DNA from: Myxococcota bacterium
GTDB lineage: Bacteria > Myxococcota_A > Polyangia > Nannocystales > Nannocystaceae
Length of the DNA: 64,000 nucleotides
Direction of reading: 5' to 3'
Assembly: GCA_039028615.1 (NCBI GenBank)
Contig: JBCCHT010000042.1
Location: 43,701 to 107,700, forward strand
The notes under the pieces are model-generated. The model ran no database searches. It was not told where the DNA came from and worked only from the letters and a program-made list of their open reading frames with translations. This document shows positions 1-64,000 of the stretch, piece after piece. Every line of letters starts with the position of its first letter. Within the stretch, counting starts at the first letter, position 1. The translations under genes and the position numbers were made by a program.

Positions 1-935
1 TAGGGACGGCCGACGAGATCGCGGCCGGGCATGCGGGCGAGCTCTTCGGTCTCGCCGATGCGACCGCGGCCCTGGTAGTCGGCGAGGCGGCCCGGCTCCA
101 GGTAGGCGATCTCTCCGGTCTCGACGACCTTGACCTTGACGTAGGTGACGTCGGGGTGGACGGCCAGCGCGAGGTTGCTGGGCAGGGTCCAGGGGGTGGT
201 GGTCCAGGCCCAGAGGTAGGCGCCCTCTTCGTCCTCGAGGGCGAAGCGGATGGTGAGGCTCGGGTCGGAGACCCGCTTGTGGCCTTCCTTGCGGGTGACG
301 GGATCCTTCTCTTGAGGGCCCTGTGCGACCTCGAAATTGGACAGAGGCGTGCCTAGCGCGGGCGAGACGGGCTGAACCCGGAAACCCTCGTAGATCGAAT
401 CATCATCCCAAAGCCGCCGAAACACCCACCAGACCGTCTCCATGAAGGAGGCGTCCATGGTCTTGTAGTCGTTGTCGAAGTCCACCCACCGACCGGTGCG
501 GCGGACCATGGTCTCCCACTCCTTTGTGAAGCGGAGCACACCGGCTCGGCACGCGGCGTTGAAGCGGTCGATCCCGTACTCCTCGATCTCCGCCTGGCCG
601 TGCACGCCGAGGTCGTTTTCCACCAGGCTCTCGATGGGCAGGCCATGGCAATCCCAGCCAAAGCGACGTTCGACTGCGAAACCGCACATCGACTGGTAGC
701 GGGGGACGATGTCCTTGATCGTGCCGGGCAGCAGGTGGCCGTAGTGGGGCAAGCCAGTGGCGAATGGCGGCCCATCATTGAACGCAAACGCGGGTTCTTT
801 GCTCTGCCCTAGCGCCGCCGCGGCGCCCCGCCGTAAGGAGCGGCCTTCGACATCGTTGTCTGCCCAGAGCCGCAAAATGCCCTCTTCGAGGCGGGGGAGG
901 TCGAATTGTGCGGGTGGCGCATTGAGAGTGGCCAT
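1..935 (-). CDS. ileS: Isoleucine--tRNA ligase (type 2, HYGH), 3'-truncated by window edge
   Basis: Not in ORF track because it has no stop in the window. Manual translation from ATG 935: ...FNDGPPFATGLPHYGHLLPGTIKDIVPRY...RRFGWDCHGLPIE...GRWVDFDNDYKTMD...WTTTPWTLPSNLALAV. Confidence 0.95.
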   Translation of the reverse strand, partial: MATLNAPPAQFDLPRLEEGILRLWADNDVEGRSLRRGAAAALGQSKEPAFAFNDGPPFATGLPHYGHLLPGTIKDIVPRYQSMCGFAVERRFGWDCHGLPIESLVENDLGVHGQAEIEEYGIDRFNAACRAGVLRFTKEWETMVRRTGRWVDFDNDYKTMDASFMETVWWVFRRLWDDDSIYEGFRVQPVSPALGTPLSNFEVAQGPQEKDPVTRKEGHKRVSDPSLTIRFALEDEEGAYLWAWTTTPWTLPSNLALAVHPDVTYVKVKVVETGEIAYLEPGRLADYQGRGRIGETEELARMPGRDLVGRP

Positions 936-1073
936 GGCGTCTGTTTCCAGGTGCTTGCATGTCGCGCCTAGAGCCCGGGGTCAACCCCCTCGCACGATGC
1001 CGGTCCATCCCCCGAGGTTTGCCCGAGACGGGCGCCCAGGGGTATGCTGCCGCCGCTTGGACCCGGAGTACCG

Positions 1074-2264
1074 ATGAAGCGCGCCTACCGAAATCTCACC
1101 TCTGCCGCATTCGTCCTGGCGATGACGACCATCGCGACCGGCTGCCCCGGTGGAACCGACAACGGTTTGAACGATCGCGCGCCCTTCCGCGACTCATGGG
1201 CCGTGGTGGCCGATCTCGCGTTCGTGCACACCGGCCCCGAGGGCGTGGAAATCGGCAGCGTCAACGTCGGTGGCCGCCTGACCAACGACAACTTCGCCAA
1301 CCGCGGCGACGTCATCGTCAACTTCGACGGGCCTGCCGACCGCATCCTCGTCGAGATGCGTCGCTTCACGCAGACCACCGACTCGTCCGCCGCTCAGGTC
1401 GACTTCGACAACCTGTCGCTGTGGGCGTTCAACTCCTCGCTGGGTCGCCCGCAGGACCAAGCGGTCGAGGACGACTGCGTGGCCAGCGGCTGGCAAGGCG
1501 GCTGCGAAATCCGCGTGTACTACGACGGGCAGAGCCAGCTGCAGCGCGCGGGCGCCGACATTCGCGTCACCCTGCCGCCCGACTACCGCTACGAGCTCAA
1601 CGTCGAGACCGAGGACAACGTCGCGGACGACGACTACTTCAACCGCGGTGACATCTGCGTCAGCAACCTGAACGGTACGGCCAACATCACCGCACAGAGC
1701 GGCAACGTCTGGGTCAACCTCGCCGCCGAGACCACCCCGACGCCGACCTGCACGGCCGACGACATCGCGCGATGCGAGGGCTGGACCAACGACGACGGCA
1801 CGGGCACCGAGGTCCCCGCCCCGTGGGATCCGCAGTGCGGCTGCATCAACCACGGCGCCCTGGACATCAACAACCGCGACGCCGCGGCCTCGAACATCAC
1901 CGTCGACCTGCCCTCGAGTCTGTGGACCTCGATTCGCGCCGAGAACACCGGCGAGGGCCAGATGTCCGCGGGTGAGCACTGCGAGGCCAACGTCGACGTC
2001 TCCAACAGCGAAGAGGACCCCACGGGCAACGACTTCCCGTGGCAGGCCTCCTACGCGGCCAACTACCCGGGCATGCCCGCGGTGGCTGGTGCCGGCTACT
2101 TCGTGAAGCTCGAGTCCAGCGAGTGCTCGCCGGTCGCGTTCACCCAGGGCCCCGACGACTTCGTGGGCGTGGGCAACGGCGACGACCAAGAGTCCTCCGA
2201 GCGCGGCAACATCACCGTCTGCAACGGCTGCATCACCCAGACCTGCGCGGACCTGGTCCCGTAA
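1074..2264 (+). CDS. Cys/Asp-rich lipoprotein, unknown function
   Basis: Lipobox-like IATGC after hydrophobic leader; strong GC3 codon bias; followed by terminator. Confidence 0.8.
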   Translation: MKRAYRNLTSAAFVLAMTTIATGCPGGTDNGLNDRAPFRDSWAVVADLAFVHTGPEGVEIGSVNVGGRLTNDNFANRGDVIVNFDGPADRILVEMRRFTQTTDSSAAQVDFDNLSLWAFNSSLGRPQDQAVEDDCVASGWQGGCEIRVYYDGQSQLQRAGADIRVTLPPDYRYELNVETEDNVADDDYFNRGDICVSNLNGTANITAQSGNVWVNLAAETTPTPTCTADDIARCEGWTNDDGTGTEVPAPWDPQCGCINHGALDINNRDAAASNITVDLPSSLWTSIRAENTGEGQMSAGEHCEANVDVSNSEEDPTGNDFPWQASYAANYPGMPAVAGAGYFVKLESSECSPVAFTQGPDDFVGVGNGDDQESSERGNITVCNGCITQTCADLVP

Positions 2265-2283
2265 CCTGCGGGCAGCGTTCGAC

Positions 2284-2319
2284 GAAAAAGGGAGGCTCAG
2301 TGAGCCTCCCTTTTTCTTT
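2284..2319. terminator. Bidirectional rho-independent terminator
   Basis: AAAAAGGGAGGCTCA-G-TGAGCCTCCCTTTTT between convergent genes. Confidence 0.9.
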
Positions 2320-2342
2320 GGTTGTGCGCCTTCGTGTGCGCG

Positions 2343-5297
2343 TCAGGTGGGGTTGCCGTCGCTGCTGGGCGGCTCGTAGTGGCTGCGATAGCGCCCCCAA
2401 AGGTCGGGCCAGTCGTCGATGCGAGCGGGGCCGCTCTCGGCCCACGACGACAGCGATAGCTGCAGCGCGCTTTCGAATTGGAACCACAGCGAGGTTTCGG
2501 AGGGCCGCGACGGGGTATCGGCGCTCTCGTCCGACTGGGCCAGGGCTTGCTCGACCGCCCGATCGACCACGCCGTGGGCGGTCATGGTCGGCGTCAGGAA
2601 GCACGCTCCCGGCTGGAACATGGAGTCCGGCCGGGCCGGGGTCCGCAGGATGCCGTTCACCTCGGTGGCCGCGTTGCGATGGAAGAAGGGCGGTCGGAAG
2701 GTGTGGGCGGTGGTGTCCCAGCGCGGCGGAAAGACGACCAGGTCGAGCCCGTTGGCCCCGCGCTCGTCGAGCGGAGCGGTGAGCACGGTATAGGCCGAGG
2801 GGTCGATGTGGTCGTAGGCCACATTGGACACGGGGGAGAACAACGCGAGGTCGTAGGCGTAGGGCGTGTAGTTGCCGTGCCACGCGACGACGTCGAAGGG
2901 GCTGCGATCGAGGGTCGTCTGATAAAGCTGCCCGCCCATCTTGGTGGTGAAGCGAAAGCCGGGATCGGGTCGGTTCTCGAACCAGGGGGTGGGCGTGCGG
3001 AAGTGCCGGGGATCGGCGAGCCCGTTGGCCCCCACCACGCCGCGATCGGGCAGCTCGAAGTGGCGGCCGTAGATCTCGCCCACGTAGCCGCGGGCGCAGT
3101 CGCCCTGGAGCAGCACGGAGAACGCGATGCCGCGGGGGATGATCGCCAGCTCGCCCGGGGCCACGTCGAGCACGCCCAGCTCGGTGCGCAGGGTCAGCGC
3201 GCCCTCTTGCGGCAGCAGCAGCAGATCGCCATCGGAGTTCTGGTAGGCGCGATGCTCCATGCTGCGGTTGGCCGCATACAGGTGGATGGCAAAGCCGCGT
3301 CGCTCGGCCGCGCGCCCCTGGCCCCCGTAGGTGTGCATGCCGTCCACGAAATCGGTGGGCGCCTCGGGGATGGCCAGCGGTCGGTGCCCCACCAGGTTGA
3401 TGGCGGGAGGTCGCAGCGCATAGTCCTCGCACAAGGTGGGGTGCAGCAGGGGGACGAAGGGGCGATGCCCCGCGGAGGGCCGGATCCGGTAGACCCAGGT
3501 CCGCAGGTTGTGCGAGCGCGCGGCGACGAAGCCAGTGCCGTTCCACTGCTCGGCATACAGCCCCATCGGCCCGCGGCGGGGGCTGTTTTGCGTGCGGGGC
3601 AGGGCTCCGGGCAAGGCCTCCACCGCGTGGGTGTTGCCGAAGCCGCTGACGCCTTCGTTGGTGGTGCCGAGCAGGAGCTCGCGGGCGCGGATCCGCTGGC
3701 GTCCGCCGATCTCGTGGATGTCGCCCGGCTCGATCATCGTCTCCACGGTCGCGCCCGCGTCGACCAGCTCGGCCACCGTCTCTTCGAAATCGGTGGCGTC
3801 GATCCACGGGTCGGCCTGCGCCACGCCGACCAAGACCGGCACCTCGTCCAGCGCGCCACCGAAGGCCGGTCGCGCGTCGGAGGGACCCACGCGAGCGCCC
3901 GCCAGCGCGATCACGGTGGCGAAGGACCCACATTCGCGGGTGAGCAGCTCGAAGGCCAAGCAGGCCCCCTGCGAAAAGCCCAGCAGGTGCACGCGGGCAT
4001 GCGGAGCCCTCTGCTCGATCCAGGCCCGCGTGGCCTCCAGGGTCCCGAGGGCGGCGTTCATGCCTTCGGCGTCGTCGGCCCACGCGGTGCGGTAGGTCGC
4101 CTCCGACCACGAGCCGCCGGGGGCCTGGGGCGCCACGATGGCCACCCCGGGCGCGTCCCCGACGATCTCCCGGGAGCGCTGCACGATGGCATCGGCCGTG
4201 GAGGCGCGACCGTGCACCGCGAGCACGACATCGTCCGCGCTCTCGAGGTCCCCGTGCACCGAAAGCGGCGGGCCGTGATCCCAGGGGCACCAGCGAACGT
4301 GTCGCGACGGTCGGCGGCCCAGCAACGCGGGCTGCACCCACGACTGCGGACCCAGCGTGTCTTCGATGGCCTCGTGCACGTCGGCCGGCGCCACGCCCAG
4401 GGCGGACAGCGACGAAGCCCCGCCCACCGCGACCAGCGTATCGAACAGGGTGGCGAGGGGGTCGGCCTCGGGCAGCGCGTCGAGAATGGCGCGGTACAGC
4501 TCGGGGGAGTGGCGGCGCATGGCCGCGATGGAGGCGGGCAGCAACGCCGCGTGCACGGCCGCGTGGGGCAGGCCGAAGCGAGCGCCCAGCACATGCACCA
4601 CGCGGTGGTGTCGGCCCATGCGGTGCGCGTCGAGGATCTGGGCGGCGGCCGAAGCCCCGCGCGCGGCCTCGACCCGCGCCTGCCGATGCCGCGGGCGATC
4701 GGCGAGCATCAGCACCGCGCGATACAGCTGAGCCATCACCGCCAGCGCCCGCTCGCGCAGCGTCTCGTCGAGCGGATCGCTCGACAGCGCGCTCATGGGG
4801 TGGGCCATGGCGTTGACGAGGCTCTGGACGGTGAGCCGCCGCGACAGCGTGTCGAGGAACTCGGGCACATAGGCCACCACGTCGGCGCGCACTCGATCGT
4901 CGCGCCCCGTCTGCTTGTTGCCCTCGTCGGTGATGCCGTAGATCCGGGTCATCTCCGAGCCGGCGTAGGTGGTGGGAATGGCCACGAAGGGCAGCGTGGT
5001 CTCCAGCCGCAGCGCCTTGGCCAGGCCGGTCGCCGACCCTCCGCCCACCGTCACGATCGCGTCCGCGTCGTGCTCACCCAGCGCCTTGCGGACCGCCTCG
5101 ACCTTGGCTCGGGGCACATGCACCTCGGCCTGCGAGAAGCGGCGGACGGTCATGCCCTCGAGGCCCGCTTCGACCTCGTCGACGAAGCGCTGCGCGGGGC
5201 CGCTGATGAGCAGCGGGCGGGCCACACCTTTGTCGCGCAGCCAGTCGAGCGCCTGGGTCAGCGCGTCGAAACCGAAATAGGTGATCGGGTCGGGCAT
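2343..5297 (-). CDS. hmgA: Fusion: Fe-ADH/maleylacetate reductase-like + alpha/beta carboxylesterase + homogentisate 1,2-dioxygenase
   Basis: N-term VGGGSATGLAKA, AIPTTYAGSEMT, NAMAH; middle HGR, GFSQG, PGDIH; C-term SGFGNTHAVEALPGALPRTQNSP, GLYAEQ, NSDGD, VAWHGN, RPPFFHRN..TE, AHG. Confidence 0.88.
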   Translation of the reverse strand: MPDPITYFGFDALTQALDWLRDKGVARPLLISGPAQRFVDEVEAGLEGMTVRRFSQAEVHVPRAKVEAVRKALGEHDADAIVTVGGGSATGLAKALRLETTLPFVAIPTTYAGSEMTRIYGITDEGNKQTGRDDRVRADVVAYVPEFLDTLSRRLTVQSLVNAMAHPMSALSSDPLDETLRERALAVMAQLYRAVLMLADRPRHRQARVEAARGASAAAQILDAHRMGRHHRVVHVLGARFGLPHAAVHAALLPASIAAMRRHSPELYRAILDALPEADPLATLFDTLVAVGGASSLSALGVAPADVHEAIEDTLGPQSWVQPALLGRRPSRHVRWCPWDHGPPLSVHGDLESADDVVLAVHGRASTADAIVQRSREIVGDAPGVAIVAPQAPGGSWSEATYRTAWADDAEGMNAALGTLEATRAWIEQRAPHARVHLLGFSQGACLAFELLTRECGSFATVIALAGARVGPSDARPAFGGALDEVPVLVGVAQADPWIDATDFEETVAELVDAGATVETMIEPGDIHEIGGRQRIRARELLLGTTNEGVSGFGNTHAVEALPGALPRTQNSPRRGPMGLYAEQWNGTGFVAARSHNLRTWVYRIRPSAGHRPFVPLLHPTLCEDYALRPPAINLVGHRPLAIPEAPTDFVDGMHTYGGQGRAAERRGFAIHLYAANRSMEHRAYQNSDGDLLLLPQEGALTLRTELGVLDVAPGELAIIPRGIAFSVLLQGDCARGYVGEIYGRHFELPDRGVVGANGLADPRHFRTPTPWFENRPDPGFRFTTKMGGQLYQTTLDRSPFDVVAWHGNYTPYAYDLALFSPVSNVAYDHIDPSAYTVLTAPLDERGANGLDLVVFPPRWDTTAHTFRPPFFHRNAATEVNGILRTPARPDSMFQPGACFLTPTMTAHGVVDRAVEQALAQSDESADTPSRPSETSLWFQFESALQLSLSSWAESGPARIDDWPDLWGRYRSHYEPPSSDGNPT

Positions 5298-5305
5298 GGC
5301 AGTGC

Positions 5306-6163
5306 ATGAAGCATGTCTCCCGCCCTTGGACCTACGCAAGCGTCTGTGCCAGGCTCGAACCCGTGGTGGCCGGCCTCTCGCTTCATCGTCGTTGCGCATC
5401 GACGCTGTGCAAGCTCTTGTGCATGGCCGCGATCGTGACTGCCTGCCGCGCTTCGGGGCCGACCGAAACGCCCACCGCGACCGCTGCACCGAGTTCTGCG
5501 GCCACCGACCGCCCCGCCTCCACGCCCGCCACTGGCCCGGCCCCGAGCGACGACGAGGGCTGGGAGTCGGTCACGAACGAGGACGGCATCATCGTGACCG
5601 CACGCGCCAGTGCGCGCAGCGAGCTGAAGGTGTTTCGCGGGGTCGGCGTGGTCGAGGCGCCTCTCATCGAGGTGCTCGCGGTGATCACCGACGCCGATCG
5701 CCACGACGAGTGGGTGCACTCGTGCTCCGAGTCGGGTCTCATCGAGCAGAGCACCGAGCTGACCGGGTTCGTCTACAACCGCACCGCGACGCCCTGGCCC
5801 GTGGCCGATCGGGACGTGGTGCTGCGCAGCCGCATCCAGCTCATCGACGGGGAGCGCGAGGTCCTGGTGACCTTCACCGCCACCGAGCACCCCGCCAAGG
5901 CGCCCGAAGACGGGGTCATTCGCATGCCCTATCTCGAAGGCCACTATCACCTGTGGGCGCAAGGGCCTTCGAGCACGCGGGTCGAGTACCAGGTCGACAG
6001 CGATCCCGGCGGGCGGCTGCCCACGGGGCTCGTGTCGCGGGGCACGCGGGACATGCCGGTCGAGACGCTGCAGGGGCTGCGGGCGCAGGTCGTACGCACC
6101 CGCGGCAGCTACGCGGAGAAGATCGAAGACTTCCGCCGCACCATCACGAACGCGGGCTCCTAG
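5306..6163 (+). CDS. START-domain (lipid-binding) lipoprotein
   Basis: WESVTNEDGIIV, PWPVADRDVV, DPGGRLP motifs; start may lie further downstream. Confidence 0.8.
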   Translation: MKHVSRPWTYASVCARLEPVVAGLSLHRRCASTLCKLLCMAAIVTACRASGPTETPTATAAPSSAATDRPASTPATGPAPSDDEGWESVTNEDGIIVTARASARSELKVFRGVGVVEAPLIEVLAVITDADRHDEWVHSCSESGLIEQSTELTGFVYNRTATPWPVADRDVVLRSRIQLIDGEREVLVTFTATEHPAKAPEDGVIRMPYLEGHYHLWAQGPSSTRVEYQVDSDPGGRLPTGLVSRGTRDMPVETLQGLRAQVVRTRGSYAEKIEDFRRTITNAGS

Positions 6164-6172
6164 CGAGTCGCG

Positions 6173-7204
6173 CTACACGGGGCGCGGATCGGGCAACCCG
6201 GGCGGGAGCCGCTCCACGAGCAGGGCCCCTCGCACGTGCCGAACCGGTCGGTTCACCGCGCCCGGGCGACCGCCGATCTGCACCACTTGGCCCCCATCGC
6301 TCTGCGTGTTGCGAACCCCTTCCCGCAGGCTCTGCTCGTCACAGCCCACCACCACGATCATCGGGCCCACCAAGGGCAGGTCGGGCAGGGGCCAGGACGT
6401 GTGGAACAGCGCGGGGGCGAGATAGCCGCGAGGGTCACCCATGCGCTCGAGCAGCCCGCCCGGACACCAGGCTTCGACGTCGGCGTGCGCCTTCCACTGC
6501 GCGTAGGCGTCGAGGAATCGATCGCGAACGACGGGGGTGACCGGCCCGGCGAAGGACTCGGGGTCGTTGGCGGGCCCCACCGTCACGCCGACCCAGAGCC
6601 GACGGAGGTGTCGCTGTAGAAGCTCGAGGTCACCCGCCACGTAGGCGACCTTCACCCCGCGCGGGTCGACACCGCTGCGTCGCAGGCCGGTCCGCGCGAG
6701 CACGTAGGCGGCCAGCTCTCGATCGGCGTCCGAGTCGATCACCGCCACGCGTCGCTGCGGCTTGGGCACGCCGCCTTCGGTATGGCCCTCGGGCAACGAC
6801 GCGGACAGCTCGTCTTCGATCGTCAGCACGCCGGGCGCAAAGGCGGTTTCGAGGTTGCGCAGCAGATCGAGCGCCCCGGTGCAGGCATCGGGCTCACGCT
6901 GCAGCAGCACCGTCCGACCGCGACGAAGCCAGCTCCACACCGACTCGATCGACTCGAGCGGCTGACCGCGGCGCTCGATGACCCGAACGGCGGGCCCGGG
7001 GCGCGGCGCGGGCCGAGACCGGTTGAGGTCGACCACCCGGCTTTGGATCTGCCCCACCAGCTGCTCGCGATCCCACGCCACCAGCTCGAGCTGCTTGGCC
7101 AACGAGTCGGCCAGCGCATCGGCGTACAGGGTGATCAGCTCGGACAGCTCGGGGCCACGGGCACGCGCGATCGCGGCGATCTGCTTGGCGGAGGCGTCCA
7201 CCAC
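6173..7204 (-). CDS. Degenerate aldehyde dehydrogenase-like protein
   Basis: VIDSDADRELAA, VGPANDPESFAGPV, GG..G.YLAPAL, LVGP resemble the ALDH C-terminal domain; catalytic Cys absent. Confidence 0.55.
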   Translation of the reverse strand: MVDASAKQIAAIARARGPELSELITLYADALADSLAKQLELVAWDREQLVGQIQSRVVDLNRSRPAPRPGPAVRVIERRGQPLESIESVWSWLRRGRTVLLQREPDACTGALDLLRNLETAFAPGVLTIEDELSASLPEGHTEGGVPKPQRRVAVIDSDADRELAAYVLARTGLRRSGVDPRGVKVAYVAGDLELLQRHLRRLWVGVTVGPANDPESFAGPVTPVVRDRFLDAYAQWKAHADVEAWCPGGLLERMGDPRGYLAPALFHTSWPLPDLPLVGPMIVVVGCDEQSLREGVRNTQSDGGQVVQIGGRPGAVNRPVRHVRGALLVERLPPGLPDPRPV

Positions 7205-7213
7205 CGCAACATT

Positions 7214-8239
7214 CTAGCTCGCGAGCAGGATGACGGTGACGGTGACGCCCACGCCGATCGCCACGCCCGCTCCCACCGCGACCATGATGGCGGTGCTGTT
7301 GCGGCCAGCGGACGGGGTATCGTCCTCGAGCGCGGGGCTGTCCAGGTTGTCGGGCTTGGACTCGATGAGCTCGACGTCCTGGTGGCGCGGCGGGATGCGG
7401 CCGTCCATGCGCCGAGAGATATGACCCAGGCCCTCGACCAGCTCGTCGAAGGTGGGGCGGATATCCGGGCGCCGGCTCATCATGCGGCGGCATAGATCGC
7501 TGAGTTCCTCGTCGAACCCTTGGATCTCCAGCTTGAGCTGGGGCCGCTCGGCCTTGAGGTGGCGTCGCACCACCGCGGTGTAGTGATCGTCTTGGCCGCC
7601 CTTGCGGAAGGGCGGGTGCCCGCTGCACATGTGGAACAGCGAGCAGCCCAGGGCGTAGACGTCGGCCCGGGCGTCGACCTCCTCGCCCATCGCCTGCTCG
7701 GGCGCCAGGTAGTCCGGCGTGCCCACGAACACGCCGGTCGCGGTGATCGAGAGGTCTTCTTGCAGCGCCTTGGCGAGCCCGAAGTCGGTGACCTTCACGA
7801 CGCCTTGGCTGGTGATGACCAAGTTCGAGGGCTTGACGTCGCGGTGGACCACGCCGGCCTCTTGCGCCTGCGCCAAGCCGATGGCCGACTGGCGGATCGC
7901 CTCGGCCGCGTCGCCGGGGAACAGGGGCCCGCGCTTTTTGATCGCGGCACCGAGGTCCTCGCCGTCGAGGAACTCCATCGCCAAGAAGGGGCGACGCTCG
8001 TGCTCGCCGATCGCGTAGATCTGGACGATGTTCGGGTGGTTCATCGCGGCCAGGGCTCGGCCCTCGCGGAGGAACCGCTCCTTGAATTCGCGCGACTCCC
8101 GATGGCGTGCACCTAGGATCTTGAGCGCCACGCGACGGCCCAAGCCCTTGTCGCGGCCCTCGTAGACCTCGCCCATCGCACCCTTGCCGAGGAGACCTAC
8201 GACATCGAAGTGCGCGATGGCTAACGGCGCGTCCGCCAT
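7214..8239 (-). CDS. Membrane-anchored Ser/Thr protein kinase
   Basis: LGKGAMGEV, VALK, HRDVKPSN, DFG, GTPDYLAPE; C-terminal TM helix; alternative start 8257. Confidence 0.93.
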   Translation of the reverse strand: MADAPLAIAHFDVVGLLGKGAMGEVYEGRDKGLGRRVALKILGARHRESREFKERFLREGRALAAMNHPNIVQIYAIGEHERRPFLAMEFLDGEDLGAAIKKRGPLFPGDAAEAIRQSAIGLAQAQEAGVVHRDVKPSNLVITSQGVVKVTDFGLAKALQEDLSITATGVFVGTPDYLAPEQAMGEEVDARADVYALGCSLFHMCSGHPPFRKGGQDDHYTAVVRRHLKAERPQLKLEIQGFDEELSDLCRRMMSRRPDIRPTFDELVEGLGHISRRMDGRIPPRHQDVELIESKPDNLDSPALEDDTPSAGRNSTAIMVAVGAGVAIGVGVTVTVILLAS

Positions 8240-8350
8240 GGGGCCGGACGTTAACATGGACGCCGGCGCGCCCGCTACGGACCCTACGGGTGAAATTTGC
8301 GTGTTTTGCGCGGCTGTGGGCGGAAACCGCAGCGCTTGCCGGGGTCGAGG

Positions 8351-9781
8351 TCAGCCCGGTGGGCCGCCGCCGCCTTCGATGGCCGGGTTTTCGAAGCGCG
8401 TATGCTCACCCCGGAAGATCAAATGCACTGTCCCGGTGGGGCCATTACGTTGCTTGCCGATGATCACCTCGGCATCCCGCTCGACCTTGGCCCGCTCCTG
8501 CTCGTCGGTGATGTACCGGGCCTCTCGGTAGATGAACATGATGACGTCCGCGTCCTGCTCGATGGCTCCGGACTCACGAAGGTCGGACAGCTGAGGGCGA
8601 TGGTCGGACCGACTGTCGACGCCACGGTTGAGCTGTGAAAGGGCCAGCACGGGCACTTCCAGCTCCTTGGCGATGGCCTTGAGGCCACGCGAGATCTCGC
8701 TGATCTCCTGCTCGCGCGAGTCGTAGCGGCCCTTGCCTCCGCGGCACAGCTGGAGATAGTCGACCACGATGAGGCCCAGAGGTGGGCGGGTGTCCTCCTC
8801 TTTCTTGGCCGGGAACAGGCTCTTGTCCTGCCGGAAGCGACGGGCGCGCGCCCGGATCTCGAGGATCGTGGGGGAACCGCTGTCGTCGATGAACAGCGGG
8901 GCCTTGTGCAGCCGGTCGGCGGCCTGGACCAGCTCGCGGAACTCCTGGTCGATCATGCGGCCCGATCGCAGGCGGCTGGCGTCGACCCGGGCCTCGCTGC
9001 ACAGGATACGTTCGATGAGCTGAGCCGCGCTCATCTCGATGCTGAACACCAAGGTCGGCGCGTGCTTGGGCCGCTCCTCCTCGGGCAGGTGCATGTGCTT
9101 GGCCTGGGTGATGCACGCGTTCTGGGCCAAGTTCAGGGCCAGCGCGGTTTTGCCCATCGAGGGGCGGGCGGCCAGGATGATGAGGTCGCCCGGCTGCATC
9201 CCGCCGGTCATCGTGTCGAGCTTGGTGAAGCCCGTCGGCACCCCGGTGATGGGGTTTTTGAGCTTGGCCCGCTCGGTGATGTTCTCGAAGACGCCATGGA
9301 TGAGGTCCTTGGCGGAGCGGTAGCCACCGACGCGGCCGGCCTGGTTGACCTCGAGCAGGCGTCGCTCGGCGCCGTCGATGAACTCGTTGACGTCCTCGAC
9401 CCCCTCGCGGCCCTCTTCGGCGATGTCCTGGGAGACCTGCACGAGGCGGCGGATCGACGCCGTCTGTCGCACGAGCTCGGCGTGGTGCGCCACGTGGTGG
9501 CTGCTCGCGTAGCGATCGGCCAGCTTGCCGAGCCCCTCGAGGCCGCCGACCAGGCCGAGCTCGTCGGTGGCGCGGAGCTGGTGCTCGAGCGTGATGGGGT
9601 CGATGGGCTGTCCGCGGTCGGACAGCTTGCTCATCGCCTTGAACACCGCCTGATGACTGGGGACGTAGAACGACTCCGAGTCGATCAGGGCGATGACGTC
9701 GTTGAGGGCCTCGTTGCGTAGCAGGATGCCCGCCAGGACGGCAGCTTCTGCTTCTTTGTTGTGCGGCAGCGGGGTGGCCAT
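8351..9781 (-). CDS. dnaB: Replicative DNA helicase
   Basis: LPHNKEAEAAVL, AARPSMGKT, VDYLQL, LSQLNR, SDLRESGAIEQDAD, KQRNGP. Confidence 0.97.
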   Translation of the reverse strand: MATPLPHNKEAEAAVLAGILLRNEALNDVIALIDSESFYVPSHQAVFKAMSKLSDRGQPIDPITLEHQLRATDELGLVGGLEGLGKLADRYASSHHVAHHAELVRQTASIRRLVQVSQDIAEEGREGVEDVNEFIDGAERRLLEVNQAGRVGGYRSAKDLIHGVFENITERAKLKNPITGVPTGFTKLDTMTGGMQPGDLIILAARPSMGKTALALNLAQNACITQAKHMHLPEEERPKHAPTLVFSIEMSAAQLIERILCSEARVDASRLRSGRMIDQEFRELVQAADRLHKAPLFIDDSGSPTILEIRARARRFRQDKSLFPAKKEEDTRPPLGLIVVDYLQLCRGGKGRYDSREQEISEISRGLKAIAKELEVPVLALSQLNRGVDSRSDHRPQLSDLRESGAIEQDADVIMFIYREARYITDEQERAKVERDAEVIIGKQRNGPTGTVHLIFRGEHTRFENPAIEGGGGPPG

Positions 9782-9868
9782 GAAACCGAGCTGGCGATGA
9801 TAGATCGCTCGGCCTCGTGCGCGGAGCGCAAACCGTATACGGGAAGCCCCGGCCCGTGGAGCTGTCTT

Positions 9869-10984
9869 CTACGCGGCGTTGTCCAGCATGAAGCCGGCGA
9901 TCGCCGACCAGGTCGCCTCGAAGTCTCGGGAGTCGAAGGGCGCTCCGCTGGCGAGCATGTCGAGGCGGGGGCGCCCCGGAGCTCCGCCGTAGTACCCCAT
10001 GAGATCGAGGTGGTCGCCGTGCACCGCGGTGATCAGCGAGCCCCACACCTGCGAGCGGGTGGGCACGAAGCCGTCGTTGTCGCGGCGGCTGGGCACCGCC
10101 CCGAGCTCTCGCTCCAGGGTGCGGAGCTCATCGCCGCTGGGCATGGGCGAGCTGCGGCGAGAGGCCGCGCCCGCCAGGCGGTGGAGCAGCGCGTACAGGC
10201 CCGCGCTGGCCCGGGCGTAGCGGCTCGAACGAAACGAGACGAGCGAGCGCAGGCGAGGCGGCGGAGCCATGGTGGCGACCGAGCCGTAGCGCACGGTCGG
10301 ACGAGTCTGCAGCGTGGCGGTGAGGCGCGCCACGGCCCCGGGGGTGAGCTGCTCGAGCAACGAGCCGTCTTGGCCGATCTCCGACAACCACTCGACGATC
10401 GCCGGATCGAGCGCGGCCCCCTCGAGTGCATCGCAGAGCGGATCGCAGACGCTGGGATCGACGCCCGCGATCCGATCGAGGTGCAGCACCACCATGCCCG
10501 TCTCGATCAGCGTGCGGCGGGGCCCGCTGCCCGAGCGCAGCAGGCGGGTGAGCAAGCGAGAGATCAGGGTCATCCAGCGATGGCCCTGGACCCCGGTGAA
10601 CGCCACCGCCAGCGGGGCTCCGTGGTGCGGCGTGGACAGGCTCACCGCCGAGCGGACGCGGCGAGCCGCCGCCTCGACGTCGACCTCGGTGGGCAGCGAG
10701 ATGCCCGGGCTCAGCAGCAAGCGCGTATCCAGCCCGCCCGTGGAGTGACCCACGATGTGGATCGGCTCGTCGCCGGGCTGCTCGGCGATCGCCTCGGCCA
10801 GACGCGCGGCCCGGGTCTCCACCGCAGACGACGGCGGCGGGCTGACCACGTGCACCCGGAGCTGGATACCCGCGGCGGCAAAGGGCCCCCGCAGCACGGG
10901 CTCGACATCGGTGAAGTACGACAGGCGACCCAGTCGCTCGAAGCCGAGCAAGCCAGGGACGAGGATCACGAGAGCAGCGGGCAT
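9869..10984 (-). CDS. Lipase / alpha-beta hydrolase
   Basis: LVPGLLGF, GHSTGG nucleophile elbow, TPHHG, NDGFV, DH. Confidence 0.85.
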   Translation of the reverse strand: MPAALVILVPGLLGFERLGRLSYFTDVEPVLRGPFAAAGIQLRVHVVSPPPSSAVETRAARLAEAIAEQPGDEPIHIVGHSTGGLDTRLLLSPGISLPTEVDVEAAARRVRSAVSLSTPHHGAPLAVAFTGVQGHRWMTLISRLLTRLLRSGSGPRRTLIETGMVVLHLDRIAGVDPSVCDPLCDALEGAALDPAIVEWLSEIGQDGSLLEQLTPGAVARLTATLQTRPTVRYGSVATMAPPPRLRSLVSFRSSRYARASAGLYALLHRLAGAASRRSSPMPSGDELRTLERELGAVPSRRDNDGFVPTRSQVWGSLITAVHGDHLDLMGYYGGAPGRPRLDMLASGAPFDSRDFEATWSAIAGFMLDNAA

Positions 10985-11100
10985 TCGGTGCAGCCCTAGA
11001 GTCTAGCAGGCGGTCGAAGGGCACTCGCGAGCCGAGAGCACTGCTCTCGTCTCGAGATGCTTGAAGGCTTCCGACGACCGCTCGCCGCCTCGGCCGACGT

Positions 11101-11478
11101 CTAGTCGCCGTCGGTGGGTTTGGGCGAGCAGTCGCAGACCAGGACGCCGTTGACCATCACGCAGATGGGATCCTGGAAGCGGGGGCACTTGACCAGCAGA
11201 TCGGTGGGCCCGGCCGCCGGGTTCGCTCCCGCCGCTTCCGGCTCGTCGCAGTGGCACTCGACCGTCTCGCGCGTGTCGTCGACGTACTCACACACGAAGT
11301 CCTCGGCGCTGCACGAGGGAGGGATGGCGTAGCCCTCGATCAGGTCGACCTGATGGGACTCGCGGGCTTCGACACGAAACGACCCGTAGTCTTCGTCGGG
11401 CATTTCATCACAGGCGCCCCCCATCCCCAGCGACGCGACGACCGAAGCTACAGAAATTAATCTAGCACGCAGTCTCAT
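11101..11478 (-). CDS. Small Cys-rich lipoprotein
   Basis: MRLRARLISVASVVASLGMGGAC leader; real 3' part of the long 11101..13662 shadow ORF; two 4-Cys modules. Confidence 0.6.
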   Translation of the reverse strand: MRLRARLISVASVVASLGMGGACDEMPDEDYGSFRVEARESHQVDLIEGYAIPPSCSAEDFVCEYVDDTRETVECHCDEPEAAGANPAAGPTDLLVKCPRFQDPICVMVNGVLVCDCSPKPTDGD

Positions 11479-11556
11479 GGTCTGGAGTAGCCGTTCCCGA
11501 GGCGATCCTTGGACGACGAAATGTAACGAACGCTCGGATGCGGGAAACGGGGGGCC

Positions 11557-12447
11557 ATGCATGCTCGTCCTACCCTTGGCCTGCTCGCTCCCGCCGCGCT
11601 GGCGTTCGGTGCCGCCCTGTGTCTCGCGTGCGGTTCCGACGACATCGCCGGCTCCGGTCCGGGTGATGTCTCGAGCTCGGGCGCCGACTCGGACGACAGC
11701 GCGACCTCGGGAGGCCCGAGCGGCGGCATGACCTCGGGCGAAGACACCCCGGGCTCGGCCGGGAGCGGTTCGATGACCAGTGGAGCCGACGACGAGACGG
11801 GGACTCTGCCCACCGACACCGGGGCCGAGCGGGGCTGCGAGGTCATCGAGGCCTTGCCCGAGCCCGAGCGCTTCCACCTCATCGGCGACTCCGTGTTCGT
11901 ATCCAACGTGGACGAGTGCGCCGACGTCGGAGACTTCGTGGGCCGAACCTTCGGCGAGCGGGTCGAGGTGCAGGCCGTCGGTGGCACCGAGCTCGGCGGC
12001 GGCAAGGACGGGATCCCCGGCCAGTACATCCCCGGGGGCTGGGAGTGGGTCATCGTCGACGGAGGCGCCAACGACCTCGGCAATATCTGCGACTGCGATT
12101 GCTCCGCCGAGCAGCTCGACGCGCTCGCCTCGGCCGACGCCAGCGAGGGCCTGATGGTCGAGCTCGTCGACCAGATCGTCGGCGACGGTTCCCAGGTCGT
12201 GTTGCTCGGCTACTATGAAGCCATGCCGGACAGCGAGTTCGGTCCGTGCATCGACGAGCAGACCATCCTCAGCGATCGCTACGCGGCCATCGCCGACGCT
12301 CGCCCCGAAGTCGTCTTCGTCGACGGTCGCGAGCTCATGGATCCCGAGAGCACGCCCGTCGCGTACCAAGAAGACGGCGTGCACCCCTCGCCCACCGGCT
12401 CCGCGTTGCTCGCCGACGGTATCTCGCTCGCGATCCTGGGGCGGTAG
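11557..12447 (+). CDS. SGNH/GDSL hydrolase lipoprotein
   Basis: Lipobox CLAC, Ser/Gly linker, GDS, GGAND, DGVHP. Confidence 0.85.
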   Translation: MHARPTLGLLAPAALAFGAALCLACGSDDIAGSGPGDVSSSGADSDDSATSGGPSGGMTSGEDTPGSAGSGSMTSGADDETGTLPTDTGAERGCEVIEALPEPERFHLIGDSVFVSNVDECADVGDFVGRTFGERVEVQAVGGTELGGGKDGIPGQYIPGGWEWVIVDGGANDLGNICDCDCSAEQLDALASADASEGLMVELVDQIVGDGSQVVLLGYYEAMPDSEFGPCIDEQTILSDRYAAIADARPEVVFVDGRELMDPESTPVAYQEDGVHPSPTGSALLADGISLAILGR

Positions 12448-12510
12448 TCCGCGCTCGGTCCGGTCGCACTCGCGCCGGGCACATGTCGTATCCTGGGGGC
12501 GGAAAGCGGC

Positions 12511-13920
12511 ATGCGTGGCTTCGTTCTCGTCTTCGTGCTCACCCCGATGGTCCCCGCGTGCAGCGGCAACCGGGTGGTCCCGACCGCGGCCGAAGACACC
12601 GATGCGACCGGCACCACGGCGGCCGACACCCCCCTCGCCGAGTCGAGCACCAGCGCAGCCGTCGACGAGACCGGGGCGTCCACGGGCGAGCCGGCCGAAG
12701 ACCCCCAGTCGCTGTTCTACCTGACCGAGTTCCCCCACGAGCTGCGAACGATCGCGATCGACGGGACCGACGATCGCCTCCTCGTCGCGCACGCCGACTA
12801 CATCACAGAGTCGCGCTTCATCGCCGCGGGCAACGGAGTCGTCTTGGCCCACGGTGAGCTGCCGGGCAGCTCCATCGACGAGACGCTCTACGCCAACGTC
12901 GACGGCTCCGTCACCGGCCTGTACCAGGGCTTCGTCCCCGAGCGAGTCTGGTTCGGTCCCGAGCCCGAGCGGATCTGGTACCCGGAGGGGTGGTACGTCA
13001 CCAGCCGGCTGCTGGGTGAATCGGGCGAGACCTTCCCGACCGGCGGCGGGACCCTGTGGATGATGTCTCGAACCCGGCGCTTCGTGGCCTCGACCCACTT
13101 CGACGGCGGCACCTGGATCGGCGACCTGACCGGAGAGATCGCCGCCATGCACCTGCCCCCCGCGTGGCTCCCCGGGTGCGGCGGCGAGACTCGCCCCACC
13201 CTGTGGTTCAACCGAGATCAGACCCGGGTGCTGCTGTTCCCCACGCCGAGCCACAACCTCGCCCGCTTGCCCCTCGACGACCCGGAGGCGGGGGTCTGGC
13301 TCCCCCTCGGCCCCGAGTTTCGCCCCCTCGGCTACGACGTGTGCGCCGATGGCCTGCTGGGTCGCACCGAGGACGGCGCGATCATTCGCATCGGAGACGA
13401 CGCCAGCGTGGCCGAGCTCGCCCCGCCCGGCCCCTCCTTCCCCGCCGAGTTTCCGTTCGAGTACGGCGTCACGCCCAGTGCACGTCGCGTCGTCGCTCTC
13501 ACCACCGACGGCTCGCGACAGCTCCACCTCGCCAACCTCTCCGCGCAGACCTGGACCACCGTCGAGCTCCCGCGCGGCTCCGGGACCCTCACCATCGTCA
13601 CCGTCGACGACGACTACGTGCTGCTCTCCGAGCACACCCGCGACGGCCAAGTCCTCGCCCATCGCCTGGATATCGACACGGGGGCGGTGGACTCGGCGGC
13701 GACCTGCGACGTGCTCGTCCCCGCCATGACCGAAGACGGCGCCCTGCTGCTGTGTGAAGAGGCCACCGAGGGGCTCACCCTCCTCGTCGAAAAGCCGGGT
13801 GAAGCCGCCTCCGTCCTCCTGGACGAGGTCGCCGATGCCAGGCTCATGCCCGCGCCCGCCCAGGTAGACGCGCGTTGCGTCGACACCGAGCCCGTCGACA
13901 CCCTGGTGGGCTGCTGGTAG
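12511..13920 (+). CDS. Lipoprotein, possible beta-propeller
   Basis: Leader MRGFVLVFVLTPMVPAC; Thr/Ala linker; coding-like codon bias. Confidence 0.7.
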   Translation: MRGFVLVFVLTPMVPACSGNRVVPTAAEDTDATGTTAADTPLAESSTSAAVDETGASTGEPAEDPQSLFYLTEFPHELRTIAIDGTDDRLLVAHADYITESRFIAAGNGVVLAHGELPGSSIDETLYANVDGSVTGLYQGFVPERVWFGPEPERIWYPEGWYVTSRLLGESGETFPTGGGTLWMMSRTRRFVASTHFDGGTWIGDLTGEIAAMHLPPAWLPGCGGETRPTLWFNRDQTRVLLFPTPSHNLARLPLDDPEAGVWLPLGPEFRPLGYDVCADGLLGRTEDGAIIRIGDDASVAELAPPGPSFPAEFPFEYGVTPSARRVVALTTDGSRQLHLANLSAQTWTTVELPRGSGTLTIVTVDDDYVLLSEHTRDGQVLAHRLDIDTGAVDSAATCDVLVPAMTEDGALLLCEEATEGLTLLVEKPGEAASVLLDEVADARLMPAPAQVDARCVDTEPVDTLVGCW

Positions 13921-15474
13921 TCAGCGTGCGATCGCGTCCGCGATGCGAATGCCGTCGAGCGCCGCGCTCATGATCCCGCCCGCGTAGCCCGCTCCTTCAC
14001 CGCACGGGTAGAGCCCCGCCACCGACGGCGATTGCAGGCTCTCGCGATCTCGATCGGTGCGCACGGGCGCGCTGGTCCGGGACTCCACCCCCACCGCGAT
14101 CCCTTCCGCCGACACGAAGCCCGGCATGCGCTCCCCGATGCGTCGCAGCGCCTCGCGCAGCGGCAGCGCCAGCCCGCCCAGCAGCTCGTCGAGCCGAGCC
14201 GAGGCCAGCCCTCGCGGGTAGCTGCAGACCGGCAACGCCGACGAGCTCCGTCCCGCCACGAAGTCGTCGATCCGCTGCGCGGGCGCGACATAGTCCCCGC
14301 CCCCCGCCTCGTACGCCGCCGCCTCGATCCGTCGCTGCAGCTTCAACCCCGCGAACACGTCGCTCGGATCGAGGCCCGCCGCCTCGAGCTGCGTCGGTCC
14401 GACCTCCGTCACGAACCCCGAGTTCGCGTACTTGCCTCGCCGTGACGAAGGGCTCCAGCCGTTGACCACCTGTCCCCCGTGCTCCGTCGCGGCCGGCACG
14501 ATGAACCCTCCCGGGCACATGCAGAACGAAAACGCTCCCGCGCCTTCCGCCTGCTCCACCAGACGATAGGCCGCGGCTCCCAGCGCCGGGTGCCCCGCCA
14601 GCCCTCCGAACTGCAGCCCATCGATCAACGGCTGCGGATGCTCCACCCGGAACCCCACCGCAAACGGCTTCGCCGACAACGCCACCCCGGCCTCGTGCAG
14701 CCACTGCGTCACATCCCGGGCCGAGTGTCCCACCGCCAGCACCACCGCCCGCGCATCGATCGTCTCCTGCTCCAGCCGCACCCCGCACACGCGCCCGTCC
14801 TTCACCACCAGCCCATCGACGCGCCGCCCGAACGCAAACTCCACCCCCGCGCTTTCGAGATGCTCCCGCATCGCCCCCACCACGCCGGGCAGGCGATTGG
14901 TCCCGATATGCGGCCGCGCATCCACCAAGATCTGCGACGGCGCCCCGTACCCCACGAACGCATCCAGCACCCGCTGCATGTCCCCCCGCTTGTGCGATCG
15001 CGTGTACAGCTTCCCATCGCTGAACGTCCCCGCCCCTCCCTCACCAAAACAGTAGTTGCTCTCCGGATCGAGCTGCCCCTGCTTGCTCAGCGCCGCCAGA
15101 TCCCGCCGTCGTGGCCGAACCGGCTTCCCCCGCTCCAGCACCACCGACCGAATCCCATGCTGCGCCAACGCCCACGCACAAAACGTCCCCGCCGGCCCCG
15201 CCCCCACGATCACCACCCCGGGTTCCCCACTCAACGTCGGAAGATCCACCGGCCCCCGCTCACTCGAGCTCGGCTTCTCTTCCCCCCGCATCACCAACTC
15301 CACCTCCAGCTGCAGCTGCACCCGCCCCCGCCGAGCATCGATCGACTTCCGCCGAACAACCGCCGCCACAACCTCCTTCACCCCCACCTTCCCCCGCTTC
15401 GCCGCCGCCCGACGCAGCCCCTCCTCATCAAAAAGAAGATCTGGATGAACCCGCAACTGAACCCGACGTCCCAC
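13921..15474 (-). CDS. FAD-dependent oxidoreductase (COG2509-type)
   Basis: IVGAGPAG, FGEGGAGTFSDGKL, PHIGT, FCMCPGG, GEGAGYAGGIMSAALDG. Confidence 0.92.
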   Translation of the reverse strand: MGRRVQLRVHPDLLFDEEGLRRAAAKRGKVGVKEVVAAVVRRKSIDARRGRVQLQLEVELVMRGEEKPSSSERGPVDLPTLSGEPGVVIVGAGPAGTFCAWALAQHGIRSVVLERGKPVRPRRRDLAALSKQGQLDPESNYCFGEGGAGTFSDGKLYTRSHKRGDMQRVLDAFVGYGAPSQILVDARPHIGTNRLPGVVGAMREHLESAGVEFAFGRRVDGLVVKDGRVCGVRLEQETIDARAVVLAVGHSARDVTQWLHEAGVALSAKPFAVGFRVEHPQPLIDGLQFGGLAGHPALGAAAYRLVEQAEGAGAFSFCMCPGGFIVPAATEHGGQVVNGWSPSSRRGKYANSGFVTEVGPTQLEAAGLDPSDVFAGLKLQRRIEAAAYEAGGGDYVAPAQRIDDFVAGRSSSALPVCSYPRGLASARLDELLGGLALPLREALRRIGERMPGFVSAEGIAVGVESRTSAPVRTDRDRESLQSPSVAGLYPCGEGAGYAGGIMSAALDGIRIADAIAR

Positions 15475-15631
15475 GACTTCCCCCCGTCATCTCATGAACC
15501 CGCCCCCCGGTCCATCCACCCACCACCCCCGAAGGGAACAACACCCACCCTGCTCCAAACAAGTACCCCACGGCAAAACCCACCCCATCCCCGAGCAGCA
15601 ACCAACCGACCCCTTCGTTCGAACATTTCCA

Positions 15632-15944
15632 CCCACTCCAAGCACTCCCGCCCCTCACCCAAGCACCCCACCGAACCTCCAAGCAAGCCACCCCCCACCC
15701 AAGCAGAACCCACCCCACCGCCCGAACGGAAGCCGCCGTACGGGGAGGGCCAAAGCGAAGCCGCGTAGGATGGAGGGGGCCCGGTCGCGCGGAGGCGGCC
15801 GCCGACGACCGTCGAGAAACACCCGGGTATCATGGCCGCCGAGCACGTCCGGGAAGGGTTCCAGCCGTCAACAGGCGAGCCCCTGGTTCGAACACATCAC
15901 TCCCACTCCAAGCACTCCCGCCCCTCACCCAAGCACCCCACCGA
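15632..15944 (+). repeat. 43-bp direct repeats flanking repeat A copy 1 (15632-15674 and 15902-15944)
   Basis: CCCACTCCAAGCACTCCCGCCCCTCACCCAAGCACCCCACCGA is identical on both sides, each preceded by GTTCGAACA. Confidence 0.88.
15721..15894 (+). repeat. Dispersed repeat family A, copy 1
   Basis: Core GCGAAGCCGCGTAGGATGGAGGGGGCCCGGTCGCGCGGAGGCGGCCGCCGA...GGCCGCCGAGCACGTCCGGG(A/G)AGGGTTCCAGCCGTCAACAGGCGAGC shared with three other loci. Confidence 0.93.
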
Positions 15945-16011
15945 GCTCTCCGTTCGAACACTCCCCAACCCCCCTTCGCGCAACCAGAAATCCCCCCACC
16001 GCGAGCAAACT

Positions 16012-17139
16012 TCAAGACCCCGAAGAAGGCCCAGACGCCACCAACAACCCCGCCGCCACCGCCTTGCTCCGCATCGCATGCAACATCCGTCCCCGGTCCG
16101 CCGTATCCCGCCTCCACTTCCTCCCAAGCTTCGCCCGCACATCCGGGTTCAACCCCAACCTCCGAGCCCGCTTCCGAAAGTTCGCATTCGGCCCCACCGT
16201 CGCACAGTGCCCCCGCGAGAACCGACGATTCACCGTCGCATACGAATCCCCAAACCCTTGCGCCTCACACTCCCGCTGCGCCGTCCGAGCGGCCCAAACC
16301 GCGGTGATGATCGCCACCAACCCGTTGTCATCACAAAACACCCAAGGCGGCGCACTCGAATCCCAAACCGGCACAAAGTACGCCGGATTAAACCCAAAGG
16401 GCCCGTATCCAAATGCCCACGCCGGCTCCGACCCCGGCGAGACCGAGCCGTCCGTCGCCGTCACCTCGAACTCGATGATGTCGTCGAGATACGGGTTGTC
16501 GCGAAAGGTCTGCACCTGATGCAGCCGCGCCTTCGCCTTCCAGTACTCGCTGTCCTGCTTGCTCAACTTGGCCATGTGGGCCTGCAGCTCCGCCTCTTCG
16601 GTCGGCGAGTAGTGCAGGCGTCTCCATGCCGCGGTCGCGGCCTCGATGTCGGGATTGAGCACGTGCATGGCGTGCGGCCGATAGGTCGACTCCCGCATCG
16701 CCCACGCTCGAATCAGCCGCGGCTCGGCCCCCATCTCCTTGGCGACCAAGGTCACCAATTGAGAGAAGCGCTTCTCGTCGGCCTTGGTCCACGGACGACG
16801 GACTCGCTTGTAGCGACGACGACCCTCGTCATCGATCTTCACCCGCACGCGCTCGCACTGGTTGGGCGCACGACCCTTCAGGGTGGCTCCCTTGGCGGAG
16901 GCCAGCACGGGGGTGGGAGCCTCGGCGGCAGACGGAGCGCCCGCCTCGGTACCTTCGTCGGCATCGGCGGCCGCAACCACGGGCTGCGTTCGGGTCTCGG
17001 TGGCCGGATCTCCGGGGCTCGACGGAGCATCGACGTGCTCGACCTCGGCCTCCACGTGAACGACCTCGTACTCGGGCTCGCCCCCGGGGCCACACGATAC
17101 GACAGCGAAGATGCAGCCAAGCACGATAGCTCTGCCCAT
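16012..17139 (-). CDS. Lipoprotein with lytic transglycosylase (SLT)-like motif
   Basis: Lipobox VVSC; AKEMGAEPRLIRAWAMRESTYRPHA resembles SLT motif I with catalytic Glu. Confidence 0.6.
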   Translation of the reverse strand: MGRAIVLGCIFAVVSCGPGGEPEYEVVHVEAEVEHVDAPSSPGDPATETRTQPVVAAADADEGTEAGAPSAAEAPTPVLASAKGATLKGRAPNQCERVRVKIDDEGRRRYKRVRRPWTKADEKRFSQLVTLVAKEMGAEPRLIRAWAMRESTYRPHAMHVLNPDIEAATAAWRRLHYSPTEEAELQAHMAKLSKQDSEYWKAKARLHQVQTFRDNPYLDDIIEFEVTATDGSVSPGSEPAWAFGYGPFGFNPAYFVPVWDSSAPPWVFCDDNGLVAIITAVWAARTAQRECEAQGFGDSYATVNRRFSRGHCATVGPNANFRKRARRLGLNPDVRAKLGRKWRRDTADRGRMLHAMRSKAVAAGLLVASGPSSGS

Positions 17140-17358
17140 GGCGCGGGAGCCTAACCAATGAAGCAAGCGAGTTGCTGTCCGACGAACACCCACCCGCGCG
17201 GCGGCTAACTACACGAAAACACGAGTCGCCGAGGTCACGGTGAGAGTCGTCGCACGACGATCGACTTCGGCGTGATCACCCGAATTCCACGGCAGCGGCA
17301 ACGTTGATTCACGCGCGAAGATCGGCGGTCGGTGTTCGCGCTCGTGAGACTCGAACGA

Positions 17359-18486
17359 CTACTTCGGCCACACCGGCTGGGTCCACGCTCGATGCCCACG
17401 ACGATCGTCGACCTGCACGCGGACATAACCGGTGAAGCCATCGGGCATGGTGAAGTTCGCTTCGCGACCCCGCTGTCGCTGCAGCACCGAGCCCCCTTGG
17501 CCGATGAACGTGAAGCGATGGGAGCCCTTGGCCGAGTCGGCGACGGACACGTGCACGGTGGATCCATCGACGATCACATCGCGTAGGTCGACGCCGTTGC
17601 TCGAGTAGAAATCACCGCGCTCGATCGCCGCGCGGATCGAGTCTCCCCGAGGCTCCGCTCGCACCATCACCCAGCCTCGGTTGCCGACGTGGGCGAGATG
17701 TCCTTGCTGCCGAACCTCGGCCGCGTCGTAGTAGTGATGCGCATCGTCGGTCGCCACGCCCCACACCCGCGCGCCGGTCGAGAGCACGGCATCCCACAGC
17801 GCCTCGGTGGAGGGGTGGGTGTCGTCGCCTTCGTTGTTCGAGTCGACCGCTTCGTTGGCGACCTCGAGCAAGGTCAGGCCGCGACCGGCGAGGGCGCTGA
17901 GCAGATCGGCATCGGCCGCGTAGTGAAAGTTGGGATGGTCGAGCATCGCCACTCCGCCGAGCGCCTCGGTGGCTCGCAGCGCGTGGCTGTACAGCTCGAG
18001 CCGATCGGGACTGGTGGGCCCGGGCAGCTGGCTCAGCGCCGTGGTGTCGCTGCCGACGAACAGGCCGTTGACGTGCAGCAAGCAGCTCATGCCGGGCAAG
18101 GGCGGCGGCTCGCAGTAGTCGAGGTTCTGGGTCAGCTCGATCCCCGCGAAGACCAGCAGCCCCGGCGGCCCGGGCAGCTCGGTGATGCGGTTGTGATCGG
18201 TGAAGACGATGAAGTCGAAGCCCTGCTCCGCGTACCACTGGGCGACGTCGGCGGGCGGGGTCTGGCTATCGCCCGACGCGTTGCTATGCAGGTGTAGCTG
18301 CCCTTTGAGCCACGTTGGGGCGGGGGTGGCGGGCGCCGCGCCAGCCCCGGCGGAGCTCGGTTCGGCGTTTGCCTGCGGCGGATTTCCGGCGGGTGGAGGA
18401 GAGCAGGCGAGCGCAGACGCGAGCATCCCGATCGCCGCGCCGCGTCGAGCAACGGTGCGAAGCGATCGGGAGGCGGAGGCGACCAT
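17359..18486 (-). CDS. PHP-domain (CehA/McbA-like) metallohydrolase lipoprotein
   Basis: WLKGQLHLHS..SGD, FTDHN, GIE, DHP, ATDDAH; lipobox ALAC; start overlaps upstream stop (TGATG). Confidence 0.88.
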   Translation of the reverse strand: MVASASRSLRTVARRGAAIGMLASALACSPPPAGNPPQANAEPSSAGAGAAPATPAPTWLKGQLHLHSNASGDSQTPPADVAQWYAEQGFDFIVFTDHNRITELPGPPGLLVFAGIELTQNLDYCEPPPLPGMSCLLHVNGLFVGSDTTALSQLPGPTSPDRLELYSHALRATEALGGVAMLDHPNFHYAADADLLSALAGRGLTLLEVANEAVDSNNEGDDTHPSTEALWDAVLSTGARVWGVATDDAHHYYDAAEVRQQGHLAHVGNRGWVMVRAEPRGDSIRAAIERGDFYSSNGVDLRDVIVDGSTVHVSVADSAKGSHRFTFIGQGGSVLQRQRGREANFTMPDGFTGYVRVQVDDRRGHRAWTQPVWPK

Positions 18487-20297
18487 CAGCGCTGCCGCAA
18501 GATCCTCAGCGCGATGAAGCTGAACACCGACGAGAACCCGGGCACGTGCCGCAGCCCTCGCATCCACCACAGCCCGGGGATGACCCGAATCAGCGACCAG
18601 CCGGCGTCCTTGCCCGCGCGGGTCCACTTTTCTCCGGGCACGCGCAGCAGCAGGTGCTCGGCCGTGGCGTCGCTGTCGGCCTCGAACTCGAGGCGGTTGC
18701 CCAGGTCCCAGACCCGCAGCAGCGCGGCTCGGCGCACGCTGGCCTCGCTCGGGTTGTGCACGACCACGATGGGCTCGCGAGCGCTGCGGTAGCGCAGGCG
18801 ATCGGGCAGCGCCAGCAGCAGCCGCTTCCACGCCTTGGTTCGCACGGGGCGGCCGTCTTCGCCCGGAGCCGAGGGGCGCGAGACGATGTAGAGCCAGAAC
18901 GCGTCGAGCTCCTCGCCCGACAGCCACGACGGGTAGATGACGATCATGACGTTGGCGAAGGTGCCCACGTTCATGCCGGCATCGATGCCCAGGTGCATGG
19001 CGGTGCCGAAGATCAGCCAGAAGCGCTTGCCGAGCAGGTAGTGCCGCAGCACCAGGTTGACCCGCGGCAAGAAGCGCCGCGTGACCAGGTAGATCCCGAT
19101 CAGCACGAAGGGCAGCAGGCCCCCGACCACGCGCGCCAGCATCACCGCGTTGCCGCGGCTCATCTTGAGCGTCTCGAGGGCGGTGTCGGGCATGAAGTAG
19201 TGCACCGACAGCCCGCCGATGAACACGCAGATGCCCCACGCCCCGATGAGGAACGCGTAGCTGGTGAAGCGACGCCAGGCCCGAGCCTTGGGCCAGGTGC
19301 CGGCCGCCTTTTCACGCTCGAAGGCGTTGAGCCCCGCGCCCACGATCGCCAGCGGGAAGAAGACCTCCCACCAGTGCACGACGATGGCCGACAGCGGCAG
19401 GATGCCGATGTAGTGCAGGGCGCCGATCAGCCCCATCTGCGGCCAGCGATAGAAGTGGTCGAGGTTGAGCGCGTAGTAGAGCGCCGAGCCGTTGGCCCAG
19501 GTCGCGCCCGACTTCAGCAGGCCGGTGGCGCAGTAGATGATGGCCAGCTGGACCATCATGATGCGGAACGGCCAGGCGGCGATGCGGGGCAGCGGCGGAA
19601 TGGACTTCGCGCCGCGCAGGATGGCCTTCCGACGCCGTCGCCAGCTGTCGAAGGAGTAGGCCTTGCCCCAGCCCGTGAACATGCCCATGAACAAGAACAC
19701 GCGCACGACGGTGTCGCCGCCCGTGTAGAACACCGGGCTGTAGCGATAGATGGTCTCGACCAGGATCCACGAGATGATGGTGGTCCAGCGGGTCCACACA
19801 CCCATGATCATCAAGGTCAGGCTGACCATCATGGCGCCGTAGAGGCTGAACACGAAGGTCGGATCGCTGCGGTAGTGGAGGAGCGAGAACTTCCCCCACA
19901 TTGCCTTGAAGATGTCGTACCAGTTCTCGAACCCGTGCTCCGGGTCCCAGAGCGTCTTGGACTGGCCGCCGTAGTTCTTGCGCGCCATGTCCGTGAGCCA
20001 CAGGCCCTCGTCGGTGAACAAGAAGCGGGCGACCGAGTCGTCGAGCGGCCCGTGGGGCAGCAGCAGGTCGAGGAAGGTCCAAAAGACGACGAAGCCGAAG
20101 CCGATGCGCATCAGCGCCGCGGGGCGAGGATCGATGCGCTGGAAGAAGAGCCGTCGCCACAGCTCGGGCCGGATCACGAAGAAGGCGCAGAGCAGGCCGA
20201 TGGTGCCGAGGATCAGCGACGTCGACAGCTCGAGGTGCGCGGAGACGTCGACCTCGGGGCCTTTGGCGGCCAGCAGCGCGAAGGTGGAGCCGATCAT
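18486..20297 (-). CDS. HTTM-domain (vitamin K-dependent carboxylase-like) membrane protein with degenerate DCC1-like C-terminus
   Basis: ALMRIGFG, QLAIIYCATGLLKSGATWANGSALYYAL, HLGIDAGMNVGTF; ATGA overlap with upstream stop. Confidence 0.82.
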   Translation of the reverse strand: MIGSTFALLAAKGPEVDVSAHLELSTSLILGTIGLLCAFFVIRPELWRRLFFQRIDPRPAALMRIGFGFVVFWTFLDLLLPHGPLDDSVARFLFTDEGLWLTDMARKNYGGQSKTLWDPEHGFENWYDIFKAMWGKFSLLHYRSDPTFVFSLYGAMMVSLTLMIMGVWTRWTTIISWILVETIYRYSPVFYTGGDTVVRVFLFMGMFTGWGKAYSFDSWRRRRKAILRGAKSIPPLPRIAAWPFRIMMVQLAIIYCATGLLKSGATWANGSALYYALNLDHFYRWPQMGLIGALHYIGILPLSAIVVHWWEVFFPLAIVGAGLNAFEREKAAGTWPKARAWRRFTSYAFLIGAWGICVFIGGLSVHYFMPDTALETLKMSRGNAVMLARVVGGLLPFVLIGIYLVTRRFLPRVNLVLRHYLLGKRFWLIFGTAMHLGIDAGMNVGTFANVMIVIYPSWLSGEELDAFWLYIVSRPSAPGEDGRPVRTKAWKRLLLALPDRLRYRSAREPIVVVHNPSEASVRRAALLRVWDLGNRLEFEADSDATAEHLLLRVPGEKWTRAGKDAGWSLIRVIPGLWWMRGLRHVPGFSSVFSFIALRILRQR

Positions 20298-21322
20298 GGC
20301 TTCGCTCCTCCCGAGCCCAGCCGACCCTTGCGTTTTTCCATGCGCTCGAGGCGACGCGCCTCGTTCTCGGCTTGCTTGGCCTTGGCCTCCTTTTGGTCCC
20401 ACCAGGTCCGCATGTGCAGGTCCTTGAAGTGCCGCTCGGGGGCCGGCTCGATGCCGTAGCGCTCGCGCAGGTAGTTGGGCAGCTGCGCGTGCCGGGTGGT
20501 CTTGCAGCGGACGGTGTCTTCTTCGCGCTGGTGCAGGTGCAGCTTCATGGGGTCATAGCCCATGCGCAGGATGTTGCCCTTGGACCGCTTGATGACCTCC
20601 TTGGGCGAGGGGATGCGGGTCCACATCTTGATGAACTGGACCTCGACCGCCGACTCGCCGTCGTGGGCCTTTTCCCACTCGCGGCACACCCACGCGGTGT
20701 AGTGGCGGCGATAGCCCTTCTGGTCGACGATGCGGCGGTTGATCTTCCCCATCCGGTCGTACCAGAGGTACGGGTAGCTGCGCTTGCCGTAGATGTCGTG
20801 CTTGAGGTCCCAGACCTCGCCGTTTTCATCCTTGACCATCACCTTCATGAAGATGTTGGACCGGTGCGGGTTGGGAGCGAACATCGCCCAGCTCTGGGTG
20901 TTGCCCGACGCCCGCCAGTAGCGGTTGGCGTGCAGCTTGTCGTTGATGAGCTTCTGGACGCCCTTGGCCAGCCCCTTGCTGGGGAGGTTGTGCACCAGCA
21001 GGATGACCCCGTGGTAGAGGATGAACAGCGTCGCGATGACCTGTAGCCAGCCGGGGTAGGCCCAGCGGCGGTGGGGCTTGTCGTCGCTGGCGACCGGCTC
21101 GTGGAGCAGGGCGTGGGCGAGGTCGGGCTCGTCGGCCTCGGAGGAGGGCTCGTCGCCAGCCGCGGTGGCCTCGGGGTCGGAGGCCTCCGGGGGCGTGGCG
21201 GCCTCGGCCGATTCGTCGGCCTCGGTGCTCGCCGCCCCGGACGACTCGGCTTCGCCCGCCGACTGCTCGACTTCGGCGTTCGCCTCGTCGCCGTCGCGAC
21301 CTTCGGTCTCGTCGTTGCTCAT
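20294..21322 (-). CDS. SdpA/DUF5819-like protein with acidic N-terminus
   Basis: Single TM, then QSWAMFAPNP...YDRMGKI..R...WVCREW; paralogous to the C-terminal domain of 21347..24079. Confidence 0.7.
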   Translation of the reverse strand: MSNDETEGRDGDEANAEVEQSAGEAESSGAASTEADESAEAATPPEASDPEATAAGDEPSSEADEPDLAHALLHEPVASDDKPHRRWAYPGWLQVIATLFILYHGVILLVHNLPSKGLAKGVQKLINDKLHANRYWRASGNTQSWAMFAPNPHRSNIFMKVMVKDENGEVWDLKHDIYGKRSYPYLWYDRMGKINRRIVDQKGYRRHYTAWVCREWEKAHDGESAVEVQFIKMWTRIPSPKEVIKRSKGNILRMGYDPMKLHLHQREEDTVRCKTTRHAQLPNYLRERYGIEPAPERHFKDLHMRTWWDQKEAKAKQAENEARRLERMEKRKGRLGSGGAKP

Positions 21323-21346
21323 GAAATCCTCAACATCGTCATCGGG

Positions 21347-24079
21347 TCACGGCTTGGGGTCAAGCACGCCCTCGTCGTCGGCCTCGGGCTCTTCGGAGTC
21401 GGCCGCGGAGCCCTCCGGCTCGGGCTCTTCGCGTAGTCGCCGATCGCGACCGATGCGCGGCGGGATCGGGTTTTTCTTCCGAGCCTCACGCTCCTTGCGG
21501 CGCTCCTCGGCGCGCTCGCGCCGCTCTTTCTCCTGCTCGGCCGCCTTGCCCCAGTTGCCCATGTCGCGCCGGTTGTCCCAGGTGGTCCGGCGGTTCTTGA
21601 ATTTCCGTTCGTAGCGCTCGGCCTCTTTTTCGGCCTTGGCGCGATCGTCTTCGGTGATCTCCAGGCCGTAGCGCTCGAGCATGTACAGCGGCAGCTCGCC
21701 GTCGCCCTTGCACTTGTGCGTCTGGATGTGCCGCTCCTTGGGGTGGAGCTTGCGCGGGTGGTAGGGCCCCTTCTTCGCCACCGCGTCGGGGGGCGGAATG
21801 CGGGTGATGATCTTCGAGATCTCGATCTCGTAGGGCATCTCGCCGGTCAGCAGCGTCCACTCACGGCACTGCCACGCGGCCCAGTAGCGCAGGTACCACT
21901 TGCCCTTGCCCGCCATGCGCCGCTGCATCTTGCGCATGCGATCGTTCCAGATCCACGGGTTGGGTCGGTAGTGGAAGGCGTTGTTCCGCAGGTCCCAGCG
22001 ATCGCCGTCGTGCTCGACGACCACCGTCTTGAGGAACGTGTTGCTGCGCGGGGGGTTGGGCGCAAACATCCGCCAGCTCTGGTTGGAGCCCGTGCCCCGT
22101 AGCCACCCGCTGAACACCGAGGCCGCGGGCGAGCGCCACTTGTTGAGGATGGGGTACTTGGGCAGCAGCGACAGGCCGACCGCGGCCGTGTGATAGACCA
22201 CCGCGCCCAGGGCCAGGGCGCGCCCGAAGGCGGTGTAGGCCAGGGCGGGCCCGGGCTCACGCGCGCGACGAATGTCGGCGGCACGCGGGGGCAGGAAGCG
22301 GAACACCAGCCCAGTGACGGCGATGAGCGCGACCCAGCCGTAGGTGACCCGGGCCAGGTCCGAGATCCACTCCGGCTGCTCGATCTTGGCCCAGATGAGC
22401 GCCACGCCCATCAGGCCGAAGAGCAGCACGATCACGTCGGGGATTCGGCGGCCGCGGATCTTGACCTCGGTGGGCGCCTGCGCGGGCGCGAACCACTTGG
22501 CGTGACCCTTGGGCACCGCCTTCTTGAGGCCCGGGATCTTGAGCACCAGGCCCACCGCGCCCTTGACGATGCGGTTGGTCTCTTCGCCCTTCAGGAAGCC
22601 GACGTAGGTCATCAGCATGATCGGAGCGAACATGCCGATGTTCATGAACAGGATGAGGAAGCCGTGGAAGATGCACCCCAGCGTCAGCCACATCCGCCGC
22701 CCCAGGAAGTACGCCCGCAGGGTCTCCTGGTTGAAGTGCAGCTCCGGGATGTACAGCCACGGCACCCGATCGGTGATGTAGGGCAGAGCCCGGCCGCGTC
22801 GTAGCAGGGTGACCGGCCAGCGGCCGAGCAGGTACCACAGCACCACGAAGGTGGGGATGATGATGCCCCAGGCGACGTTGACCTTGAGCAGCGCCTCGGT
22901 GGGGTTTTGCGGCTTGTCCTTCACCAGCGACAAGCAAAAGGGCAGCACCAGGTAGTTGATGCGCCAGGCCAGGCCCCAGATGGCGACCAGCACCGCGCGG
23001 GCGCCCCAGCGTCGCCACCACGTGTCGCGCTCGCGGTACCAGGGCTGGTCGCGGTGCCGCAGGGTGAAGCGCAGCGACGCCCCGATGAGCGCCAGGGGGA
23101 AGAAGCGCTCCCACCAGTGCGTGACCCAGGTGTTGAGCCGGAAGAGGTTGGTGCCGAAGACCGCCGAGACCTGCTGCGTGATCCACTCGAAGCGGTAGAA
23201 GTGGTCCATGTTCAGCGCGTAGTAGAGCGCGTCGCCGGCCTTCCACACCGAGCCGGTCTTGACCGATCCGGTGGTGATGTAGATGGCGGCGATCTGAGCC
23301 ATGAACAGGTAGCGCGGCCAGGCGGGCACCCGGCGGTAGATGGGCTCGCGGTGGCTCTGATCTTCGTCGGGGGACGCGTCGGGGTCGAACAATCGCCCCT
23401 TCTTGCGCAGCCTCCGGCAGCGCCACCAGTTGTCGAAGGACCAGGCGTGCCCCGTCTTGGCGAACAGCAGGATCAACCAAAAGCAGCGGTAGACGGTGTC
23501 CGTGCCCTCCCAGTACAGCGCGTTGCGGCTGTAGATGCCGCCCATCATGAACCAGGCGATGAGCCCGGTGGTGCGGCTGAAGAAGCCCGCGGCGTAGAGC
23601 AGCAGCACGCCGAAGAACGCGAGCATGTAGCCCACCACGAACTTCGGGCTGCCCCAGAAGTAGAACAGCGACGGCTTGTGCCACAGGAAGTTGGCGATGG
23701 ACCAGCCGTCGAAGAAGCCCTCGTCGGGGCTCCAACCCCGTAACGAGGTGCGGCCGAGCTTCTCCTGGGCATACTGGAGATCGAAGATCCCCTCGTCGCT
23801 CCACAACATCCGCCAGTACGGCTCGAGGTTGAGGAAGCAGGCGATCGTCATCAGCGCGAAGCCGATGCGCAGGGCCGCGAAGGTGCGGGGGTCGTCGAGG
23901 GCCAGCAGGTAGCGACGCACCGACTCCACGCGAAGCCAGGCCAGCACCCCCACCAGCAGCACGAAGCCGAACACGAGCCAGCCGCAGTAGACGGCGAACT
24001 CGGGCGGAAACTCCGGGTACTTGTCCCGGTCCTTCATCATGGCCAGGACCGGGCCGGTCATCTCGGGCAGCACGGACAC
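21347..24079 (-). CDS. HTTM-domain protein fused to SdpA/DUF5819-like domain
   Basis: ALRIGFA, QIAAIYITTGSVKTGSVWKAGDALYYAL, HGFLILFMNIGMF, C-terminal QSWRMFAPNP..WQCREW. Confidence 0.82.
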   Translation of the reverse strand: MSVLPEMTGPVLAMMKDRDKYPEFPPEFAVYCGWLVFGFVLLVGVLAWLRVESVRRYLLALDDPRTFAALRIGFALMTIACFLNLEPYWRMLWSDEGIFDLQYAQEKLGRTSLRGWSPDEGFFDGWSIANFLWHKPSLFYFWGSPKFVVGYMLAFFGVLLLYAAGFFSRTTGLIAWFMMGGIYSRNALYWEGTDTVYRCFWLILLFAKTGHAWSFDNWWRCRRLRKKGRLFDPDASPDEDQSHREPIYRRVPAWPRYLFMAQIAAIYITTGSVKTGSVWKAGDALYYALNMDHFYRFEWITQQVSAVFGTNLFRLNTWVTHWWERFFPLALIGASLRFTLRHRDQPWYRERDTWWRRWGARAVLVAIWGLAWRINYLVLPFCLSLVKDKPQNPTEALLKVNVAWGIIIPTFVVLWYLLGRWPVTLLRRGRALPYITDRVPWLYIPELHFNQETLRAYFLGRRMWLTLGCIFHGFLILFMNIGMFAPIMLMTYVGFLKGEETNRIVKGAVGLVLKIPGLKKAVPKGHAKWFAPAQAPTEVKIRGRRIPDVIVLLFGLMGVALIWAKIEQPEWISDLARVTYGWVALIAVTGLVFRFLPPRAADIRRAREPGPALAYTAFGRALALGAVVYHTAAVGLSLLPKYPILNKWRSPAASVFSGWLRGTGSNQSWRMFAPNPPRSNTFLKTVVVEHDGDRWDLRNNAFHYRPNPWIWNDRMRKMQRRMAGKGKWYLRYWAAWQCREWTLLTGEMPYEIEISKIITRIPPPDAVAKKGPYHPRKLHPKERHIQTHKCKGDGELPLYMLERYGLEITEDDRAKAEKEAERYERKFKNRRTTWDNRRDMGNWGKAAEQEKERRERAEERRKEREARKKNPIPPRIGRDRRLREEPEPEGSAADSEEPEADDEGVLDPKP

Positions 24080-24080
24080 C

Positions 24081-26165
24081 TCAGTAACCGGCCTCGGCCA
24101 CGGCCTCGGCTACGGCGCGCAAGAAGTCGAAGCGCACCTGGTAGGCCTTGGCCTGCAGGGCGAGCCCCTCGATGTGATGACCTTGTCCCTCGAACTCGAC
24201 GTACTGTACGGGCAGGCTCAGGGCCTTGGCCGCTTCGACGAACTGACGGCTCTCGTCGACCGGCACGCGCCAGTCCTGGCTGCCGTGGGTCACCAAGATC
24301 GGCGAACGCAGGCGCGCCACGTGGGTCAGCGGGCTGCGGTCCTTCATCTTGGCCAGGTCCTTGGCCACGTTCGGGTCTCCGCTCTCCAGCACCACCCAGT
24401 CGGGGATATTGGTCGCATCGTAAAAAGTCTTAATGTCGGAAAAGCCGGCGTGGGCCAGCCCAAAGCCAAAGTGATAGAGGTCGTTGTGACCGTTGGTGCT
24501 CGGCGGGAAGGTCAGGGCGCGCATCGTGGCGTAGCCGCCGTGGCTGCCGCCGTACACCCCGATACGGTGCGAGGACAACCCCAGCTGCGTCTCCACCCAG
24601 CGCGCGACGTGGAACAGGTCGACGATCTCGTCGCCGCCCAGGTCCTTGTCGTTGAGCGAGTAGAACGCCTTGCCGAAGCCCGAGCTGCCGCGCACCGCGG
24701 GGGAGATGACCGTCATGCCCGCGGCGCACATGATCTGGTCGAAGGTCGAGTAGCGGTTCCCGCCGCCATAAAAGGCGGTGATCATCGCCATGCGCTGCGC
24801 ATCCTCGGCCAGCGGCTCGCGGGGCTCGAGCAGGAACGCGTGCAGCTGTCGGGTCTTGCCCGTGGCCGGGTCCTCGTCGAAGGTGGGGATCGAGACCGCG
24901 CTGGCCTTGCACGCCACCAGCCCGCGCTCGAGCTCCGGGGACAGGCCGATCACCTCGTGGGTGGTGATGTCGTCGCGGCTCAGGTCGATTTCCAGGGTCT
25001 GGTGCACCACGTCGGGCGAGCGGTGGGTGACCAGGGCCCGCCCGTGGTGGGCATCGCTGATGTCGGCCGTGCCGGGCAGGCGCTGCGACGAGCGCTCCGC
25101 CCCCGTGCGTGCGTCCAGGCGCACCAGCGTGGAGCCGGCCGGGCTGCGGTGCACCGCGATCACCTCGTCGCCGGACAGGTGCGCCGAGGTGATGCCCTCT
25201 TTGTAGCGCGTGCGCTGGGTGACCTTCCCGCGCTTTCGCGAGTACGCGTAGAGGTTGGAGTAGCCGTCGTCGTTGGCCGTGAACAGCAGCGTGTCCTCGT
25301 CGAGCCAGCCGTCGATCGTGCCCGGGGCGTTGCGCGGGGTCTTGGTGCGGGTGATCGGCTTGGCCACCGGCGTGCTCGCGTCGAGATCGACGCGCACCAG
25401 CTGCCCGCGATTGCGATCGCCCTCGACCTGCGCGTTGAAGTAGATCTCGGTGCCGTCGAGCGAGAACTGAGGCTCGCTCCAGCTGAAGGTCAGCGCGGGC
25501 GAGTCACACACCACCTGGCGCTCGTCCCCCGACTCCACGTCGCGCAGCACCAAGCACGTCTCGAAGGGCGCCTTTTGGCCCTTGCGAGGCAGGTACGCGA
25601 TGGTCTTCTTGTCGGGCGAAAAGCCCAGGCCATAGACGTAGTCGTGCTGCGTGACCTGAGCGAGCTCGCCGGACTTCAGATCCAGCGTCCACAGGTTCAT
25701 CTGCTCGTCGTTGCTCGCGTCGGCGTGCAACCAGAGTGTCTCGCTCGCCTCGTGGTGATGGATCGACCACAGGCTGCGCTTGGACCAGTCGACGTCGCTC
25801 AGCGCTCGGCCCGTGGCCAGGTCGAAGCGATCGATGGCGCCCGCCTTTTTGCCCACGTCGAGCATCCGCAGCGTGTATTGCTCGCCGAGCTCGTAGTAGA
25901 AGACTGCCCCCGTCTCCAGGCTCGGTCGGAAGCGACCGTAGGGGAAGCCCGCCAGGAAGGGTCGCAGGTCGACCTTGCGATCGAAGTAGCTCGCGTACAC
26001 GGGCGCCGCCTCGGCGTCGTCGGGCTCCGGTTCGGGCTCCTGCGCCGCTTCTTCGGCTCCCGCCGGGGGCTCCGCCTCTGGATAGGGCGTTGCCGCATGG
26101 GGAGGCGCACATGCCGCAAGGGCGAGACCAAGCCAGATCCACGGACGGAGCCGCATGAGCGCCAT
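24081..26165 (-). CDS. S9 prolyl oligopeptidase family lipoprotein
   Basis: Lipobox LAAC; RGSSGFG, GGSHGG, HGSQDWRV, GH triad motifs; alternative start 26156. Confidence 0.9.
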   Translation of the reverse strand: MALMRLRPWIWLGLALAACAPPHAATPYPEAEPPAGAEEAAQEPEPEPDDAEAAPVYASYFDRKVDLRPFLAGFPYGRFRPSLETGAVFYYELGEQYTLRMLDVGKKAGAIDRFDLATGRALSDVDWSKRSLWSIHHHEASETLWLHADASNDEQMNLWTLDLKSGELAQVTQHDYVYGLGFSPDKKTIAYLPRKGQKAPFETCLVLRDVESGDERQVVCDSPALTFSWSEPQFSLDGTEIYFNAQVEGDRNRGQLVRVDLDASTPVAKPITRTKTPRNAPGTIDGWLDEDTLLFTANDDGYSNLYAYSRKRGKVTQRTRYKEGITSAHLSGDEVIAVHRSPAGSTLVRLDARTGAERSSQRLPGTADISDAHHGRALVTHRSPDVVHQTLEIDLSRDDITTHEVIGLSPELERGLVACKASAVSIPTFDEDPATGKTRQLHAFLLEPREPLAEDAQRMAMITAFYGGGNRYSTFDQIMCAAGMTVISPAVRGSSGFGKAFYSLNDKDLGGDEIVDLFHVARWVETQLGLSSHRIGVYGGSHGGYATMRALTFPPSTNGHNDLYHFGFGLAHAGFSDIKTFYDATNIPDWVVLESGDPNVAKDLAKMKDRSPLTHVARLRSPILVTHGSQDWRVPVDESRQFVEAAKALSLPVQYVEFEGQGHHIEGLALQAKAYQVRFDFLRAVAEAVAEAGY

Positions 26166-26253
26166 CTGACAATGGCTCCCCCTCGGACACAAGGGTCGCG
26201 CACGTTTTGCGACCGTCTACGACCCTCGTTGTCCACTCCATGCGGCCTGCGCT

Positions 26254-26799
26254 ATGGCCATCGGCGTGAGTCAACCCCGCTTGGCATTGATGGTGGTCGC
26301 CGCGCTGATGGGAAGCGGCGCACTGGCCTGTCGTCTCGAGACGCAAACTCCCCCGATCGCCGAGCCCATGGCCCCCGACTTTCAGCTCCCGGCTCACGAC
26401 GGTGCACAGGTGACGTTGGGGAAGCTCATCGAAGAGGGTCCCGCGATCCTCGTGTTCTATCGCGGTCACTGGTGAAGCTACTGCCGTCGCCAGTTGGGTG
26501 ACCTGGCCGAAGTCGCAGACGAGCTGGCCGCCGAGGGTATCTCGATCGCCGCGATCTCCGTGGACTCCGTCGAAGACTCGGCCGCGCTCGCCGAGCGACT
26601 CGGCGTCGGGTTTCCATTGCTCAGCGATCCCGATGCCCGGGTGATCGACCGCTACGGCGTGCGCATGAAGGGCGAGACCCTCGCGGTCCCGGCCACCTTC
26701 ATCGTGGGGCGCGACGGGACCCTCGCGTGGCGCCATGTCGGCGAACGTGCGCTCGATCGCCCGCCGCTGTCGCAGGTGAGGCAAGAAGCCACGCGTTGA
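26254..26799 (+). CDS. Selenocysteine-containing peroxiredoxin-like (AhpC/TSA) lipoprotein, UxxC
   Basis: APDFQLP..G...L..L...GPAILVFYRGHW-[TGA 26473-26475]-SYCRRQL continues in frame to AISVDS, FPLLSDP, PATFIV; SECIS-like hairpin follows. Confidence 0.88.
26481..26518 (+). promoter_or_regulatory. Putative bacterial SECIS element
   Basis: CTGC..TCGCCAGTT-GGGT-GACCTGGCCGA..GCAG stem-loop; G-led apical loop starts about 20 nt after the UGA. Confidence 0.7.
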
Positions 26800-26873
26800 A
26801 TCGCAGCGACCCCCCCCGTAGACTCGAACACTGCGACGTCGGGGGCTTCGGTCGTGCGTCGCATCGGGGGGTC

Positions 26874-28016
26874 ATGCAAATCGAGCAACGTCACTGGAGC
26901 GCGAGCCAGGGCTGGCAGATCCTGAGCGCGAACCCGGCGAGCCAACGAGCCCAGCTGGCGCTCGTATTCGGCGACGCCGCCACGCTGAGCGACGAGGAGG
27001 CCTTGACCGCGGTGCGGCGGGCCTACCCCGAAGCGATCCTGGCCGGGTGCTCCACCGCGGGAGAGATCCACGGCGTCGCCGTCAGCGACGACACGCTGGT
27101 CGTCACCGCCCTATACCTCGAGCACGGCCGCTGCACCCTCGCCCGCGTCGCCCTCGACGACCACGAGAGCAACCGTGAAGCCGCCGTCGCCTTGGCCCAC
27201 CAGCTGCCCACCGACGACCTCGTGCACGTGCTCGTGTTCTCCGACGGCCTGAGCGTCAACGGCACCGAGCTCGCCGAAGGGCTGCACGGCGCCCTGCCCA
27301 AGGGCGTCACCGCGACCGGAGGCCTCAGCGGCGACGGCAACCGTTTCGGTCGCACCGTGGTCTGTGCCGATGCCGTCGGCCGCAGCGGAGACGTCGTCGC
27401 CGTCGGCCTGCACGGCTCGCGCCTCCAGGTCGGCTACGGCTCCCTGGGCGGCTGGGATCCCTTCGGCCCCGAGCGCGTGATCACCCGGGCCGAGGGCAGC
27501 GTGCTCTACGAGCTCGACGGCCGACCCGCGCTCGACCTGTACGAGGAATACTTGGGCGAGCACGCGTCGGGGCTTCCCGCCACCGGCCTGCTCTTTCCCC
27601 TGATGATCCGTGCCCCCCACTCGGAGCAAGCCGGGCTCGTGCGCACCTTGGTCGCCATCGACGAAAAAGAGCGCAGCGTCACCTTCGTCGGCGAAATGGC
27701 CCAGGGGCACCACGCCCGGCTCATGAAGGCCAACTTCGATCGACTCATCGATGGCGCCCTGGGGGCTGCTCAGAGCGCGCTGACGGGACTTCGCGAGCCA
27801 GGGGCCGAACTCGCGCTATTGGTGAGCTGCGTGGGACGGAGGCTCGTGCTCAAACAGCGGACCGAAGAAGAGCTCGAGGCCGTGCGGGAGGTCGTGGGCC
27901 CCGAGACCATCTTGTCCGGGTTCTACTCCTACGGAGAGATCTGCCCCGCGGGCGTCGCGGCTGATTGCGAGCTCCACAATCAAACCATGACCGTCACCAC
28001 GCTTCGCGAGGTCTGA
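26874..28016 (+). CDS. FIST (NosP-like) sensory protein
   Basis: GCSTAGEI, GGLSGD, GWDPFG, ELDGRPAL, SCVGRR, GFYSYGEI, HNQTM. Confidence 0.92.
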   Translation: MQIEQRHWSASQGWQILSANPASQRAQLALVFGDAATLSDEEALTAVRRAYPEAILAGCSTAGEIHGVAVSDDTLVVTALYLEHGRCTLARVALDDHESNREAAVALAHQLPTDDLVHVLVFSDGLSVNGTELAEGLHGALPKGVTATGGLSGDGNRFGRTVVCADAVGRSGDVVAVGLHGSRLQVGYGSLGGWDPFGPERVITRAEGSVLYELDGRPALDLYEEYLGEHASGLPATGLLFPLMIRAPHSEQAGLVRTLVAIDEKERSVTFVGEMAQGHHARLMKANFDRLIDGALGAAQSALTGLREPGAELALLVSCVGRRLVLKQRTEEELEAVREVVGPETILSGFYSYGEICPAGVAADCELHNQTMTVTTLREV

Positions 28017-28030
28017 GGGTCCCGGTCTTC

Positions 28031-29737
28031 ATGCATCGCCTGCTTCGACGCCAGCTCCGGCGGCACCTCGCGGAAGGGGAATCGCTCCCCGAGTCGGTCG
28101 AACGCCTGCTCGAGGCCGTCAGCGCGGCCTACGAGCAGTCCGACGACGATCGGCGCCTGCTCGAGCGCTCGCTCGAGCTCACCTCGCGCGAGCTCATGCA
28201 GCGCAATCGCGAGCTGCAAGCCGACGTCGAGGGGCGCGTCCGCGCCGAGCAGGCGCTGCGCGATCGCGAGGCCCAGACCCGGGCCATCCTCGCCGCCCTG
28301 CCCGACCTACTGCTCGTCGTCTCACCCCACGGCGAGGTCCGGGAGATCCACAGCGTTGGTCGCAGCTTCTTGCCCGAGCCGATCTCCGACCTCCAGGGGC
28401 GCCCGCTCGCCGAAGTCTTGCCCGCCCAGCTGCTCGGTCCGCTCGTCCCCGCCATCCGCGAGGCCACCGTCAGCCAGAAGCCTCAGCGCCTCGAGCTGAG
28501 CCTGTCCGAAGGCAACCGTCGCAAGCGCTACGAGGCTCGGCTCACCGTCAGCGTCGTGGGTGACGTCGTCATGCTCATCCGCGACCAGACCGAGCGCGTG
28601 CGCATGGTCGAGCGCCTGCGCGTCGCCGACCGCATGGCCTCCGTCGGCACCCTTGCCGCTGGCGTCGCCCACGAGCTCAACAACCCGCTCGCCTACGTGC
28701 TCGGCAACATCGAGCTCATGCGGCAGGAGCTCAACGAGCCCGCGCTCGATCGCGACGAGATGAACACCCTGGTCGCCGACGCCCTCGATGGCGCCCGACG
28801 GATGCGGACCATCACCCAGGACCTTCGAACGTTCTCGCAGCCCCACTCCGAAGTCGTCGAGTCCGTCGATCCCCGGGCCGTCATCGACTCCGCGCTCAAG
28901 ATGGCCGGCACCGAAATTCGCCACCGCGCCGTCCTGCGCCGCGAATACCGGAGCATTCCGCCCGTTCACGCCGAGGCCAGCAAGCTCGGCCAGGTCTTCC
29001 TCAACCTGGTGATCAATGCCGTGCAGGCGCTCCCCGTCGGCGAGGCCTCCTCCAACGAGATCGTCTTGCGCACCATGACCGACTCCGAGGGCTACGCCGT
29101 CGTCGAGGTCTGCGACACCGGGCCGGGCATCCCCGTCCACCTCCAGAGCCGGATCTTCGAGCCCTTCGTCACCTCCAAGCCTCGCGGCGTGGGGACTGGG
29201 CTCGGCCTGTCGATCTGCCACAACATCGTGACCTCGCTCGGCGGGCACATCTCCGTCCATCAGCGTCCCGATCGAGGGACCATCTTCCGCGTCCGCTTGC
29301 CCCCGAGCGGCAAGCCCATCTCTCGGCGGCGGCCCACCGCGGGCAACCTACCCATGATGCGCGATCGCACCGTCGCGCGGCAGCGGGTGCTCATCATCGA
29401 CGACGACAAAATGGTCGGCAACACCCTGCGGCGGCTGCTGTCCAATCGAGACGTGATGGTGGCTCGGAGTGGGCGCGAAGGGGTCGAGGTCTTGCGGGCG
29501 AACGATCAGTTCGACGTGGTGCTCTGCGATCTGATGATGCCGGAGATCTCAGGCATGGATGTGTACGACCTCGTCAATGCAGAGCGGCCGGATCTGGCGG
29601 CTCGGTTTGTCTTCATGACGGGGGGGGCGTTTACGGATCGGGCTCGGGCGTTCTTGGATAAGGTGGGGAATCCTCGCTTGGAGAAGCCCTTTGATGCGAA
29701 GACGTTGCATGCGGTCTTGGCGGGGGAGTATGGGTGA
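28031..29737 (+). CDS. Hybrid PAS histidine kinase-response regulator
   Basis: AHELNNPL H-box, N/G1/F/G2 boxes, receiver LIIDDD...CDLMMP...KPF. Confidence 0.93.
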   Translation: MHRLLRRQLRRHLAEGESLPESVERLLEAVSAAYEQSDDDRRLLERSLELTSRELMQRNRELQADVEGRVRAEQALRDREAQTRAILAALPDLLLVVSPHGEVREIHSVGRSFLPEPISDLQGRPLAEVLPAQLLGPLVPAIREATVSQKPQRLELSLSEGNRRKRYEARLTVSVVGDVVMLIRDQTERVRMVERLRVADRMASVGTLAAGVAHELNNPLAYVLGNIELMRQELNEPALDRDEMNTLVADALDGARRMRTITQDLRTFSQPHSEVVESVDPRAVIDSALKMAGTEIRHRAVLRREYRSIPPVHAEASKLGQVFLNLVINAVQALPVGEASSNEIVLRTMTDSEGYAVVEVCDTGPGIPVHLQSRIFEPFVTSKPRGVGTGLGLSICHNIVTSLGGHISVHQRPDRGTIFRVRLPPSGKPISRRRPTAGNLPMMRDRTVARQRVLIIDDDKMVGNTLRRLLSNRDVMVARSGREGVEVLRANDQFDVVLCDLMMPEISGMDVYDLVNAERPDLAARFVFMTGGAFTDRARAFLDKVGNPRLEKPFDAKTLHAVLAGEYG

Positions 29738-29819
29738 GGCGGGGTCTTTGTTTGTGTAAGTAGGGGGTTGTTCGAGGAGGGGAGTGTTTCGCGTGGGAGC
29801 CGAGAACCTTCGAGCGAAA

Positions 29820-29980
29820 GGCTCGCCTGTTGACGGCTGGAACCCTCCCCGGACGTGCTCGGCGGCCGTTTCAGCGGAGTGTTTCGAAACGGGTTCGGCG
29901 GCCGCCTCCGCGCGACCGGGTCCCCTCCATCCTACGCGGCTTCGCTTCAGCCCTCCCCGCACGCTTCCTCCCGTTCGGGG
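29820..29980 (-). repeat. Dispersed repeat family A, copy 2
   Basis: Reverse complement of the copy 1 core, between convergent genes. Confidence 0.93.
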
Positions 29981-30055
29981 GTAAGGGCGGATCTTGCTCC
30001 GCGAGCCCTCGCCGTTGGCAGGCCCGTCCACCCCTACGGGGACTCCGCGGCGACG

Positions 30056-31048
30056 CTACTTGTACTCGATGAGCCGACTTCGCTTGCCGCGAATCCGACC
30101 CATGTGGAACTTCAGTACGCCCTGCAGCTCCGCGAATCGTCCGACGGCGACGGAGACGGAGTACGCGGCGGCGTCTGCCCGGTTGCGTCCCGTCGATCGC
30201 TTGAGCTTGTAGACCTTCGCGACCGTGATCGGGTACCCGGCGAACAGGGCCAGGCTGGCGCCGAGGGTCGGTAGGGCGGCACCGATGGCGACGCCGGGGA
30301 GGACGGCGCCCCAAAACCAGATCCGTTGGTTTTCGCGGACCCAGTGCCGCGAGGGAGCTTCGCCGTGGATGGCTGCTCCTTCGGCGTAGGCATGGCCAGC
30401 GCGAACCGAGCGCTTCCACCATTGGCCGGCCTCGGTCATCGCCGCATCGTGCAGCGTCATCTCGTGATCGATGCGGTCGATGCGGTAGCCGACGTCTCGG
30501 TATCGCACGCACAGCTCGGGCTCTTCCCCCGCGATCAACGACGGGTCGTAGCGTCCTGCCTTTTCGAAGGCCTCGACCCGCATCATGGCATCGCCGCCGC
30601 AGGTGTAGGCCTCGCCCACGGGCGTGTCCCACTCGACGTCGATGATGCGGTTCCAGACGGTCGCGTCGGGGAAGCGCTCGCGCCTGCGGCCGCCGACGGC
30701 CGCGACGACCGGGTGTTGCTCGAGGTGATCGTGCGCCGACTCGAGCCAGCCATCGACGACCTCGCAGTCGCCGTCGACGAACTGCACGTAGCGCATGTCG
30801 GGCATCAGCTCGAGCAGTCGCTCGTAGCCCTCGTTGCGCGCGCGGGCCGCGGTGAAGGGCACCGACATGTCGAGTTCGAGGACCTCCGCCCCGATCTCTC
30901 GCGCCTTCTCGGCGCTGCCGTCGGTGGAGTTGGAGTCGACATAGACCACGTGCTGCACGCGGCCCACGAGCGACTTCAGACAGCGCACCAAACGCTCGCC
31001 CTCGTTGCGTCCAATGGCCACACAGCCGACGTCTTGGAGCTTCCCCAT
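30056..31048 (-). CDS. Glycosyltransferase family 2
   Basis: IGRNEG, VDSNSTD, ARARNEG, FVDGD, GEEPELC. Confidence 0.9.
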   Translation of the reverse strand: MGKLQDVGCVAIGRNEGERLVRCLKSLVGRVQHVVYVDSNSTDGSAEKAREIGAEVLELDMSVPFTAARARNEGYERLLELMPDMRYVQFVDGDCEVVDGWLESAHDHLEQHPVVAAVGGRRRERFPDATVWNRIIDVEWDTPVGEAYTCGGDAMMRVEAFEKAGRYDPSLIAGEEPELCVRYRDVGYRIDRIDHEMTLHDAAMTEAGQWWKRSVRAGHAYAEGAAIHGEAPSRHWVRENQRIWFWGAVLPGVAIGAALPTLGASLALFAGYPITVAKVYKLKRSTGRNRADAAAYSVSVAVGRFAELQGVLKFHMGRIRGKRSRLIEYK

Positions 31049-31181
31049 CGATGGCTTCTCCTGTTGGCTCGGGTGCGACCCGAGGGAAGCCAAAGTAGCA
31101 GAATGTCCGGGGGCGCGCGACGGCCCGGCCCACCCCGGTTGGCTCACGTGGTGGTATAGGCTCGGGGCAGCAGGTGCAGTG

Positions 31182-32192
31182 ATGTCCCGAGAGTTGTTCG
31201 AGCCCCATCCGATGACCGGCTATCGGTTCGTTCCCGGACTGCGCACGCGGGTCCCCCACGTGGGGGGCGGCTACGAGATCCAGTGCAACCGGGCCGGCTA
31301 TCGCTGCCGCCACGAGGTCACGCCGGACAAGCCCCCGGGGACCTTCCGCCTGCTGGTCTTCGGCGACGGCCACACCGCGGGCACCGGGGTCGACGGGGCC
31401 CAGCGCTTCACCGACCTGCTCGAGCGTCGTCTCGGCACCTACGTCCAGGTGCTCAATTTCGGCCTGCCCGGTTCTGGCACCGACCAGCAATTGCTGGCCT
31501 TCCGTCAGCACGGTCGCGAGATCGAGCACGACCTGCTGCTGCTGTGCCCTCAGGTCGAGAACATCCTGCGCAATCTCGAGTCGCACACCGTCGTCCCGTC
31601 GACGGACCTCGACGCCGAGACTCCCGCCGTCCGACCCAAGCCTCGCTTCACCCTCGAAGGCGACGAGCTCGTCCTGCATCCCCCGCCCGCCGACGACCCG
31701 GCCGAGCCTACCGAGCCCGAGCCCCCCGCTCTCGCCGAGCAAGATCCACCCCCGCTCGTCCGTGGTCTGCTCCGCCGGGTCACCGCCGAAGTCGAGAAAA
31801 AGGTGCCCGGCTTCCACGCCTTCTCCCGCCGCGTGCGAGGCGTCAGCTACCCCGAGCAGTACGCCGATCCCCATGATCCCGCCTGGCTGCTCATGAAGCG
31901 AATCCTGAGCACCTTCATCAGCGAAGCCCACGCCCCCGTCGTCCTGGCGCCCATCCCCACCTCGGCCCATGTCGAGGGCGGGCTCTCGGCCGACTCCTAC
32001 CTCACCCGCTTCGGCGAGCTCTCCGTCGAGGCTGGGTGCGAAATGGTGAACCTGCTCCCCATGTTCTTCGACGAGCCGAGAGCCGTCCGCCACCAGTGCC
32101 GCTTCGAGCAGGACCCGCGCCCCACCGCCAAGGGCCACACCCTCTTCGCCGACGGGCTACTCCCGCACCTCCGCCCCTACGTCGCCCGCTAG
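31182..32192 (+). CDS. SGNH-hydrolase-like protein (catalytic residues altered)
   Basis: N..GYR, LVFGDGHTAG, VLNFGLPGSGTDQ, DPRPTAKGH. Confidence 0.75.
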   Translation: MSRELFEPHPMTGYRFVPGLRTRVPHVGGGYEIQCNRAGYRCRHEVTPDKPPGTFRLLVFGDGHTAGTGVDGAQRFTDLLERRLGTYVQVLNFGLPGSGTDQQLLAFRQHGREIEHDLLLLCPQVENILRNLESHTVVPSTDLDAETPAVRPKPRFTLEGDELVLHPPPADDPAEPTEPEPPALAEQDPPPLVRGLLRRVTAEVEKKVPGFHAFSRRVRGVSYPEQYADPHDPAWLLMKRILSTFISEAHAPVVLAPIPTSAHVEGGLSADSYLTRFGELSVEAGCEMVNLLPMFFDEPRAVRHQCRFEQDPRPTAKGHTLFADGLLPHLRPYVAR

Positions 32193-32247
32193 CTCCGTTT
32201 CCGGCCACCCGGCGACCGGAGAGGCGTCATCATCGCAGGCCGGGGCC

Positions 32248-32293
32248 CAGCAGGCCCCGTGCACCGCAGCGGGCAGAGGCCTACGAGCAATCC
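32248..32293 (+). repeat. Dispersed repeat family B, copy 1
   Basis: CAGCAGGCCCCGTGCACCGCAGCGGGC...ACGAG..TCC matches 63949-63993. Confidence 0.6.
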
Positions 32294-32322
32294 TGTCCAA
32301 CCACCGTAGAACCCCCGGAGCG

Positions 32323-34335
32323 TCAGCCTTTGACGTGCTCATCGAACCAATCGAGAAACCGATTCGCAAAGTCGATCTGGTGCGCCCGCTCCCCGAGCCC
32401 ATGTCCTTCGCGAGGATAGAGCACCAGCTCCGTCTCGGTCCCCGCATACCGAAGCGCCCGATAGAGTTCCTTACCCTGACCCGGCGGAACCCGCGTGTCT
32501 TCCTGACCGTGCACCACGAGCGTCGCGGTGGTGCTCCCCTGCGTATTGGCCATGGGCGAGCGCTCCCACGCCAGCGCATGATGCTCGTAGGGCCACAGGT
32601 TCCAGTGCACGAGCGAGTTCTCGTGCTCGATCTCGGAGGTCCCGGTGAAGGAGATCCAGTTGGTGATGGCCGCCCCGACCATGGCCGCCTTGAAGCGCTT
32701 GGAGTACTTGGTCGCGGCGATGCCCGAGAAGTAGCCGCCGTAGCTCCAGCCGCCCATGCCCACGCGAGCTTCGTCGACGAGGCCCTCGGCGACGAGGTGA
32801 TCGATCCCCGCGAGGACGTCCTCGAATTCCTTGCCGCCGAGATCACCATGGTCGGCCTTGCCGAAGGCGACGCCGCGGCCCTGGGAGCCGCGGTAGTTGG
32901 GCTCGAGGACGACGTAGCCACGGGTGGCGAACAGCTGGGTGGGGTAGCCGGAGCGCGTGTTGAAGCCGTTGAGGGTGATGCCCTCGGGGCCGCCGTGCAC
33001 GAGGACGGCGAGGGGATAGCGGGTGCCCTCGGCGTAGTCGACCGGGAGGGTCAGCACGCCCTCGATGACGGTGCCGTCGGCGGCCTTCCACTCGATGACG
33101 CGGCGCTCGCCGAGGCGCTTGGTGTCGAGCTCGGGGTTGCTGTTGGTGCGACGCCGTAGCGAGCTGGAGCCGCCCGCGTAGACTTCGCGCGCATGCTCGG
33201 GTCGCTCCCCTGCACACGCGAAGGTCTTTCCGTTGCGGGTGGCATCGGCCACGCGACATACGGGGGTGTTGATCTTCTCCCCGCTCATCACCCCACGGAT
33301 GGTGATGCGATGAAAGGCGGTCTGGGTGCCCTTGTTGGAGAGCATGGCCATGTCGTCGACCCCGATCCACCGGAACCACTGGCCCGTGCCTTCGTAGTCG
33401 GCGGTGAGCGCCTTGGCGGTGCCGCCTTCGGCGGGCACGAGGTGCAGGACGCCCGCGGTGGGGTCGGAGATGTCGACGGCGCCCAAGAAGGCGATGTGCT
33501 CCCCCTTGGGCGACCACTCGATGTGGCCGAGCTTGCCCGCGGTGTCGCAGAGCTTGGACAGCTCGCCGCCCTCGGCGGAGATCGTGTGCAAGCGGCTGTA
33601 CATCATCACCGCGTCGATGTCGGCGCGCTCGTTGGTCTGCACGGCGAGGCGCTCACCGTCGGGGGACCAGGCCATCTGGACGATGTGGATGTCGGCCGGG
33701 CTGATGGCCTTGGATTCCCCGGAGCGCAGGTTCTTGATCCACAGCCGTCGCGCGGTGCCGTGGACGTCGCCGATGTGCCAGTCACGGCCCTCTTTGCGGT
33801 CGCGCTTCTCCTTGCTGCTGGGCACGCGGTCGGCGAGGTAGGCGATGCGCTTGCCCTTGGGGCCCCATGCGAAGGACCGCACGCTGAAGGTGTCTTCGGT
33901 GAGCGCCTCCGCTTCGCCGCCGTCGATGGGCACGGCGTAGACCTGGGTGTGGCGGGAGCCGGGGCGTCGTGAGAGGAAGGCGATGCGCTTGCCGTTGGGA
34001 GACCACTCGGGCGAGCGGGCGTTCGATCCGGCGCTGGTGTAGGCGCGTGGCGTGCCGCCGCGGACGGGTACGACCCAGATCTGGCTGCGCATGTGTGCGG
34101 GGCCCTCGAGCGAGTCGGCGGGAATGCGGAGGACGTAGGCGATGCTCTTGCCGTCGGGGGACAGGGCGACGTCGGAGACGTACTGGAGGTCGACGACGGT
34201 CTCGACGTCGAGCAGGTCGGTGCGGGCCGGGCTGGCTGCGAGCGCGGGGGCGGTAGTCGGAACGGTGGCGGCACTCGCGGGGGAGGCACAACCCCAAAGG
34301 AGCGAAGCGAGCGCGAACGTGGAGAGCCTACGCAT
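32323..34335 (-). CDS. S9 family dipeptidyl/acylaminoacyl peptidase lipoprotein
   Basis: WD40/PD40-like repeats (SPDGK, WSPNGK), HGGP, NYRGS, GWSYGG, HGQEDTRV, EGH. Confidence 0.93.
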   Translation of the reverse strand: MRRLSTFALASLLWGCASPASAATVPTTAPALAASPARTDLLDVETVVDLQYVSDVALSPDGKSIAYVLRIPADSLEGPAHMRSQIWVVPVRGGTPRAYTSAGSNARSPEWSPNGKRIAFLSRRPGSRHTQVYAVPIDGGEAEALTEDTFSVRSFAWGPKGKRIAYLADRVPSSKEKRDRKEGRDWHIGDVHGTARRLWIKNLRSGESKAISPADIHIVQMAWSPDGERLAVQTNERADIDAVMMYSRLHTISAEGGELSKLCDTAGKLGHIEWSPKGEHIAFLGAVDISDPTAGVLHLVPAEGGTAKALTADYEGTGQWFRWIGVDDMAMLSNKGTQTAFHRITIRGVMSGEKINTPVCRVADATRNGKTFACAGERPEHAREVYAGGSSSLRRRTNSNPELDTKRLGERRVIEWKAADGTVIEGVLTLPVDYAEGTRYPLAVLVHGGPEGITLNGFNTRSGYPTQLFATRGYVVLEPNYRGSQGRGVAFGKADHGDLGGKEFEDVLAGIDHLVAEGLVDEARVGMGGWSYGGYFSGIAATKYSKRFKAAMVGAAITNWISFTGTSEIEHENSLVHWNLWPYEHHALAWERSPMANTQGSTTATLVVHGQEDTRVPPGQGKELYRALRYAGTETELVLYPREGHGLGERAHQIDFANRFLDWFDEHVKG

Positions 34336-34411
34336 GAGAGGCGGACCATACCGCGGGGTCACGGCGGTGTCCGGCCCCTGTTATCGTGGGGCGCGTTCGC
34401 GGCACCCGCCC

Positions 34412-37400
34412 ATGCCCGAGGACACCACCAAAGTCGACGACTGGGTTTTCCAGCCGACCGTCGCCGAGCCGCCCGGAGCCGTGGCGGCGCGTGATGCCGA
34501 TGCGCGCGAGGCTTCCCGCGTGCAGGGCACGGCCGGCAACACACCGCACGACGCACAGCCGGACGAGACCGACCCCGAGCTCCTCGGGCGCTTCAAGATC
34601 ATCGGTCGCCTCGGTCGGGGCGGGATGGGCACGGTGCTCGAGGGCTACGACGAGACCCTCGATCGGCGGGTTGCGGTCAAGCAGCTGCACGCAGACGCGG
34701 GGCGAAGCCACCGCCGTCGGCTCTTGCGAGAGGCGCAGGCGCTGGCTCGGCTCTCGCATCCCAACGTGGTGCAGGTCTACGACGCAGGCGAGCAGGACGG
34801 CCGCCTGTTCATCGCGATGGAGCTGGTGCCCGGCCAGACGCTGTGGGAGTGGCAACGCACGCCCCAGCCGTGGCTCGAGTGCCTGCGCGTGTACACGGAG
34901 GCGGCACGCGGACTCGCGGCCGCGCACGCGGAGGGCATCGTCCACCGCGACTTCAAGCCGGCCAACTGCATCATCGGCGACGACGGACGCGTGACGGTGC
35001 TCGACTTCGGCCTGGCCCGCGGCATCGACGATGACGATGACGACTCGCAGGTCCAGACGCTCACGCGGCCCGGCGAGGGCAAGACGGGCCTGCTGGCGGC
35101 CGCGGCGGGCGAGACCAAGGTCGAGACCGGCGCCGACCTGCCGCCCCCGAAGCCGGAGCCGAAACCCCTCGTTCCGGGCAACACCGCCTTCGATTCGGAG
35201 GTCGCCACGCTGCCCCGCACGCCGCCGTCGGCGGGGGGAACGAAGCGACGTCCCACCGATTCCAATAGCGCGCTGTCGCAGCGCCTGACTCGGACGGGGG
35301 CGCTGCTGGGAACGCCGGCCTACATGGCGCCCGAGCAGGCGGCGGGGCTGCTGCCCGATGCGCGCAGCGATCAATTCAGCCTGTGCGTGGCGCTGTTCGA
35401 GGCGCTGTTCGGAGAGCGGCCCTACGGGAGCAGCCCGGGCATGGCGTTGTTGGTCGACGAAGAGCCGACCCTGGTCATCCCCAAGACGCGCCCCGGATTG
35501 CCCGCGGTGCCGGGGTGGCTGAAGGCGGCCCTCACCCGAGGCCTGCACAGAGACAAGGACGAGCGCTTTCCCAACATGAACGCGCTGATCGCCACGCTGC
35601 GCCGCGGGCAACGACAGCGACGGCGACGACGGCTGGCGCTGGCGCTGGCCGGGGTGGGGGCATTGATGACCGCGGGGGTGGTGGCCTCGGCCCGCGAGGC
35701 GCCCTGCGAGGGCATGCGCGACGCGGGGATCGTGGCCTGGGATCAGCAGCGTGCCAACGTACGCGAGGCTCTGCAAGCGCAGGGGGGCGAAGATGCGGGG
35801 TCGATCTGGACGGCCACCGAGCGCGGGCTCGACGAGTACACGCGGGCGTGGAGCGAGGCCCGAGCGCGGGCCTGCGAGGCGACCCATGTGGAGCGCGTGG
35901 CGAGCGTGGAGCGACTCGAGCGTCGCACCGCGTGCCTCGATGGTCGTGCGATGCGAGTGCAGGCGACGGTGGAGCAGCTCGCGGAGGCCGATGCGATGGT
36001 GGCCGCCCACGCAGCCCAGGCGGTGCGCTCGTTGCCGCGGATCGAGCCCTGTCTCGACATCGAGCCGGGCGGGCCACCTCCGCTGCCCGAAGCGCTCACC
36101 GCCGACGCCGAGCAGGTGCATCGATTGATCGCTCGCTCGTGGGCCTTCGATGCCACCGGCCGTGCGGCGCGAGGCCTCGATGCCGCCGAGGCGGCGGTGC
36201 TCCAGGCGATCGCGCTGGGCGACGCGGGGGCGCCGTTGCGAGCAGAGACCCAGCACAACCGAGGTCGGCTCTATCGCGCGGTCGGTCGGCTCTCCGAGGC
36301 GCGACGCGACCTCGAGGCGGTGGTCGAGCAGGCGGAGCTGTCGAACGATCAATCGCTGGCCATCGAGGCGCTGCGGACCTTGCTGATGGTGGCGCTCGAC
36401 GAGGCCGATCGCTCGGCCGCCGCAGCGTGGATCACCGTGGTGCAGGGCAAGCTGCGACGCTCGGCCACACATCGGCCACGCCATCAAGCGGAGCTGAACT
36501 ACCTGCGGGGTCTGCTCGCGCTGCACGATCAGAACTACGACGACGCGTCCGAGTCGCTCGAGGCGGCCACGAAGGCGTTCGACGAGCTGGGCGCCGATGC
36601 GACCCTGGCCAAGGGCCAGGCACTGCTGAAGCTGGCGATCGCCCGCGGCTACTTGCACGACGACACCCGGGCGGGACAGACCTTCGAAGAGGCCCTGTCG
36701 TTGGCCGAGCGCGAGGGCTTGCGGCCGCTGACCGCCGAGGTCCTGCACGAGCAGGGCCGCTACCACGAGCAGCAGGGGCGACACGACGAGGCCGAGACCG
36801 TGCTGCGACGGGCACTGGCGCTGGAGGTCGGTTTCGACGGCCCCAACTCGCCGGTCACCATTCGCACCCGCACCGTGCTCGCCCGCATGCTGTCGCGCCG
36901 CGGCGAGCTCGACGAGGCTCAGCGCCTGGTCGAGGCCGCCCGCAAGAGCCTGGGCCCCTCGGTCTCTGCGCGGAGTCGGGCTCAGGTCATGACGCTGCTC
37001 GCCAGCGTCGTGCGCATGAAGGGCGAGTGGGAAGTGGCGCTCGGCCACTACCGCCGCGCCCACGAGGCCTGGTCGAGCCTGTCCTCGCCCGACGAGATCG
37101 AGCTGGCCATGCTCGACACCTCGATGGCCGACTGCATGATGATGATGGGCCACAACGACGCCGCCAAGGCCCGCTACGAGACGGCGATCCAGATCCTCAA
37201 GGTGCGTGCGGCCGACGATGACCCGCGGCACGTCTACCCGCTCTTCGGATTGGGCCACGCGCTCGTCGAGCTGGGCGATCAGCCCGGCGCCGTCGATGCC
37301 TATCGCCGGGCGCAAGCCATCCAGGCGGGTGTCGGTGAAAACCCGGAGCTGAGCGCCATACTGCGTTGGGAGCTGGGTCGAACGGTGCTCGGCCTCGATT

Positions 37401-37549
37401 CGAGCACCGATCTCGAACGGGCCGAGGCCACTCGACACGTCGCGGCGGCACGAGAGTATTATCGGAGCATCGACGACGCGGACATGGTGGCTGAGATCGA
37501 CGCCTTCGTGTCCAAACGCGATCAACCCCAACCGGATCAACAACGATGA
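34412..37549 (+). CDS. Ser/Thr protein kinase with TM helix and TPR region
   Basis: LGRGGMG, HRDFKPAN, DFG, GTPAYMAPEQ; helical TPR-like C-terminal half. Confidence 0.92.
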   Translation: MPEDTTKVDDWVFQPTVAEPPGAVAARDADAREASRVQGTAGNTPHDAQPDETDPELLGRFKIIGRLGRGGMGTVLEGYDETLDRRVAVKQLHADAGRSHRRRLLREAQALARLSHPNVVQVYDAGEQDGRLFIAMELVPGQTLWEWQRTPQPWLECLRVYTEAARGLAAAHAEGIVHRDFKPANCIIGDDGRVTVLDFGLARGIDDDDDDSQVQTLTRPGEGKTGLLAAAAGETKVETGADLPPPKPEPKPLVPGNTAFDSEVATLPRTPPSAGGTKRRPTDSNSALSQRLTRTGALLGTPAYMAPEQAAGLLPDARSDQFSLCVALFEALFGERPYGSSPGMALLVDEEPTLVIPKTRPGLPAVPGWLKAALTRGLHRDKDERFPNMNALIATLRRGQRQRRRRRLALALAGVGALMTAGVVASAREAPCEGMRDAGIVAWDQQRANVREALQAQGGEDAGSIWTATERGLDEYTRAWSEARARACEATHVERVASVERLERRTACLDGRAMRVQATVEQLAEADAMVAAHAAQAVRSLPRIEPCLDIEPGGPPPLPEALTADAEQVHRLIARSWAFDATGRAARGLDAAEAAVLQAIALGDAGAPLRAETQHNRGRLYRAVGRLSEARRDLEAVVEQAELSNDQSLAIEALRTLLMVALDEADRSAAAAWITVVQGKLRRSATHRPRHQAELNYLRGLLALHDQNYDDASESLEAATKAFDELGADATLAKGQALLKLAIARGYLHDDTRAGQTFEEALSLAEREGLRPLTAEVLHEQGRYHEQQGRHDEAETVLRRALALEVGFDGPNSPVTIRTRTVLARMLSRRGELDEAQRLVEAARKSLGPSVSARSRAQVMTLLASVVRMKGEWEVALGHYRRAHEAWSSLSSPDEIELAMLDTSMADCMMMMGHNDAAKARYETAIQILKVRAADDDPRHVYPLFGLGHALVELGDQPGAVDAYRRAQAIQAGVGENPELSAILRWELGRTVLGLDSSTDLERAEATRHVAAAREYYRSIDDADMVAEIDAFVSKRDQPQPDQQR

Positions 37550-37875
37550 AGACCATCTACATCCACGGCAGCGACGACGGAATCAAATGGGGCGAGGATG
37601 GCGGCAGCGCGTCCTTGAAGAACGACTCGTCCTCGTGGGGCGAGGGCGTCGAGTTTCGCCAGCACCCCAGCTCGGAAAAAGACGTGTACGTCGCCTCGAG
37701 CGGCAGTGACGTTCACTTCTCCCTCGACAAGACCGACGCGGATTCCTCGCTCGGCAGCGGCCCCGTCGAGATGAAGCCGAGCTCCGATCAGTCCGTGGTC
37801 CTCCAAGAAGACACCAGCGCCGCGCAGGCCACCAAGCGGGGCAAGCGTTGGTACAGCGGGTATGTACAGTCGTAG
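37546..37875 (+). CDS. Hypothetical 109-aa protein
   Basis: ATGA overlap with kinase stop; coding-like codon bias. Confidence 0.7.
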   Translation: MKTIYIHGSDDGIKWGEDGGSASLKNDSSSWGEGVEFRQHPSSEKDVYVASSGSDVHFSLDKTDADSSLGSGPVEMKPSSDQSVVLQEDTSAAQATKRGKRWYSGYVQS

Positions 37876-38139
37876 CCGCTGCTGGCAACAGTAGCTGCCA
37901 CTCACGACCGCAGGTCGGGCCGAATCCGCACGTTTGGCTCGACCTGTTTGCAATTTCGGTAGGGGCTCCCGCACTTCGACAAAGGGAACCCTTCATCGAT
38001 ATTTTTTTGTTCACGAGTTGAAGAAATTCGAGAGCGGTGGCGACTCCTGTGTTGAGGGCCGGGCGTCATGAATCACCGGCCGAGTCCTCACCCCAACCCG
38101 CGGGCAACCCCATCAAACACGCCCGCTTCCCCATCCTCT

Positions 38140-38166
38140 GAGGGCGCCGCATTTCGCGGCGCCCTC
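38140..38166. other. Perfect 11-bp hairpin in intergenic region
   Basis: GAGGGCGCCGC-ATTTC-GCGGCGCCCTC. Confidence 0.6.
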
Positions 38167-38497
38167 CCCCTCGCAACCGAGGGGTCTGCTCCTGGGCGGC
38201 CGGCCTATCTATCTCCGGCCGCGAGCGAGTGAACCACCGGTTTGTGTAGCGACGGCGACTCGGCGATCGAGCGCGCGCACGTTTCCATCATTCAGCCGGT
38301 ATGCGGCCTCCCGGGATGCTCGAGCGGATCTTCGAGCATCCCATTATTATGCCCGCCGCCCGAATGGCCGCGGCCGACTCGGGGTCCGGTCGCCGGGTGC
38401 CGCGTGAACCCGCGCCCACGGGCGGGTAGCCGCGCTGAGAAGCGCGCCGCGCATCGGGACACCGGTCGCATTGCTTCCCCGCGCTATCCTGCGGCGA

Positions 38498-39490
38498 ATG
38501 CCTTCCCGGGAAGCCCTCAACCGCTGCCGCTACGACGGCTCGGACCGTGGTCACTACGAGAGTTGGTTTCAGCGGGCCAACCATCCGAGTCGACCCCTCG
38601 CGTTCTGGATTCGGTACACCATCTTCTCTCCCGCCGGGCGGGCTGCCGACGCGGTCGGTGAGCTGTGGGCGATCGTCTTCGACGGCGAGCAGCAGAAGAT
38701 CACCGCCGTCAAACAAGTACACCCCATCGCCGACTGCGAGTTTTCCCCCTCGGGTCTCGCGGTGCGCATCGCCAGCTCCACGCTCGACAACGCGGGGCTC
38801 AGAGGCGAGGCCCGGCTCGGTGGGCGCCACCTCCAGTGGGCCCTGCGCTACGAAGGCAAGAAGCCGCCGCTGCTGCTGTTGCCGCCGCGCCTATACGACA
38901 CTCCGCTGCCCAAGGCCAAGGCGCTCGTCGGCATGCCCCTGGCGCGCTTCAGCGGAGAGCTCCACGTCGGCAGCGAGCGCATCGAGGTCGAGGACTGGGT
39001 CGGCAGCCAGAACCACAATTGGGGGAAGCAGCACACCGATCACTATGCGTGGGGCCAGGTCGCGGGCTTCGACGACGAGCCCGACGCCTTCCTCGAGCTG
39101 TCCACGGCGCGCCTGCGCATCGGCCCGCTGTGGACACCGTGGCTCACGCCGATGGTGCTGCGCCTCGACGGGGAAGAGTACGCGGTCACTGGCTTGGGGC
39201 AGGCTCTACGCGCGAAGGGGCGGTTCCATCCCTTCGAGTGGACCTTCGCCACGCGTACGCCTCGGGTGCGCATCGAGGGGAAGATCCGGGCCGAGGCGCG
39301 AGACTTCGTGGCCCTGCGCTACGGCAACCCGCCGGGCGGCAGCAAGATCTGCCTCAACTCGAAGATCGCGTCCTGCGAGGTCACCGTGCATCGCTCCGGC
39401 CAGGCGCCGCGCAAGCTGGTTACGGGCAACCGAGCGGCCTTCGAGATCCTGCAGGACAACGCGCCCGCTGGCATGACGCCCGTGGCGTAG
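38498..39490 (+). CDS. Hypothetical protein, tocopherol cyclase/AttH-like beta fold
   Basis: GHYESWF, FWIRYT, GSQNHNWG, YAW motifs. Confidence 0.65.
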   Translation: MPSREALNRCRYDGSDRGHYESWFQRANHPSRPLAFWIRYTIFSPAGRAADAVGELWAIVFDGEQQKITAVKQVHPIADCEFSPSGLAVRIASSTLDNAGLRGEARLGGRHLQWALRYEGKKPPLLLLPPRLYDTPLPKAKALVGMPLARFSGELHVGSERIEVEDWVGSQNHNWGKQHTDHYAWGQVAGFDDEPDAFLELSTARLRIGPLWTPWLTPMVLRLDGEEYAVTGLGQALRAKGRFHPFEWTFATRTPRVRIEGKIRAEARDFVALRYGNPPGGSKICLNSKIASCEVTVHRSGQAPRKLVTGNRAAFEILQDNAPAGMTPVA

Positions 39491-39552
39491 CGGGCGGAAG
39501 CTCTGCGATCTGTTGGAACGTAGGCGCGCGAGTTTGCGCGTGGCCGCTGTCC

Positions 39553-40371
39553 CTATTGCGCCGCGACGACGATTGGCTCGGGGGGGCCGACCTCGTTGCA
39601 GACGGCCTGCAACGCCGCCCACTCGTCGTCCGACAGCGCGGGCTCCCCTGCATGCGCGACCTCTTCGAGGTTCGCCTTCCGAGTCTCCCCCGACGGGTGC
39701 GTCGACAAAAACTCCACCGCCCCCGGCACGTCGTCTCCCGAGTCCTTCAGCCGCTCGAAGAAACTGAACAACCCCCGAGAGTCGATCCCCGCGGCGTTGA
39801 GCAGCTCGACCCCGGCTCGGTCGGCATCAAGCTCATCGCCGCGGCTGTAGTGATTGGTCAGCAGCGACTTCGCGACCTCTTCGTGCGACCCGTCGCCGGG
39901 CGTGAGCATGCCGAAGATCCCGTACCCCACCGCCTCGATGAGCCCCTCCGCCGGGTGTCGCTCGACGACGTGCCCCATCTCGTGCGCGAGCACTCCGGCG
40001 ACTTCGTCGGGCCCTTCCGCCTGGTCGATGATCGGCTTGAAGATCACGACGTGCCCACCGGGCGCGGCGAAGGCGTTCACGATCTCCTGGTCGCTGACGT
40101 AGACCTTGAAGGTGCGGTCGTCGGCTTCCTTGGCCAGGCGTTTGACGAGGTCCTCGAGCACGGCGACGCCCTCGGGGTCGTTGCAGAAGTTCCCCTCTTC
40201 GGCGGTGCCCTTGATCATCTCGGCCCCGACGGCGTTTTCGATCCGCTCGGGCAGCAGGGGCGCGACGAAGCCCGACAGCAGCGGGAAGGACACGAAGCCC
40301 ACCAGCAGGAGGATCGCCAGCAGGGTTCCGATGAACGCGAGGCGGCGGCTGCGTTTGGTGCGTTCGTCCAC
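39553..40371 (-). CDS. M48 family metallopeptidase
   Basis: NAFAAPGG, VLAHEMGHV, YSRGDELDAD, LSTHP; GTG start inferred. Confidence 0.9.
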   Translation of the reverse strand: MDERTKRSRRLAFIGTLLAILLLVGFVSFPLLSGFVAPLLPERIENAVGAEMIKGTAEEGNFCNDPEGVAVLEDLVKRLAKEADDRTFKVYVSDQEIVNAFAAPGGHVVIFKPIIDQAEGPDEVAGVLAHEMGHVVERHPAEGLIEAVGYGIFGMLTPGDGSHEEVAKSLLTNHYSRGDELDADRAGVELLNAAGIDSRGLFSFFERLKDSGDDVPGAVEFLSTHPSGETRKANLEEVAHAGEPALSDDEWAALQAVCNEVGPPEPIVVAAQ

Positions 40372-40743
40372 GGCGAAGGGAACGCTAGTCTCGGGATCGC
40401 CGGCTGTCGAGCGGCAATGCGCGCGGGACCGCATGCGTGCCTCGCAGAGCGCTCGCGCGGGCGCGCAGCGGCATCCTGCGCCGGCTTCGGCTGCAGGCGA
40501 AACCAAATGCGACGCTCGGTTCATGGACGCCGAGGGGCGACCATGAACCGAGCTCGTTGGAAGGACAGCGGGGTTGACCCAGGGGCCGCGGCGGGTGCCG
40601 GGCACGCTCACCTCGGGCGAAGCGCCGGAGCTGTCCGCCGCTTCTTTTGGCGGCTTGTGGACAGACGGTGGAGTTCGCGGGGTGAAGTGCCGGTCTGGCG
40701 CGGCGCTGTCGACTAGTTCAACGTCCCAGACGTCGAAGTTGTT

Positions 40744-41598
40744 TCATCGAACGAAGCGTCGGACGACGATGAGCAAGGGCTGCGGCACGGGGCTTCGCGT
40801 GGTGCTGGCCCAGGCGGAGCGGCTGCTGCGATAGGGATGGCGGCCTTCGTAGGCGGTGGAGCGACCCCCGAACAGATCGGTCCAGGAGCGACGCTGCGCC
40901 TGAGCCCCGAGCACCTCGACCTCGTCGAGGTAGGCGTTCATGCGGCTGTGCCGAAGCTCGGCGTCGGCGGCAAACCAGACGAAGGCGGCGACGAGGGCGA
41001 GCAGGTACTGACCCCACCACAGGCCGGCGAGACCCATGACCAACGCGAGGCCCTTGCCGATGCGAGCGGCGATCTCGGTGGCGCGCGTGGAGCCCTTGCG
41101 CTCGGCCAACAGCGCCCGCAGAGCACGGCCACCGTCCATGGGGAACGCGGGTAGGAGATTGAAGGTGCCGAGCACGAGGTTGGCGACCATGACGCCTCCG
41201 ACCATCGAGCTGAGCAACGGCACGCCCGCGAACACGGGTGACAGCACCCACAAGCCGGCGGCGAGAGCGAAGTTCACGGCCGGGCCAGCGAGCGCGACGG
41301 CGAGCTCTTGTCGCGGCGCAGCGGGCATACCCTCGAGCTGCGCGACGCCCCCAATCGGGGAAAGCACGATACGCCGGGTTCGAATGCCGAAGCGGCGAGC
41401 CATGAGCGCGTGACCCAGCTCGTGGAGCAAGACCGACGCGAATACGGCGAGCAGGAAGCCCACGCCGAGTACTACGGCGAGGCCCGAGCCTGCCCCGGAC
41501 CAGGCAGACCACGCGGACCAGGCCACCAGCAGCAGGAACGAGGCGTGGACGTAGGTGTCAATGCCCGCGAACCGACCGAGTTTCCAGGACCATTTCAT
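40744..41598 (-). CDS. Site-2 protease (M50)
   Basis: HELGH, AGP, NLLPAFPMDGG. Confidence 0.93.
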   Translation of the reverse strand: MKWSWKLGRFAGIDTYVHASFLLLVAWSAWSAWSGAGSGLAVVLGVGFLLAVFASVLLHELGHALMARRFGIRTRRIVLSPIGGVAQLEGMPAAPRQELAVALAGPAVNFALAAGLWVLSPVFAGVPLLSSMVGGVMVANLVLGTFNLLPAFPMDGGRALRALLAERKGSTRATEIAARIGKGLALVMGLAGLWWGQYLLALVAAFVWFAADAELRHSRMNAYLDEVEVLGAQAQRRSWTDLFGGRSTAYEGRHPYRSSRSAWASTTRSPVPQPLLIVVRRFVR

Positions 41599-41754
41599 TG
41601 CTCGGACAACGTAGGCCTCATCCGAGGGAAAGCAAGGGGTGTGCCGGGATCACATTTCTTTGCAAAACGTTGTGCATTGGCGTGAAACATCGGGTCCGGC
41701 GAGGACGTAGGGCCCGCCGGATCGGCTCGATCGGGCTGCTACCATCCCCGCGTC

Positions 41755-42303
41755 GTGCTTCGCCTGACACCTTTGCTGCTGTCACTAGTGCTCGTGTCGA
41801 TCGGCACGGGCTGCCCGAACGAACCCCACGCGAGCGCGGGCACTCCGGCCGCGAAAACCAGCGCGAAGCCTGGAGCACCGACTCCGCCTGCACCGAAGGC
41901 CGAGGCGCCGGACAAAGGGCCGCAGTTCGTCGCGGCGGGCGAAGGCGCGGTGGACGAAGTCGTGCGGCACGCGAGCGCGAAGGCGAAGACCGACGAGCGG
42001 CAGCTGGTCGTTTATGTCGGCGCGTCGTGGTGCGAGCCGTGCATGGACTTCCACCACGCGGTCGAGCGCGGCGAGCTCGACGAGGCGCTGGCCGGCGTTC
42101 GCTTCGTGGAGTTCGATTCCGATCGCGACGGCGCTCGCCTGCGCGACGCGGGCTACGGCGGCCGACTGATCCCTCGCTTCGTGGTGCCCGGACCCGACGG
42201 ACGCAGCTCCGAGCGGCGGATCGAAGGCGGCATCAAGGGCGAAGGCTCGGTCGCCCACATCATGGGGCGACTGGGCCCGCTGTTGGGCACGACCCCCGGC
42301 TGA
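41755..42303 (+). CDS. Thioredoxin-like lipoprotein
   Basis: Lipobox GTGC; GASWCEPC; IP cis-Pro loop. Confidence 0.8.
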   Translation: MLRLTPLLLSLVLVSIGTGCPNEPHASAGTPAAKTSAKPGAPTPPAPKAEAPDKGPQFVAAGEGAVDEVVRHASAKAKTDERQLVVYVGASWCEPCMDFHHAVERGELDEALAGVRFVEFDSDRDGARLRDAGYGGRLIPRFVVPGPDGRSSERRIEGGIKGEGSVAHIMGRLGPLLGTTPG

Positions 42304-42312
42304 GGAACGACC

Positions 42313-43338
42313 ATGTCCGAGACGCTACTGCTGCACGACGACACCATGATCGACCACGATCCCGGGCGGGGTCACCCCGAGCGGCCCGATCGCTTGCGCG
42401 CGATCATGGCTCATCTGTCCGAGCACCCCGTGGCCGGTACTCGCATGATGACGCCGAGCCCGGTGCCGCGCCCCACCGCGCTGCGCGTGCACGACGAAGA
42501 GCACATGCGACATGTCGATGCGGCGCGGGGGCTTCACCAGCGCTTCGATCCCGACACCGTCGCCTCGCCTCGCAGCATCGACGCGGCCTATCTCGCGGCG
42601 GGGGCCGCCGTGCAGGCGGTCGACGAGGTGCTCGACGGGCGGGCCCGCAATGCGTTCGCTCTCGTGCGCCCGCCGGGGCACCACGCCGAGCCCAGCCGCG
42701 CGATGGGCTTTTGCTTCCTGAACAACGTGGCCATTGCGGCCGAGCACGCGCTGGCCCGCCCCGAGATCGAGCGCGTGATGGTGATCGACTGGGACGTGCA
42801 CCACGGCAACGGCACCCAAAACGCGTTCTATGGCCGCCGTGACGTGCTCTTCGCCAGCTCGCACCAGTTTCCGTTTTATCCGGGCACGGGTGCGCTGGCC
42901 GAAGAGGGCACGGGCGAGGGCCAGGGCTATACCGTCAACGTGCCGCTGCCCGGGGGCGCGACCGATGGTGACTATCGGCGGCTCTTCGGTGATCTCGTCG
43001 CGCCCGCGGCCGAGCACTTCGATCCCGACCTGGTCCTGGTCTCGGCCGGGTTCGATGCGCATCGTCTCGATCCGGTCGGGGGCATGGCGATGAGTGCCGA
43101 GGGCTTCGCCGACCTGTGCGCCACGATCAAAGCGGTGGCCGACGCCCGAGCGAACGGCCGCCTGGTGCTGGTACTCGAAGGCGGCTACGACCTGTCCGGC
43201 CTCGCCACCAGCGTGCACGCGTGCGTCGAGGTCATGGCCGGCGCGACCGCGCCCGACGGCGGGGGCGATCCGAGCACGGGCGGCGATCGAGCGCTCCGCG
43301 AAGCGCACGCGCATCACCGCCGCCACTGGCCGGTCTGA
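42313..43338 (+). CDS. Histone deacetylase family protein
   Basis: HPERPDR, RPPGHHA, GFCFLNN, DWDVHHGNGTQ, SAGFDAH, LEGGY. Confidence 0.95.
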   Translation: MSETLLLHDDTMIDHDPGRGHPERPDRLRAIMAHLSEHPVAGTRMMTPSPVPRPTALRVHDEEHMRHVDAARGLHQRFDPDTVASPRSIDAAYLAAGAAVQAVDEVLDGRARNAFALVRPPGHHAEPSRAMGFCFLNNVAIAAEHALARPEIERVMVIDWDVHHGNGTQNAFYGRRDVLFASSHQFPFYPGTGALAEEGTGEGQGYTVNVPLPGGATDGDYRRLFGDLVAPAAEHFDPDLVLVSAGFDAHRLDPVGGMAMSAEGFADLCATIKAVADARANGRLVLVLEGGYDLSGLATSVHACVEVMAGATAPDGGGDPSTGGDRALREAHAHHRRHWPV

Positions 43339-43353
43339 GTCGAGCGCGCTCGC

Positions 43354-44337
43354 TCAGGGGAAGCCGGGATCGGGATCTGGAGGCTCGACGCCCTCGTCGG
43401 TCTTGGGCGGATCGACCGGATCGGGGTCGACCCCGGTGTCCGAGACGCCGATCCATCGGCCGTGCTCTCCACACAAGCCATCGACCCCGGAACCGAAGTT
43501 GTAGAGGTCCCAGGTGATCGTCGGGTTGTTCGGATCGTCGACGACGGTCGCGGCCCCGTCTGGAGGCACGAGGGGGGTCACGCCGTTGTCCGCGGCCAGC
43601 GAGCGATACCCCGCGAGCTCTCCACACTCGGTCACGCAGTCGGCCGGATCGGGCGCCCCCAAGTGGAAGTTGAACGGCTCGGCAATACTCGGGTCGACCA
43701 CGTTCGACACCACGAGACTTCCATAGACCGGGTGCGTGAGGTTGTAGGCCTCGAGCTCGCAGTTGGCCACGTCGACCTGGTAGCGCTGCATCGCCAAGGT
43801 CACGCAGCCTTCGATGGGCCAGGGCAGCAGATCGATGTCGAGGCCGAGATCGATCTCGACCTCGTCTCCCACCGGGGGAAAGCCGCCCTCGCAGCACCCG
43901 TCGCACTGGACGCCCCAAAATCCCGTGGGCAACACGTCCACCACCACGAACTGCTCGACGGTGAGCAAGCAGTCGGGTTGCTCACCGTCGAAGTACAGGT
44001 CGAAGGGGGTGTCGAAGCCGACGTTGCACATCTTCGGGCCGATGCCCGTCTCCTCGGAGCCGATGCCCGTCTCGCCCGACGTCGCCGGATCGGTCGGATC
44101 GACGGGCCCGGTCTCGGCTCCCGTGGTCACCCCCGGGGTGTCGTCTCCTGCGGAGCCCTCGGCCGAGCCTTCTCCGGGGCGGCTCGTCTCCTCTCCGGGG
44201 CGATCGCCGGTCGTCACCGCGGAGGTGCCGCCCGTGTCCCCGTCGGAGCCTCCGGCCCCATCCCCGAACAGGGGATTGTCCCGGGCGCACCCGGTCAGGG
44301 CGATCACGCCCAGCATGCTCAATCTCAACCAAGCCAT
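43354..44337 (-). CDS. Cys-containing lipoprotein, unknown function
   Basis: MAWLRLSMLGVIALTGC lipobox; Gly/Thr/Glu linker. Confidence 0.7.
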   Translation of the reverse strand: MAWLRLSMLGVIALTGCARDNPLFGDGAGGSDGDTGGTSAVTTGDRPGEETSRPGEGSAEGSAGDDTPGVTTGAETGPVDPTDPATSGETGIGSEETGIGPKMCNVGFDTPFDLYFDGEQPDCLLTVEQFVVVDVLPTGFWGVQCDGCCEGGFPPVGDEVEIDLGLDIDLLPWPIEGCVTLAMQRYQVDVANCELEAYNLTHPVYGSLVVSNVVDPSIAEPFNFHLGAPDPADCVTECGELAGYRSLAADNGVTPLVPPDGAATVVDDPNNPTITWDLYNFGSGVDGLCGEHGRWIGVSDTGVDPDPVDPPKTDEGVEPPDPDPGFP

Positions 44338-44530
44338 GGAGTTAGTTGTAGCCGAAGTGGTGGCCTTCGTCCCGATCCTGGCCATTGGATCAACCGGGCG
44401 ACGAAACCTGTAGGCAGCGAACCGACACCGACTCGATCGAGGCCGAAACGCCCTCCCGTCGGCACCCATGCCGGGAACCTCGGGCGGCTTCGCTGCCACC
44501 AACCAGTGGATCAAAAACCGGAGTCTCGCC

Positions 44531-46045
44531 ATGCGCTTCGCCACTGTCACCGCCCGTCCCCGCCTGCGCCTCGCCCGCTGCTTTTTCGCCTCTGTGGGCC
44601 TGTTGTGGGCCTGTGAAGCCGCTCCCACCGCTCGCCGCGATCCCGAACCCGAGCCCGAGATGGAGCTCATCGACCCCGCGGCCGAGCCCCTCGCGCCCGA
44701 GCTGGCGACCCAGGTCGCCACCCATCTCGCCGACTACGGTCGCCACTGGCCCGCCTTCCGATTCCACGGCTCCGTGATCGTCGCGCGTGGCGACGAGGTG
44801 GGCGTCGACCAGGCGTTCGGCTTCGCCGACCTCGTGGAGGGCGTGCCCAACGAAAGCGACACCATGTTTCGCATCGGCACCTTGTCGGCCCAGCTCACCG
44901 CGGCCGCCGTGCTGCGCCTGGCCGCGGCCGATCGGCTGCGCCTCGACGATCCCGTGTCTCGTTACCTGCCCTACTGGCCCAACGGTGAGCGGATCACCCT
45001 CGAGCACTTGTTGTCGCATCGCAGCGGCATCCCCAACTACACCGACATGCAGTCCTTCGAGGCCTGGAAGCGACAGGAGCACACGCTGCAGACCGCGGCG
45101 TCGTGGTTCCGCAACCTACCGCTCGAGTTCGATCCGGGCACCGACACGAGCCCGAGCAACTCCAACTACATGCTGCTCGGGCTCGTCCTCGAGTCCATCA
45201 CCGGGCAGCCTCACCACGAGGTCGTGGCCGAGCAGGTGCTCGAGCCGCTCGGCATGCATCGCACGCAATTCGCCGACACCGAGCATGCTCAGGCCGTCGG
45301 GATGGAGTATCACGAGGACGAGCGGCTGGTGCTCGTGGCCGACGTCGAGCCGTCGGCGTTCGGGTCGGCGGGCGGATGGCTGTCGACCACGGGCGACCTG
45401 CTGCGATGGGTTCGGGGCTTGAACGACGAGCAGTTTTTGCCGTCGTCCCTCGTGGAGCGCATGCAGGGGCGGGGCAGTGAAGGCTTTGGGTACGCGTGGA
45501 CGGACAGCGAGATCGCGGGGCGCGATGCGTTGACGTGGCCGGGGCTCATCGATGGCTTCAATGCTTCGCTGGTGCATGTGCCTTCGGACGACACCACGAT
45601 CATCGTGCTGTCGAACTCGGAGGTGCTGCCCACGGGGCAGCTGGTGGGGGAGATTGCTTCGCTGATCTACGAAGGGGAGCTGCCGAAGCGGGTCGAGGCG
45701 CGGGCGGTTCCGGTGGAGATGGAGGAGCAGCGGCGGGCGAAGGGGCGGTATGTGCTGACGCGGGGGACGGAGCAGGCGCTCGAAGGGGCGGATCCGGAGG
45801 CGATGGTGCAGCTGGCGGAGATTCGGGTGGTGGAGCAGGAGGGGGTGATGGTGTTGGATATTCCGATCCATGGGAGGAAGCGGATGCATCCGGCGGGGGC
45901 GGGGCGGTTTTTCTTCAAGGATGGGGGGCAGAGTACGGCGCAGTTTATTGAGCGGGGGGAGAAGGCGGCGTTGTTGGTGTTGGAGGCGAATGGGAGTGAG
46001 CTTCGGTATGTGCGGATTGCGGAGGATGGGGTGGCGGGGGCTTGA
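44531..46045 (+). CDS. Beta-lactamase/serine hydrolase (AmpC-like) fold lipoprotein, catalytic motifs altered
   Basis: FGFAD, FRIGTLSAQLTA, LLSHRSGI, SNSNYMLLG, PLGM, AGGWLST. Confidence 0.85.
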   Translation: MRFATVTARPRLRLARCFFASVGLLWACEAAPTARRDPEPEPEMELIDPAAEPLAPELATQVATHLADYGRHWPAFRFHGSVIVARGDEVGVDQAFGFADLVEGVPNESDTMFRIGTLSAQLTAAAVLRLAAADRLRLDDPVSRYLPYWPNGERITLEHLLSHRSGIPNYTDMQSFEAWKRQEHTLQTAASWFRNLPLEFDPGTDTSPSNSNYMLLGLVLESITGQPHHEVVAEQVLEPLGMHRTQFADTEHAQAVGMEYHEDERLVLVADVEPSAFGSAGGWLSTTGDLLRWVRGLNDEQFLPSSLVERMQGRGSEGFGYAWTDSEIAGRDALTWPGLIDGFNASLVHVPSDDTTIIVLSNSEVLPTGQLVGEIASLIYEGELPKRVEARAVPVEMEEQRRAKGRYVLTRGTEQALEGADPEAMVQLAEIRVVEQEGVMVLDIPIHGRKRMHPAGAGRFFFKDGGQSTAQFIERGEKAALLVLEANGSELRYVRIAEDGVAGA

Positions 46046-46321
46046 GGGTTCTGCTTCGAACGGAACGCTTGTTGAATTTTGCTTGGGCGGGGGGGTGCTT
46101 GCTTCGAGAACGTTGGTGAGTGTTCGAACGAGCGGCTCGCCTGTTGACGGCTGGAACCCTCCCCGGACGTGCTCGGCGGCCGTGGTCGCGGAGTGTTTCT
46201 CGGCGGGTGTCGGCGGCCGCCTCCGCGCGACCGGGCCCCCTCCATCCTACGCGGCTTCGCTTCAGCCCTCCCCCGGCACCGGCTCCCGAGCGGAGGGGGG
46301 TTGCGCTCTGCTAGAGCGACG
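46043..46321 (-). repeat. Dispersed repeat family A, copy 3 (left arm of inverted pair)
   Basis: Reverse complement nearly identical to 46722-46970. Confidence 0.95.
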
Positions 46322-46721
46322 GGCGGCTTGCTCGTCGTCCTTTGTGCGCGCTCGCTTTGCTTCGCTTGCTTGGGGGGTGACTCGGCAGTCTGAAGTGCAT
46401 CGCGTGATCGCATCTTTGTATGCGCGCCGCCTTGTTTGCCTTCACAGGACTCGATCTCGTCGCTCGATTTGCTCTGGCTCCGCGCTGCGCGACTCGTCCT
46501 TTGCTGTGGGTTGCCACCGGCTTCGACAGGCAATGCATCGGTTCGTTTGGTTCCCTGCAGGCTTCCTGTAGCGAGCCACGGTGTTCCGTCGCTTGCTCGG
46601 GAGCCCATCCTCAGGCTGAAAACCTTCATCACAGAGTTACGACACGTCCATCCGCCGTCCCTCCCATCAGCCTCTATGCGGCGACGCCACCGCGCAACTC
46701 GCCACTCGAGCAAGACCAACC

Positions 46722-46970
46722 CTCGCTCGAGCAGAGTGCGACCGCCCCCCGTTCGGGAGCCGGTGCCGGGGGAGGGCTGAAGCGAAGCCGCGTAGGATGG
46801 AGGGGGCCCGGTCGCGCGGAGGCGGCCGCCGACACCCGTCGAGAAACACTCCGCGACCACGGCCGCCGAGCACGTCCGGGGAGGGTTCCAGCCGTCAACA
46901 GGCGAGCCGCTCGTTCGAACACTCACCAACGTTCTCGAGCAAGCAGCCCCGCGCCCAAGCAGAACCCTCA
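46722..46970 (+). repeat. Dispersed repeat family A, copy 4 (right arm of inverted pair)
   Basis: Same core as copies 1-3; extended identity to copy 3. Confidence 0.95.
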
Positions 46971-47296
46971 GCCCTCCGCCAACCACTCCCCCCGCATCCA
47001 CCAACCCCCATGGCCCCAATGTCGCGCTCTGACGACGATGCCCCGGTGCCAATTATCGAGGGGCACCAGCCGCCATCGCGGTCCCGGGCGGCAGCTGTTC
47101 ATCTCGGTCGCATCGGTGCACTCGGCCCGAGGTGAGGGCGCCGAACGCACTGGCCGAAACTGTATTCAGAGGCGGTCGGAGGGGGTCTGTTCGACGAAGG
47201 GGTGATCCGTGGTGCGTGCCACTCCGCGGTGCGGTGGGGCAATCGTACTCACTGTCGATCGTGCCCGTGGCATCGGCTTTGCAGTTTTGGGAGGGC

Positions 47297-47944
47297 ATGA
47301 AGATGAGTTCCTTGCTTGGCTTGACCCCTTTTTTCGCCTCGGCGCTGTTGCTGACCGGGTGCCCCGATGGGGGCGGTGGCAACAGCGAAACTACGAGCGC
47401 CGAAACCGAGTCCTCGGGCGAAACGGAGGCCGAAACCGATGGAGAGACGGAGGCCGAAACCGACGGAGAGACCGACGAGACCGCGTGCGGCACGAGCTGC
47501 GAGACCGCGGGTGAGACGGAAGGGGAGACCGAAGGTGAAACGGAGGGAGAGACGGAAGGCGAGACGGAAGGAGCGTGTACGCCCGAGGGCACGGAGTGTG
47601 GAGACGATCCGTGTTGCGAGGGGCTGGCCTGCGATGCGGAGACGAACACCTGCGAGGCGGCGGCCTGCGGCGCCGCGGGGGACGACTGTACGGAGTCCGA
47701 GTGTTGTGAGGGGCTCGTCTGCGGCGGGGAGAGCTCGCAGTGCGAAAAGCCGGCCGAGTGCGCCGGGCCCGATCAGGACTGCACGGAGATGAAGTGTTGC
47801 GACGGCCTGGCGTGCGATCCGAGCGCGTCTCAGTGCGTGGAAGAAGAGGCGACCTGCTCGAATGAAGGGGACGAATGCATCGAGCAGGGGTGCTGCGAGG
47901 GGCTGACCTGCGACGGCGAGAGCTCGCAGTGCGTGCCCGAGTAG
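47297..47944 (+). CDS. Glu-rich lipoprotein with four tandem 6-Cys (knottin-like) repeats
   Basis: Lipobox LLTGC; (ETEG)n linker; four C-x6-C-x4-CC-x4-C-x6-C units. Confidence 0.85.
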   Translation: MKMSSLLGLTPFFASALLLTGCPDGGGGNSETTSAETESSGETEAETDGETEAETDGETDETACGTSCETAGETEGETEGETEGETEGETEGACTPEGTECGDDPCCEGLACDAETNTCEAAACGAAGDDCTESECCEGLVCGGESSQCEKPAECAGPDQDCTEMKCCDGLACDPSASQCVEEEATCSNEGDECIEQGCCEGLTCDGESSQCVPE

Positions 47945-48049
47945 CGCGCCCACGGTGAGCGCGGGTGCGGTGGCGGCCATCGGCGGGGGCCAGGCTGCCG
48001 CCGCACTCGCGAACCGTCTTCGCGAATGCGAACCCGAGCGCGTGCTCGT

Positions 48050-49492
48050 CTACTCGAGCACGCGGAACTCGATGCGTCGGTTGTTGGCGCGGCCTTCGGG
48101 TGAGGCGTTGCTGTCGATGGGCTCGTCGGGGCCGGCACCACGGGTGATGATGCGCTCGGCCGAGACGCCGTGGTCGACGAGGTACTGCCTGACCGCGTCG
48201 GCCCGCTGCTGCGACAGCTTCATGTTGCGATCACGGTTGCCGCTGTTGTCGGTGTGGCCGCTGGCCTCGACGCGCAGGTGCTCGTACTTGAGCATGACCT
48301 CGACGGCCTTATCGAGCACGGGCAGCGAGTCCTTGGTGAGCCGGGCCTTGCCGAGCTCGAAGTTGATGCCGTCGAGGGTGCCGCCGAAGCTCTGGAGGTC
48401 GTCGGGGACTTCGTCGGGGCAGCCGTCGTCGTCCTCGAACTTGTTGACCGTCTCCGGTTTGTCGGGGCACTTGTCGTCGTCGCCCTCGATGCCGTCGCCA
48501 TCGGGGTCGGGATCGGGGCAGCCGGCGGGCTCGATCCCGGGCTCGTCGGGGCAGGCGTCCTCGGTGTCGACGAAGCCGTCGTTGTCCCGGTCGTCGGGCA
48601 GCGGGCAGCCATCGGGGGCGACGCCGGGCAGGTCGGGACACTTGTCCTCGGCGTCAGAGAAGCCGTCGCTGTCGCGATCGGAGGGGGTCAGGGGCGGCGG
48701 CTCGGGCTCGGGCTCGGGCTGCGCGTCGACGTCCTTTTTGCGGCCGAGGGTGAAGGACACGCCCAGCAGCACGCCGAGGTTGTTGGTGGCGCCTCCGCTG
48801 ACGCCGGTCCGCGGGGTGATGGTGTCGCGCAGGTCGAGCCGTACGGCGATCTGGCGGTTGATGTAGGCCTTGGCGCCGATGCCCAGGTGGAAGGTGGCGT
48901 CGACGTCGGTGCCGAGGATGACCTCGGGGTTGCTTCGAATGCCCAGCGCGCCCGCACCCACGACGACGAAGGGGGCGACGCTCCAAAAGGGCAGCTGCGC
49001 GACGGCGTGGGCTCGACCGGCGGCGAGGGTGACGGCGTAGCCATCCTCGAGGGTGGTGGTGGGCATGTAGGCGCCCTCGAGCTCGAGGCCCAAAAAGCGC
49101 AGGGGGAAGTAGCCGAAGCGGCCGCCGACGGCGGGGGCGATGCGGGCGAGCGGCAAGAACCCCTGGCGGGGTCGGCCGATGCGGGGCTCGAACAGCTCGA
49201 GGTCCTGCGCGGGCACGAACATGCCCACGAAGCCGCCGAGCTCGATCATGTTGCGCTCGGGCGCCCAGCGATCGATCCACGGCAGGTGCTCGCGTTTGCT
49301 GAGCTCTTGGTCGCCCTCGGCGGTGGCCTTCAGGCGACCTTGGAGCCCGCCTCGCTTGCCTTCGGGCTCGGCTTCGGTCGCATCACCATCGCCGCTCGCC
49401 TCGGGAGAGGGAGCGGCATGAGCCACGGCGGGGCCGATGGCCAAAAGCCCCGCCGCCAAGCCGACAGCATGGATCCTCGCGCAACGGGACAT
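48050..49492 (-). CDS. OmpA family protein with beta-barrel and thrombospondin type-3 repeats
   Basis: DxDxDG..D..D.CP repeats; INFELG, GHTD, LSQQRA, NRRIEF. Confidence 0.92.
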   Translation of the reverse strand: MSRCARIHAVGLAAGLLAIGPAVAHAAPSPEASGDGDATEAEPEGKRGGLQGRLKATAEGDQELSKREHLPWIDRWAPERNMIELGGFVGMFVPAQDLELFEPRIGRPRQGFLPLARIAPAVGGRFGYFPLRFLGLELEGAYMPTTTLEDGYAVTLAAGRAHAVAQLPFWSVAPFVVVGAGALGIRSNPEVILGTDVDATFHLGIGAKAYINRQIAVRLDLRDTITPRTGVSGGATNNLGVLLGVSFTLGRKKDVDAQPEPEPEPPPLTPSDRDSDGFSDAEDKCPDLPGVAPDGCPLPDDRDNDGFVDTEDACPDEPGIEPAGCPDPDPDGDGIEGDDDKCPDKPETVNKFEDDDGCPDEVPDDLQSFGGTLDGINFELGKARLTKDSLPVLDKAVEVMLKYEHLRVEASGHTDNSGNRDRNMKLSQQRADAVRQYLVDHGVSAERIITRGAGPDEPIDSNASPEGRANNRRIEFRVLE

Positions 49493-49566
49493 AGCCCCGT
49501 CATCGTGTCACGGGGCCCCACAGCCGGGGAAATTTTGCGGCTTTTTGCGCCTACATAGTCGGGCGT

Positions 49567-50721
<1,155 letters not shown>

Positions 50722-50799
50722 GCCGAAGGTGTACCGCAGAGCACTTGCAGCCGCGGTCCGTTGGCGTTGTGGATCCTCACCGAGGGGACCGGCGTGCGG

Positions 50800-52017
50800 T
50801 CAACCAAACAGGGCGGCGATGTCGGCGTGACGGGCCTTGGCGTCGTGGTAGCCCAGATGCATCAGCGTCTTGAGGTAATCGGGATCGAAGAGCACGTAGC
50901 TGGCGAGGTCGTCCTCGGGCATCTGGTCGCCATGTGCGGAACGCCGCAACCACCGGGCCATGACCCCGCTGTACCGAGACAGGCCGTGCTTGCGGATGAT
51001 GTCGTGGGCGATCTCTCCGAGGTTCTGGCTGGGTCGCACCAGGACGATCTCGACGGGGACGTAGGGTCGGCCCTTGCGGCCCGAGATGGCGGCGCCGATC
51101 TGTGCTCCGAAGTCGGGCCCGAACATCTCGGAGCCAGCTTCGATCAGCTGGTTCATGCGCTGGATTCGCGAGATGTCGGCCTCGAGCTTGTCGAGCATCA
51201 TGCCGTCGAGCAGCTTGCCCGCCACGAACATCGCGTTGGGGGAGATGTTCTTGGCGCGCTCGCGGGCTCGGTCTTCGGCGACGCGCCGGGCGTCCTCGTG
51301 ACGGAGGCCGATGACCAGCAGGCGGTTGGCGCCCAGCCGCATCGCGGGGCGGATGGGCGTGTTCTGTCGCAGGCTGCCGTCGACGTAGTAGCTGTCGTCG
51401 ATGCGCACGGCGGGGAACAGGATGGGGATGGCGGCCGAGGCCAGCGTGTGCGCGGCGGTGATGGTGGTCGGGACGACGCGCTGGCCGGGCCCGGTGGGCC
51501 AGGGAGGCAGCGCGCCCGTGCGCGTCTGTACGAACACGGTGGTGGTGCCGGTGGCCAGCTCGGTGGCGGTGCACGAAAACGCGTGCAGGTGGCCGCGGCT
51601 GAGGTTGCGACGCAGGCCGTCCCAGGGCACGCGGTCTCGCACGAACCGCTCGATGTAGCCGGAGTCGACCACGCCGCCGATGGTCTCGATCTCGTCGGCG
51701 CGGGGTGACTGCCGCCCGAAGAGCACCTGCGGCAGGTTGCGGACCTGCGACCAGCCGACCTTGTACATCTGGTCGAGCTGTAGCTCGGACCATACGCGGG
51801 CGAGGGTGCGGGTCTGGGCGCGGGGGCGGTCGACGGTGGACGCGATGTACGAGCCGTTGATGGCGCCTACGCTGCTGCCCGTGATGACGTGGAACCGGCA
51901 GGTGCGCTCGATCTGCTCGCGGATGTAGCGGAGCACACCCACCTCGTAGGCCCCGCGGGCGCCTCCGCCCGAGAGCACGAGCCCCACGCGGGGCTCATCG
52001 GCCTCGTCGGCAGACAC
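50800..52017 (-). CDS. Patatin-like phospholipase
   Basis: LSGGGARGAY, GSSVG, SAAIP, DGS. Confidence 0.92.
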   Translation of the reverse strand: MSADEADEPRVGLVLSGGGARGAYEVGVLRYIREQIERTCRFHVITGSSVGAINGSYIASTVDRPRAQTRTLARVWSELQLDQMYKVGWSQVRNLPQVLFGRQSPRADEIETIGGVVDSGYIERFVRDRVPWDGLRRNLSRGHLHAFSCTATELATGTTTVFVQTRTGALPPWPTGPGQRVVPTTITAAHTLASAAIPILFPAVRIDDSYYVDGSLRQNTPIRPAMRLGANRLLVIGLRHEDARRVAEDRARERAKNISPNAMFVAGKLLDGMMLDKLEADISRIQRMNQLIEAGSEMFGPDFGAQIGAAISGRKGRPYVPVEIVLVRPSQNLGEIAHDIIRKHGLSRYSGVMARWLRRSAHGDQMPEDDLASYVLFDPDYLKTLMHLGYHDAKARHADIAALFG

Positions 52018-52023
52018 GTCGGC

Positions 52024-52758
52024 TCAAAAACCGATCGGGTAGCACGGGCAGGCACCGCCCGCGCAAGACGACGGCGGCGCCGCGTTCTCTTCGAGCAACG
52101 ACACCGGCTGCGGACCGACGAGCCGGCCCCCGTCCTGCGGATATTGCTCGACCCGCGACTTCAGCGTGGCGTCGTCGGGGCTGGCCACGATCGCGTCCAT
52201 GTCGGCGTTGGTCAGGAAGGGCACCTCGATCTCCATCGAGCCGCGGATCGGGCCGTTGCTGGTGGTGGTGCCGATGGTGAACTCGACCTCGGTGCCGTAT
52301 TGGCACTGGGCCTGGTCGAACTGACCGAAGGCATCGGCCGGGCACGCGCTGTTGCTGTTGCCGTTGATCCACGTCAGGGCGAGCGCCTCGCAGCGGCTGC
52401 CGATGCACGAGAACGTGTGTCGGAACTCGAACGATGCAGGCGTGATGCATGGGTGCAGGCACGGCCGCATGAGCACGGGCAGCGGGGCGCCCGACTGCGA
52501 CTCGGCGGGGACACAAACTTCACCCCGGAAGAACGGGATGACCTTGTCGGTGAACGTGCCCGCGGCCGGATTTTCAGTCGAGCTGGTGTCGAGATCGGCG
52601 TCGATGCACTCGAGTGCATCGAGGTCGCAAACCTGGCCTCGCGTAGCGCAGGGGCGGTTTTCGTCGCATGGAGACATCTCGGCTTGTGGCCCACATGCAC
52701 CTGCGTAAAGGCCCAGTCCGATGCCCAGTGTCCACCCAATGATTCGTCGTTCGTTCAC
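52024..52758 (-). CDS. Cys-rich lipoprotein
   Basis: GTG start, then IIGWTLGIGLGLYAGAC; many Cys; 3' part of ORF 52024..53730. Confidence 0.7.
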   Translation of the reverse strand: MNERRIIGWTLGIGLGLYAGACGPQAEMSPCDENRPCATRGQVCDLDALECIDADLDTSSTENPAAGTFTDKVIPFFRGEVCVPAESQSGAPLPVLMRPCLHPCITPASFEFRHTFSCIGSRCEALALTWINGNSNSACPADAFGQFDQAQCQYGTEVEFTIGTTTSNGPIRGSMEIEVPFLTNADMDAIVASPDDATLKSRVEQYPQDGGRLVGPQPVSLLEENAAPPSSCAGGACPCYPIGF

Positions 52759-53022
52759 GGCGTCCGCTTTCCCCGTTGGCTCACGTAGAGCAATGAAATT
52801 CGCGTCCGCCTTACTGGACCGGCAGCGTCCAACGGATGCAATCCTCACTTTACCGGATCGTCGCGGCGGCTCGCCAACAAACGCGCTGGTTCCGCTGAGC
52901 GGTGGGAGTTTGCCCCGAGGACCGGCCTTATGGGAGGGTCCGGTCAGGCGCGCGACTGACCGATCCGGGGAGGACTCGGCATGGTCACGGCCAAACCTGA
53001 CTGAGTAGAAGGATAAGGGACC

Positions 53023-53634
53023 ATGAAGAAGATCGAGACTTTGTTTGGCCTGGTTGGCTTGACCGTCGCTCTTGCCGGCTGCCCCGGTGACGACAGTGGT
53101 GACACCAGCACCACCGACGCGGCGACCACCATCGCGGCGACGACCGAGGCGACGACCGAGCAGGCGACCACCGACGAGGCGACGACCGAGCAGGCGACGA
53201 CCGACGAGCCCGCGACCGAAGAGGGTGGCGACACCACCACGACCGGCGCGCCCGCCTGCGATCCCGCCTGTGCCGCCGGCGAAGAGTGCATCGACGGCGT
53301 TTGCTTCCCCACGGGCGGCGACACCACCACCACCGGCACCACCCCCGACGGCAGCGACTACGGTCCCTGTGACTCCTGTGCTCCCGGCGAGATGCCGGTC
53401 ATGATCACCGGCCTCGAGGGCTGCTTCTGCTCGCCCATGTGCGACGGTCAGGGCTCCATGTGCCCCGCGCCCAACGAGGGCACCGGCCAGGCGCAGTGCG
53501 CCCTGGAGACGATGGCGGGCGCTGGCCCCTCGCAGTGCGCCCTGCTGTGCATGGTGGGCGGCACCGACTGCCCGCCGGGCGCCACGTGCCAGGACACTGG
53601 CATGATGGGCGTCGGCCTGTGCACCCACCCGTAA
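53023..53634 (+). CDS. Thr-rich, Cys-rich lipoprotein
   Basis: Purine-rich RBS; lipobox LAGC; (TTEQATTDE) repeats; Cys-rich C-terminus. Confidence 0.85.
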   Translation: MKKIETLFGLVGLTVALAGCPGDDSGDTSTTDAATTIAATTEATTEQATTDEATTEQATTDEPATEEGGDTTTTGAPACDPACAAGEECIDGVCFPTGGDTTTTGTTPDGSDYGPCDSCAPGEMPVMITGLEGCFCSPMCDGQGSMCPAPNEGTGQAQCALETMAGAGPSQCALLCMVGGTDCPPGATCQDTGMMGVGLCTHP

Positions 53635-53665
53635 GCGGTGGCTGAAACGGGCGCTTTGGCGCTCG

Positions 53666-53697
53666 AGAGCCGGGATTGGCGACGATCCCGGCTCTTT
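53666..53697 (+). terminator. Putative intrinsic terminator
   Basis: AGAGCCGGGAT-N8-ATCCCGGCTCT-TT downstream of 53634. Confidence 0.65.
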
Positions 53698-53816
53698 ACG
53701 TTGGTTGGCCCCGGACCGCCGCGTCGCCAACGCTTCGGGACAGCGTTCCCTCGGTGGAACGATCGGTATCAGGCCTGAGGTGGGCCGCTACTGACCGTTG
53801 ATTACCCCTCGGCCCG

Positions 53817-54068
53817 ATGGTGAAAATAGGGGGCGGGTTGATGGCGATCCTGGTGGACGAGGCGGAGTCGGACGCGAGCCGACGCTACACGGACGAGGGC
53901 ATCACGGTGGTGGCTCTCGATCGCCGTGGTCGTGGCTTGCATCGGGCCCGCCCCGAGCGGCGGTCCCACGGCCGAAGTCGTCGCGCGCCCGCGGCCCGCC
54001 GCTGGGTGGCCCCCGTGGCGTTCTTGGTCGTCGCGCTGGTCGTGCTGGCGATCGCCCAGCTGTGGTGA
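53817..54068 (+). CDS. Small hypothetical membrane protein
   Basis: C-terminal hydrophobic helix; fills the gap between genes. Confidence 0.45.
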   Translation: MVKIGGGLMAILVDEAESDASRRYTDEGITVVALDRRGRGLHRARPERRSHGRSRRAPAARRWVAPVAFLVVALVVLAIAQLW

Positions 54069-54090
54069 GCCGGGCGCTCGCGGGCTCGAC

Positions 54091-54414
54091 TCAGTCGGCG
54101 CTGGTCGTCGCGAGCATCTGCGCGAGCTCGCCGTTCGCGTCCATCTCACGCACGATGTCGCAGCCGCCGACGAACTCGCCGTTGATGTAAAGCTGCGGGA
54201 TGGTCGGCCACTCGGCGTAGTCCTTCACCCCTTCGCGGACGGCGTTGTCCTGCAGCACGTTGAAGTGGTGGAATTTGGCGCCGTGCTTCTTGAGCACGCC
54301 GACCACGGCACCCGAGAACCCGCACTGGGGGAAGGTGGGGTTGCCCTTCATGAACAACATCACCGAGTTGTTTTGGACCAGGGTGTCGATGAACTTGCGG
54401 GTATTGTCCTGCAT
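54091..54414 (-). CDS. grxD: Monothiol glutaredoxin
   Basis: LFMKG..TFPQCGFS, WPTIPQLYINGEFVGGCDI. Confidence 0.95.
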   Translation of the reverse strand: MQDNTRKFIDTLVQNNSVMLFMKGNPTFPQCGFSGAVVGVLKKHGAKFHHFNVLQDNAVREGVKDYAEWPTIPQLYINGEFVGGCDIVREMDANGELAQMLATTSAD

Positions 54415-54564
54415 GGGCGTGGAACCTGACGTGGCGTTACATATAGGTCGCGGCGCGGGGCTTTCAAGGGTCTTGGCGCTCCCGGGAGGGCGCGGCGAAT
54501 GCGTCGGCCCCGTGGCGCGTTTGACAACCGGCTGGGCCGAGGTGGTACCGGTACTGGGTCTCCG

Positions 54565-55353
54565 ATGACGCGTGAACACCGCAACCCCCTGCTTCGGCGA
54601 AGCGTGCTGACCGGCGTGGGCTCGATGGTCGGGGCCTCGCTGTTGCCCCGCACGGCCGCAGCCGACCGTTACGGCCCCACGGGGGGCACCCGGCTGCTGG
54701 TCATCGGCGACAGCCTGATCGCGGGTGGCTTCGGGCTCTACCTGGCCCGGGCGCTGGGCGAGGAGCACGGCTACGACGTCACCCGCCGCGGCAAGAGCAG
54801 CACGGGGCTGGCGCGGCCGGACTTCTTCGACTGGATGAAGGAAGCGAAGCGCCTCGTGGGAGAAACCCCTTTCGACGCCTCGCTGGTGATGTTCGGCGGC
54901 AATGACGTGCAGGGCCTGCACATGGGCGGCGACGACTGGATCCGCTGGCCCGAGGAGGGGTGGTCGGCCGAATATGCCCGCCGGGTGGCCGCGCTCGCGG
55001 AGTTATTGGCCCCCAACCGCCAGCAGTTGTTCTGGGTCGGCATGCCCGTGATGCGGCCGCCCAAGTTCAATGCCCGCATGGGCCGCGTGAACACCATCTT
55101 CCGCGCGGAGATGGCGATCCGCCGCAAGTCCAAGTTCATCGACATCTGGCCCGTGCTGGCGGACGAAAATGGCGACTACGCCGACCGGATCTACGTCACG
55201 AGCGAGGGCGAGAGCGAGGGCGACGGCAAGGCTCGTCGCAAGAAGGTCACGGTGCGCGCGGGGGACGGGATCCACTTCACCGTCTCCGGCTCCGTCTACC
55301 TGGCCGCCCACGTGCAGGCGATCGTGCACGGCGTCCTGTCGGCGGGTTCCTGA
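54565..55353 (+). CDS. DUF459/SGNH hydrolase with Tat signal
   Basis: LRRSVL twin-Arg; IGDS, STGLARPDFFDW, GGND, DGIHF. Confidence 0.85.
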   Translation: MTREHRNPLLRRSVLTGVGSMVGASLLPRTAAADRYGPTGGTRLLVIGDSLIAGGFGLYLARALGEEHGYDVTRRGKSSTGLARPDFFDWMKEAKRLVGETPFDASLVMFGGNDVQGLHMGGDDWIRWPEEGWSAEYARRVAALAELLAPNRQQLFWVGMPVMRPPKFNARMGRVNTIFRAEMAIRRKSKFIDIWPVLADENGDYADRIYVTSEGESEGDGKARRKKVTVRAGDGIHFTVSGSVYLAAHVQAIVHGVLSAGS

Positions 55354-55482
55354 GCGGTCTGCGGGCCGGGACCGTGACTCCGGGCGGTTCGCGCACCGGA
55401 GCTGCCGCACGGTGGGTGGAGCCCGAGCCGGGCGCGTGAACCCGCACCGCGTCAAGTGCGCAGGTCGGCTGGCCGCGCGCGG

Positions 55483-58392
55483 ATGTTTTGTGCAACAGTG
55501 GCCGCCGTTTTGGCGGCGCCAAAACCAAAAGGCGGCCGAGAAGCCCTGAGCGATCGCTGGATCGGCTGGGTGTTTCGGCACCACAAGAAGATCCTGCTCT
55601 TCGCCGCGTTCATGACGGTCATCGCGGGCGTCATGGCCGCGCGCCTGAAGATCGACAGCGATCTTCGAGCGCTGCTGCCCGTCGATCACCCGGTGGTGCG
55701 AAGCCTCGAGAAGATCGAGTCGACCTTCGGCAGCACCAACAGCGTCAACGTGTTGGCCAAGGGGGGCACGGCCGAGCAGCGCCATGCCTTCACCGACGCG
55801 CTCGAGGAGCGACTCGAAGGGCACCCGCTGTTCCGCGATGTCGAGCACGGCCTGCGCGGACGCTTCTTTGCCGAGCGCGCGCTCTTCTATCTGTCCGATG
55901 CGGAGATGGACGAGCTCGAGGAGCGCATCGACGCCTGGACGCACTACAAGCTGTGCTCGGCCGAGCCCGACGCCTGCCTGACCGCGCCCGACGAGACCGC
56001 GCCCACGAAGCTGCGCGAGTTCATCGAGGACAAGCGTAGCCAGTCGTACGAGCGCACGGGATTCCGCGATCGCTACGAGCGGGAGGGCATCGAGGCCGAG
56101 GTCATGCTCGTGCACCCGTACGAGCCCGCCAACCAGCTCGATACCGCGGTCGAGGTCACGGCCGAGATCCGCACGGTGGCCAAGGAGGTCTTCGACGAGC
56201 CGGGGGCATGGACCGGCGGCGAGATGACCTACAACATCCTCGGCCCCTACGTGACCAAGGCCGACGAGCAGGCCACGGTCCGCCGCGACATGGCCAGCAG
56301 CGGCCTGATCGCGTTCATCGGGGTCATCGCCATCCTCTACTTCCTGTTCCGCTCGCATCGAGCGGTGCTGGTGTTGCTGGTCCCGCTGATGTGCGGCGTG
56401 ACCTGGTCGCTGGCCGCCACCCAGCTGGTGCTCGGCCACCTCAACGCCATGACCAGCACGATCTCCACCGTGGTGATGGGGGTGGGGATCGACGCGGGCA
56501 TTCACTTCTTCAGTCGAGCCAAGCGGGCCCGGGTCGATCACGACGACGGCGAGGCGATCCGTCGCGCCTTCGACGGCCTGGTGGTGCCCCTGCTGGTCGC
56601 GTCGAGCACCACCATCGGCGCCTTCGCCAGCATGGCGAGCTCCGACTTCCCCGCCTTCCGCGAGTTCGGAATCATCGCCGCGCTCGGCGTGGGTCTGTGC
56701 CTGCTGAGCATGGTCACCGTGCTCCCGGCCCTGTGCTACCTGGTCGGCATCAAAAAGCGGATTCCCCGGCGCTCCGTTCACGAATACAGCTGGGCCACGC
56801 GAGCCGTGCTCGCTCGCCCGGGGCTGCTCTTCCTCGGTCTGGTCGTGCTGGGCTTTGTGGGCCTGCAGCTGTCGCGCAGCGTCGAGTTCGAATACAACGG
56901 CCGCGAGCTGCAGTCGGATCGGGCCCGGGTCTACGGCGAGCCCGACGCGAAGCTCATCTCCAAGATCTTCGGCAAGGACATCCACGCCAGCGTGCTGGTG
57001 CGGCCGACCTACGAAGAAGCCCGCGACACGCTGGCCTTGGCCCGCACGCGGCACGAGGAGCGCAAGGCCAAGGGCGACTCGGTGGTGGCCGAGCTGTTCG
57101 GGGTGTCGGACTTGATGCCCGACGCCTCCATCGACATGCAGGCGCGGGCGCAGCGGGTGAAGGGGCTGTCGTCGGAGCACGACGACATGCTCGATGCCCT
57201 GCGCGAGCGGGCCGGTCTGCCCCCACGGGAGCGCACGCCCGACGAGGACGAGGGCGACGGCGGCGACTGGGACGAGCCCGAGGACTGGGACGACGAGGGC
57301 GACGACGAGTCGGAGTCCGAATCGGCCGACGCCAAGGACACGGCGCCGTCGGGCGATGTCGAGGTCGGCGACGACTGGGACGACTGGGACGGCAGCGACG
57401 ACGACGAGGACGACGCGCCCGCGGACGACGACGCCGCGAAGGGCAGCGCGCCCGAGACTCCCGCGGCCGACGGCGCAACGAAGACTCCGGCGGCCGAAGG
57501 CGACGCGTCGAAGAGCGACGCGACCGAGAAGAAGGCCGAGCCCGCCGCCGCCGAGGCCCCGGCACCGAAGAAGGCCGAGCCCGCTGCCACCGAGGCCCCC
57601 GCGCCGAAGAAGGCCGAGGGCGAAGGCGACGACGAGCTGTCCAAAGAAGACGCCGCGCTGATGCTCGCGATGCTCGAGGCCGAGCCCTTCACCGTGGAGG
57701 ACCTGCCTCCGAAGCTGCTCAACAAGGTCCGCGCGAGCAACGGCTCGTACGGCCTGTTCGCCTATCCCGACTTCGACGTCGCGGACATGCGACAGGGCAT
57801 GGTCTTCATGGACGAGACCTCCTCGTACCTCGAAGACCCGAGCGAAGGGATCTTCGTCGGCGAGGCGGTCGTCTACGCCGCGATGTACCTGATGCTGCGC
57901 GAAGAAGCGCCCGTGGTGCTCGGCATGGCCGCGGTGCTCATCGGGGTGCTCGTGTTCTGGCAGCTGCGGTCCATCCCGCTGATGCTGATGACCCTCGTCC
58001 CGCTGATCTTGGCCATGGTCTGGCTGCTCGGGGTGATGGCGTCCATCGACATGCGCTTCACCTTGTTCAACCTGCCCATCCTCCCGGCAATCTTGGGGAT
58101 CGGCGTGGACAATGGCGTCTATTTGACCGATCGAATTCGCCGCGCGGTGGAGTCCAACGATAGCCTGGCCAACGCGCTCCAGGAGACGGGCGGCGCGATC
58201 CTGGCCGCCACCGCGACCACGGCGGTGGGCTTTGCCGCCTTCATGGTCGCCGACTCGGGTGGCGTGCGAAGCATCGGCAGCCTGGCCGTGCTGGGCATCG
58301 TCCTCGCCGCCATGGGAGCCCTGCTGGTGCTGCCCACGCTCACCGCCCTGTTCTGGCAAGGTCGACGCGCACGACAGCGCGCTCGGTCCTGA
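55483..58392 (+). CDS. MMPL/RND family transporter (HpnN-like)
   Basis: Two TM bundles with GVGIDAGIH and GIGVDNGVY; start uncertain (55456-55510). Confidence 0.88.
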   Translation: MFCATVAAVLAAPKPKGGREALSDRWIGWVFRHHKKILLFAAFMTVIAGVMAARLKIDSDLRALLPVDHPVVRSLEKIESTFGSTNSVNVLAKGGTAEQRHAFTDALEERLEGHPLFRDVEHGLRGRFFAERALFYLSDAEMDELEERIDAWTHYKLCSAEPDACLTAPDETAPTKLREFIEDKRSQSYERTGFRDRYEREGIEAEVMLVHPYEPANQLDTAVEVTAEIRTVAKEVFDEPGAWTGGEMTYNILGPYVTKADEQATVRRDMASSGLIAFIGVIAILYFLFRSHRAVLVLLVPLMCGVTWSLAATQLVLGHLNAMTSTISTVVMGVGIDAGIHFFSRAKRARVDHDDGEAIRRAFDGLVVPLLVASSTTIGAFASMASSDFPAFREFGIIAALGVGLCLLSMVTVLPALCYLVGIKKRIPRRSVHEYSWATRAVLARPGLLFLGLVVLGFVGLQLSRSVEFEYNGRELQSDRARVYGEPDAKLISKIFGKDIHASVLVRPTYEEARDTLALARTRHEERKAKGDSVVAELFGVSDLMPDASIDMQARAQRVKGLSSEHDDMLDALRERAGLPPRERTPDEDEGDGGDWDEPEDWDDEGDDESESESADAKDTAPSGDVEVGDDWDDWDGSDDDEDDAPADDDAAKGSAPETPAADGATKTPAAEGDASKSDATEKKAEPAAAEAPAPKKAEPAATEAPAPKKAEGEGDDELSKEDAALMLAMLEAEPFTVEDLPPKLLNKVRASNGSYGLFAYPDFDVADMRQGMVFMDETSSYLEDPSEGIFVGEAVVYAAMYLMLREEAPVVLGMAAVLIGVLVFWQLRSIPLMLMTLVPLILAMVWLLGVMASIDMRFTLFNLPILPAILGIGVDNGVYLTDRIRRAVESNDSLANALQETGGAILAATATTAVGFAAFMVADSGGVRSIGSLAVLGIVLAAMGALLVLPTLTALFWQGRRARQRARS
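57529..57618 (+). repeat. 39-bp in-frame tandem repeat (KKAEPAAxEAPAP x2.3)
   Basis: AAGAAGGCCGAG recurs at 57529, 57568 and 57607. Confidence 0.8.
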
Positions 58393-58446
58393 CGCGCGGA
58401 GCAGTCCTTCTCCGCGAGCCGGGCCCGTTCGCTTCGGGTCGAGTCT

Positions 58447-58974
58447 CTACAGCGACGAGTAGACCGCGTGGCGACCCACGCCGATCCGCTCGAGTCGCCC
58501 CTCTTTGACGAGGGCGGACAGGTGGTGCCGCAGCACCTTGCGATCGAGGCGGCTGTAGTCCTCGATGTCGTCGAGAGTGACGTCGCCGTTGCCTTCGACG
58601 AAGGGCATGACCAGGCGGCTGAACTCGTCGAGGTCGATGCCGCCGTCGTCGGGCGCCTTGGCCTTGCTCTCGCGCTCGGCTTTTTGGGCGTAGGCGTCCT
58701 CGAGCTCGTCCTCGAGGATTCGTCGCTTGCGGCGGCGACCCTGGGCTTCGACGACCGCGGGCGGAGCCGCAAAGGCGTCGCGCAGGTCACCCAGGGTGAT
58801 CTTGGCGAACTGGGCCCACAGGCCGCGGTTGCTCAGGTAGCCGACCAGGTCACCCAGGCTCACGTTGTCGGGACTGCGGAGTCCCTTGAGCGTCTCTAGA
58901 GCGCTGAGGCGCTCGAGTTCGTCATAGGTACCGCCGACCTGGGACTGGAAGATCGCGCTGGCATCCTTCGGCAT
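58447..58974 (-). CDS. Hypothetical protein with C-terminal winged-helix domain
   Basis: VTLDDIEDYSRLDRKVLRHHLSALVKEGRLERIGVGRHAVY is wHTH-like. Confidence 0.75.
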   Translation of the reverse strand: MPKDASAIFQSQVGGTYDELERLSALETLKGLRSPDNVSLGDLVGYLSNRGLWAQFAKITLGDLRDAFAAPPAVVEAQGRRRKRRILEDELEDAYAQKAERESKAKAPDDGGIDLDEFSRLVMPFVEGNGDVTLDDIEDYSRLDRKVLRHHLSALVKEGRLERIGVGRHAVYSSL

Positions 58975-59561
58975 GGAAAGCTCTCACTCGTTGCTGTGGA
59001 GGGGATCGTCGTCCGCTTGTCGACGAACACACCGCGGTGGTGGTTCACCCGAAGGTGGGACGAGAGATTCTCGCGTCGTCGCGGGGGTCGGTCGGGGTGT
59101 CGTGCCACCCACGCCACGCCTACCTACGCCTCGACGTCAGACCTGATCATGGAGCATCGATGGTATGGCGCGCAAGTGCCAGTGAGCTTTTGCATTCACG
59201 GAGGCCCCCAACCAATGGGGTCGAGGGCCCAAACCGCGCTCGCGATTTCACCCTCCGGGCTGGCCCCGACAACGGCCGCGAACAACACGCAACGTCAGGG
59301 AATCGCCGTGTAGGGGGGAGGGGGGAGATCTCCTCTCCATCGAAAATCTCGGGACGCCCGACGTGCCCGGTTTGCCTCCGCCTGGGGATGAGTCGTGGAT
59401 CGAGCCGGGCCTGATCGTGGTCCCGAGTCCGGGGGAAACGGCGCCGCAGGTGGCCCTGCTGGCGGTCGCCGGGTGGCCGCGGACATTGATCGCCGCGTAG
59501 CTCCGCCCTGATTACGGTTTCGTGACGAACGTGACCGTAGGACGCGTTAGGTCGGCGAAAT

Positions 59562-59627
59562 TGGGGATAAACCTGTGGATGACTTGGGGACGATGATGGC
59601 AGGCCGGCTGGCCGGTACTGTGGAAAA
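59562..59627 (-). promoter_or_regulatory. Cluster of DnaA-box-like 9-mers
   Basis: TGGGGATAA (59562), TGTGGATGA (59574), TGTGGAAAA (59619) versus consensus TGTGGATAA. Confidence 0.65.
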
Positions 59628-59632
59628 AATCA

Positions 59633-59679
59633 GCACTACAGATTGTGTCGCCTTCTTGCGTGGCCCCCATATGTTGTGG
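59633..59679 (+). promoter_or_regulatory. Tandem NrdR boxes
   Basis: GCACTACAGATTGTGT (59633) and CCCCCATATGTTGTGG (59664), 31 bp apart, upstream of an RNR gene; consensus acaCwAtATaTwGtgt. Confidence 0.8.
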
Positions 59680-60032
59680 TTTATAGGTGGTCCGCCCCAA
59701 CCCCTTGGGGTGGCGGCGCTCCGGGGCGACCCCGCGGTGCCGAGCGTCAGGCAGCACCTCAGCCTGCTCGCTGGACAGAAAAATCGGGACCGATGAAGGC
59801 TCGGAGATTCGGGCGATGAGTGACTCGTCACTCCCCGTCCGTCGACGGCAGGTTTCCCTGCGCTCTGGTGCCCCCACGCTGACTACCCGCACCGGACCCT
59901 GAAGTCCGCCTTCATCGACCCCGCGCATGCCACGCGCTCTTCCTCGGAGCACGTGGCTCAGGCCTTTTTTCGCCGAAATTCGCCTCCTCTTCCCCTGCTC
60001 CTCCTCTCGCGCCGCACCGGAGTTCCTCCCCC

Positions 60033-63000
60033 ATGAAGGTCGCTCGCTTCTTCACTCGTGATCACGCCCAGCCTTTTGAAGGCATCGAATTCGAAGATCG
60101 CAGCTCTCGCATCGCCAACCCGGACGGGTCGGTCGTGTTCGAGGCCACGAACATCGCGGTGCCCAAGGGTTGGTCGCAGGTCGCCGTGGACATCCTTGCG
60201 CAGAAGTACTTCCGCAAGGCCGGCATCCCCACGCACCTGCGCCGCGTCCCCGAGCCCGATGTTCCTCAATGGTTGTGGCGCAGCGAGCCCGACGAAGAGG
60301 CGCTCAACGAGCTGCCCGAGGCCGAGCGCAGCCGCGGTGAGCAAGACAGCCGCGAGGTCTTCGGTCGTCTCGCCGGTTGCTGGACCTACTGGGGCTGGCG
60401 CCACGGCTACTTCGCCGACGAAGAGTCGGCCCGTGCCTTCCACGACGAGATGCTGCACATGCTCGCCACCCAGATGGCGGCACCCAACAGCCCGCAGTGG
60501 TTCAACACCGGGCTCAACTGGGCGTACGGCATCAGCGGCCCCGCGCAGGGTCACTACTACTGTGAGCCGCAGACCGGGCACGTGCGTCGCTCCGCCGACG
60601 CCTACACCCGCCCGCAGCCCCACGCCTGCTTCATCCAGTCGGTCGGCGACGACCTGGTGGGCGACGGCGGCATCATGGACCTGTGGGTCCGCGAGGCCCG
60701 GCTGTTCAAGTACGGCTCCGGTACCGGCACCAACTTCTCCAACATCCGCGCCGAGGGCGAGCCCCTGTCGGGCGGCGGTCGCAGCAGCGGCCTGATGAGC
60801 TTCCTGCGGATCGGTGACCGGGCCGCGGGCGCGATCAAGAGCGGCGGCACCACCCGGCGCGCGGCCAAGATGGTCGTCGTCGACATCGATCACCCCGACG
60901 TCGAGAAGTTCATCGACTGGAAGGTCATCGAGGAGCAGAAGGTCGCCGCGCTGGTCTCGGGCTCCAAGGCCTGCAACCACCACCTCAACGTGGTGCTGAA
61001 GGCAGCCTACAGCGGCGAGGGCCTCCTCGGCGACGATCGCTTCGACCCCACCAAGAACATGGAGCTCCGCAAGGCCATTCGCGGCGCTCGCCGGGCCCAG
61101 GTCCCCGAGAACTACATCCAGCGCGCGCTCCAGCTCGGCAAGCAGGGCACGACCCTCATCGAGTTCGAGGAGTACGACACCGGTTGGGACTCCGAAGCCT
61201 ACGGCACCGTCGCCGGCCAGAACTCGAACAACTCGGTGCGCCTGTCCAACGGCTTCCTCGAGGCGGTCGAGAAGGACGGCCCCTGGAACCTCATTCGTCG
61301 CACCAACGGCGAGGTCAGCAAGACCCTCCCCGCGCGCGAGCTGTGGAACAAGATCTCCTTCGGCGCCTGGAGCTGCGCCGACCCGGGTCTACAGTTCGAC
61401 ACCACCATCAACGACTGGCACACCTGCCCCGCCTCGGGTCGCATCAACGCCAGCAACCCGTGCTCCGAGTACATGTTCCTCGACGACACCGCCTGCAACC
61501 TGGCGTCGTTGAACATGATGAAGTACGTGGCCGACGACGGCCGCATCGACGTCGCCGCGGTGGAGCACGCCTGCCGGCTGTGGACCATCACGCTCGAGAT
61601 CGCGGTGTTGATGGCCCAGTTCCCGTCCAAGCCCATCGCGGAGCTGTCGTACCGCTACCGCACCCTGGGCCTGGGCTACGCCAACATGGGGACCTACTTC
61701 ATGGTCTCCGGCCTGCCCTACGACTCCGAGCAAGCGGTAGCGATCTGCGGGGCGGTCACCGCCATCATGACCGGTGTCTGCTACGCGACCTCGGCCGAGC
61801 TGGCCCAGGAGCTCGGGGCCTTCCCCGGCTACGAGCCCAACGCCGACTCGATGCTCCGGGTCATGCGCAACCATCGGCGCGCCGCCTACGATGCGCCCGC
61901 GCGCGAGTACGAGGGCCTGTCGGTCACCCCGCAGGGCCTCGACGCCGAGCACTGCCCCGACTACCTGCTCCAGCCCGCGCAGGCGGCCTGGGACGCGGCG
62001 GTCAGCGGCGGTGAGGCCCACGGCTACCGCAACGCGCAGGTCACCGTGATCGCGCCGACCGGCACCATCGGCCTGCTCATGGACTGCGACACCACCGGCA
62101 TCGAGCCCGACTTCGCCCTGGTGAAGTTCAAGAAGCTCGCTGGCGGCGGCTACTTCAAGATCATCAACCAGTCCGTGCCCCGGGCGCTCACGAACCTCGG
62201 CTACGACCAGGTCCAGATCGACGACATCGTTCGTTACTGCCGCGGCGCGGGCAGCCTGGTGGGCAGCCCCCGCATCAGCCACGCGCAGCTCAAGGCCAAG
62301 GGCTTCACCGAGGAGCTCATCGCCAAGATCGAAAAGGAGCTGCCGCAGGCCTTCGAGATCGGCTTCGTGTTCAACCGCTGGAGCCTCGGCGAGGAGTTCT
62401 GCAAGGACGTGCTGGGCTTCACCGACGAGCAGCTCGGTGACCCCACCTTCGAGATGCTGTCGGCCCTGGGCTTCACCGCCCAGGACATCCGGCTCGCCAA
62501 CGACCACGTCTGCGGCACCATGACCCTCGAGGGCGCGCCGCACCTGGCCGACGAGCACCTGCCCGTCTTCGACTGCGCCAACAAGTGCGGTCGCCAGGGC
62601 AAGCGCTTCATCGCGCCCATGGCCCACGTGCACATGATGGCGGCGGCCCAGCCCTTCTTGTCGGGCGCCATCTCCAAGACCATCAACATGCCGGCCGAGG
62701 CCACCCTCGACGAGGTCGAGGAGGTCTACCTCCAGTCCTGGAAGAAGGCCCTCAAGGCCATCGCTCTGTACCGCGACGGCAGCAAGCTCAGCCAGCCGCT
62801 GTCCACCGCGCTACTCGGTGAGGTCGAGGACGACGTCGACGACGTCGAAGCGGTCGAGGACAAGCCGGACATCGCGGCGATGCCCAGGCCGCAGGTGGTC
62901 GAGAAGATCGCCGAGAAGATGGTCTACCGCTACCTCGCCAAGCGGCGTCGCATGCCCGACCGTCGCGGCGGCTACACCCAAAAGGCCACCATCGGCGGGC

Positions 63001-63749
63001 ACAAGGTCTACATCCACACCGGCGAGTACGGTGACGGGTCGCTCGGCGAGATCTTCATCGACATGCACAAGGAGGGCGCCGCCTTCCGCAGCCTGATGAA
63101 CTGCTTCGCCATCGCCATCAGCCTCGGCTTGCAGTACGGCGTGCCGCTCGAGGAGTACGTGGAGGCCTTCACCTTCACCCGCTTCGAGCCCAACGGCCCC
63201 GTCCAGGGTCATCCCAACATCAAGATGTCGACGAGCATCATCGACTACATCTTCCGGGAGCTCGCCATCAGCTACCTCGGCCGCCATGACCTGGCGCACG
63301 TCCCGCCCGACAGCCTCGCCCCGGACACCACGGGAACGCCGATGGAAGCCGGCGTCGACTTCGGCGAGGAAGAGGTCGTCGGTGAGCGCGTGGTCGAGCT
63401 GGCCCAAGAAGAGGTCGTCGAAGAGCGTGTCGTCACGCCGGGGCCCCTGAAGTTGGCCGCATCGGCGCCCAGCGCCGCCGTCCTGGCTCAAGCGGAGCGA
63501 AAGCGCACCGCCATCGAGTTCGAAGATCGCACCCAGGCCCGGGCGGGTACGACGTCCGCCAAGGGTAATGGCAGTAAGGAGCGGTCCGAAGAAAGGAAGG
63601 CTGCTGCCAGCCTCAGCGTCGAGGTTTCCAAGGCCCGTGCTCAGGGCTATACCGGAGACGCATGTCCGAACTGCCAGAGCTTCACCATGGTCCGCAACGG
63701 GTCGTGCTTGAAGTGCAACACCTGCGGCAGCACCAGCGGGTGTAGCTGA
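60033..63749 (+). CDS. nrdJ: Class II (adenosylcobalamin-dependent) ribonucleotide reductase with TSCPD domain and Zn ribbon
   Basis: [55 protein letters not shown]-terminal CPNC..C..C. Confidence 0.96.
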
Positions 63750-63948
63750 GGGGCGGTTCCACCGTTTTCCGTTAGAATCGGCAACCAACCGAGAAGGGGG
63801 ACGACCCCACGGGGCGGCGGGGCCCGTCGGTATTTTTCGGGGGGGCCCCAGGCCCCGAACGAGGACTTAAGGCGGGCCGCAACCGTACCGCCCAACCACC
63901 TCCGCCACGCCCGCCCCGCAGGGAGGGGTTTGGGGGGGTACCCGTCGA

Positions 63949-63993
63949 CAGCAGGCCCCGTCCCCGCAGCGGGCGCACACCCACGAGGACTCC
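63949..63993 (+). repeat. Dispersed repeat family B, copy 2
   Basis: CAGCAGGCCCCGTCCCCGCAGCGGGC...ACGAG..TCC matches 32248-32293. Confidence 0.6.
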
Positions 63994-64000
63994 AAACAAA

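Follow-up and report, generated by a model that had tools for sequence, protein, structure and literature searches.

REP and BIME units are a few tens of nucleotides long. In the asymmetries linked to replication and transcription, as in the mitochondrial heavy-strand gradient, the exposed strand loses C and A and keeps G and T. Strand-coordinated patches of C>T and C>G arise in single-stranded DNA through AID/APOBEC-UNG-REV1 hypermutation, and in bacteria element-directed local hypermutation is known from diversity-generating retroelements (DGRs), which are marked by a DGR-type reverse transcriptase, Avd, and A-specific changes. The role of RAYT/TnpA-REP proteins and their palindromes in the cell has long been open, and their activity is known mainly in vitro. 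In the available portions of PMC8266576 and PMC3333891, TnpA-REP is active solely on the GTAG strand, with cleavage both 5′ and 3′ of the GTAG, also at a distance.

Here we describe hairpin repeats of a Myxococcota genome that are surrounded by a halo of altered composition on one strand. This one-strand halo is confirmed and general, and no description of such a repeat-anchored halo was found in the literature searched.

One-strand depletion beside repeat A copy 1

The window, i.e., the whole stretch of DNA analysed, comprises 64,000 nucleotides (Table 1). The first-pass annotation had described the + strand as G-poor over about 2 kb around copy 1, and the GC skew of positions 14400 to 16450 is indeed −0.37 (SD 0.056), a value matched in extremity by 3 of 24,195 genome windows. 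The 5′ end of the FAD oxidoreductase gene and the 3′ end of the SLT-like gene nearly lack C-ending codons, as it had claimed; the codons quoted are present, and C occupies 6/126 and 2/73 four-fold sites, respectively. On the + strand, G and C number 236 and 504 at 14400 to 15474, 28 and 125 at 15475 to 15714, 13 and 61 at 15896 to 16011, 92 and 193 at 16012 to 16450, and 217 and 242 at 16451 to 17139, with no skew in the core itself (68 and 61 at 15715 to 15895).

Depletion is graded along both genes, C at third codon positions falling toward the repeat: it rises from 0.02 (codons 1 to 50) to 0.34 by codons 401 to 500 of the FAD gene and declines from 0.46 (codons 1 to 50) to 0.04 (codons 351 to 375) in the SLT-like gene. 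Orthologues with no adjacent element are normal. Four-fold C in FAD codons 1 to 100 is 1/66 here versus 23 to 36 of 67 to 74 in five of five congeners without the element, and in SLT codons 301 to 375 it is 0/47 versus 17 to 24 of 45 to 52 in four of four congeners and one confamilial genome. Given these gradients and the normal element-free orthologues, the proposal that the two-sided depletion tracks the element rather than gene position holds, and the depleted minus strand is, as predicted, complementary to the forward-written core. The arms are unequal, extending about 500 nt rightward and at least 1.5 kb leftward; codons 1 to 300 of the FAD gene lie inside the long (3′-side) arm, the tail of which reaches about 14100. 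Searches of Pfam and NCBIfam with the SLT-like gene gave no matches; its Atlas look-alikes at 0.90 to 0.91 include SLT clusters, which is a lead only.

Table 1. Coordinates of the genes and repeat features in the window
Feature	Position	Strand	Remarks
FAD-dependent oxidoreductase gene, 517 aa	13921..15474	-	PF21688, E 5e-60
Degenerate copy of element left flank, no core	15548..15631	+	by eye; apparent relic of tandem unit
43-bp perfect direct repeat, copy 1	15632..15674	+	
Family A copy 1	15715..15895	+	conserved core ~15742-15882; + is the non-depleted strand
GTAG tetranucleotide, 5′ foot of hairpin	15765..15768	+	non-depleted strand
Inner imperfect hairpin with fixed mismatches and variable covarying inner stem	15780..15853		fold and covariation
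43-bp perfect direct repeat, copy 2	15902..15944	+	
SLT-like gene, 375 aa	16012..17139	-	codons ~215-375 (16012-16500) in short (5′-side) halo arm
Second family A copy	29809..29979	-	weak halo, + strand, O/E 127/174
Family A copy, left arm of divergent pair	46120..46273	-	strong halo, + strand, O/E 5/51
Family A copy, right arm of divergent pair	46742..46922	+	
Family D hairpin copy at contig end	63757..63998	+	O/E 93/114

Repeat families

Genome-wide, about 140 hairpin copies of four families (A to D), with cores of 130 to 170 nt, lie between genes in 68 clusters. Family A gave 82 BLAST matches, 66 of at least 140 nt, and 58 copies make up its alignment. The skew signal alone led to two further repeat families. 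The foot tetranucleotide of the 88 scored A and B copies is GTAG in 71, GCAG in 14, and another word in 3; by eye, no GTAG foot was seen in the family C and D consensus. The inner stem covaries (5.36 vs 3.92 pairs of 6, 0/500 shuffles, 98 distinct copies; the shuffles ignore relatedness), and folding of the whole element is no better than that of shuffles (z of 1.08 and 0.35). Doublets are arranged −+ (32), −− (20), ++ (19), or +− (1), 39 being tandem. A direct repeat of at least 18 nt flanks only 1 of 22 solitary elements, and a contig from the probable source run joins 15631 to 15902, which would correspond to a possible 270-bp deletion between the 43-bp repeats.

Rfam covariance models had no matches in the window or, at E≤1, in five related loci; no cargo gene common to divergent pairs was found, and the viral contigs searched gave no matches. 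Repeats derived from retron msDNA were rejected, the resident reverse transcriptase locus (L021), the only msd source compared, having no A to D match. Planctomycete records contain the same inner hairpin some 30 nt ahead of genes for four-helix-bundle proteins (TIGR02436), which resemble the Avd of DGRs. The repeat is best read as a long, non-autonomous REP/BIME-like hairpin.

Extent and polarity of the halo

N denotes the GTAG-bearing strand of the element and S its complement, the depleted strand. Near elements, S is depleted about 8-fold in C and 4- to 5-fold in A relative to G, with T unchanged; a joint fit to 204,429 synonymous sites gave ln weights beside the element of −2.1 for C, −1.3 to −1.7 for A, and about 0 for T, with a smooth decay over kilobases. 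The halo reaches about 0.6 kb 5′ and 1.6 to 2 kb 3′ of the element, and O/E is below 0.85 at 76 of 93 scored elements. Codon positions 1 and 2 also lose C (0.246 vs 0.274 and 0.240 vs 0.260), with fewer Pro and Thr, and similar changes affect intergenic DNA and the first part of the downstream gene.

Replication-linked GC skew was discarded because halo polarity does not follow the replichore (0.59 for the leading-like strand, n=38, vs 0.61 for the lagging-like strand, n=40). The base after C has no influence on depletion (odds ratios 0.22 to 0.30), and no CT-specific depletion exists; for lack of a context effect, nuclease-driven avoidance of CT targets was rejected. The base before C acts weakly (odds ratio 0.4 to 0.65 for TpC vs 0.13 to 0.30), partly through Leu/Val codon boxes. 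Of the genome, 2.8% lies within 2.5 kb of copies. In a genome scan, 146 of 227 halo-like segments are more than 2.5 kb from any known copy. One set of these orphans surrounds the parS cluster, one orphan adjoins an internally deleted copy, and another sits where a contig join leads to a copy.

The first-pass annotation had cautioned that the depleted strand was also the sense strand of all four clearly affected genes. Genome-wide, genes opposite in orientation show the mirror change on the 3′ side, where antisense genes lose G: within 600 nt, four-fold G is 0.16 to 0.17 vs 0.39 and NNR G 0.50 to 0.52 vs 0.85, and all 10 informative single-orientation clusters, i.e., those with a 3′-side antisense gene, fall short of the expected G3 (O/E 0.12 to 0.81). 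Because of this mirror loss, the halo is not a sense-strand bias. On the 5′ side the caution partly stands: the gene there is sense to S at 73 of 83 elements, and antisense 5′ neighbours are clearly depleted in only 3 of 10 loci and little in 7, so the halo may need read-through transcription. The locus C1:32373 is depleted on both sides (0.43 and 0.28) although each of its neighbours is antisense to S. Plain transcription-associated mutation was rejected, since polarity does not follow gene sense and no halo marks the class of tRNA genes (O/E 0.90 to 1.08).

Relatives and RAYT-like genes

A reciprocal orthologue test in a congener agrees (147/478 vs 278/478), and the same polarity is found at five of five copies of congener G004 and at the metagenome loci L162 and L183. 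No halo surrounds those planctomycete hairpins whose transcription runs in the S sense, and E. coli REPs (41 clusters, 424 kb) show a weak trend at most.

The genome has two RAYT-like Y1-HUH genes, each bordered on either side by halos shaped like those of the repeats. Within 300 nt of the two genes C occupies 19 of 226 sites (O/E 0.14). Divergently transcribed genes upstream of RAYT-like genes are depleted on the template strand (1/46 and 15/83), a gene-start control being normal. The two genes match PF01797 (Y1_Tnp) above the cut-off and stay below that of REP_Tyr_transpos; their products score 34 bits against NF047646 (cut-off 80). They are long (310 aa) and flanked by their own short inverted or tandem repeats. 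HuH and Tyr motifs are kept in 14 of 14 aligned Y1 proteins, H66, H68, and Y126 being invariant, and no solved structure matched the alignment. Scans of 31 and 40 RAYT-like loci (sets that overlap in part) and of the surroundings of the two genes gave no family A to D copy. At RAYT-like loci, a GTAG-like word is seen by eye on S, not N. DUF559 is absent. This genome has no IS91-type Y2 genes, and in congeners 6 of 9 such loci checked by eye lack a halo. Three GIY-YIG genes were found.

In the sister genus g14, 21 of 40 RAYT-like gene flanks are haloed, antisense genes included, and A is not depleted; in g15, g13, and g10 the count is 1 of 24, and one flank each in G005 and G007 has no halo. 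Both halo genera encode a family-1 ung (5/5 and 11/11), which g15, g13, and g10 lack, a link drawn from few, related genera; the C>T-only halo predicted for ung-lacking hosts was not seen. Haloed copies also occur in the congeners G004 (88% complete) and G002 (95%), neither of which has a member of this RAYT-like family, and G004 has no PF01797 match at all. Skew at the IS200-like loci of G002 is explained by coding skew in low-GC islands and was not counted.

Origin of the halo

The halo is probably the mutational footprint of an S strand that is exposed again and again as single-stranded DNA or copied as a gap template. On such a strand, C would deaminate to U, giving C>T; Ung excision and lesion bypass would add C>G, and deamination or miscoding of A would add A>G. 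Under assumed spectra, the boosts required are 5.0 for C>T and 2.0 for A>G, with a direct C>G boost of 4 to 7 unless G>T makes up about 55 to 60% of background G loss. For direct C>G, the GTR rate fit was degenerate and no recent polarisable paralogues were found (paralogue pairs being too few). Element trees yielded no informative substitution spectrum, and the contigs of two runs held no usable polymorphism.

It is plausible, at somewhat short of an even chance, that S is exposed by a RAYT-like Y1 HUH nuclease. The nuclease would bind N and cut it to either side of the hairpin; N would then be removed or resected, leaving S bare, and processing in two directions would give the two arms. This reading gains from the haloed RAYT-like genes here and in g14, from their conserved HuH and Tyr motifs, and from the REP/BIME-like foot, stem, and doublet geometry of the repeats. 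It is weakened by the lack of A to D copies beside Y1 genes, by haloed copies in congeners without this RAYT-like family, by the RAYT-like loci of g15, g13, and g10 and the E. coli REPs, by the GTAG-like word on S, and by the halo-like segments far from known copies. The main rival, which we think unlikely, is a hairpin-stabilised R-loop requiring no transposase, in which a transcript reading through from the upstream gene displaces the non-template S, which then folds or is held by host proteins and deaminates; its hybrid would have to spread about 0.6 kb back and 2 kb forward. The sense bias of 5′ neighbours and the scant depletion of antisense ones fit an R-loop, as do the better folding of family B as S than as N (17/18, DNA parameters) and the halos at the parS cluster and in genomes without the RAYT-like family. 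It is at odds with the tRNA genes, with the two-sided depletion at C1:32373, with template-strand depletion upstream of the RAYT-like genes, and with the unhaloed planctomycete hairpins, transcribed though they are in the S sense.

A one-strand cytosine-deaminating or -modifying enzyme recruited by the element, a bacterial counterpart of targeted AID/APOBEC hypermutation, is quite improbable: the 8-fold effect, sharp anchoring, lineage restriction, and C>G share would suit it, but 3′ context has no effect, 5′ context (TpC) only a weak one, and A is lost too in this genome. Nor do antisense genes, downstream gene starts, and intergenic DNA, the losses at codon positions 1 and 2, or the smooth decay over kilobases agree with selection for C-poor, G-rich RNA beside the hairpin, e.g., against Rho loading or stem mispairing; although transcription of most affected 5′-side genes runs into the element, we regard selection as very improbable. 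In a DGR- or retron-like route, S-sense RNA would be reverse-transcribed with errors at template C and A and the cDNA would be returned; this is suggested by the hairpin shared with the TIGR02436 loci and by msDNA-like repeats reported from Nannocystis in works cited by PMC6868368. This genome, however, has no PF05635 gene, its sole reverse transcriptase is retron-type with no A to D copy in its 3.6-kb locus, C loss exceeds A loss, both sides are affected, and planctomycete copies lack halos, which makes this route very doubtful indeed. Reverse causation, i.e., oriented insertion into sites already single-stranded, is the least probable of all: orthologues that are syntenic and lack the element are normal, whichever way the comparison is made, and the orphans at the deleted copy and the contig join tell against it, even though halo-like segments without a known copy exist and element orientation follows the upstream gene.

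Returning to strand exposure by an HUH nuclease, a wider reading is rather doubtful, namely that RAYT-like Y1 nucleases and REP-like hairpins together constitute a hypermutation system, so far undescribed, that is targeted to repeats and acts on one strand: the nuclease would open kilobase gaps in vivo, and deamination, Ung, and bypass synthesis would rewrite the exposed strand. If this were true, the place, strand, and reach of domesticated transposase action would be written in genomes, and genes captured as cargo between divergent hairpins would evolve under raised mutation. A readable, oriented footprint would allow RAYT/TnpA-REP action to be mapped from sequence alone. Whatever its cause, a local 5- to 8-fold change in one-strand mutation pressure around about 140 sites alters codon use and, slightly, amino acids in ordinary genes, and can pass wrongly for horizontal transfer or selection.

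Comparison with known systems

With DGRs the halo shares element-directed local change, and the hairpin is shared with four-helix-bundle loci elsewhere; here, however, there is no template/variable repeat pair and no Avd-like gene, C dominates over A, and housekeeping genes are hit at silent sites. A DGR was rejected, a DGR-type reverse transcriptase, Avd, and A-specific changes not being found. AID/APOBEC-UNG-REV1 hypermutation is likewise strand-coordinated, with C>T and, here, probable C>G, but the halo is bacterial and has no sequence-context signature. Mitochondrial, replication-linked, and transcription-linked asymmetries show the same amino-to-keto shift on the exposed strand, whereas the halo is local (2 to 3 kb), repeat-anchored, several-fold stronger, and independent of replichore and gene sense. 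Unlike REP/BIME units, with their few tens of nucleotides, the cores here measure 130 to 170 nt; the repeats have no cognate tnpA-REP gene beside them and are flanked by a strong mutational halo that E. coli REPs lack.

The haloed Y1 genes resemble TIRYT and subclass 2.1 and 2.3 Y1 genes as described in the available part of PMC6006769 (310 aa, HuH and Tyr, short flanking repeats that are not REPs), a text that makes no mention there of halos around such genes. Nor do the available portions of PMC8266576, PMC3333891, and PMC5581495 mention a flanking halo for REP/BIME or for TnpA-REP groups 2 and 3. The likeness to the REP, BIME, and REPIN elements of these three accounts is otherwise broad: the repeats are extragenic, dispersed, high-copy imperfect hairpins with a GTAG foot (families A and B only) and an irregular covarying stem, they form inverted doublets and tandem arrays, −+ being the commonest doublet in E. 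coli too, and by analogy strand-specific recognition would be expected.

Loss of C from One Strand Beside a Hairpin Repeat

The first-pass annotation had described about 2 kb around a family A hairpin repeat in which the + strand is G-poor. This skew extends from about 14000 to 16500, the repeat core excepted, and an equally extreme skew was found in 3 of 24,195 genome-wide windows of 2,050 nt. The window is G000:C42:43701-107700 of the source genome (12.3 Mb in 94 contigs), which, judging by its genes and Atlas taxa, probably belongs to a myxobacterium. C3 drops toward the repeat in both flanking minus-strand genes (FAD and SLT; see Table), and C3 is normal in the orthologues without an adjacent element in five congeners, whose fetched loci contain no element of families A to D. 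Specifically, C occupies 6 of 126 four-fold sites in FAD codons 1 to 200 (congeners, 19 to 36 per about 65 to 74 sites per 100 codons) and 2 of 73 in SLT codons 251 to 375; Fisher tests against the pooled congeners, which are not mutually independent, gave P values of 7e-19 (FAD) and 9e-11 (SLT). Where the congener consensus is C, four-fold sites in the FAD halo, i.e., the zone of one-strand loss beside the hairpin, carry G 24, T 1, A 2, and C 3 times, and two-fold sites carry T 9 and C 20 times. A 43-bp direct repeat on either side of the element is perfect within this fast-changing halo and therefore recent.

Element-linked depletion holds in the congener G004 too: in seven genes next to elements (6 genes counted; a gene with identity under 50% and another lying 2.6 kb from an element were excluded, and three lacked an orthologue), the diagnostic base stands at 147 of 478 aligned sites, against 278 of 478 in the element-free orthologues of the source genome.

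Repeat Families and Genome-Wide Halos

The window copy as BLAST query gave 82 hits in the genome, and a profile search added the related family B. The seeds of families C and D came from skew peaks lacking A/B and are therefore circular evidence; further C and D copies were recovered by sequence. The working set comprised 140 copies, some partial (105 A/B, 20 C, and 15 D), each of them a long, imperfect hairpin. In A/B, the inner stem is variable and shows covariation, GTAG or GCAG marks the stem foot on the strand as written in 85 of 88 A/B copies, and the A/B pattern was found in 3 of 73 family genomes. Convergent neighbours are almost absent, adjacent copies being arranged divergently or in tandem. 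Between the members of a divergent pair lies either cargo of unrelated kinds or nothing at all; the low-GC gene enclosed by one pair (see Table) suggests that such pairs are sites of cargo exchange.

In agreement with the annotation, copy orientation sets the depleted strand (S): the + strand is G-poor on both sides of forward copies and G-rich beside reverse copies. Among our own 8,237 gene calls, genes sense to S within 300 nt had four-fold C, NNY C, and Leu C1 values of 0.23, 0.51, and 0.49, compared with 0.51, 0.84, and 0.84 far from elements; genes antisense to S gave the mirror change, bearing out the view that the effect tracks the element. In a joint fit, the ln values relative to G were −2.1 for C, −1.3 to −1.7 for A, and about 0 for T. 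On the 5′ side the halo has faded by ~700 nt, and on the 3′ side by ~2 kb; a small opposite excess at 0.8 to 2.5 kb on the 5′ side is probably an effect of partner copies. Observed/expected (O/E) values were below 0.85 for 76 of the 93 scored elements, among which replichore had no influence, and the base following C showed no preference. Three controls were flat, namely, the 3′ ends of convergent genes lacking an element (567 genes), gene starts, and the tRNA class as a whole (87 calls, with any inside genes removed).

An unbiased genome scan yielded 227 halo-like segments, 81 of which fall in the 2.8% of the genome that is no more than 2.5 kb from a copy, and 70 of these 81 had the predicted polarity. 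Of the other 146, 15 are contig-end segments and 10 lie close to tRNAs. A few trace to copies that were deleted or cut, and among the weak ones many may be atypical genes; together these account for part of the 146. The halo is real, strong, and element-anchored.

The A/B inner hairpin is also found immediately upstream of four-helix-bundle genes in records from planctomycetes, and no halo was seen at these copies; many other planctomycete pattern hits look like chance matches, and some matched outside loci, possibly the same DNA as congener loci, were not counted separately. The hairpin lies about 30 nt upstream of 116-aa genes (TIGR02436) whose ribosome-binding site is in the 3′ arm of the stem; several loci have 7-mer tandem repeats upstream, and the hairpins at these loci had no Rfam match.

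Table. Locations of features (G000, source genome; C, contig; L, fetched locus)
Feature	Location	Observation
FAD-dependent oxidoreductase gene (FAD)	window 13921-15474 (−)	
Family A core	window 15715-15895 (+)	
SLT-like gene (SLT)	window 16012-17139 (−)	
43-bp direct repeats	window 15632-15944	270 bp bridged by a contig from the probable source run: real empty allele or assembly artefact
parS-like palindrome cluster	G000:C18:14700-20100	presumably parS motifs; near mnmE/rsmG-like genes; divergent halos, the right-side one opposite to replichore skew further along the contig
Divergent family B pair	G000:C18:62629-63645	the enclosed gene, of low GC and at the given location, looks macro-like plus TIR/SEFIR-like by eye
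Uracil-DNA glycosylase family gene	G000:C54:79159-79674	ends 115 bp from family B copy, within its halo
tRNA-Ser, then small hairpin repeat	G000:C11:155620-156900	strong halo on tRNA sense strand
tRNA-Ile; tRNA-Phe	C1:315802; C21:6288	upstream skew; none at most tRNAs
tRNA array	G000:C3:258280-258720	four tRNA-Ser calls plus Tyr
tRNA array	C27:171191-172230	seven mixed tRNAs
TIGR02436 genes with hairpin	L108-L111, L115, L121, L125-L127, L130, L133, L139, L152, L169, L174, L175, L182, L191, L192	
Arrays bracketing RAYT-like genes	L200-L239, L245-L274	
Retron-type RT	L021:1255-2803	only RT found; WGR-like genes on both sides; preceded by a 29-bp inverted repeat
IS200-like gene	L102, G002:C63:24753-28103	flanked by two convergent FGE-sulfatase-like genes (presumably C-lectin fold) with 102-nt inverted similarity; pair resembles DGR target genes
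lfhA 3′ end	L275:12359-14071	

Y1-HUH Transposase-Like Genes and ung

Both of the two Y1-HUH transposase-like (RAYT-like) genes of the source genome are flanked by short repeats and halos, in which S points at the gene from either side, as in a divergent pair. Of the 73 family genomes, 35 carry homologues, and 40 loci were fetched, from 17 genomes, picked for long contigs. O/E was below 0.75 in 21 of 40 scorable flanks in genus g14 (four-fold C, 0.32 versus 0.50; NNY C, 0.57 versus 0.82) and in 1 of 24 in genera g15, g13, and g10; the single flanks of genomes G005 and G007 had no halo. The two halo genera, g1 and g14, carry family-1 ung, which g15, g13, and g10 lack; this association with the halo, across a few related lineages, is only a lead. 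Tandem arrays of short repeats, specific to each locus, bracket the RAYT-like genes of this family; the repeats have in common a 14-nt motif with 130 matches in three g14 genomes (reversed control, 4), mostly beside the transposase or at contig ends.

Origin of the Halo

We regard anchoring on the element as nearly certain. Context-free loss of amino bases from one strand is expected of single-strand exposure or gap-template miscoding, and the halo is probably the footprint of single-strand damage. A balance calculation gave C>T ×5.0 and A>G ×2.0 and, under most assumed background spectra, would need a putative C>G ×4-7. The halo might also originate from R-loops, a model kept alive by the 73 of 83 sites at which the element follows an S-sense gene; however, loci with S as template strand are still depleted, and the flat tRNA control likewise speaks against it.

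As for the source of single-strand damage, TnpA-REP is described as binding the GTAG strand only and cutting on the 5′ and 3′ sides of the hairpin, also at long range (PMC8266576, PMC3333891). A related enzyme might remove stretches of the GTAG strand and so leave its complement, S, bare, which is the observed polarity. Such HUH processing is a tentative candidate, with chances somewhat short of even; against it, no A to D copy flanks a Y1 gene in the loci scanned and the RAYT-like Y1 family is absent from two congeners with haloed copies.

Comparison with Known Systems

Full-text search, with most subscription journals outside its reach, found no description of such halos, which are apparently undescribed so far; Lampson and Rice reportedly published on Nannocystis repeats. 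The E. coli K-12 sample covered 424 kb with 117 REPs in 41 clusters; here the strand running toward a cluster had C at 0.91 to 0.95 and G at 1.15 to 1.17 of expectation within 400 nt, and C at 1.03 to 1.06 and G at 1.07 to 1.13 further out; defining the strand by the nearest GTAG gave no effect in this sample. Beside the rayT REPs, the lfhA 3′ end is C-poor (four-fold C/(C+G), 11/60 versus 86/197), and yafL is not. The A to D repeats work like REP/BIME ends, although they depart from REP/BIME elements in two tests of membership, and the halo represents a known mutational signature in a new, local form.

Follow-up and report, generated by a model that had tools for sequence, protein, structure and literature searches.

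Strand-specific cytosine loss around dispersed hairpin repeats across a Myxococcota genome

DNA around a set of dispersed hairpin repeats (hereafter elements) has lost cytosine from one strand in this Myxococcota genome, and this strand-specific loss is real, exact and genome-wide. The sign of the resulting skew is set by the orientation of the element, independently of that of the neighbouring genes. Features of the 64-kb window (the whole stretch of DNA that was analysed) are collected in Table 1.

Table 1. Elements, skewed zones and recoded genes in the 64-kb window (window positions)
Feature	Position	Strand	Basis or remark
FAD-dependent protein gene, 3' of the unpaired copy 15686..15917 and in the same orientation; recoding starts at the gene's 5' end	13921..15474	-	PF21688
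Family-A repeat, unpaired	15686..15917	-	nhmmer match C42:59386-59617; skew -0.5 to -0.65 on both sides
3' end of a 393-aa gene reading toward the copy 15686..15917; sense strand G-rich	16012..16500	-	ORF
Family-A repeat, unpaired; skew in 5' flank only	29782..30000	+	C42:73482-73700
Beta-lactamase-family serine hydrolase gene, 3' third recoded	44531..46045	+	PF00144, 187 bits, residues 81-366
G/T-rich, C-/A-poor zone 5' of family-A copy 3; coding up to 46045, linker beyond	45400..46103	+	GC skew +0.23 rising to +0.565
Family-A repeat (copy 3), hairpin core ~46134-46275	46104..46322	+	Inverted repeat arm; nhmmer score 206; nested long hairpin fold; internal skew ~0
Locus-specific centre between inverted copies	46323..46719	.	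Left half A-poor; lower GC
Family-A repeat, inverted partner of copy 3, 96% identity	46720..46938	-	Inverted repeat, BLAST, nhmmer
Short C/A-rich flank, 5' side of inverted copy	46939..47052	.	Skew -0.29 at 46900-47099, ~0 by 47000-47199
Family-D repeat at window and contig end, past class II ribonucleotide reductase gene	63838..63982	-	BLAST match C42:107538-107682

Compositional skew around the elements

Strong skew is rare in this genome, with |GC skew| >= 0.4 reached by just 0.107% of 244,836 windows (300 nt; SD 0.088). Among the 60 regions that reach this value, 35 lie within 1 kb of a family A or B element, and the sign agrees with element orientation in 35 of 35. Elements of families C and D adjoin 8 more, and 17 regions have no recognised element. 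The original prediction had described a repeat-centred, orientation-dependent and graded loss of C tied to family A. Skew does correlate with element position and orientation genome-wide, and the extreme regions together with the 5' and 3' flank profiles bear out this description, but the restriction to family A was too narrow, as four families of one hairpin architecture show skew. The base named as lost was also only part of the picture: C is depleted, but the top strand is depleted in A too.

On the 5' side, the mean skew of 87 outer flanks is +0.34 at 0-200 nt (82 of 87 positive), then +0.19 and +0.07, and is zero by 600-800 nt. For 21 flanks 3' of unpaired elements, it declines from +0.35 to +0.10 at 1400-1600 nt with its sign unchanged, 17-21 of the 21 being positive in every 200-nt bin as far as 1.6 kb. 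G/T richness of the top strand thus extends ~0.6 kb 5' of the element (n = 87) and ~1.6 kb 3' of it (n = 21). An unpaired element has skew of the same sign on both sides and a longer reach 3'; comparison with orthologues of two affected genes, the FAD-dependent and the tmcA-like one, verified the shared sign. BLAST of the 800-nt flanks against each other returned 18 rows, nearly all covering the last 65 nt and joining partners at the same locus; the flanks are therefore unique sequence, and their being part of the repeat is excluded beyond ~65-100 nt. Tandem arrays of one, two and three copies have skews of 0.35, 0.32 and 0.28, without a dose effect, and the gradient starts at the outermost copy regardless of array length. 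Skew is absent at some copies on one or both sides, and three metagenome contigs that carry an element comprise one unskewed, one skewed on the 3' side only and one with strong skew on the 5' side. Three other repeats of the genome, which proved to be a low-complexity coding repeat and kinase-domain paralogues, lacked skew (|mean| <= 0.061 in all oriented bins), but they are not mobile elements and are poor controls. Replication-linked chromosomal GC skew was rejected, as the sign flips within <1 kb at each pair and the zones are 0.6-1.6 kb long. Exposure of the lagging strand only was set aside, by reasoning alone, because the skew affects each of the two copies in an inverted pair.

Within the window, the GC skew (200-nt windows) rises from -0.14 at 45100 to +0.565 at 45800-45999 and is -0.007 within the repeat copy itself (46100-46299). 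Copy 3, used as a BLAST query, has 77 matches in the genome. The inverted repeat that it forms (46104-46322 / 46720-46938) is 219 nt long and 96% identical, with a weaker extension (46014-46056 / 46957-46999) that takes in the last codons of the hydrolase gene; the centre has an AT skew of -0.55 and a GC content of 0.61 at 46300-46499. A flip of the skew at the inverted copy had been predicted and was seen in part: the + strand is C/A-rich over 46600-47100, but the skew on that side decays within ~150 nt. Near the unpaired copy at 15686..15917, the + strand skew is -0.42 to -0.55 at 15900-16300. The copy at 29782..30000 has a skew of +0.34 over its 5' 400 nt and of +0.01 to -0.24 on its 3' side, and the family-D copy has weak skew (3' side -0.09 to +0.12). 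Ribonucleotide reductase domains were found in the class II gene near the window end; the 393-aa gene has no Pfam family. Rfam 15 covariance models gave no matches at E <= 1 across 44000-48500.

An artefact of assembly, binning or sequencing chemistry is hardly conceivable as the source of the skew. It would draw on the fragmentation of the assembly (94 contigs, with 25 of 68 element loci reaching contig ends) and on the repeats themselves, which are unbridged by Logan contigs. Those contigs, an independent assembly possibly of the same run, nevertheless match 44300-46133, 46260-46782 and 46909-47500 with 0 differences, covering both the unique flanks and the junction into the repeat at 46133. 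Open reading frames are intact, protein homology extends to the last residues, the changes are synonymous, and the pattern recurs in the assembly of a second species of the genus (G004) as well as on one metagenome contig.

Silent recoding of neighbouring genes

The serine hydrolase gene at 44531..46045 has the fewest C-ending codons in its last 87 among 5,547 predicted genes (binomial P = 7e-22 for <=3/87 at the genome mean of 0.5). Hand counts in the original prediction had given 26 C-ending codons among 40 at 44702-44821 and 3 among 88 at 45782-46045, and were reproduced exactly; the third positions of the other codons at 45782-46045 are 65 G, 18 T and 2 A. Along the gene, the number of C-ending codons (C3) per 40 codons drops stepwise (25, 25, 20, 19, 22, 15, 12, 14, 5, 1, 3, 0). 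Relative to the orthologue majority, the changes in the zone 45400..46103 include GGC>GGG, CGC>CGG, CCC>CCG, GCC>GCG and ACC>ACG, as well as GAC>GAT, ATC>ATT, TAC>TAT and CTG/CTC>TTG. The + frame is real, because orthologues, which span residues 12-502 of 504, align through residues 495-502. The shadow ORF 45667..47052 on the other strand was excluded as a real gene, since the protein homology of the + frame extends to the C-terminus.

The same recoding is found across the genome. In 48 genes that end just 5' of a co-oriented element, the last 40 codons have C3 0.27, G3 0.54 and T3 0.16, and composition is normal by ~200 codons. In 5,348 control genes C3 is flat (0.49-0.52) right up to the stop codon, which excludes a generic gene-end effect. 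Ten oppositely oriented genes on the 3' side have the complementary composition (C3 0.67, G3 0.14, A3 0.17). At four-fold sites near elements, C, G and T account for 0.27, 0.60 and 0.10 of bases, versus 0.51, 0.38 and 0.06 in controls; the T fraction of NNY codons is 0.42 versus 0.15, and the A fraction of NNR codons in the genes of opposite orientation is 0.55 versus 0.17. The substitutions are C>G at four-fold sites, and C>T at two-fold sites and leucine first positions. Amino-acid composition is almost unaltered, and the changes are nearly all synonymous. No strong sequence context of the loss was evident, C3 being roughly halved in most four-fold families. The loss is milder after T (GTN 0.47 to 0.32, CTN 0.45 to 0.38), and a TC- or other context-specific deaminase signature was not seen, C after T being the least depleted.

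The recoded state is derived. For four genes (beta-lactamase-like, FAD-dependent, tmcA-like and trpS), the orthologues, from 4-5 related genomes, lack a nearby element and are flat in C3 and G3, which excludes skew as a property of the gene family. The FAD-dependent gene at 13921..15474 has 1, 3, 5, 13, 10, 8, 15, 15, 17 and 17 C-ending codons per 50 from its 5' end, and its five orthologues (74-81% identity), all without the element, have 16-32. In G004, the 5'-side skew is +0.30 to +0.56 at 5 of 5 diverged copies; the single copy of another genome (G002) is unskewed on its 5' side. The expectations of the original prediction that concerned the genes held: recoding is synonymous and preserves the frame, its outcome is both C>T and C>G, orthologues without the element lack the codon shift, and a gene-end effect or assembly artefact is ruled out by the flat control genes and the Logan contigs.

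Hairpin elements and RAYT-like genes

In total, 130 elements of at least 90 nt were identified in 68 loci (97 of family A/B, 18 of C and 15 of D). As is typical of REPIN/REP sequences, they are dispersed, multi-copy and mostly extragenic, sitting past or between genes. Families A, B, C and D are distinct in sequence and have one long imperfect hairpin in common, with the top strand reading ...CCTGTTGACGG...CGTGCTC...GCGCGCG.... Compensatory changes indicate that this hairpin is conserved: in family C (16 copies), 11 of 43 predicted pairs show compensatory double changes and breaks are few, and at least seven distinct complementary helix haplotypes occur across families, including CCCCGG/CCGGGG, CCCACT/AGTGGG, GGGTTCCG/CGGAACCC and GTATTCCGG/CCGGAATAC. 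The halves are complementary and the spacer is variable yet paired, as in REPIN/REP hairpins. Measured as single-strand folding energy, the cores of A (z +0.6) and D (z +2.0) fold no better than shuffled sequences, and those of B2 and C modestly better (z -2.0 to -3.5). Substitutions within the A hairpin core are biased in the direction seen in the flanks: C was lost 239 times and gained 95 times, and A>G was counted 56 times from 10 A sites versus 28 T>C from 23 T sites. Over the entire A unit, G-derived changes exceed C-derived ones (G>A 179 versus C>T 100), so that net loss of C is confined to the core.

Neighbouring elements <=1.5 kb apart are arranged +- in 27 cases and -+ in none. Partners at one locus have locus-specific haplotypes in common, and heterologous pairs exist (A+ with D- on contigs C72 and C53). 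A MITE or transposon with terminal inverted repeats and cargo was rejected, given heterologous partners, many unpaired elements and centres that are not conserved among 16 loci. Searches of the inter-copy centres with Pfam and PADLOC identified no conserved gene; these hold a bSEFIR/TIR protein, an EEP-family nuclease-like ORF and ordinary genes.

A co-occurring HUH/RAYT gene had been suggested as a check. Two RAYT-like HUH genes are present in the genome outside the window (C13:40464-41393 and C8:231440-232330), but neither is tied to the A-D repeats: no A-D element lies beside them, as one would beside the cognate RAYT of a REPIN, and their borders are private inverted repeats of 15-21 nt, present locally in 4 and 3 copies. 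The term 'system' used in the original prediction is accordingly not established, with no enzyme linked to the elements. Both RAYT-like loci are also flanked by skewed DNA, and a bSEFIR/TIR gene insertion likewise has G-rich/C-rich flanks.

A 310-aa RAYT-like protein (L050 2465..3397) is predicted to have the fold and motif order of a Y1 HUH transposase. Across 11 homologues, residues N65, H66 and H68 (SNHYH), Y126 and N130 are fully or almost fully conserved, and their roles are presumably those of their counterparts in IS608 TnpA. The protein scores 23.8 bits against PF01797 (cut-off 23) and 34 bits against NCBIfam REP_Tyr_transpos (cut-off 80), and a PDB sequence search gave no match. Its predicted model (pLDDT 82.9) has as top Foldseek match 4ER8_A, a RAYT bound to a REP hairpin (E 1.3e-6, TM 0.70 on target), followed by ISDra2 and IS608 TnpA; ~170 additional C-terminal residues have no structural match. 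Other genomes contain multiple copies of relatives of the RAYT-like genes. The flanks of homologues from 10 other genomes are mostly without skew, which indicates that the protein family as such does not bring skew. No RAYT-like gene was found in G004 (88% complete), where elements and skew are present.

Origin of the skew and likeness to known systems

We lean toward an element-anchored, strand-specific mutational process that acts through single-strand exposure or resynthesis. The cause would be mutational rather than selective, and a strand-specific event at the hairpin may be its start. In such a process, a stretch of the top strand reaching ~0.6 kb 5' and ~1.6 kb 3' of the element would repeatedly be left single-stranded or be resynthesised. 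The exposed strand would lose C and, to a lesser degree, A, with G as the sink where any base is synonymous and T where only C and T are. Amino-acid changes would be purged by purifying selection, so that neighbouring genes would be silently rewritten. In single-stranded DNA, C and A deaminate far faster, and the G/T-rich gradients of the mitochondrial H strand result (PMC3269012). Since the main gain at four-fold sites is G and not the T of simple deamination, the process would need C>G transversions or a long-term GC-favouring force. Candidate triggers are a nick by an HUH-type enzyme and a gap left by a polymerase stalled in copying the top strand. The mechanism named in the original prediction, deamination or abasic-site bypass on a strand exposed by a nick, as ssDNA or in an R-loop, is likewise a candidate cause. 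More tentatively, the repeats may be oriented nucleation sites of a strand-specific hypermutation tract (a nick or gap at the hairpin), possibly HUH/RAYT-driven, and might thus act as a natural local mutator.

It is rather unlikely that the elements are passengers at sites which a third cause, such as recurrent double-strand breaks or cleavage by gyrase where convergent genes meet, with single-stranded 3' tails produced by subsequent 5' resection, makes both skewed and prone to insertion. Such sites would accommodate the +- arrangement (27 cases, never -+), the haplotypes shared by locus partners as if homogenised by recombination (arms 96% identical), heterologous pairs such as A+ with D-, and the two RAYT-like genes and bSEFIR/TIR gene in similar sites with the same G-rich/C-rich flanks. 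The outer-flank polarity of pairs is likewise that expected when the 5' ends of a central break are resected. An element with a break at or next to it should, however, have opposite signs on its two sides, and unpaired elements are same-signed on both; in addition, the gradient is anchored at the outermost copy and the sign matches orientation (35/35). Resection of double-strand breaks as the sole cause was rejected on account of its misfit with unpaired elements.

Mutagenesis by transcription or R-loops also appears unlikely. Strong transcription in the + direction from the element would expose the non-template strand, possibly in R-loops that the hairpin and G-rich RNA stabilise, and this strand would lose C; the ~1.6 kb reach 3' is transcript-like, 31 of 43 5' flanks hold a gene reading into the element, and G/T excess on the non-template strand, a classical signature of transcription, fits. 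Yet genes running against the element (10 located 3' of it and 7 located 5') keep the element-defined sign, which counts against this reading because their own transcription predicts the opposite one. It would also leave the 5' gradient rising toward the element unexplained, and a consensus scan, a weak test for this phylum, found no sigma-70-like promoter in 45900-47150. Selection in place of mutation, either for a non-self-pairing G+T strand that keeps the hairpin the sole structure in ssDNA or RNA or for incoming antisense transcripts that are good Rho substrates, seems quite improbable. Such a strand would yield RNA that is G-rich and C-poor in one direction and C-rich in the other. Almost wholly synonymous or non-coding changes, a preserved amino-acid composition and a loss without strong sequence context agree with it, but it needs selection on hundreds of synonymous sites per locus, taking C3 to 0-3 of 40. 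The smooth decay with distance and unequal reach per side resemble instead a process with a tract length, and certain copies are unskewed.

Local mutation rates in bacteria are usually ascribed to replication and transcription, whereas here a mobile or duplicative repeat appears to set both rate and direction nearby. If the mutational reading is correct, each insertion would subject host genes to a polar mutational field of kilobase scale, strong enough to remove almost every synonymous C while a repeat family lasts. REP/REPIN-like repeats would then have a measurable cost or effect on host genes, and scans of codon usage, horizontal gene transfer and selection may mislead near them. The flanks would naturally record the tract length and polarity of DNA transactions at such hairpins and, were the mechanism transplantable, the element could serve as a small natural module for mutagenesis with strand and position specificity.

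A literature search found no description of such C depletion flanking repeats. Diversity-generating retroelements diversify amino acids by altering adenines, a process that requires a template repeat and a reverse transcriptase. The localised, directional change at a gene's 3' end beside a structured DNA element is similar here, but it is C that is lost, the changes are synonymous, the unique flanks have no template copy, and both gene orientations and both element sides are affected. In kataegis and AID switch regions, C changes on one strand over kilobase tracts of resected or otherwise exposed single-stranded DNA beside a DNA event, with C>T and C>G outcomes; these clusters are somatic or experimental, and the deaminases are TC- or WRC-specific. 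The strandedness, tract length and outcomes are alike, whereas the changes described here are evolutionarily fixed, lack TC preference and do not differ in sign between the two sides of a single element.

Multiple families per genome, clusters, inverted arrangements and a variable paired spacer are likenesses to REP/REPIN sequences, but the units here are ~230 nt with a 115-170-nt hairpin, in comparison with an 89 bp example (PMC3337134). The genome also has two genes whose models are closest to the RAYT-REP complex 4ER8, but these are flanked by private repeats and not by families A-D. No mention of a flanking compositional gradient was found in the REPIN/RAYT literature searched, in which the term 'GC skew' is absent. 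The mitochondrial H strand is similar in that one strand loses C and A with single-stranded exposure, in a graded manner clearest at synonymous sites, and differs in that the vertebrate H strand involves one replication origin in a small genome (PMC3269012). In the genome studied here, the loss is instead repeat-anchored in either orientation at ~68 chromosomal loci over 1-2 kb, and the main four-fold gain is G rather than T.

Recoding of a hydrolase gene beside a family-A repeat

The original prediction held that one strand loses C near family-A repeats, in a gradient toward the repeat that recodes neighbouring genes. Its hand counts of C-ending codons in the hydrolase gene 5′ of one copy (26 of 40 at 44702-44821 and 3 of 88 at 45782-46045) proved exact on recounting, and the other third bases of the latter stretch are 65 G, 18 T, and 2 A. 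From 5′ to 3′, C-ending codons per 40 number 24, 25, 25, 20, 19, 22, 15, 12, 14, 5, 1, 3, and 0, and G-ending codons climb to 28–35 per 40 as they drop. GC skew in 200-nt windows peaks at +0.565 (45800-45999) 5′ of the repeat, is about 0 within it, and is −0.29 at 46900-47099. Among 5,547 predicted genes (our own ORF/GC3 filter, covering 70% of the 12.27-Mb, 94-contig, 68% GC assembly), this gene ranks lowest for C-ending codons across the final 87. Its reading frame is genuine; proteins of five relatives align up to residues 495–502 of 504, and Logan contigs from what is probably the source run show 0 differences from all unique parts, including the junction into the repeat. Identity to orthologues in the last third is 0.40–0.47 versus 0.53–0.61 between orthologues, a drop exceeding that in mid-gene.

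Comparison with orthologues indicates that the recoded state is derived. In five relatives, the beta-lactamase-like gene has 12–17 C-ending codons in its last 40 and lacks an element in the 386–1,494 nt downstream. C-ending codons per 50 run 1, 3, 5, 13 and onward in the FAD-dependent gene and 16–32 in five orthologues (74–81% identity); in trpS they fall to 3 and 2, with 19–34 in four orthologues. In the last ~1.5 kb of the tmcA-like gene, it is G-ending codons that fall, to 2–9 per 50, with 15–32 per 50 in four orthologues (full bins). No elements were found at the orthologous loci of the compared genes.

Hairpin families and the arrangement of their copies

A BLAST search with the copy at 46104-46322 gave 77 matches in the genome, profile searches brought in diverged relatives keeping just a core of ~117 nt, and families C and D were found by inspecting skew peaks without A/B matches. 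The total is 130 elements of at least 90 nt (97 A/B, 18 C, and 15 D) in 68 loci, 25 of which lie at contig ends. Despite differing sequence, families A–D share a 5′ motif CCTG(Y)T..CG, the blocks CGTGCTC and GCGCGCG, and a long imperfect hairpin. The predicted helix is supported by compensatory change: in family C (16 copies), 11 of 43 predicted pairs have double changes and almost none is broken, and from family to family the helix takes at least seven distinct complementary sequences. Folding z-scores, weak taken alone, are +0.6 (A), +2.0 (D), −2.35 (B2), and −2.0 to −3.5 (C). A search of 44000-48500 against Rfam gave no match, and the nearest architecture is that of REP/REPIN elements (PMC3337134).

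Units are arranged head to tail with a period of ~230 nt, and neighbouring elements no more than 1.5 kb apart are oriented +− (27), ++ (16), −− (15), or −+ (0). Each locus has its own DNA between the inverted copies, lower in GC and often itself tandemly repeated. Partners at one locus have a common haplotype, yet may come from different families. Inverted partners resemble each other more than copies elsewhere (the window pair and the extracted stretches L080–L089), and their similarity extends past the unit into the flank, in the window pair over the hydrolase gene's last ~10 codons and stop; this points to inverted duplication at the locus or to gene conversion between the two partners. A perfect, C/A-rich 43-nt direct repeat brackets an unpaired family-A copy; it could represent linker sequence from an incomplete second unit, or else a long duplication that arose during insertion.

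Genome-wide strand bias and its possible origin

The genomic SD of 300-nt GC skew is 0.088, and only 0.107% of 244,836 windows reach |skew| ≥ 0.4. Of 60 regions at this level, 35 have an A/B element no more than 1 kb away, with the predicted sign in 35 of 35; C/D elements adjoin 8 more. The other 17 (e.g., C11:155401-156200, C28:50951-51550, C30:65751-66200, and C49:86001-86450) have no recognised hairpin element nearby and may reflect further families or another cause. In 43 full outer flanks of family A, out of 46 found, the last four 100-nt bins average +0.17, +0.20, +0.28, and +0.40 (baseline −0.07), and the nearest bin is positive in 43 of 43, with an AT skew of −0.41. Across all families, 5′ flanks (n = 87) show +0.34, +0.19, +0.07, and 0 per 200 nt outward. 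On the 3′ side, unpaired elements (21 flanks) show skew of this sign over a longer distance, declining from +0.35 to +0.10 at 1.4–1.6 kb. Element flanks are unique sequence.

In 48 genes ending just 5′ of a co-oriented element, the C3 fraction per 40 codons from the stop backward is 0.27, 0.31, 0.38, 0.46, 0.49, and 0.52. Control genes (n = 5,348, leaving out 129 genes no more than 3 kb from an element) are flat at 0.49–0.52, ruling out a generic gene-end effect. A gene-strand effect is ruled out by 10 opposite-orientation genes on the 3′ side, which carry the complementary change (C3 0.67, G3 0.14, A3 0.17); seven genes diverging from the 5′ side show the same tendency, so the affected DNA strand is set by the element and not by the gene. 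Under our gene filter, a gene reads into the element in 31 of 43 5′ flanks, an opposite gene occurs in 7, and none in 5. In opposite-orientation genes the NNR A fraction is 0.55. Amino-acid composition is barely shifted, and C loss has no strong sequence context, C after T being least depleted.

Synonymous-site fractions near elements and in control genes
Site class	Near element	Control
4-fold C	0.27	0.51
4-fold G	0.60	0.38
4-fold T	0.10	0.06
4-fold A	0.02	0.05
NNY T	0.42	0.15
NNR A	0.08	0.17
Leu TTR	0.28	0.09

A DNA search gave weak matches in 4 of 40 relatives. In one related genome (G004), 5′-side skew is +0.30 to +0.56 at 5 of 5 copies; in another (G002), the single copy is unskewed 5′ and has +0.30 on its 3′ side. 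An exact-pattern scan found the core in two MAGs titled Myxococcales or Myxococcota bacterium and in three metagenome contigs, with strong 5′-side skew (to −0.60) in one, skew on the 3′ side only in one, and none in one.

The data point to a one-strand-specific process anchored at the element, which acts on unique host DNA whatever the gene direction, decays in a tract-like manner over unequal distances on the element's two sides, and is filtered by purifying selection. Single-strand exposure fits C and A being lost together (PMC3269012), and repeated resynthesis of the affected strand would leave the same signature. A two-ended break fits the inverted pairs but not elements standing alone. 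Gene transcription explains neither the genes of opposite orientation nor the 5′-side gradient, and selection squares poorly with the extent of the change and with copies lacking skew. Counting against our reading are a substitution asymmetry that is weak or reversed across the whole A unit, the lack of a dose effect, a main product of G and not T, and, again, the copies without skew. Full-text searches of the open literature turned up no description of local skew or recoding anchored at repeats, and the term "GC skew" is absent from the 12 REPIN/RAYT papers that they brought up.

A RAYT-like gene and other contents of element loci

A single weak match to Y1_Tnp drew attention to a 310-aa gene, which has a 66% identical paralogue on contig C8. 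The protein has borderline profile scores and retains the SNHYH motif and a tyrosine; its model (pLDDT 82.9) is nearest to the RAYT–REP complex 4ER8, then to ISDra2 and IS608 TnpA. Both copies have a G-rich left and a C-rich right flank, and the trpS adjoining one of them is recoded. However, private 15–21-nt inverted repeats flank both genes, relatives in other genomes are multi-copy with mostly unskewed flanks, and no such gene was found in G004 (88% complete), though elements and skew are present there; the link to the A–D repeats is therefore a lead and not a finding. The family combines a Y1 HUH domain with a conserved C-terminal extension of ~170 aa bearing an invariant P..GT motif, and is multi-copy, at up to ~20 matches, within several genomes belonging to the same family and class, where it behaves like an insertion sequence.

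Features and their coordinates (positions in the window, G000:C42:43701-107700, unless another contig or stretch is named)
Feature	Position	Strand	Remarks
Hydrolase gene (beta-lactamase-family protein ORF)	44531..46045	+	PF00144
Partner similarity beyond the unit	46014-46056 / 46957-46999
FAD-dependent gene	13921..15474
43-nt direct repeat	15632-15674 / 15902-15944
Lipoprotein-like gene (putative frame)	47299-47950		three 93-96-nt Cys-rich repeats, acidic Thr/Glu/Asp linkers
RAYT-like gene	C13:40464-41393
bSEFIR/TIR-domain protein, 330 aa	L001 2654..3646 = G000:C18:62653-63645		PADLOC bSEFIR 146 bits; Pfam SEFIR/TIR_2
Exo_endo_phos (EEP) family nuclease-like ORF	L047 1089..2144 = G000:C8:1089-2144		centre between inverted family-A arrays
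Intrinsic terminator	L048 1386-1420 (G000:C17)		GC stem + T run

The defence-type bSEFIR/TIR gene, low in GC (~55%), lies alone between inverted B-type hairpin copies, with the G-rich and C-rich ends of host genes flanking those hairpins. On contig C17, a textbook intrinsic terminator lies after the stop codon of the upstream gene and ahead of the family-A element, so the element is not simply that gene's terminator; ~60-nt G-rich tandem repeats come after the element. In the window, the G-rich codons of the lipoprotein-like gene mask any C-rich zone expected beside the inverted copy.
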